A model generated the notes under the pieces. The model saw only the letters and a list, made by a program, of their open reading frames with translations. It was not told the DNA's origin and did no database searches. Position numbers and translations under genes: made by a program. Shown here one piece after another: positions 1-21,773 of a stretch of 21,773 nucleotides of DNA; the stretch's first letter is position 1; every line of letters starts with the position of its first letter. Source of the DNA: an uncultured archaeon (GTDB lineage: Archaea; Asgardarchaeota; Heimdallarchaeia; Heimdallarchaeales; Kariarchaeaceae); assembly GCA_964645535.1 (NCBI GenBank), contig CAZYCQ010000054.1, positions 1 to 21,773 on the forward strand. Direction: 5' to 3'.

Positions 1-598
1 ATTGATACATTTGTGTTTAAAATTTGATAAATGTGGATAAATCGACATATCTTGATTTTTATTAATGTATCTGTTTTACTATATGTTAACGTATATTTAA
101 ATTAAAAAATAATTACAATTTTATAATATGGTTCTAACTTATATTCCCATTTTATCTTCTCTTTTTTTTACATTCTCGCTCTTTCCAAACAGACAGTGTT
201 ATGTTTAATGCTCATGTCATTTCAGGAGAAATTGCATTTTCTGCTATTCTTCCAGGACTTATCGGACTTTTAGTTGTTTACATGAATTTGATTTCGATTG
301 ACTTCCCATCAGCACGTTAGCTTAAAAATCATTCATCAACTTCCTTGGTGACCTAAATCTGCACTATATAAACAGATTTCCTTCTCTTCACAAGAGATGC
401 TCTTTCACATGGTTTCCAAATGAAGTCTCAAAAATCCCTAATCTTCAAGAGGCTGGAGAAAAAATCTTCAAAAGTACTTCAGAACTGTCATTGCCAACAA
501 GTATGCAAACATTGGGATTTTGTCTTTCCTATATCCATCGTTTGCTAGCTGACAGATCTTTTTCGAGGTCTGTCATTAAACTTCATCGAATTTAAGGG

Positions 599-1903
599 CT
601 ATTTACCCACAGAAGGATACAAGTCAATGGATATGGCACCAAACAAGGTAGGATCTTTCTTCTTCAGCATTTCTATGGTGGGTTTTGTGCTGACGACATA
701 GATGAATATGAGCATTGAAACGACGTATATTATGGCTGTAAACACGAAGGAGACATTGTATCCATACCTTTCAATGATGTTTCCACTAATTGGAGAAAAA
801 ATGGTCCATCCGACCCATCGGGCAGTACTTGTCCAAGCACTTCCCGTTGCCCGAACACGATTCTCAATATATGAGATGATTTTTGATTGTCCAATTGGGG
901 CACTCATGTTTGCAAAGGTGCCTCTTAGAATGAAGAAAATCGAAGCTGGCAACAGCTCATCAGAAAATACGATACCCAACAAGGAAACAACGGAAAGGAT
1001 CGTTGTGATGGCATAAACCCGGATATCTCCAAAACGCTTTGCCAACGGGGCAGTCAACTGGGTTGCCACCCCCATCAATAAATTGAGTGCCATGACAAGT
1101 AGCGATATTAATCCCGGACTCGCATTTAGGCTTTCTAAATATGGTGGAAGGAATGGAAGTGTTGATCCTGCACCCGCACCAGAAAGGAACTGTACCATCG
1201 TCAGAAGAAGAAAGGGGACAACTACGGCCGGTGCGAAAAGAATTCGAAACTGAGTAAGGATAGGCTGTCTACTCTCTGTTTCTGGATCAAGTGTTACTCC
1301 TTTTGAAAGCGTCAAGATCAGAAGACCCAAATAAATAATCCCTCCCAATATCAGAATCCCCGCAACCAAGGGAAAAATGGATCGATAGATTTCTGCGGAC
1401 CCCTTTTCCACTTCTCTGAACCAAAGAGACGAGATGCCTGCACCTATTGCGGGAGGGATCATCCATGTTGTAGAAAAGAGGGCGAAGGCGGCAACGCGAT
1501 GGTTTCCTGTATTTTCTGCCAAAATTGCAGCACCGGGACCACTGATTATAGCCTGTGCAACGCCTGCGATCAGGTAGAAATAGAATACACCATCTGCCCC
1601 AGGTACAAAAACGATTATTGATGCTGCAACTATGGATGTAAATCCAGTAACAAAAAGCATTCTTGTGAGTCCAATCCTTGAGGCGAAGAGAGCAAATGGA
1701 AGGGATGCCACAGCAACTGTCAGGAACCGGGCGGACACAATCCTTCCTACTTCACTATAGCCCACCCCCAATTCCAATAAATAGAGGCTGATGGTTGGAT
1801 CAAGGGTTCCCATTGCCAAGTTTGTAATCGCGGCACCCAAAATGACAACATAACTTAACGGAGTGAGTTCAAAGATTTCCGCCACATCACCCCAATTTGC
1901 CAA
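599..1903 (-). CDS. Major facilitator superfamily (MFS) transporter
   Basis: 434-aa ORF with about 12 hydrophobic segments in two halves. MFS motif-A-like loops occur in both halves (FALFASRIGLTR; APLAKRFGDIR), with typical C-terminal RVRATG...GNIIERYGYNVSF. TTG start. Substrate cannot be assigned. Confidence 0.9.
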   Translation of the reverse strand: MANWGDVAEIFELTPLSYVVILGAAITNLAMGTLDPTISLYLLELGVGYSEVGRIVSARFLTVAVASLPFALFASRIGLTRMLFVTGFTSIVAASIIVFVPGADGVFYFYLIAGVAQAIISGPGAAILAENTGNHRVAAFALFSTTWMIPPAIGAGISSLWFREVEKGSAEIYRSIFPLVAGILILGGIIYLGLLILTLSKGVTLDPETESRQPILTQFRILFAPAVVVPFLLLTMVQFLSGAGAGSTLPFLPPYLESLNASPGLISLLVMALNLLMGVATQLTAPLAKRFGDIRVYAITTILSVVSLLGIVFSDELLPASIFFILRGTFANMSAPIGQSKIISYIENRVRATGSAWTSTARWVGWTIFSPISGNIIERYGYNVSFVFTAIIYVVSMLIFIYVVSTKPTIEMLKKKDPTLFGAISIDLYPSVGK

Positions 1904-2068
1904 CTGAAAATAAATAGTGGTTTATCAGCTAAATTTTTCTGCTGACTTCAGGAACCAAAAGAGACAGATTTCTATTTTCATCAACTTTACATTCGATCAT
2001 GAAAGAAACCCACTCGGAAGAGAAATAAAACTTACGAATCACTTAATATTACCAAACACCACGCTTGA

Positions 2069-3133
2069 TTGAAAATGTTGAGTTTTACACGTTATACCCT
2101 TTTCGAGGAAATCCCTGAAAAGCTCCTTCCTGGAATAATAAAAATTAGAATTGAGGGAGAGGAAGACTACAATTATCCTCTTGATGTGACAACCACAGAC
2201 GAGGAAACTGAGCTAAATGCAATGAAAGTACCTCCCCATCCAGACAGCCGAATAATTACAATTGTTGGTCATCATGACGATCATGTGGTTGCCTTAGGAA
2301 CACTTCGGTTGAACATAGGATCTCACAATAGAAACAACGCATCCATCATGGTGAGAGTTCTTTCCTCTGAGAGAAGGAAGGGTTATGGGTGGGCGATTTT
2401 GGAAAAGTTGGTTCAGGAAATTCCAGAGGAGGTTGACATTCTTTTCTTCCAAATTCTTCCACAATACAGGGAGTTCTATGAATATATTGAGAAATACCCC
2501 GTAAAATTAGGAATGATAGAGCGAAAATCCGCTAGCGATTTGAGAAAGTTCAACCTCCCGGAGGTAAGATCGAAGGCAGCTGAATTAAGGAGAAACGCAG
2601 AGGAACAGGGATATGAGTTCATTAAAATACGAGATTTTGAATTTCCGGAAGAGTTCAACCTGAATGCATATATGAAGGTTCTAGAACAAATATGGAATGA
2701 TATGCCATCCGAAGATTTGAGCTTTGAAGATGAGAGGATTAATGAAAGACACTTTGAGGTAATGAAAGAAAGGATCAAGGCAAGTGGAACGCACAATTGG
2801 CTAATTGTTTGCATTGAAAAAGAAACCGGGTATCCAGTTGGCATGACGGATATCTTTTTTGATTACAGGTTTCCTGAGCTGTTGTATCAGGGAGACACAG
2901 GTGTGATTCGCGAACACCGAGGAAAGCGGCTTGGCCTGACATTGAAATATCTCATGCTTGAAGAAATTCTTTCAGACAAAAAATTGAAGGATGCCAAGTA
3001 CATTCAAACCCACAACGCTCATTCCAATGAACCGATGATTCGAATCAACAACGAACTTGGTTATGAGGAAGTTGCTTTGCTGCGGGAATATGAAATTCGT
3101 AAGGACGATCTCTTTAAAATTTTAAGGAATTGA
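2069..3133 (+). CDS. Tandem GNAT-family N-acetyltransferase
   Basis: Two acetyl-CoA-binding motif A segments (VRVLSSERRKGYGWAIL; TGVIREHRGKRLGLTLK) and a C-terminal TxNAxxNxPMxxINxxLGY motif. The start may be ATG 2075, about 25 nt after TTAATATT. Confidence 0.88.
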   Translation: MKMLSFTRYTLFEEIPEKLLPGIIKIRIEGEEDYNYPLDVTTTDEETELNAMKVPPHPDSRIITIVGHHDDHVVALGTLRLNIGSHNRNNASIMVRVLSSERRKGYGWAILEKLVQEIPEEVDILFFQILPQYREFYEYIEKYPVKLGMIERKSASDLRKFNLPEVRSKAAELRRNAEEQGYEFIKIRDFEFPEEFNLNAYMKVLEQIWNDMPSEDLSFEDERINERHFEVMKERIKASGTHNWLIVCIEKETGYPVGMTDIFFDYRFPELLYQGDTGVIREHRGKRLGLTLKYLMLEEILSDKKLKDAKYIQTHNAHSNEPMIRINNELGYEEVALLREYEIRKDDLFKILRN

Positions 3134-3566
3134 CTTTTCAGATCCTTATAAATAAACCACAAGAATGTTTGATTCAATAAATTTGGCTATTGAAAAATCA
3201 AAATAGAAGCCCTGTAGTCGAGGAAAAAACCTTTGGTCGTTGAAACAATTTTTACTGAGGTTTTTCGCGAAATCCTTATGGTTTTTAAGAAGAAAATTCG
3301 TAAGAGAAAACACCTTTCTCAGAAAAAGAAGTTTTTCTTTTTGCTTACACCAAATTAGAGCCTCAGAAAGCCTTCAAATTGGTTAATGAACAACCCATTT
3401 CATATCGATTCTTTCATTCTTTCAAGTTTGGTTCAGATTGTCCAGACTATTGATTTGTTCAACAAGTGTCTTTGTTTAACCCCATTTCTCCACCAATATC
3501 ATGAATGTGTTATCAAGTCTCTCCCCTCAATATAGAGAAGATTGCAACATTCCATAATTGCTGGCG

Positions 3567-3923
3567 TCAGACTGGTGGTAAATCATGAAGGAAGATCTGA
3601 AATTCCAAGTCTCTTCCCTCAATGTCTTCTGCGAAGAAATTGTAAATCCGGTATTTTTTATTTTCTTTTGGCTCTGTCTTTACAAGTCCCAAATCATGAA
3701 GTTTTGAATACAATTCGTCCACTTCCTCTTTTTCATTAAGAAAAACGGTAATCAATCCACATTTTGACGTTTCGGTGGCTTGGTGAAACCCGAGCAATAA
3801 ATTCTCATGTTTAATGATATTGATTTCCGGTTGTGTAAGCCAATGCTCGAACCCTAACACCTTAATATAGAATTTAGTGACTTCAGGCAAATTGGTTGTT
3901 TTCAGAAACAAAATTCCGCCCAT
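3567..3923 (-). CDS. VOC (glyoxalase/bleomycin-resistance) family protein
   Basis: 118 aa with FYxxVLGF near the N-terminus, EEVDELYSKL, and YNFFAEDIEGRDLEF near the C-terminus, which is the VOC beta-alpha-beta-beta-beta pattern. Confidence 0.88.
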   Translation of the reverse strand: MGGILFLKTTNLPEVTKFYIKVLGFEHWLTQPEINIIKHENLLLGFHQATETSKCGLITVFLNEKEEVDELYSKLHDLGLVKTEPKENKKYRIYNFFAEDIEGRDLEFQIFLHDLPPV

Positions 3924-3944
3924 AGGGGAACTTTTCGTTACTAG

Positions 3945-3957
3945 ATATTATACTTTC
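3945..3957 (-). promoter_or_regulatory. Putative archaeal BRE/TATA promoter of the VOC gene (leaderless)
   Basis: The minus strand reads GAAAGTATAATAT, ending about 21 nt before ATG 3923. Confidence 0.5.
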
Positions 3958-4004
3958 TTATTATTGTATTGATCTCAACCAAAGGGTGACCCTTGTTTCA
4001 TGGT

Positions 4005-4433
4005 CTAATCCATTAATTGAGAAAGGTTTGGAGGTTTCCCTAAGATGGTTTCTTGAATGATTGCTTCCACGTCAATTTCTTCTCCCTTGATTTTTTCCAG
4101 ATTGGCCAAGATCATGATGTAGGAGACCAAACTTCCGATCCGTTTATCAATTGGGATCATTGAGTTGAAAGCTCTCTTTCTCATCATGACCATATGTCTG
4201 TTTTCCAACAACTCCACCCAAGTTCTTTTTCCTTCTTTCATTACCCTAATCCTGGGTTGGTTCTGTATATATTCAATTAGACTCAACCATTGTTCAATCT
4301 CTTTCGGGGATATCCCAACCTTTTGAAAATCTGACTTTGGAATCCTCTGTTCTGGAATTATTGAAGAGACATTGTTCTCGATAAAGCAAAAAATGGCTTT
4401 GCATCTTTCAAGTAAAGTTCTCCGGTTTACCAC
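4005..4433 (-). CDS. Hypothetical protein, possibly a winged-helix-like DNA-binding protein
   Basis: 142-aa ORF with GTG start. The helix-turn-helix-then-hairpin pattern (IPKSDFQKVGISPKEIEQWLSLIEYIQNQPRIRVMKEGKRTWVEL) is suggestive only. Divergent from the eutA-like gene across a palindrome. Confidence 0.6.
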   Translation of the reverse strand: MVNRRTLLERCKAIFCFIENNVSSIIPEQRIPKSDFQKVGISPKEIEQWLSLIEYIQNQPRIRVMKEGKRTWVELLENRHMVMMRKRAFNSMIPIDKRIGSLVSYIMILANLEKIKGEEIDVEAIIQETILGKPPNLSQLMD

Positions 4434-4439
4434 ATCAAA

Positions 4440-4461
4440 AAAAATATGTTAACATATTTTT
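4440..4461. promoter_or_regulatory. Perfect 22-bp palindrome, putative operator in a divergent promoter region
   Basis: AAAAATATGTTAACATATTTTT is its own reverse complement and lies in the ~70-bp gap between two divergent starts, overlapping a TTTAAA box. Confidence 0.65.
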
Positions 4462-4503
4462 AAATGATCCGAATCTATTTGTCCCATTTAATCCATAGCT
4501 TTT

Positions 4504-6462
4504 GTGATGACCTCCCCAAGTTCTTTCAGAGATGGTATCATTGCGTCGGTAGAACGATACCTATCGCTCCACTACCCCGACTCTAAAGATCGGATGATCG
4601 ATGATTTCAAAGAAAAATTACCTGTTCCCTTGTCAGAAATGGAATCATTAAAACAGATTGAAGAATTGATTATGGGATTTAGGCCTGCCCTCTCAGGAAT
4701 ACTTCCTCAAAAGGAAGCTGACACCTTGACAACAGACATCCTTCCCATGTTCAACGCAGTGTTGGGAGGCGAACTACGTAGAAGAGAGGAAAAACCAAAA
4801 ACACCCTCAATTAAGATTAAATTTTTCTGCCAAGTCTGCAATGAAGAGATTCACATGCCCGAAGACCAAAGGACACTTGTTGCCCAGGGTCACCTTCCCA
4901 TTCCATTGCATCACAAGAAACCTGTTGCAATCAGGACTGTCAGGGGTACTGTGGAAAGAACCCCTCAAAAGAATTACAATAAAATTGCATCCAAACGAGT
5001 TCTTGAGCTATTACAATTTCAACCCCCACTTTCTGAGGAAGGGGATGTAGTAACTTACCTCAGTGTAGGGATCGATGTGGGTTCGTCAACGACCCATCTC
5101 ATCTTTTCAAGGCTGACCTTACGACAAGACATCGGTTTCTTCAACATGACCAATCGCTTCAATTTTGTGAATCGAAAAGTAATCTATCGGAGTGAAATCG
5201 TCAACACCCCATTGCTGGACACAAATATGATCGACATTAATGGAGTGGTCGAATTCTGCAAGAAGGAATACCTCAAGGCAGGAATTGTTCCAGAAATGAT
5301 TGAAACGGGTGCTGTCATTGTAACTGGAGAATCAGCAAAAAAAAGGAATGCTGCTGAAATCGTGGAACGACTAGCAAATGAAACTGGAAAATTCGTAAGT
5401 GCAACGGCTGGACCAAATTTCGAATCAGTCCTTGCTGCCTTGGGGAGCGGAATAGTTGACAGATCCTTTGAACGTAAGAATAATATTCTCCATGTTGATA
5501 TCGGAGGTGGAACATCCAATATTGCCTTGGTTTCCAACGGACAGGTCATAGGTACTGCATGTATCAACATAGGGGGTCGACTTCTTGGCATACGTGATGA
5601 TTTTACGATTTGGAGGATTGATGAACCGGCTGCTTTTGTCATGAGGGAACTCGGAATGGAATATGAAATTGGGGACAAAATCCCTGAGAAAGATGTTTTA
5701 ACAATCTCAGACACACTCGCAGATGCTTTGATTGAAGTAATGCGACAGCCTCCTCGAAGTCCAATCGCAAAGAGACTTATGATGACTGAACCATTGGCCT
5801 TAGATCTCCCAATACATGAGGTGTCCTTCTCTGGAGGTGTAGGAAAGCTCATCTATTCGACAGGAGGTTTCTATGAAGACATTGGCCGATATTTGGCGGA
5901 GGCAATCAAGAAGAGGGTAAAAAAGTTAAGAGGTGAATTAGTTGAACCTCCGAATACAATTCGGGCAACTGTCATAGGTGCGGGTGCCTTTTCGTTGTCA
6001 GTTTCTGGATCGACTACATATTTCGACAATTCCTTGGTGTTTCCAGTCAAGAATCTCCCAGTAGTACATGTCAGCATCGATCGCAATAATTTTACTGAAG
6101 GGGATGTAATACAGGCAATTCAGACTGCCCTTAACAAATATGACCTCATAGAAGGTGAGGACGACATTGCCCTCTACTTCAAAGATCCTGTCTACCCACA
6201 ATATGAGATGTTACAGGTTTTTGCCAAAGGAATCGCTAAGGCTCTCCAAAAAAGTAATCAGACCCGAAAACTGGTGGTTATTATTTCAAACATGGATATG
6301 GGTTCCCTATTGGGATTGACAATCAGAAAAGAAACAGAACTTACAACACCTTTGATTTGCTTGGACGAATTAATCCTCAAGGAAGGTGATTGGATCGATA
6401 TCGGTGTTCCGAATGGTCAAACCTTTCCGGTAACCATCAAGAACCTTGTTTTCAATAAGTGA
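4504..6462 (+). CDS. eutA: EutA-family (ethanolamine ammonia-lyase reactivase-like, ASKHA fold) ATPase with a ~180-aa N-terminal extension containing a CxxC...HH metal-site candidate
   Basis: SVGIDVGSSTTHLIFSRL, IETGAVIVTGESAKKRNA, FVSATAGPNFESVLAALGSG, VDIGGGTSNIA, INIGGRLL, FSGGVG, TIRATVIGAG and GDWIDIG...PVTIKNLVF all match EutA. Probable start is ATG 4507. Confidence 0.88.
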   Translation: MMTSPSSFRDGIIASVERYLSLHYPDSKDRMIDDFKEKLPVPLSEMESLKQIEELIMGFRPALSGILPQKEADTLTTDILPMFNAVLGGELRRREEKPKTPSIKIKFFCQVCNEEIHMPEDQRTLVAQGHLPIPLHHKKPVAIRTVRGTVERTPQKNYNKIASKRVLELLQFQPPLSEEGDVVTYLSVGIDVGSSTTHLIFSRLTLRQDIGFFNMTNRFNFVNRKVIYRSEIVNTPLLDTNMIDINGVVEFCKKEYLKAGIVPEMIETGAVIVTGESAKKRNAAEIVERLANETGKFVSATAGPNFESVLAALGSGIVDRSFERKNNILHVDIGGGTSNIALVSNGQVIGTACINIGGRLLGIRDDFTIWRIDEPAAFVMRELGMEYEIGDKIPEKDVLTISDTLADALIEVMRQPPRSPIAKRLMMTEPLALDLPIHEVSFSGGVGKLIYSTGGFYEDIGRYLAEAIKKRVKKLRGELVEPPNTIRATVIGAGAFSLSVSGSTTYFDNSLVFPVKNLPVVHVSIDRNNFTEGDVIQAIQTALNKYDLIEGEDDIALYFKDPVYPQYEMLQVFAKGIAKALQKSNQTRKLVVIISNMDMGSLLGLTIRKETELTTPLICLDELILKEGDWIDIGVPNGQTFPVTIKNLVFNK

Positions 6463-6621
6463 TGATCATTCCAATTATCGAGTCGACCTGTTCCTTGATT
6501 TTCAAATAATCTACATGGAGAAAGACTGGAGATCGTTCATCCACTCTTTTCATTTGGTTCCCAAGGCTGACCATTTCTGAATTGATTGACGCTCATTAAC
6601 ATGAAACAACGTCAATAAACT

Positions 6622-6867
6622 CTAAAGTATCAATTGCCACAAGTTTGGAAACCACCAGGGATAGATTTGCGGCTTGAGCTCAATTCTTCTCCGTTTGGAA
6701 TGCCCATCAAACAATTTCCTGAGGTCCAATTCAGTGTTTGGAATTCCATGTAGGACAACTTCCAATTCCTTTGGACTGAAGGGACTTCCAGATGGGCTTC
6801 GCATTGAATTCATAATCAAGTTTTCTACTATGGCTTTGTAGTCAAGAAAGCCATTTGAATCTGTCAT
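6622..6867 (-). CDS. Small hypothetical protein, last gene of the operon, possibly a frameshifted remnant
   Basis: ATG lies 8 nt after the speA stop. No recognisable motif. A second frame carries protein-like sequence on to about 6454. Confidence 0.45.
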   Translation of the reverse strand: MTDSNGFLDYKAIVENLIMNSMRSPSGSPFSPKELEVVLHGIPNTELDLRKLFDGHSKRRRIELKPQIYPWWFPNLWQLIL

Positions 6868-6875
6868 CAGTTCAT

Positions 6876-8711
6876 TTACTCTTCCATTTTTTTGTCTTTG
6901 ACGTAGGGATCATCTTCCAAATTCAGCACATAACCTACTTGATGGACAAGGTTTTCAATTGATTCTGCCTTCGTAAGTATCTTGGTTTTGAGTTCTCCTT
7001 TTTCCTCAACCACTAAAACATCAGGAAGGTCTCCCAAAAGATTATGGTCAAATTCGATGATGTCCTGATAGGCTCCGACCAGAGGAATCGCAAGATATGA
7101 TCCTGCCAATCTGTCAACTTTGGGAACTGGAATGCCGTTGAAAAAGATCTCATTTTCCGTACAAAGGGGATATCCATCAAGTGTCCAAAGGTTCGGTGGG
7201 GAGGGAGCCGTTATAAAATTGCTAAGTTCCCCATCAGAATCGCAGGTGATGTCTACTAACCTCACTAAGGTTTCTGGCTGATGCAAAAGGTGATTTATGG
7301 GGATGACGGGAAAATATTGTGAAACCAGTACATGATCACATGCAGAATTGAATACACTGAAATTCCCCAAGACCTTGACGTCAGGCATCAAAATTTCTTC
7401 CGCTTCCTCCAACCAGTCACTAAACCCGTCGCTATGCAGGAAACGAGACCTCAGTTGCCTTTTCAGTTGTAAAATATGTGTTTCTCTCCAGTTCAGATCC
7501 GTTATTGTGGAAAATTTTGGCTCTTTCTTCTTCAAACAAGACCAAATTGACAGAATTGAACTTGGAGTTTTCACTTCCGATGGATGCTCAAGATCCAACA
7601 ATTTCAGCAATTCCTCAAATGGAAGGGGTTTTTTTGGAACATTGGGCTCCTCCGTTTCAAGAATATGAACAATTACGATTGATGAAAGGGCAGATATGGC
7701 ACGCCCTGCTTCGACCATGATGTTCGGATGGTTCTTTTCCTCAATGCCATCAAGTACAGTCCCCAATATTGTATGAAAGTATAAATCAAAAAAATTAACT
7801 GGTAGTCTTCCCTTGTAGTCAATGGGGAGTCCTCCCCCAAAATTGATGATATTTAAATTGAGGAACCCCTGCCGTCTCAGATCAAAATAAACATCCCTCA
7901 TGAATTGCGCATAATCTTTCAATCCATCAAGATCTGTAACTTGAGAACCGGGATGGGCATGGATTCCAATAAGGGTCGATTCCAGTCCTTCCTCCTTCAA
8001 GATCTTAATGCATTCCATAAGTTGATGGGAATCCAAGCCGAATTTTGAATCCCTTCCTGCCGATTTATTCCAATGTCCTCTAATGTTGCAATATGGCTTG
8101 ATACGGAAAAACAATCGAAGTTTGTCCCGTGGAATGCATTTAATCGCTTTCCGCAATTCTGAGACTGCCTCTATTGAAATATAGATCGTATAACCTTCCT
8201 CAACCGCTTTTGCCATTTCTGTAAAGTAACCTTGATCTTTGACTCCATTTGACATAATTATTCGTTCATGATGGTTTCTCAAGACTTTCTTGCAAATTGC
8301 GAATTCCGACCGGGTTCCAGCTTCCAATCCATAAAATGGTGCCCCCTGTATTATTGGACTTAACTCCAGTTTCCGTTGGTTCACCTTAATCGGGTATAAT
8401 GGGTGAAATTTCCCCTTAAACCCAAGGGCATCACTGGCTTCTTTAAATGCATCCAGCAGTTTCTTGATTTGGCTCAGAACCAATTGGGGTATTCTTAATG
8501 TAAACGACCCTTGAACATCCAGATGTTCTATCATGTCAACTAGGGATTTTCTGGTTCCATTCAAGACAAGTTCCAATTCTCCCTTCTGATTGACATCTAA
8601 AAAATGGAGGTCTCCTCTTGCCAATCGGTAAATATGGCGGGTCTCCTCCAATGACCACCTGTGTCCACCGCTGTCTTCAACCCCGTCCTCTTTGTTTCTC
8701 AATTCATTCAC
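6876..8711 (-). CDS. speA: PLP-dependent (fold III) biosynthetic arginine decarboxylase
   Basis: YPIKVNQ (PLP lysine), GLEAGTRSE, NGVKD, WNKSAGRDSKFGL, HAHPGSQ, GGGLPIDY, EAGRAI, NFSVFNS, DITCDSDG, GAYQDI and HNLLGD occur in SpeA order; 611 aa. The start may be GTG 8711 or TTG 8702. Confidence 0.88.
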   Translation of the reverse strand: MNELRNKEDGVEDSGGHRWSLEETRHIYRLARGDLHFLDVNQKGELELVLNGTRKSLVDMIEHLDVQGSFTLRIPQLVLSQIKKLLDAFKEASDALGFKGKFHPLYPIKVNQRKLELSPIIQGAPFYGLEAGTRSEFAICKKVLRNHHERIIMSNGVKDQGYFTEMAKAVEEGYTIYISIEAVSELRKAIKCIPRDKLRLFFRIKPYCNIRGHWNKSAGRDSKFGLDSHQLMECIKILKEEGLESTLIGIHAHPGSQVTDLDGLKDYAQFMRDVYFDLRRQGFLNLNIINFGGGLPIDYKGRLPVNFFDLYFHTILGTVLDGIEEKNHPNIMVEAGRAISALSSIVIVHILETEEPNVPKKPLPFEELLKLLDLEHPSEVKTPSSILSIWSCLKKKEPKFSTITDLNWRETHILQLKRQLRSRFLHSDGFSDWLEEAEEILMPDVKVLGNFSVFNSACDHVLVSQYFPVIPINHLLHQPETLVRLVDITCDSDGELSNFITAPSPPNLWTLDGYPLCTENEIFFNGIPVPKVDRLAGSYLAIPLVGAYQDIIEFDHNLLGDLPDVLVVEEKGELKTKILTKAESIENLVHQVGYVLNLEDDPYVKDKKMEE

Positions 8712-8713
8712 CT

Positions 8714-10117
8714 TTATTTCTTCCCCTTCTTTTTGTTTTCTGCCCGGAGGTGTTCGACCATTTCCGCAAATGATCTGGTCAAGTCTCCAATTTCGTCATC
8801 CTGCACAATCGTTTCGTCCAAGACGACATTTTCAAACAGGTCTTCCTTTGTTGCATTAAGGGTTATTTGCTTTGCCGCCTGTGTCAGCTTTCCAATTGGC
8901 TTGGTTACGGCATTCGAAAGGTAAAGCCCGACCCCTAGAATGGCTAAGGTTATGAAGATAAAAAACAAGAAGAGGTTTCTTTGCAATGAGGACTGCTTTT
9001 GGTTCATATCGTTTTGGATTCTTGCAACAGATGCCAACACCTCTGCAACCTTTACAACGACCGCAAAGTCATATAATGGCCCTTGAGCTGTGGATATTTG
9101 GCTAAATGTCAAGATGAAGCCTTCTCCATTTTTCTCGAATTCTATTGTCCCATTGGTTTTGTTTTTCAATTCCTGCAAGTTTTCTATGGAAAGAGCAGGG
9201 CTGCCATCGATATTGGTCTCAAAATCATTGATCGTTGGGAGTTCCTGATTGATGTCATGATTTTCCGCATCCCATTCGGGATGGGCCAAAAGAGTAAAAT
9301 CTTCTTTTTGGAACAAACTCGCATATCCTTGATCCAGAATGTTCACTTTCAATACCTTGTCTCTAATGGTTGTTATCTTGAAATCGAGTCCAACAACTCC
9401 AATCAGGTTTCCTTCCACATAAACTGCCTGTGTCAAAGAAACCACCAGCCCTTGAGTGATGTCGAAGTAGGGTGGCGAATATACCACAGCCCCTCTTGCC
9501 TGTACGGCTTCGATGTACCAATCTTCCAATGGTGGGTTGTATTCCCTTTTCAAATCAACGAAAGCACCAGGAAAGTTCCTGAACACTCCGTTGCTAAATG
9601 CCACATACAGCCAGACGTATTCGCGGTTTTGCTCGTGGATCGGCCTGAAAACCAGATCAAGGTAAGCTGAACGCTGAATGGTTTGGTTCATGTCCGCTGT
9701 CAGTCTGTTTCCGGGATAATAATAGGTCGAGGTTGTGTTTGAGATGATCTCTTGGTACGTATTGTCATATCCGTGATCGGGAAGGCTCGAATTCGTCTCA
9801 GAATCATGGTAACTCTTAATGGAACCTAAATTTGAACTGGGATCAAACAATTCCTCTGTTGCCTTTACAATTTTGGCAACTGCTGCCTCCGCATTCCTGA
9901 ATTTGGCCTCAATTATTTCCGCGTTTTCATTCGAACTTTTTTGGATGTTGGTAATGATCTGATTCTTCAGATTTTCCGAACTTATATCGATGGTTTCGTT
10001 CCCTATCCGGGTCAAATTCATGTATGCCATGCCTGAAACCAAAGACATGGAAATAATTGAAATCAATACAAAACTGACAATAATTTGTGTCCGTATGCTA
10101 TAATCTTGTAATTTCAT
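8714..10117 (-). CDS. Membrane sensor: TM - dCache_1 - TM - HAMP, no output domain
   Basis: N-terminal TM; WLYVAFSNGVFRNFPG, YNPPLEDWY, PPYFD, IGVVGLD, GYASLF..LLAHP (double Cache); second TM; HAMP (VTKPIGKLTQAAKQI...DEIGDLTRSFAEMVEHL); then a stop after a short basic tail. AGGTGAT precedes the ATG. Confidence 0.88.
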   Translation of the reverse strand: MKLQDYSIRTQIIVSFVLISIISMSLVSGMAYMNLTRIGNETIDISSENLKNQIITNIQKSSNENAEIIEAKFRNAEAAVAKIVKATEELFDPSSNLGSIKSYHDSETNSSLPDHGYDNTYQEIISNTTSTYYYPGNRLTADMNQTIQRSAYLDLVFRPIHEQNREYVWLYVAFSNGVFRNFPGAFVDLKREYNPPLEDWYIEAVQARGAVVYSPPYFDITQGLVVSLTQAVYVEGNLIGVVGLDFKITTIRDKVLKVNILDQGYASLFQKEDFTLLAHPEWDAENHDINQELPTINDFETNIDGSPALSIENLQELKNKTNGTIEFEKNGEGFILTFSQISTAQGPLYDFAVVVKVAEVLASVARIQNDMNQKQSSLQRNLFLFFIFITLAILGVGLYLSNAVTKPIGKLTQAAKQITLNATKEDLFENVVLDETIVQDDEIGDLTRSFAEMVEHLRAENKKKGKK

Positions 10118-10129
10118 AAGATCACCTTT

Positions 10130-12787
10130 CTAGTTGTCTGGAACAAACCCCTCCACGTCCACAGCAGTCATCATGGACGATATCTCTTCAAATGCCACTG
10201 AGATTGCCTCCGCCACTCCTGACGACACATCAATGTATCTTCCTTTGTCGGTAAGGCTACAGAGCTCCTCAAGATCCTTCCGATTTTGAAGTTGACCAAC
10301 CCCAATGATCACAAGATTGACCCCTAAAATAGTACCTGCAAGCCCTTTGAGGTCATCTATCGAGTATCTCTTGCTAGAATTGTCTTCGCCATCCGTCAAT
10401 GCCACAATCCAATTATCCCGGGTCATGTCATCCAATCCTGTCATTGCATCACCTAAGGCATCATAAAAGGCCGTTGCACCAGCAGCCCGATTTAACTTAT
10501 TGATGGCCAATAGGATTTCCTTTTCATTGCCTTTTTTCTTCATGGGACTCAAATATTCTCTGGCGGTCCTCGAAAAAACAATAATCCGCACCAAATCATT
10601 TTCTGCCACCTGATTCTTGAATATCTTTCGTATTCCATCTCTTGCGGCTTTCAATTTCTTTCCTGCCATACTGCCTGACATATCCAAAACAAAGGTGACA
10701 AAACGCATCTTTCTTGATCCCGCAAGTTTTTTCAATTTCACATCTATTTCCTTGGCTAACTTCTTATTCCCCCTTTCCTTGTAAATCTCTGAAAGACTCT
10801 TCAAACAACTCAGGGCAATCCTAATGTCTAGATCCTCTGCGTTAGCTGCTGTATCGAGGAACAAATCTATCGCCTCTTCCAATTGTCCTATTGAACGATA
10901 AAACTGGCCATAGTTGTAATTTGAATATAGAAGAAGGCGTGAATTGGCTAGAGCCTCTGCAATGTCCTTCTCTTCCTCAAGAAACTTTCGTGCCTCCTCA
11001 AATTCTCCTTTTGCTATCTTGATGGTCGCTAAGTTTCCATACCTTGTGGCCATCCCTTTTGCATTGTCGATACTCTTGTCCAAATCAAGTGCCTGAAGGA
11101 CGTATCCTTCTGCCTTGTCATATTCCTCTATGTCGAAATACAGCATCCCCAAATTGTTATAACGTGATGCCAATGAAACTGTCAAATCAACTTTTTCCGC
11201 TTCTTCCGAGGTTTCTGCTAGCAACTTCCGTGCAATTTCAATGGAACTCTTGTAAGCTGCATTTGCATCCTTGAGGTTCCCTCTTGCCTTATGGATGTTC
11301 CCAATATTATTCAGGCAAATTCCGATTCCCTTTTCATTTTTCAGGGTTTTGAACAATTCAAGAGCTCTCTGATAATTGCTCATTGCCCTATCTAGGTTTC
11401 CTGCATAATACTCCTCGTTTCCAAACCTTAAGGTGGTTACCAACCCCTCGAACGTCGTATACAATAAGGAAATTTCTTGGGAGCCTCCTCCATCCCCTCG
11501 AAGATCTCTAGATAAATCTCCTTGGGTAATCCTTTTGCACACCTCCGTCAATTCTGTAACGGGCTCTACAATCTTGTCTGAGAGCTTCGTCGTTACAAAG
11601 GCAATCCCTCCCGACAGTGCCAATGAAATCAAGAGAAAGATCCCTAGCCCAATTGCCAATTCACTGAGAATTCGATTCTTCAGCTTAACTGCGGGCTGAA
11701 GGATGTCTGCTTCAGGAACAACCACAAGAACTGAAAATTTCCCTCTGAATGAAGGTGAATAGGCTGCATACCATTTTTCTCCCCTCTTGATGTAGTCGTG
11801 AATTCCTTCCTTTCCACTGGTCGCGTTGAGTATTATTGATGCAAAATCCAGATCATTCTCAACTTCCTCAAGTGCTCCAATTTGGGAACCAAAAAGTTCT
11901 GGTTCATCCACCAAACGAGGATGCACCAAAACCCTTCCCTCATGGTCAATCAAATAGGAATATCCATTTTCAAGTACCTTCCCCGATAATATTGCTTCTT
12001 CAACCGCCCCAAGTGGCAAATCTACTGAGATGACCCCGACTAGGGTTCCATTGTCGAAATATACCGGCATAGAGGACGTCAAGACCAATCCGGACTCCGG
12101 ATCCCTGTCCAGGAAAATGTTGAGCCCTTTTGCATCCACTGCTTTTTTGTACCAATCCTGTACTCGAGAATCATAATAGCCTCCGTCCCTTGCCCAACTC
12201 ATATCGTTGTAAGGCAATTGCCTGAAGAGTCCAGCCTCTTCAAAGCCCATATAGATCCAAATGTAGTTCGGATTCGAAGAATGAAGTGCCTTGAAGATGA
12301 AATCTAGGCTGGATGAAATATTTATCATCTGCTTTACCGAAATGGGAAGGGTTGCAAATTCTTGGGGATTGTCAACTTCAGGCACGAAAATTGTGCTTAC
12401 TTCCCAAGAAGCAGGACCAAATCCATAATAATCATCAACCATTGGTCCAGGTGGAATCCGCGGATCAATGGCTGGATCTGCCCAATAACTTTCAATGGGT
12501 GTTGAGTTTATTCGTCCATTGAAAAGTTCCGTAGCGAATTCCCATGCCATCTTAATGTCGGTTTCAACTCCCTTGAGATATTCGGTGACCAATAAGGCCT
12601 TGTCAGTCGAAATGTCTTGCAGGTTACTAAGTTCCTCTTCCTTCATTGTTTCAAAGGTTAGATTCGAACTTTCCGAAGTGAAGCTTGTTGCCAGACCAAC
12701 GGAGGTTCCGACAATCAATATCATTCCAATAAGCAAAGTTCCTAGAACTGAAAGAATAATTTTCCCTCGAAGTGTTCTGATGCGCAA
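10130..12787 (-). CDS. Membrane receptor: TM - dCache_1 - TM - HAMP - TPR repeats - VWA
   Basis: Cache motifs (WIYMGFEEAGLFRQLP, YDSRVQDWY, LVGVISVD, GYSYLID..GRVLVHP); HAMP (IVEPVTELTEVCKRITQGDL...EISLL); about 5-6 TPRs (CLNNIGNIH, YNNLGMLY, YGNLATI, NYNYGQFY); VWA with complete MIDAS (DMSGS, GATAFYDA, LTDGEDN). GGTGAT precedes the TTG. Confidence 0.9.
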   Translation of the reverse strand: MRIRTLRGKIILSVLGTLLIGMILIVGTSVGLATSFTSESSNLTFETMKEEELSNLQDISTDKALLVTEYLKGVETDIKMAWEFATELFNGRINSTPIESYWADPAIDPRIPPGPMVDDYYGFGPASWEVSTIFVPEVDNPQEFATLPISVKQMINISSSLDFIFKALHSSNPNYIWIYMGFEEAGLFRQLPYNDMSWARDGGYYDSRVQDWYKKAVDAKGLNIFLDRDPESGLVLTSSMPVYFDNGTLVGVISVDLPLGAVEEAILSGKVLENGYSYLIDHEGRVLVHPRLVDEPELFGSQIGALEEVENDLDFASIILNATSGKEGIHDYIKRGEKWYAAYSPSFRGKFSVLVVVPEADILQPAVKLKNRILSELAIGLGIFLLISLALSGGIAFVTTKLSDKIVEPVTELTEVCKRITQGDLSRDLRGDGGGSQEISLLYTTFEGLVTTLRFGNEEYYAGNLDRAMSNYQRALELFKTLKNEKGIGICLNNIGNIHKARGNLKDANAAYKSSIEIARKLLAETSEEAEKVDLTVSLASRYNNLGMLYFDIEEYDKAEGYVLQALDLDKSIDNAKGMATRYGNLATIKIAKGEFEEARKFLEEEKDIAEALANSRLLLYSNYNYGQFYRSIGQLEEAIDLFLDTAANAEDLDIRIALSCLKSLSEIYKERGNKKLAKEIDVKLKKLAGSRKMRFVTFVLDMSGSMAGKKLKAARDGIRKIFKNQVAENDLVRIIVFSRTAREYLSPMKKKGNEKEILLAINKLNRAAGATAFYDALGDAMTGLDDMTRDNWIVALTDGEDNSSKRYSIDDLKGLAGTILGVNLVIIGVGQLQNRKDLEELCSLTDKGRYIDVSSGVAEAISVAFEEISSMMTAVDVEGFVPDN

Positions 12788-12822
12788 TTAATCACCAGCA
12801 TATATGTAGTGAAAAATTCAGG

Positions 12823-12836
12823 TATTTAAAAAATTC
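12823..12836 (-). promoter_or_regulatory. Putative TATA box for the receptor-speA operon
   Basis: The minus strand reads GAATTTTTTAAATA about 35 nt before TTG 12787, followed by a GGTGAT ribosome-binding site at 12796-12791. Confidence 0.5.
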
Positions 12837-12957
12837 CCCCGATCTGTGGACGGACCCACTGACTTCCGGAAAAATGATATTACAAGCAATGGAAACGCAA
12901 TCTATCCAACTCCCGTTTCCGATGGGCAAATAATGTTCCTTCAAAAAGCTTCTTCTC

Positions 12958-13305
12958 TTATTTCTTGCATATTGGACATATTCCTTTGATCTTAATCCAT
13001 TCTCTCCAATGCCGGAAATGAAAATAGGTGTGACAATTCGGACATGCCTCAACCAAATCAAGATCTTTCAAGACCTTCCTGCAGATGTGGCATTGTGCAG
13101 CGGCACTTTCCGCTTGTCTGACATCACGCCATAATTGAAGATCTTCCTCTGAAGGGGCAGTCTTATCATTCTCTTCCCTTTCCTTCAGTTTTCGCTTCTT
13201 GTACGCATCGAACAATTGATCGAAGTCGTCTTTCAATGATCTAGGATAGGCATGCCTCATTAAATTCATTTGGTCTAGAATGAGCAAAAACAGAAACTCA
13301 TTCAC
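12958..13305 (-). CDS. RING-finger (RING-H2-like) zinc-binding protein, putative E3-type module
   Basis: C-terminal CHIC-x12-CPNC-x4-H-x2-H-WREW-x6-CPIC, with the conserved RING Trp and CPxC end, preceded by a charged helical region. The start is uncertain. Confidence 0.8.
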   Translation of the reverse strand: MNEFLFLLILDQMNLMRHAYPRSLKDDFDQLFDAYKKRKLKEREENDKTAPSEEDLQLWRDVRQAESAAAQCHICRKVLKDLDLVEACPNCHTYFHFRHWREWIKIKGICPICKK

Positions 13306-13432
13306 TTAAGGATGACATTATGCACCTCATATGTTCCTGTAATGTTTGCATGACTACTGAATTTGAACAAAGGATGGGGTGGTTCAATCGAGGATGGGTA
13401 ATAAAGCAGGTCAAATAACAAGATTCTTTGTT

Positions 13433-14281
13433 TCATGCTGTTGTACCATGTATCCATTCGACTATGGCGTCCGCTACCTCTTTCCTATCTGAATCTATCT
13501 GGAGGACATGGTCTCCTCTCTCGAAAACAATCAGCTTTGCATGTGGGATTTTTTCCTTGACAATTGAGGCTTGGTTGAATGGAACCCTGTAGTCTATCCT
13601 TGAATAGATCATAAGTACTGGGACTGTAACCTTGGGCAATAGGGTATATGCCCTGTCCATCACCTTAAATGCATCACCTGCACTTTTCATGTAGATATAC
13701 TCATACTTTTCATCAAAATAGTTGACTAATGCATTTCCATACAATTTTTTGTCAGTAAACCTGAACCCTGCAAACGGTATCCTAAAAGGTAGCCATTTCA
13801 GAAGTTTAACTCGCCATCTCAGGATAAATGGATAACGAAATGGTGATGCAAGAATGACCAAACCGTCCACATCCAATCCACTTTCGAACATTCCACAAAC
13901 CGCTATCGGACCCCCGAGTGAATGCCCCATCAAGAACACTTTGGTGTGTTCATGAACCTTCTTGACCATCTTCAAAACATTTGCAACCTTTGCTGTCCAT
14001 TCCTTGTGGTCATGTCTCTTTAGATCCTCATAATCTGTCCCATGACCTGGCAATAACGGAAGATAGACCCTTATTCCGGCACGGGCAAGATGATTTGCCA
14101 GATAGAGGTTTTCCAAATTTGATCCGGTAAACCCATGTACTAGTACTGCAACAATTTCCGCATCTTTCGGTCCCACTACTGTATCTCCAAGCATCTCAAT
14201 TGCTTCCGAAGACCCATTGTAAAGGAAATCAACTGCCTCTTCTTCCGGAACCGGTTCTAATTCCTTAAATTGTATTCCCAT
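13433..14281 (-). CDS. Alpha/beta-fold carboxylesterase / monoacylglycerol-lipase-like hydrolase
   Basis: LVHGFTGS oxyanion motif, LLPGHGT, GHSLGG nucleophile elbow, SRIDYRVP (Asp) and GDHVL (His). Start placed at ATG 14281 (282 aa); the ORF-track extension to 14419 looks non-coding. Confidence 0.9.
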   Translation of the reverse strand: MGIQFKELEPVPEEEAVDFLYNGSSEAIEMLGDTVVGPKDAEIVAVLVHGFTGSNLENLYLANHLARAGIRVYLPLLPGHGTDYEDLKRHDHKEWTAKVANVLKMVKKVHEHTKVFLMGHSLGGPIAVCGMFESGLDVDGLVILASPFRYPFILRWRVKLLKWLPFRIPFAGFRFTDKKLYGNALVNYFDEKYEYIYMKSAGDAFKVMDRAYTLLPKVTVPVLMIYSRIDYRVPFNQASIVKEKIPHAKLIVFERGDHVLQIDSDRKEVADAIVEWIHGTTA

Positions 14282-14487
14282 TACCGTCAGATATGTTGTT
14301 GACGAATTGAGCTTTTGCATGAATGCCATCATCAGATGGAAATTGTGAAGGCGAATTTTTGTTATGTCAATGGATGATGCTGACCTCGGTTGGCATTTTT
14401 GGACTTGGTTTTGCTTCATTGAAAAATTATTTTCACAAGTTCCTGCAACAAAAATTGAGAGAATAAATTTTAATTCTCTTCCCGTAG

Positions 14488-14500
14488 GAAAAGCTTAATA
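14488..14500 (+). promoter_or_regulatory. Putative archaeal BRE/TATA promoter of the two surface-protein genes
   Basis: GAAAAGCTTAATA lies about 40 nt before ATG 14541, with AGGTG at 14531-14535. Confidence 0.55.
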
Positions 14501-14540
14501 GTGTTCCAGAAAAAAAAGGAACTTCCAAAAAGGTGTGAAA

Positions 14541-15665
14541 ATGAAGAAATTAAACAAATCCACCATTTCAATTCTTTTTCTTTTGGTTGGCTTGCTGTTG
14601 AGTTCTACAGCAATGAACCAGCATTTCGAAGAAAAATCATTCCATCAATCACAAATCACTTCAGATCTTGGTGCACAAGTTTCCGAGGTCGGTCTTTCGG
14701 AAGTGCAGGTTGTTCAACCAATCAGTGAATCACCAATGCCTGTCTATCACCTGACAAGTTCCCGAATGTTCACTATTCTCTACCTGAAACTGAATTTTAC
14801 AGGAACTACTACCCTAGATGGAATACAGGTAAGTGGGCAACCTACGATTATCGTCGATGGATCTGTTTTTCCCATTCGTTCCCGATATGATGAATTCACC
14901 ATGTTCCTTACCTTATCCCAAGGTCTACATGTCATCTCTCTTGTCAACATCGGTGTTTCCGGAAACGCAGGTGCCTATGAGCTGGTATTTGCCCATCAGA
15001 GCTTCATTGTCTCGGTCGGTCCTGATGCTGCTATTCCTTCATTTTCTCCATTTCAGACATCCTTTGAACTGAATGTCACATTTGATCCCAGCCGTGAATT
15101 CACCAGTGATGAGGCACCTTTGGATCAGGCTCTTATCAGTCCAACCACCATTGAAGGCAATTTATCGAAGGTCACTGCCACGCTTGAAGGTACTGGTTTC
15201 ATAGGGGATCTGTCAACTCCTGGTCCCTTCCCTTCAACAAGTGGAATTCTGTTGCTGCAAACTGCTGATGGAATCCGTAGTATCCCTGCTGTAGGTACTG
15301 AAGAAACACTAGGATTTGGGGATGGCTTACCGATCGCAAATTTCATTTCCCTGTTCCCCATCGGATATGATCCTTCCTCACCTTATTATGCAAATATGGT
15401 CTTTTTTGGAGCAGATACGGTTTCATTCCATGGAGTGACCAACGATTCCTCCGTGACCCAACCGACTGATACTGCCTCAACTGTCACATCTTCCTCGACT
15501 ACATCTTCCTCACAAAATACTTCAAACATCACCTCGTCTGAAATAGAAACCTCGTCCGATACAATTCCTACATCTTCCACCATCTCTCCAATTGGACTTC
15601 CGGTATTCATGGGATCGGTCATCATGGCTATTGGAACCATCTTGCTAAGGAGGAAACTAAAATGA
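14541..15665 (+). CDS. Secreted cell-surface protein with S/T-rich linker and C-terminal membrane anchor
   Basis: Signal peptide (MKKLNKSTISILFLLVGLLLSS), beta-rich body with NxS/T sequons, a Ser/Thr run of about 50 aa, a TM helix and RRKLK tail. ATGA overlap with the next gene. Confidence 0.8.
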   Translation: MKKLNKSTISILFLLVGLLLSSTAMNQHFEEKSFHQSQITSDLGAQVSEVGLSEVQVVQPISESPMPVYHLTSSRMFTILYLKLNFTGTTTLDGIQVSGQPTIIVDGSVFPIRSRYDEFTMFLTLSQGLHVISLVNIGVSGNAGAYELVFAHQSFIVSVGPDAAIPSFSPFQTSFELNVTFDPSREFTSDEAPLDQALISPTTIEGNLSKVTATLEGTGFIGDLSTPGPFPSTSGILLLQTADGIRSIPAVGTEETLGFGDGLPIANFISLFPIGYDPSSPYYANMVFFGADTVSFHGVTNDSSVTQPTDTASTVTSSSTTSSSQNTSNITSSEIETSSDTIPTSSTISPIGLPVFMGSVIMAIGTILLRRKLK

Positions 15666-17794
15666 AACAGACTTCGTTAATCCTGATCATTCTCTTTGTT
15701 GGATCTAGTTTGGCCATTCTCAATGCAAATGCACAAACTACCGATTCAAATTTCACCATCGTAATTGAAACCAATAAGGGAAATCAAAGACGTGAAGCCT
15801 ATGCCAATTATCTGGCAACAGTTCTCCCTTATTTAGGAATTGATGTGGAATTACGGTTCACCCCATTCTCGCAGTTCGTGAATGACCTGCTCTTCACAAG
15901 TCCCAAACCCTACGGCATTAGTATTACCAGCTTTGGAGGAGGCTCTGTTATCGCTCCTGACCTTTATGATCTTTATCACAGCCAAGGCTTCTTCGGAGAC
16001 CTAGCCTACCAGTTGTCATCCAATGAATGGAAATCTTGGTTGGCTCAGGATCTTGGTAGTGGCGGTGTCACCCAAGATTATGTCGATTCACTCATTGACA
16101 ACATCTCCTCTTCCTTGGATCTTACTCAAAGAAAGGAGCTTACCCTTCAATTCCAGCAGATATTCATGGAACAATTGTTATATGACTATCCTCTGCTTGC
16201 ACCTACTGATATCTTCTCAATCTGGCATGGTCTCGACAATTTCGATCCTGTTGAAGGGATATTGGGTTCTGCCTATTTGGGTGCAAAATGGGGTGTGGAA
16301 ACACCTCCTGAACGGCAGAACAATGCATCCACAATTGCTGACATGCTTCTCTCGGTTACTGGAACATTCGATCCTCTACAGGTTTTTGATGCGGAAACTC
16401 AATCTCTCCTGTCTGGACTGTTCCCTCAGCTCCTCATGTTTTCAAAGAAGGATTACAATCCCCACCCATGGTTGGCCAAGGAATTCAACTGGACGACTTG
16501 GTATAATGCTCCAGATACGTCTGGTGGAACTGTTGACATTCCATACGGAAGGATGGACTTCTATCTCTATGACAATTGGCAATGGAGATATCCCAACGGC
16601 ACTGTCTTCGGTCCTGTGACTGTTGATGACGTCAAATTCACATACGATGTGATTAAAGCCGATCATACCCTGATTTCTATCCAGTCCGAATTAGATGGGG
16701 TTGACCACATCGAAGTCAATGCAACAGAAAATCGTGTCTCCCTTTTCATCACCCAACCTGGAATTGATGACCTCTATAATTTCGGAAAAATCCCAATCAT
16801 TCCGTCCGGATTGCTCGGCGGCGATTTGACATTTGCTAATGGTACCATTATCCGTGCCTTGGAAAATACTTCTGCACCATTGGCATATTGGCAGTATGAT
16901 CCCTTTCAAACACAAGAATGGGATGCATTCGAGAACAATCCGGTACAGGCTGGTCCCTATTACATAGACTTTTCTGACCCTAACCAATATAGTCCCGGTC
17001 AATATGTCTATAAATGGGCCAATCCACTGTTCCCCTTCCCCAATGAATGGGACAGCACCAACTTCGATCAGAGGACTCCTGAACCCGAAGATGCATACTT
17101 CTTCACTTGGGCAGATGATCCTAACACACCTGAGAAGGAGAAGCCTAGTGAAATGACCATCAACCAGTTCTATCACCCAATTTCCTCTGACATAAATCTC
17201 GAACTGCAACTCTTCAAGTCGGGCGAAGTCGACTTGACCTCACCCATAAACTTCGGCAGTGCAGAAGTGAAGGCACAGTTAGACGATTCCAAGTTTGATG
17301 TCCACACTACCCCAACTCTTGCAAGTGCAGATCTGCTGATCTTCAACCTGCTTGATCCCAACCTGAAGAAATACAACGTCAGGAGAGCTATAGCACATAT
17401 GGTGGACAAGGTTTCCCTCAACTACATCACTATGAATCTCAGAGAACCTCAAGATTCTCCTGTCAGAACCTTTTACAAAAATACCTTCTATTCTGACCAG
17501 TGGAAAATCCCATTCGATTATGAAGCTGCCAAGCTATTAATGCAGTTCGAAGGGTATTCGGTTCCCGACCTCCCTCTCCAAATGCCGGTGATGTCTTTGA
17601 CTGGTCTTAAGTTCGATAGAATGGATGATTCACTTCAGATGGGCGGGTCATATTCTGCATTTATTGAGGATGAGATGCCTGAAACACCGTCTGAAACAAC
17701 CACCTCCTCAATTCCATGGCTTTGGCTTCTTGGAATTGTAGGGCTCCCAATTATTGCACGAAAAAGGTTTACTGGTAAATTGAAAAGATATTAG
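15662..17794 (+). CDS. Family-5 (OppA/DppA/NikA-like) ABC solute-binding protein, circularly permuted, C-terminally anchored
   Basis: Signal peptide; SBP-5 motifs TFDPL, PWLAKEF, PVTVDDVKFTYD, PVQAGPY, FKSGEVDL, FNLLDPNLKKYNVRRAIAHMVDK, FDYEAAKLLM. The normally C-terminal segment (TNKGNQRREAYANYL...GIDVEL...QRKELTLQFQQIFMEQLLYDYPL) comes first. Ends in a T/S linker, TM helix and basic tail. Confidence 0.85.
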   Translation: MKQTSLILIILFVGSSLAILNANAQTTDSNFTIVIETNKGNQRREAYANYLATVLPYLGIDVELRFTPFSQFVNDLLFTSPKPYGISITSFGGGSVIAPDLYDLYHSQGFFGDLAYQLSSNEWKSWLAQDLGSGGVTQDYVDSLIDNISSSLDLTQRKELTLQFQQIFMEQLLYDYPLLAPTDIFSIWHGLDNFDPVEGILGSAYLGAKWGVETPPERQNNASTIADMLLSVTGTFDPLQVFDAETQSLLSGLFPQLLMFSKKDYNPHPWLAKEFNWTTWYNAPDTSGGTVDIPYGRMDFYLYDNWQWRYPNGTVFGPVTVDDVKFTYDVIKADHTLISIQSELDGVDHIEVNATENRVSLFITQPGIDDLYNFGKIPIIPSGLLGGDLTFANGTIIRALENTSAPLAYWQYDPFQTQEWDAFENNPVQAGPYYIDFSDPNQYSPGQYVYKWANPLFPFPNEWDSTNFDQRTPEPEDAYFFTWADDPNTPEKEKPSEMTINQFYHPISSDINLELQLFKSGEVDLTSPINFGSAEVKAQLDDSKFDVHTTPTLASADLLIFNLLDPNLKKYNVRRAIAHMVDKVSLNYITMNLREPQDSPVRTFYKNTFYSDQWKIPFDYEAAKLLMQFEGYSVPDLPLQMPVMSLTGLKFDRMDDSLQMGGSYSAFIEDEMPETPSETTTSSIPWLWLLGIVGLPIIARKRFTGKLKRY

Positions 17795-18579
17795 AACGCA
17801 AAAAACTGCTTCAAAAGTTTATTTTTCTTTTGTTCTTTATAGTCCTTCAATAAGTCCATAGATGTATCCAGTATTCTATTCAAATTACTCACTTCCTCAT
17901 TTTTCAAACTTAATTTTCCACTAAACAATTCGGGATATTTCCTTGCCTTGACTTTTTGAACTATTTCGCAGAAGAAGGCGGCAAATGAAAGAGGGTCGGA
18001 CTTTATTCTCCAACCATTCTTCATCTCTTCAAGAATAAGAAGCTCCAAGTAAAATGATGGAAGAGGGACATCATGCTGTTTCTTCCAAAATTTAATGATC
18101 CTTGTAAAATGGGAGAACATCCCGTAGGTTTTCCCATTCATCTTTTTGACATTATCTTTGACTGTATGGGGCTCTGTAATGATCTTTTTTTCTCCTTCGG
18201 GTATCAAGTACTGTTGTTCATTTATTTGAATGGCTGGAACAAGCTCAAACTTTACATCATTTAAGACAACGCCTATTGTGTGTTCTTGTGGCCTAATGGA
18301 ATTATCTGGCCACTTCCGCTGTAATTCTCCATATAATTTTTCTTGTGCTTCATGAATGTCCTCTTGGAAGTAATATTTCTTGATCTCCACAAAAATGTCT
18401 ATGTCGGAGGTTGGTAAATTCGTTTTTCGCCCAAATGAACCGCTCGTGAACTTCCTATTGACAAAATCCAAGGAATTAAGAAATCTAAAGATTTCCATTC
18501 GTTGTTTCTTCGCTTTTGCTTTCCACTCCTTGTTGTAAATACTATTTGGTAATTTTGTGTTGAACCATTTCTTGGTCAT
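17791..18579 (-). CDS. cGAS/DncV/OAS-like (SMODS, CD-NTase-type) nucleotidyltransferase
   Basis: Pol-beta signature SGSFGRKTNLPTSDIDIFV, third acid in FELVPA, then YLIP...ITEP, RIIKFWK and SFYLELL, as in SMODS/CD-NTases. Probable ATG 18579 (262 aa) lies about 27 nt after TTATTTAAG; the ORF track starts at TTG 18591. Confidence 0.82.
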   Translation of the reverse strand: MTKKWFNTKLPNSIYNKEWKAKAKKQRMEIFRFLNSLDFVNRKFTSGSFGRKTNLPTSDIDIFVEIKKYYFQEDIHEAQEKLYGELQRKWPDNSIRPQEHTIGVVLNDVKFELVPAIQINEQQYLIPEGEKKIITEPHTVKDNVKKMNGKTYGMFSHFTRIIKFWKKQHDVPLPSFYLELLILEEMKNGWRIKSDPLSFAAFFCEIVQKVKARKYPELFSGKLSLKNEEVSNLNRILDTSMDLLKDYKEQKKNKLLKQFFAF

Positions 18580-18749
18580 GGGTACCCCCAAAACAATGTC
18601 AATCGCTTAAATAATTTTAATAATCCTAAAATAAAGGACCTTTCTTGTTGCCTCACAGAAACCTAAATAGAAAAATAGCACTGCAAATCCAAGCCTATCT
18701 GTATCCTCTCAAAGATTTTTTCAATGCATGTCTTTTCCTTGAAGGATGT

Positions 18750-20603
18750 TTATATGGATCCATAAGCCAAAAATGCCGTGGCAAATGCAAGAAGGAATAC
18801 GATTGCCGAAAAGCCATAGACGAACCAAGGTAACCATGACTTCTTTGTCTTTCTGGTTCTGATTCCCCCTGAATCCGGTACGGCTTCAATTTCATAGACC
18901 CTGAGAACAGGAACCGGAACTCGTGAGAGCCATCCCTTAATTCTTACTTTTGTGTTTTCAAACTCCGGGAGATCGAAAATTGCAAATTGCAGTTGACCGA
19001 TTCTGGTCAGAGATTCCCAGAGCGCAACCATGGATTCTCCATTTTCCTCAATGACAAAATTGTGATCAAAATTGAAGCCGGGAAGCAACCGCCCCATCAC
19101 ACGCCCTTCCACCATGACTGGATGCCTGACATATAGTCCCGTTTTGAACAGGGGACTTGTCTCATCAGCCTCAAGAATCTCGTTGATGGTGGCTTTCCTG
19201 AAGTTGAAGGAATGGGCTGACCTCGCATACCAAAACAGATAAATGCTGAAGGCAAACAATGCCACTGCCCAAATTCCCAGTTTCAGGTATGCAGGCAGGT
19301 TGCCTAAAATAAGAAGGGCATAAGCTCCCACAAAGATGAATGACCAGAATGTGAAATTGGTCACAAGAAACATCATGTCCTTGAGGAAATAGGACTGATA
19401 GAATGACGAGATCTTGAAGTCTACTTTCTGGCTGAGGATAGGCGCCTGACCCAGTTCCATCGCAAGCTCATCCATCATTCCAATGCGATCTGACACCAAT
19501 GGGTGTGAACTGAATAGTCTGAGAACCTTTGCCATCGGCTGGGTTCTTTCCCATTTCAGCACCCGATTCATCCTTTCCTCAGGAGACCTGCTTCCCTGAC
19601 CATAAAATGGCGTCGGACTTGAGAAATGCGCTATGAAGCCCAAGGTGTTCAGGACGTTTCGAGTTTCCTTTGGCTTGGCTTTCTCCATCCGATCCGTTCT
19701 CTCCTTTTCCTTATCTTCATATTTCATCTGGGGCGGAAGAAATTGAGAAGCAACAGTCTCATCTCCTTGAGGCGTAATATCCAGAAGACCATATCCGATT
19801 TTCATCAAGGCAGTGCTCAAGGCATGTGGACTGTTTCCATAGACAAAAATGCTCCCAAAATCTGCCATCGCCTCCCTAGCCCTCGTCAATGAGAGAAGGA
19901 AAAGCATGGAAAGGATATAGAGAAAACGGGTAAAAACTGCCAGACCAAGAATGAATGGATAGACAACCCCTGTCCTACCTGCATTCCTGTTCCTGGCAAG
20001 TTGTCTAAGGAAAGAGTAACAATAGGCAATGAACAGAGGAAAACCTGTGGCAATGGTCAACATGACAAAATCATTGTTCTTGACATGGGAAAGCTCATGT
20101 CCAATCACGGCTTTCATTTCCTCTTCATTCAGGTACTTGAACAGCCCCGCGCTGATGGCGAGCCTTCCGTTCCAATGTCCATGTCCATAGACAAAGGCAT
20201 TCATGGTCTCATCCTTCAGTACCAACACCCTTTTGATCCAAATACCGGTATGTAAAACCTTCTCCTCAAGGAAATCCACAAACCACTCTGGAAGCGGCGA
20301 TTCCCGTAAATCCATGAATTCATACTGGTTCACACCAAAGGTCCATCCAATGACAAGATCCATAAAAATAGGAGACAATGCCCATTGAATGACCACCCAA
20401 GCTATCGCATACATGAAAGCGAACCAGAGATTGAGCAAACTCTCATGAAGATTGAGCTCATATTTCAACGATAGGGCAACGGCAACACTGAGCAGAGCCA
20501 AATAGGAAAGAGCTGCCATCCCCGCAACTGAAATCACAAATCTCCCCCGTAGCTTCCACTTTGTGTGTGAAAAACTAGGGGCGTGCATCATTGACACGCT
20601 CAT
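18750..20603 (-). CDS. M48 (HtpX/Ste24-type) membrane zinc metalloprotease with an extra C-terminal TM and OB-fold-like region
   Basis: MNAFVYG, LNEEEMKAVIGHELSHVKNND (HExxH), RAREAMAD (third ligand), LSTALMKI, SSHPLVSDRI. Multiple TM segments; 617 aa, about twice canonical HtpX. Confidence 0.9.
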   Translation of the reverse strand: MSVSMMHAPSFSHTKWKLRGRFVISVAGMAALSYLALLSVAVALSLKYELNLHESLLNLWFAFMYAIAWVVIQWALSPIFMDLVIGWTFGVNQYEFMDLRESPLPEWFVDFLEEKVLHTGIWIKRVLVLKDETMNAFVYGHGHWNGRLAISAGLFKYLNEEEMKAVIGHELSHVKNNDFVMLTIATGFPLFIAYCYSFLRQLARNRNAGRTGVVYPFILGLAVFTRFLYILSMLFLLSLTRAREAMADFGSIFVYGNSPHALSTALMKIGYGLLDITPQGDETVASQFLPPQMKYEDKEKERTDRMEKAKPKETRNVLNTLGFIAHFSSPTPFYGQGSRSPEERMNRVLKWERTQPMAKVLRLFSSHPLVSDRIGMMDELAMELGQAPILSQKVDFKISSFYQSYFLKDMMFLVTNFTFWSFIFVGAYALLILGNLPAYLKLGIWAVALFAFSIYLFWYARSAHSFNFRKATINEILEADETSPLFKTGLYVRHPVMVEGRVMGRLLPGFNFDHNFVIEENGESMVALWESLTRIGQLQFAIFDLPEFENTKVRIKGWLSRVPVPVLRVYEIEAVPDSGGIRTRKTKKSWLPWFVYGFSAIVFLLAFATAFLAYGSI

Positions 20604-20625
20604 ACATGTTTGAAGGAAGGGGTCA

Positions 20626-20640
20626 TATTTAAAATTTTCC
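20626..20640 (-). promoter_or_regulatory. Putative archaeal BRE/TATA promoter of the M48 protease (leaderless)
   Basis: The minus strand reads GGAAAATTTTAAATA, ending 22 nt before ATG 20603. Confidence 0.6.
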
Positions 20641-20700
20641 TACATCTGCGGATCCCTTCATTTAACCCCGCAATGACCGATCCAAGACAGGATCCCTCCT

Positions 20701-21012
20701 TCAATTGGAACGAGGGTCATCTTCCAGATAGCCAAAAAATGGTGCCAGAAGACTCCGAATCACCTTGATGCGCAAACAGATATTTGCCTTCCCGAACAGG
20801 GTCTCCAACTTCCTTACCGCTTCAGACCTTGCCTCCTGAAGGGTCTCCCCGTCCACAAATATCGGAAGTGAAGGCAACCACCTAACCACCCAATAGGTTC
20901 CTTCCACTTCACATTTCTCCTCGATGATGGCAACTATCAATGGTCTTTTGCCCCGTCTGATCCGCTCCTTCAGATGACGAACCGTTTTCATCTCATTTTC
21001 AAACATGCTCAA
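20701..21012 (-). CDS. HicB-like (UPF0150) protein
   Basis: IIEE...GTYWVVRWLPSLPIFVDGETLQEARSEAVRKLE resembles the HicB pattern YxVxxPxLPGxxTxGETxEEAxxxAxEAL. Start is TTG 21012 or ATG 21006. Confidence 0.6.
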   Translation of the reverse strand: MSMFENEMKTVRHLKERIRRGKRPLIVAIIEEKCEVEGTYWVVRWLPSLPIFVDGETLQEARSEAVRKLETLFGKANICLRIKVIRSLLAPFFGYLEDDPRSN

Positions 21013-21299
21013 GGAATGTCCCTGCCTCCAAATAAAAAGGATGGAGCTTTTCAGTGTTGCTGAACATGGAAGTCAAGCAACAAAAGATAGTGGCTTTTGG
21101 TTCAAAATACAGGAACGAGTTTCTTAGAAATCCCCCCTGCAATCCATTACTTACAATTCCACAATTGCCGTTCCTCTTGCAACATGAAATTTCATCCCCT
21201 TTCCTTTCCCATATCATCAATTCTGCTTTTTCTCATCATATGGGAAAACCATTCCCCAAACCTCCTTTGGAATGCCTCTCTGCAAATGAAAGAAACCTG

Positions 21300-21518
21300 C
21301 AAAATTATGAGTTATCCAATAACATGAATTTTTCTTCCCCAACTTCCCAAAATTTCATTTTCCAAAGGACATGTTTTTTTGCCGGGAATTTCTGTTGGAT
21401 TTGTGGGTCACCCCACCGTTTCGACGGAGGTATTTAAGCAAGGTGTGTCGCGTGTGGTAAATGAAAATCGGAAATTTATTTTCCCTTTTCAGCCACTCAG
21501 GAGGCAGATTCCACCACG
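21300..21518 (+). promoter_or_regulatory. Putative CRISPR leader
   Basis: Non-coding stretch with AT-rich runs directly 5' of the first repeat. TATTTAAG at 21431-21438. Short inverted repeats GTGGG/CCCAC (21403-21416) and CCGT-TTCG-ACGG (21416-21427). The left boundary is approximate. Confidence 0.6.
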
Positions 21519-21773
21519 GTTACAATAGAGGTTTCTAGCTGGTCTAGATTGAAAGTATGTCCGGATATGATGGTGTACTCTCCGTCATGGTGCCATGTTA
21601 CAATAGAGGTTTCTAGCTGGTCTAGATTGAAAGAATGCGTGGGTGACGTCCGAACGTGCCTTCTCCTCCGTTACAATAGAGGTTTCTAGCTGGTCTAGAT
21701 TGAAAGTCCTTAGAGATGAGGTGGGGGGAGGGAGGAGGATACGTTACAATAGAGGTTTCTAGCTGGTCTAGAT
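21519..21773 (+). CRISPR. CRISPR array, 37-bp repeat GTTACAATAGAGGTTTCTAGCTGGTCTAGATTGAAAG, truncated by the window end
   Basis: Identical repeats at 21519-21555, 21597-21633, 21670-21706 and a partial one at 21743-21773. Unique spacers of 41, 36 and 36 bp. The 3' ATTGAAAG handle and TCTAG/CTAGA stem are typical of Cas6-processed class 1 arrays. Confidence 0.98.

Follow-up and report, generated by a model that had tools for sequence, protein, structure and literature searches.

Known transmembrane receptors of the Cache/HAMP type have as their output a kinase-control bundle, a kinase, a nucleotide cyclase or a phosphatase. The window analysed here, a stretch of 21,773 nt, encodes a receptor (P0001) in which HAMP is followed by TPR repeats and then by a VWA domain, raising the question of how such a protein would pass on a signal. 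The answer that we favour, and regard as probable, is that P0001 serves as the long subunit in a transmembrane sensor of the Heimdall group that is encoded by two genes and would work through HAMP-driven docking by its TPR and VWA domains, that is, by binding and not by catalysis. Positions 10130-11600 of the reverse strand, to which the original prediction referred, encode residues ~396-885 of this protein, and the peptide FEGLVTTLRFGNEEYYAGNLDRAMSNYQRALELF lies at its HAMP-TPR junction.

Features of the receptor locus and the basis on which each was assigned
Feature	Positions	Strand	Basis and remarks
Long receptor gene P0001	10130..12787	(-)	885 aa, TTG start; order TM1, dCache_1, TM2, HAMP, TPR x6, VWA, acidic tail
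TM1, residues 5-37	12677..12775	(-)	Hydropathy; in the model, the start of long helix 6-89
Extracytoplasmic dCache_1 sensor, residues 38-370	11678..12676	(-)	Pfam; Foldseek; motif check
TM2, residues 371-402	11582..11677	(-)	Hydropathy; inside model helix 359-421
HAMP, residues 406-454	11426..11572	(-)	Pfam, conservation, model
Six TPR-like helix pairs, residues 455-690	10718..11425	(-)	Pfam, PDB sequence matches, Foldseek, model
VWA with intact MIDAS, residues 695-874	10166..10705	(-)	Pfam, conservation, model
Acidic C-terminal tail VDVEGFVPDN	10133..10165	(-)	E879 conserved in at least 90%; disordered in model
Short paralog P0002, 467 aa: TM, dCache_1, TM, HAMP, without output domain	8714..10117	(-)	Pfam; starts 12 nt past the P0001 stop codon
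SpeA-like PLP arginine decarboxylase P0003	6876..8711	(-)	Starts 2 nt past the P0002 stop codon
Small RING-like zinc-finger ORF	12958..13305	(-)	Just upstream of P0001

P0001 has just two TM-like stretches, TM1 and TM2, one on each side of the dCache domain, and since there are no others, the HAMP, TPR and VWA domains are predicted to be cytoplasmic. Pfam searches at E values of up to 0.01 found no kinase, MCPsignal, HisKA-HATPase, GGDEF/EAL, cyclase or PP2C/phosphatase domain in either P0001 or P0002. This supports the original proposal of a non-enzymatic receptor output, the predicted inner side of the protein being made up of docking domains alone. An AlphaFold2 model of P0001 had a mean pLDDT of 84.2 and a pTM of 0.47, such that it does not place the domains reliably relative to one another and, being of a monomer, cannot show a HAMP dimer.

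The HAMP domain was matched by its Pfam model (PF00672) at 21.9 bits, just below the cut-off of 25, and the equivalent region in homologues exceeds this threshold, for instance at 38 bits in P0060. Across 53 sequences, the AS1 segment is always 15 aa long, with P409 invariant and G423 conserved in at least 90%, and AS2 begins at an invariant E438; the connector between them (424-437), at 12-23 aa, is the sole part to vary in length among the segments compared. The region is modelled as a helix, a loop and a second helix, the last of which belongs to one unbroken helix (437-461) spanning both AS2 and the first TPR helix. All 53 aligned members have 60 residues in the interval from AS2 to the second TPR, and the linker joining the TPR block to the VWA domain is likewise fixed, at 13 aa in 53/53. 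Hence the observation that the second HAMP helix runs straight into the first TPR is borne out by both the model and the constancy of the junction, which supports a direct and rigid coupling of HAMP to the TPR-VWA part of the protein.

TPR models cover residues 450-660, the strongest being TPR_12 (91 bits; cut-off 30.1) and TPR_10 (61.5 bits), and in the AlphaFold2 model this region forms twelve helices between 455 and 690, eleven of them lying beyond the one that continues AS2. Conservation within the family peaks here, in a block of RFGN-YY-G and NNxGN motifs that, together with P409, E438 and the MIDAS, is invariant across Asgard and eukaryotic members. The best PDB matches to the region, both by sequence (E 1e-13) and by fold (Foldseek), are the LGN/Pins scaffolds. 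The VWA domain (PF00092, residues 697-856; 54.1 bits against a cut-off of 23.8) adopts an alpha/beta VWA fold at 695-874 in the model, and its matches among PDB sequences are a 'conserved protein', CLCA1 and ITIH4. Its DxSxS motif is D702-x-S704-x-S706, encoded at 10670-10684 (-); D702, S704, T772 and D799 are invariant in 53 homologues, with S706 conserved in at least 90%, and the same MIDAS positions are invariant in 31/31 eukaryote-type members. The DxSxS, T and D ligands were therefore correctly read as intact, on the strength of the profile match and this conservation, and a functional MIDAS is predicted.

MoxR ATPases usually partner VWA proteins in which the MIDAS is intact. As in many prokaryotic MoxR-VWA pairs, the VWA domain might adapt a MoxR-type AAA+ ATPase to its target, with HAMP gating the access of MoxR to a substrate, and such a partner had been proposed for this receptor. 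The genome does contain five bona fide MoxR (AAA_3) genes. However, these lie on contigs C1, C4, C6, C24 and C73, with none on C54, and AAA+ genes are absent from the conserved neighbours of the receptor in 75 loci. The family also thrives in eukaryotes and giant viruses, where the annotated flanks are without a MoxR gene. We consider this partnership very improbable, and reject it on gene context.

The extracytoplasmic sensor is a clear dCache_1 domain (PF02743, residues 158-346; 67.7 bits, above the cut-off of 45), whose fold resembles the ligand-binding domains of PscC, PctC, Mlp37 and PctA (Foldseek E 1e-10 to 1e-8), with TMt values of 0.6-0.76 against the first three. The dCache_1AA motif of amino acid sensors, YxxxxRxWY ... 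Y ... D (Gumerov 2022), was scored by regular expression, not structurally. By this measure it is lacking from both P0001, in which the Arg is replaced (YDSRVQDWY), and P0002, which has none (YNPPLEDWY). In most of the Asgard proteins, long or short, neutral or acidic residues take the place of the carboxylate-binding Arg; the motif is matched by a few Heimdall type-A forms and by the eukaryote-type long forms, which carry it in full as YDPRCRxWY. Because this Arg is absent, the ligand of P0001 is probably not a canonically recognised amino acid.

A short paralog adjoins the long gene in essentially every locus with enough flanking sequence, whether among the 75 Asgard loci, GC-rich archaeal loci or AT-rich loci of eukaryote or virus type. 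There are also natural fusion proteins of 1500-1650 aa, with the short form as the N-terminal half and the long form as the C-terminal half, which argues that the two receptors act as one unit. In a tree of the sensor halves, those of the long proteins separate from those of the short ones, and both of the resulting clades contain Asgard as well as eukaryote-type members; the pair must therefore be ancient.

The other neighbours are less uniform. The product of the decarboxylase gene P0003 scored 313.9 bits against NF003763, which is under the cut-off of 369. A speA-like gene is adjacent in 54 of the 75 loci, and this frequency, with the gap of only 2 nt observed here, is what might be expected were the pair to control SpeA, the TPR-VWA arm sequestering or activating the enzyme when arginine, agmatine or polyamines are sensed outside the cell, as a kinase-free feedback on polyamine synthesis. 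The exchange of Arg for neutral or acidic residues in most Asgard sensors would suit a cationic ligand, and the HDAC-family gene found upstream in Thor loci also fits such a role. However, the annotated eukaryote-type loci keep the receptor pair with no speA beside it, eukaryote-type long forms have the full amino acid motif, and adjacency in an operon does not imply physical contact; it may reflect co-expression only. Control of SpeA seems unlikely. A homologue of the RING-like ORF lies beside the receptor pair in one other Heimdall genome, such that its association with the pair is tentative.

A beta-propeller gene is adjacent in 56/75 loci, these belonging to other Asgard lineages. The type-A loci, including that at 10130..12787, are without it, and a search with one Hodarchaeal query found no propeller homologue in the genome encoding P0001, which is 89% complete. 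This absence would be accommodated if the MIDAS ligand were the receptor's own acidic tail (..VEVEGFVPD), bound either in cis or by a neighbouring receptor, so that binding of the sensor ligand would switch autoinhibition or cause receptors to cluster, with no call for a separate partner. Such an arrangement would have parallels in integrin I domains, with their intrinsic-ligand Glu, or in the C-terminal peptides that TPR grooves hold. The monomer model leaves the tail disordered, and its Glu is conserved in at least 90% of both Asgard (E879) and eukaryote-type (E927) members. Nevertheless, the case is purely inferential and leaves the conserved propeller and speA neighbours of other lineages unexplained; we judge this self-binding more doubtful still than control of SpeA.

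Under the favoured reading of HAMP-driven docking, a small ligand would be bound by the extracellular dCache_1 domain, and the signal would pass via TM2 into a HAMP four-helix bundle, probably shared with the output-less paralog P0002. As the second HAMP helix is also the first TPR helix and the junction is of constant length, rearrangement of the HAMP domain should turn or tilt the entire TPR solenoid, along with the VWA domain, which follows at a constant distance of 13 residues. In this way the receptor could hold or let go of a cytoplasmic partner by means of the TPR groove and the Mg2+-MIDAS face of the VWA, the latter coordinating an acidic side chain. The architecture, the conservation of MIDAS and junction, the pairing and fusion with the short form, the proximity to speA and the distribution of the family are observed, whereas the heterodimer, the direction of signalling, the class of ligand and the identity of the partner are those that we infer; the last might be SpeA, the receptor's own acidic tail or the beta-propeller protein that other lineages encode.

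P0001 is between 26% and 58% identical to 52 homologues across its full length, and scores 1145 bits against the family profile. It shares with them full-length collinearity, including the RFGN-YY-G junction block, and an adjacent short dCache-HAMP paralog. The family is present in 100 of 301 sampled Asgard genomes, representing 34 of 70 genera, and all full-length prokaryotic matches are archaeal, nearly all of them labelled Asgard; the only named cluster in a search of a protein atlas was from Thorarchaeota. No full-length member was found in bacteria, matches in 185,579 species-representative genomes being confined to the VWA domain. Outside the archaea, full-length members could be assigned by name to two jakobids, Trimastix, Platysulcus, four chytrids and giant viruses. 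Ciliates, for which similar proteins had been suggested, are not among the named members. The homology searches uphold the suggestion of a receptor family shared between archaea and eukaryotes, in which the homology extends over the full length and goes beyond generic TPR similarity. As searches of the literature found no description of the family or of a Cache-HAMP-TPR-VWA architecture, this group of Asgard, eukaryotic and giant virus proteins is apparently undescribed.

The manner in which the eukaryotes acquired it can be read in two ways. The long-short pair might be an Asgard-derived eukaryotic signature system, in which receptors signal without an enzyme by the HAMP-driven repositioning of a MIDAS/TPR platform, a view we hold only tentatively. 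Alternatively, the eukaryotic copies might not have been inherited from the Asgard ancestor of eukaryotes, but owe their spread to horizontal transfer, with giant viruses as one possible vehicle, following a single passage from Asgard archaea to a eukaryote or virus. This latter history is quite possible, if a little short of probable. It is consistent with the named eukaryotic members being few and scattered, with the many unassigned copies that are intron-less and located on long AT-rich contigs, and with the tree, in which the giant virus copies fall inside the eukaryote-type clade, beside AT-rich unassigned contigs. An apparent GT-AG intron is present in one metagenomic copy. Set against horizontal spread are the distribution of the named eukaryotic members over four supergroups, the existence of dozens of clusters at about 25-35% identity, and the grouping of the eukaryote-type copies into one clan, in the long genes as in the short. 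When rooted with the paralogs, the tree also joins the eukaryote-type clade to Heimdall type A, the clade of P0001 (SH-aLRT 95-98). However, the alternative of Asgard monophyly, which would suit horizontal spread, was not rejected by an AU test (p = 0.07; 41 rows, LG+G4), although this p value is only indicative, the tested group having been named after the tree was seen. Rows L009, L014 and L053 of the first FastTree represent the wrong ORFs and were disregarded.

With docking domains welded to HAMP in an invariant register, the family would offer a clean case of prokaryotic signalling by recruitment. Should the eukaryotic copies descend from the Asgard ancestor, this would be a eukaryotic signature protein at the level of receptors, and would revise the published view that all eukaryotic dCache_1 proteins come from one bacterial transfer accompanied by a VWA insertion; should they have spread via viruses, the family would allow the movement of genes among Asgard archaea, viruses and protists to be traced.

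Among known systems, the same pairing of a dCache_1 domain with a MIDAS-bearing VWA in one membrane-associated protein occurs in alpha2delta and CACHD1. Foldseek aligned 551-581 columns of alpha2delta-1 to P0001, and the YxxxxRxWY motif is common to these proteins and the eukaryote-type members of the family. In alpha2delta and CACHD1, however, the VWA is extracellular, inserted within the first dCache_1, and neither HAMP nor TPR is present (PMC8915833), whereas that of P0001 is C-terminal and predicted to be cytoplasmic, 350 residues past the dCache domain and behind TM2, HAMP and TPR. Among PDB sequence matches to the P0001 VWA at E values of up to 0.01, alpha2delta is absent. Derivation in either direction was rejected, as the VWA has no specific sequence affinity and the topology differs. 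The same paper reported a VWA insertion in every eukaryotic dCache_1 protein, and none of these proteins in fungi (PMC8915833); the proteins described here from chytrids and jakobids are at odds with this.

The closest resemblance over the N-terminal two thirds is to the bacterial dCache_1-HAMP receptors (PctA/PctB/PctC, Mlp24/Mlp37, Tlp3 and the dCache histidine kinases), which have the same order of TM, dCache_1, TM and HAMP, and the signature residues of whose HAMP are also present in P0001. These feed into an MCP bundle, kinase, cyclase or phosphatase, in contrast to the passage from HAMP to TPR and VWA in P0001; a census of dCache_1AM receptors listed MCP signalling, kinase, cyclase and phosphatase outputs only (PMC10589655). 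With LGN/GPSM2/Pins, the P0001 TPRs have in common an NNxGN-type repeat signature, but LGN carries GoLoco motifs and is a scaffold for cell polarity that is soluble, and the likeness may reflect only a shared TPR_12-type repeat class that is also frequent in bacteria. The MoxR-associated VWA proteins and the BatA/BatB proteins of Bacteroides have VWA domains that face the cytoplasm or are anchored in the membrane, with intact MIDAS and in some cases TPR repeats. P0001 differs from these in having no AAA+ neighbour, in its reversed domain order of TPR then VWA, and in carrying this module behind a dCache-HAMP sensor.

The region 10130-11600 on the minus strand, for which an output made of HAMP, TPR and VWA domains had been predicted, encodes the C-terminal 490 residues of the long receptor ORF (protein P0001). 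Hydropathy reveals only two TM-like segments in this protein (residues 5-37 and 371-402), and since these lie on either side of the dCache_1 domain, the HAMP, TPR and VWA regions are likely to be cytoplasmic. The metal site (MIDAS) of the VWA domain was found intact, as anticipated, being composed of DMSGS (702-706), T772 and D799. No catalytic or chemotaxis output domain was detected with Pfam at E values up to 0.01, in agreement with the proposal of a non-enzymatic output. A public gene call (P0004, 864 aa) begins at M22, which halves the first TM segment (12724-12787, minus strand); homologue alignments back the upstream TTG start.

Receptor domains and other features of the window
Feature	Position	Strand	Details
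Long receptor ORF	10130-12787	-	885 aa, TTG start
dCache_1	residues 158-346		Pfam 67.7 bits (cut-off 45)
HAMP	residues 406-454		Pfam 21.9 bits (cut-off 25)
TPR_12, TPR_10, other TPR models	residues 450-660		TPR_12 91 bits (cut-off 30.1)
VWA	residues 697-856		Pfam 54.1 bits (cut-off 23.8)
RING-H2-like ORF	12958-13305	-	115 aa; zf-RING_2, E 6e-5
SMODS-type nucleotidyltransferase	17791-18591	-	PF18144, E 3e-13
M48-family peptidase	18750-20603	-	617 aa
EutA-like reactivase	4504-6462	+	PF06277, 465 bits
GNAT acetyltransferase	2069-3133		
MFS transporter	599-1903		

The coupling of the HAMP domain to the repeats is constant in length throughout the family. In 53 full-length members, eukaryotic sequences included, which have 26-58% identity to the window protein, the first HAMP helix (AS1, P409-G423) always comprises 15 residues, the span between the start of the second (AS2, E438) and the NNxGN motif in repeat two (N497) is always 60, and the linker between TPR and VWA (690-702) is always 13; variation in length is confined to the HAMP connector (12-23 residues). 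The most conserved block of the whole protein is LRFGNxxYYxGxLxRAxxNYxxALELF..N.KG.GIC.NNIGN, and there is no variation across the alignment at P409, E438, G456, N457, Y472, N494, N497 or any of the MIDAS ligands. An AlphaFold2 model built from the family alignment of 53 sequences (mean pLDDT 84.2) has a long N-terminal helix leading into a double-PDC sensor, then helix 359-421, consisting of TM2 and AS1, a disordered connector (422-436) and an unbroken helix, 437-461, that spans AS2 and the first TPR helix. Eleven more helices extend to residue 690, giving six TPR-like pairs in total, followed by a Rossmann-like VWA fold (695-874) and a disordered acidic tail; the arrangement of the domains relative to one another is not trustworthy because of the low pTM (0.47). 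The original prediction that the second HAMP helix runs directly into the first TPR, whose peptide is present in the protein, is borne out by this unbroken helix and by the 60-residue spacing, and the data argue for the junction being a rigid mechanical link.

Clustering of the ORFs from 75 Asgard loci revealed that a short paralogue of around 480 aa (TM, dCache, TM and HAMP, then a stop codon; P0002 in the window) follows the receptor in essentially all loci with sufficient flanking sequence. A SpeA-like arginine decarboxylase adjoins in 54 of these loci, and a beta-propeller/zinc-ribbon protein of roughly 480 aa in 56. In the window, the long receptor is followed after 12 nt by the short paralogue and, after a further 2 nt, by the SpeA-like gene (P0003), which scores 314 bits against NF003763, under the cut-off of 369; a search of the window's genome (89% complete) with one query found no propeller gene. 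Thor-type loci (44/75) have an HDAC-family gene divergently oriented upstream of the propeller-receptor-speA cluster (e.g. L027:7325-8473; PF00850, 254 bits), which, as this family includes acetylpolyamine amidohydrolases, fits a polyamine theme. The short form also adjoins the long form, either in tandem or in divergent orientation, in eukaryote- and virus-type loci of high AT content, including a giant-virus contig, and in archaeal loci of high GC content with a Hef helicase-nuclease as a neighbour. Of the proteins retrieved by the profile search, 13 with lengths of 1500-2130 aa were checked, and 11 of them, all 1520-1670 aa long, are fusions with an N-terminal half best matching short forms and a C-terminal half resembling long forms, which speaks for joint action of the two proteins.

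A MoxR-type AAA+ ATPase had been put forward as the partner of the receptor; this is unlikely, as the 75 Asgard loci show no conserved AAA+ gene in the vicinity of the receptor, and all five MoxR genes of the window's genome lie on other contigs. The small ORF encoding a RING-H2-like zinc finger is just upstream of the receptor, and another Heimdall MAG has a homologue with 38% identity close downstream of its receptor pair (L011:3615-3899), the evidence coming from these two loci; the protein may be a partner or a link to the ubiquitin system. Elsewhere in the window, the SMODS-type nucleotidyltransferase adjoins the M48-family peptidase, and these could form a CBASS-like defence or signalling pair unrelated to the receptor. 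The EutA-like reactivase has a Pfam-less N-terminal extension of about 185 aa, and lies near the GNAT acetyltransferase and MFS transporter.

The amino-acid motif of the sensor is complete in eukaryote-type long forms (YDPRCRxWY) and also intact in a few of the Heimdall long forms (type A). Its arginine is replaced in both the window's long form (YDSRVQDWY) and its short partner (YNPPLEDWY), as well as in most of the Asgard-wide long forms (type B; ..EEWY or ..EDWY), often by acidic residues. Together with the adjacency of speA, these replacements suggest, at the sequence level, that the ligand in Asgard archaea may be a cationic amine.

With residues 400-885 as the query, about 60 proteins of full architecture were retrieved, below which were TPR-only matches; the named ones came from Heimdallarchaeota, Hodarchaeales, Kariarchaeaceae and a few with the label Odin or Promethearchaeota, along with two proteins from chytrids and one from EukProt. 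Across one genome per prokaryotic species, the matches listed include at least about 75 full-length loci, all of them archaeal (labelled Heimdall, Hod, Thor, Prometheo, Hermod, 'uncultured archaeon' and one Bathyarchaeia), and no full-length bacterial members, bacterial matches being to the VWA domain only; the closest locus among them is from a Heimdallarchaeota MAG (L006, 58% identity). Of 301 genomes sampled from the window's phylum, 100, representing 34 of 70 genera, have matches at E values up to 1e-60, as do seven of the ten other genomes of the window's own family. The contig labelled Bathyarchaeia (L034, DATKZI010000011.1) has one full-length pair with speA, and its protein groups with an 'Asgard group archaeon' sequence (P0052), reflecting either mis-binning or transfer. 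In four genomes of another family of the phylum (G049, G113, G246 and G291, family f14), ORFs of around 580 aa align to the profile only at positions 385-901 (HAMP-TPR-VWA), lacking dCache, and may be forms of the receptor that are split or have no sensor.

When 1.84 billion cluster representatives were searched with a profile, full-length matches came from well over 100 clusters, many of which have a distinct C terminus (..GQxNVESL) and mutual identities of only 25-37%. Exact look-up named members from jakobids (Stygiella incarcerata and Andalucia godoyi), Metamonada (Trimastix marina), stramenopiles (Platysulcus tardus) and chytrids (Polyrhizophydium stewartii, Phlyctochytrium bullatum, P. 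planicorne and Nowakowskiella sp.), and an 'uncultured virus' protein on a 650-kb contig. None is a ciliate, a group for which similar proteins had been suggested. The eukaryotic proteins are collinear with, and identical in architecture to, the archaeal ones, sharing the junction block and MIDAS; hence the suggestion of a receptor family common to archaea and eukaryotes holds. A full-length copy is also present in a giant-virus bin, which has NCLDV capsid genes on a different contig, and many intact copies are on AT-rich metagenome contigs of no assigned origin. In one metagenomic copy (L115/L116), the aligned segments on either side of a 73-nt gap are in different reading frames, and the gap has GT..AG borders, which would fit a spliceosomal intron. 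A 235-kb contig (L095, GC 0.22; 15193-16221 and 16807-17700), from either an AT-rich protist or a giant virus, has a eukaryote-type pair whose neighbourhood includes a terpene synthase of microbial type, a protein kinase and several Pfam-less ORFs.

In a tree of the sensor-to-HAMP halves, rooted with bacterial chemoreceptor dCache domains, the short forms make up one clade (SH-aLRT 99) and the long forms another (96). Both contain Asgard and eukaryote-type members, therefore the long/short duplication is older than their split. Among long forms, type B is sister to a group of type A, including the window protein, and all eukaryote-type sequences, with support of 95 under LG+C20 and 98 under LG+G4 (41 rows), the eukaryote clade nesting beside P0036 in the 41-row tree. 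A tree in which the Asgard long forms are all constrained to group is 21.5 log-likelihood units worse and is not rejected (AU p-value 0.07), and in the short-form subtree the eukaryote-type sequences, which have long branches, lie outside both of the Asgard types; hence the Heimdall affinity is suggestive, rather than established. The sensor halves of the pairs at two archaeal metagenomic loci with a Hef neighbour (L109:9347-13836 and L121:9755-14337, GC about 0.63) cluster together and not with the general long and short clades, pointing to independent duplication or gene conversion in this lineage.

The best-supported reading is of a two-subunit receptor made of long and short chains. These would form a HAMP bundle bearing a single TPR-VWA arm; ligand binding would rearrange the HAMP domain and, through the continuous AS2/TPR1 helix, move a docking platform, whose Mg2+-bearing MIDAS and TPR groove would then bind a cytoplasmic partner or let it go. 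Candidates at the Heimdall type-A locus are SpeA, the small RING-like protein or the receptor's own conserved acidic tail, in which E879 is kept in at least 90% of members. Thus the non-enzymatic output and the archaeal-eukaryotic family stand from the original interpretation, whilst MoxR, not a conserved neighbour, and ciliates, none being named, do not.

The receptor is of interest mainly because it occurs in Asgard archaea, eukaryotes and giant viruses alike, and for the invariant coupling of HAMP to TPR; no published description of the dCache-HAMP-TPR-VWA architecture was found in the literature. Foldseek matches its sensor to the ligand-binding domains of PscC, PctC, Mlp37/24, PctA and Tlp3, its repeats to LGN/Pins, and its dCache and VWA together to alpha2delta-1. 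By sequence, the TPR part matches LGN/GPSM2 in the PDB (E 1e-13), and the matches of the VWA part there, to CLCA1 and ITIH4, are all weak. Sensor and transmitter are ordinary dCache_1-HAMP modules; the output is absent from those listed for Cache receptors (PMC10589655). Gumerov et al. described every eukaryotic dCache_1 protein as having a VWA domain inserted in the Cache domain, and fungi as having none (PMC8915833); the chytrid, jakobid and other members, in which the VWA domain is C-terminal and predicted to be cytoplasmic, are at odds with this picture.
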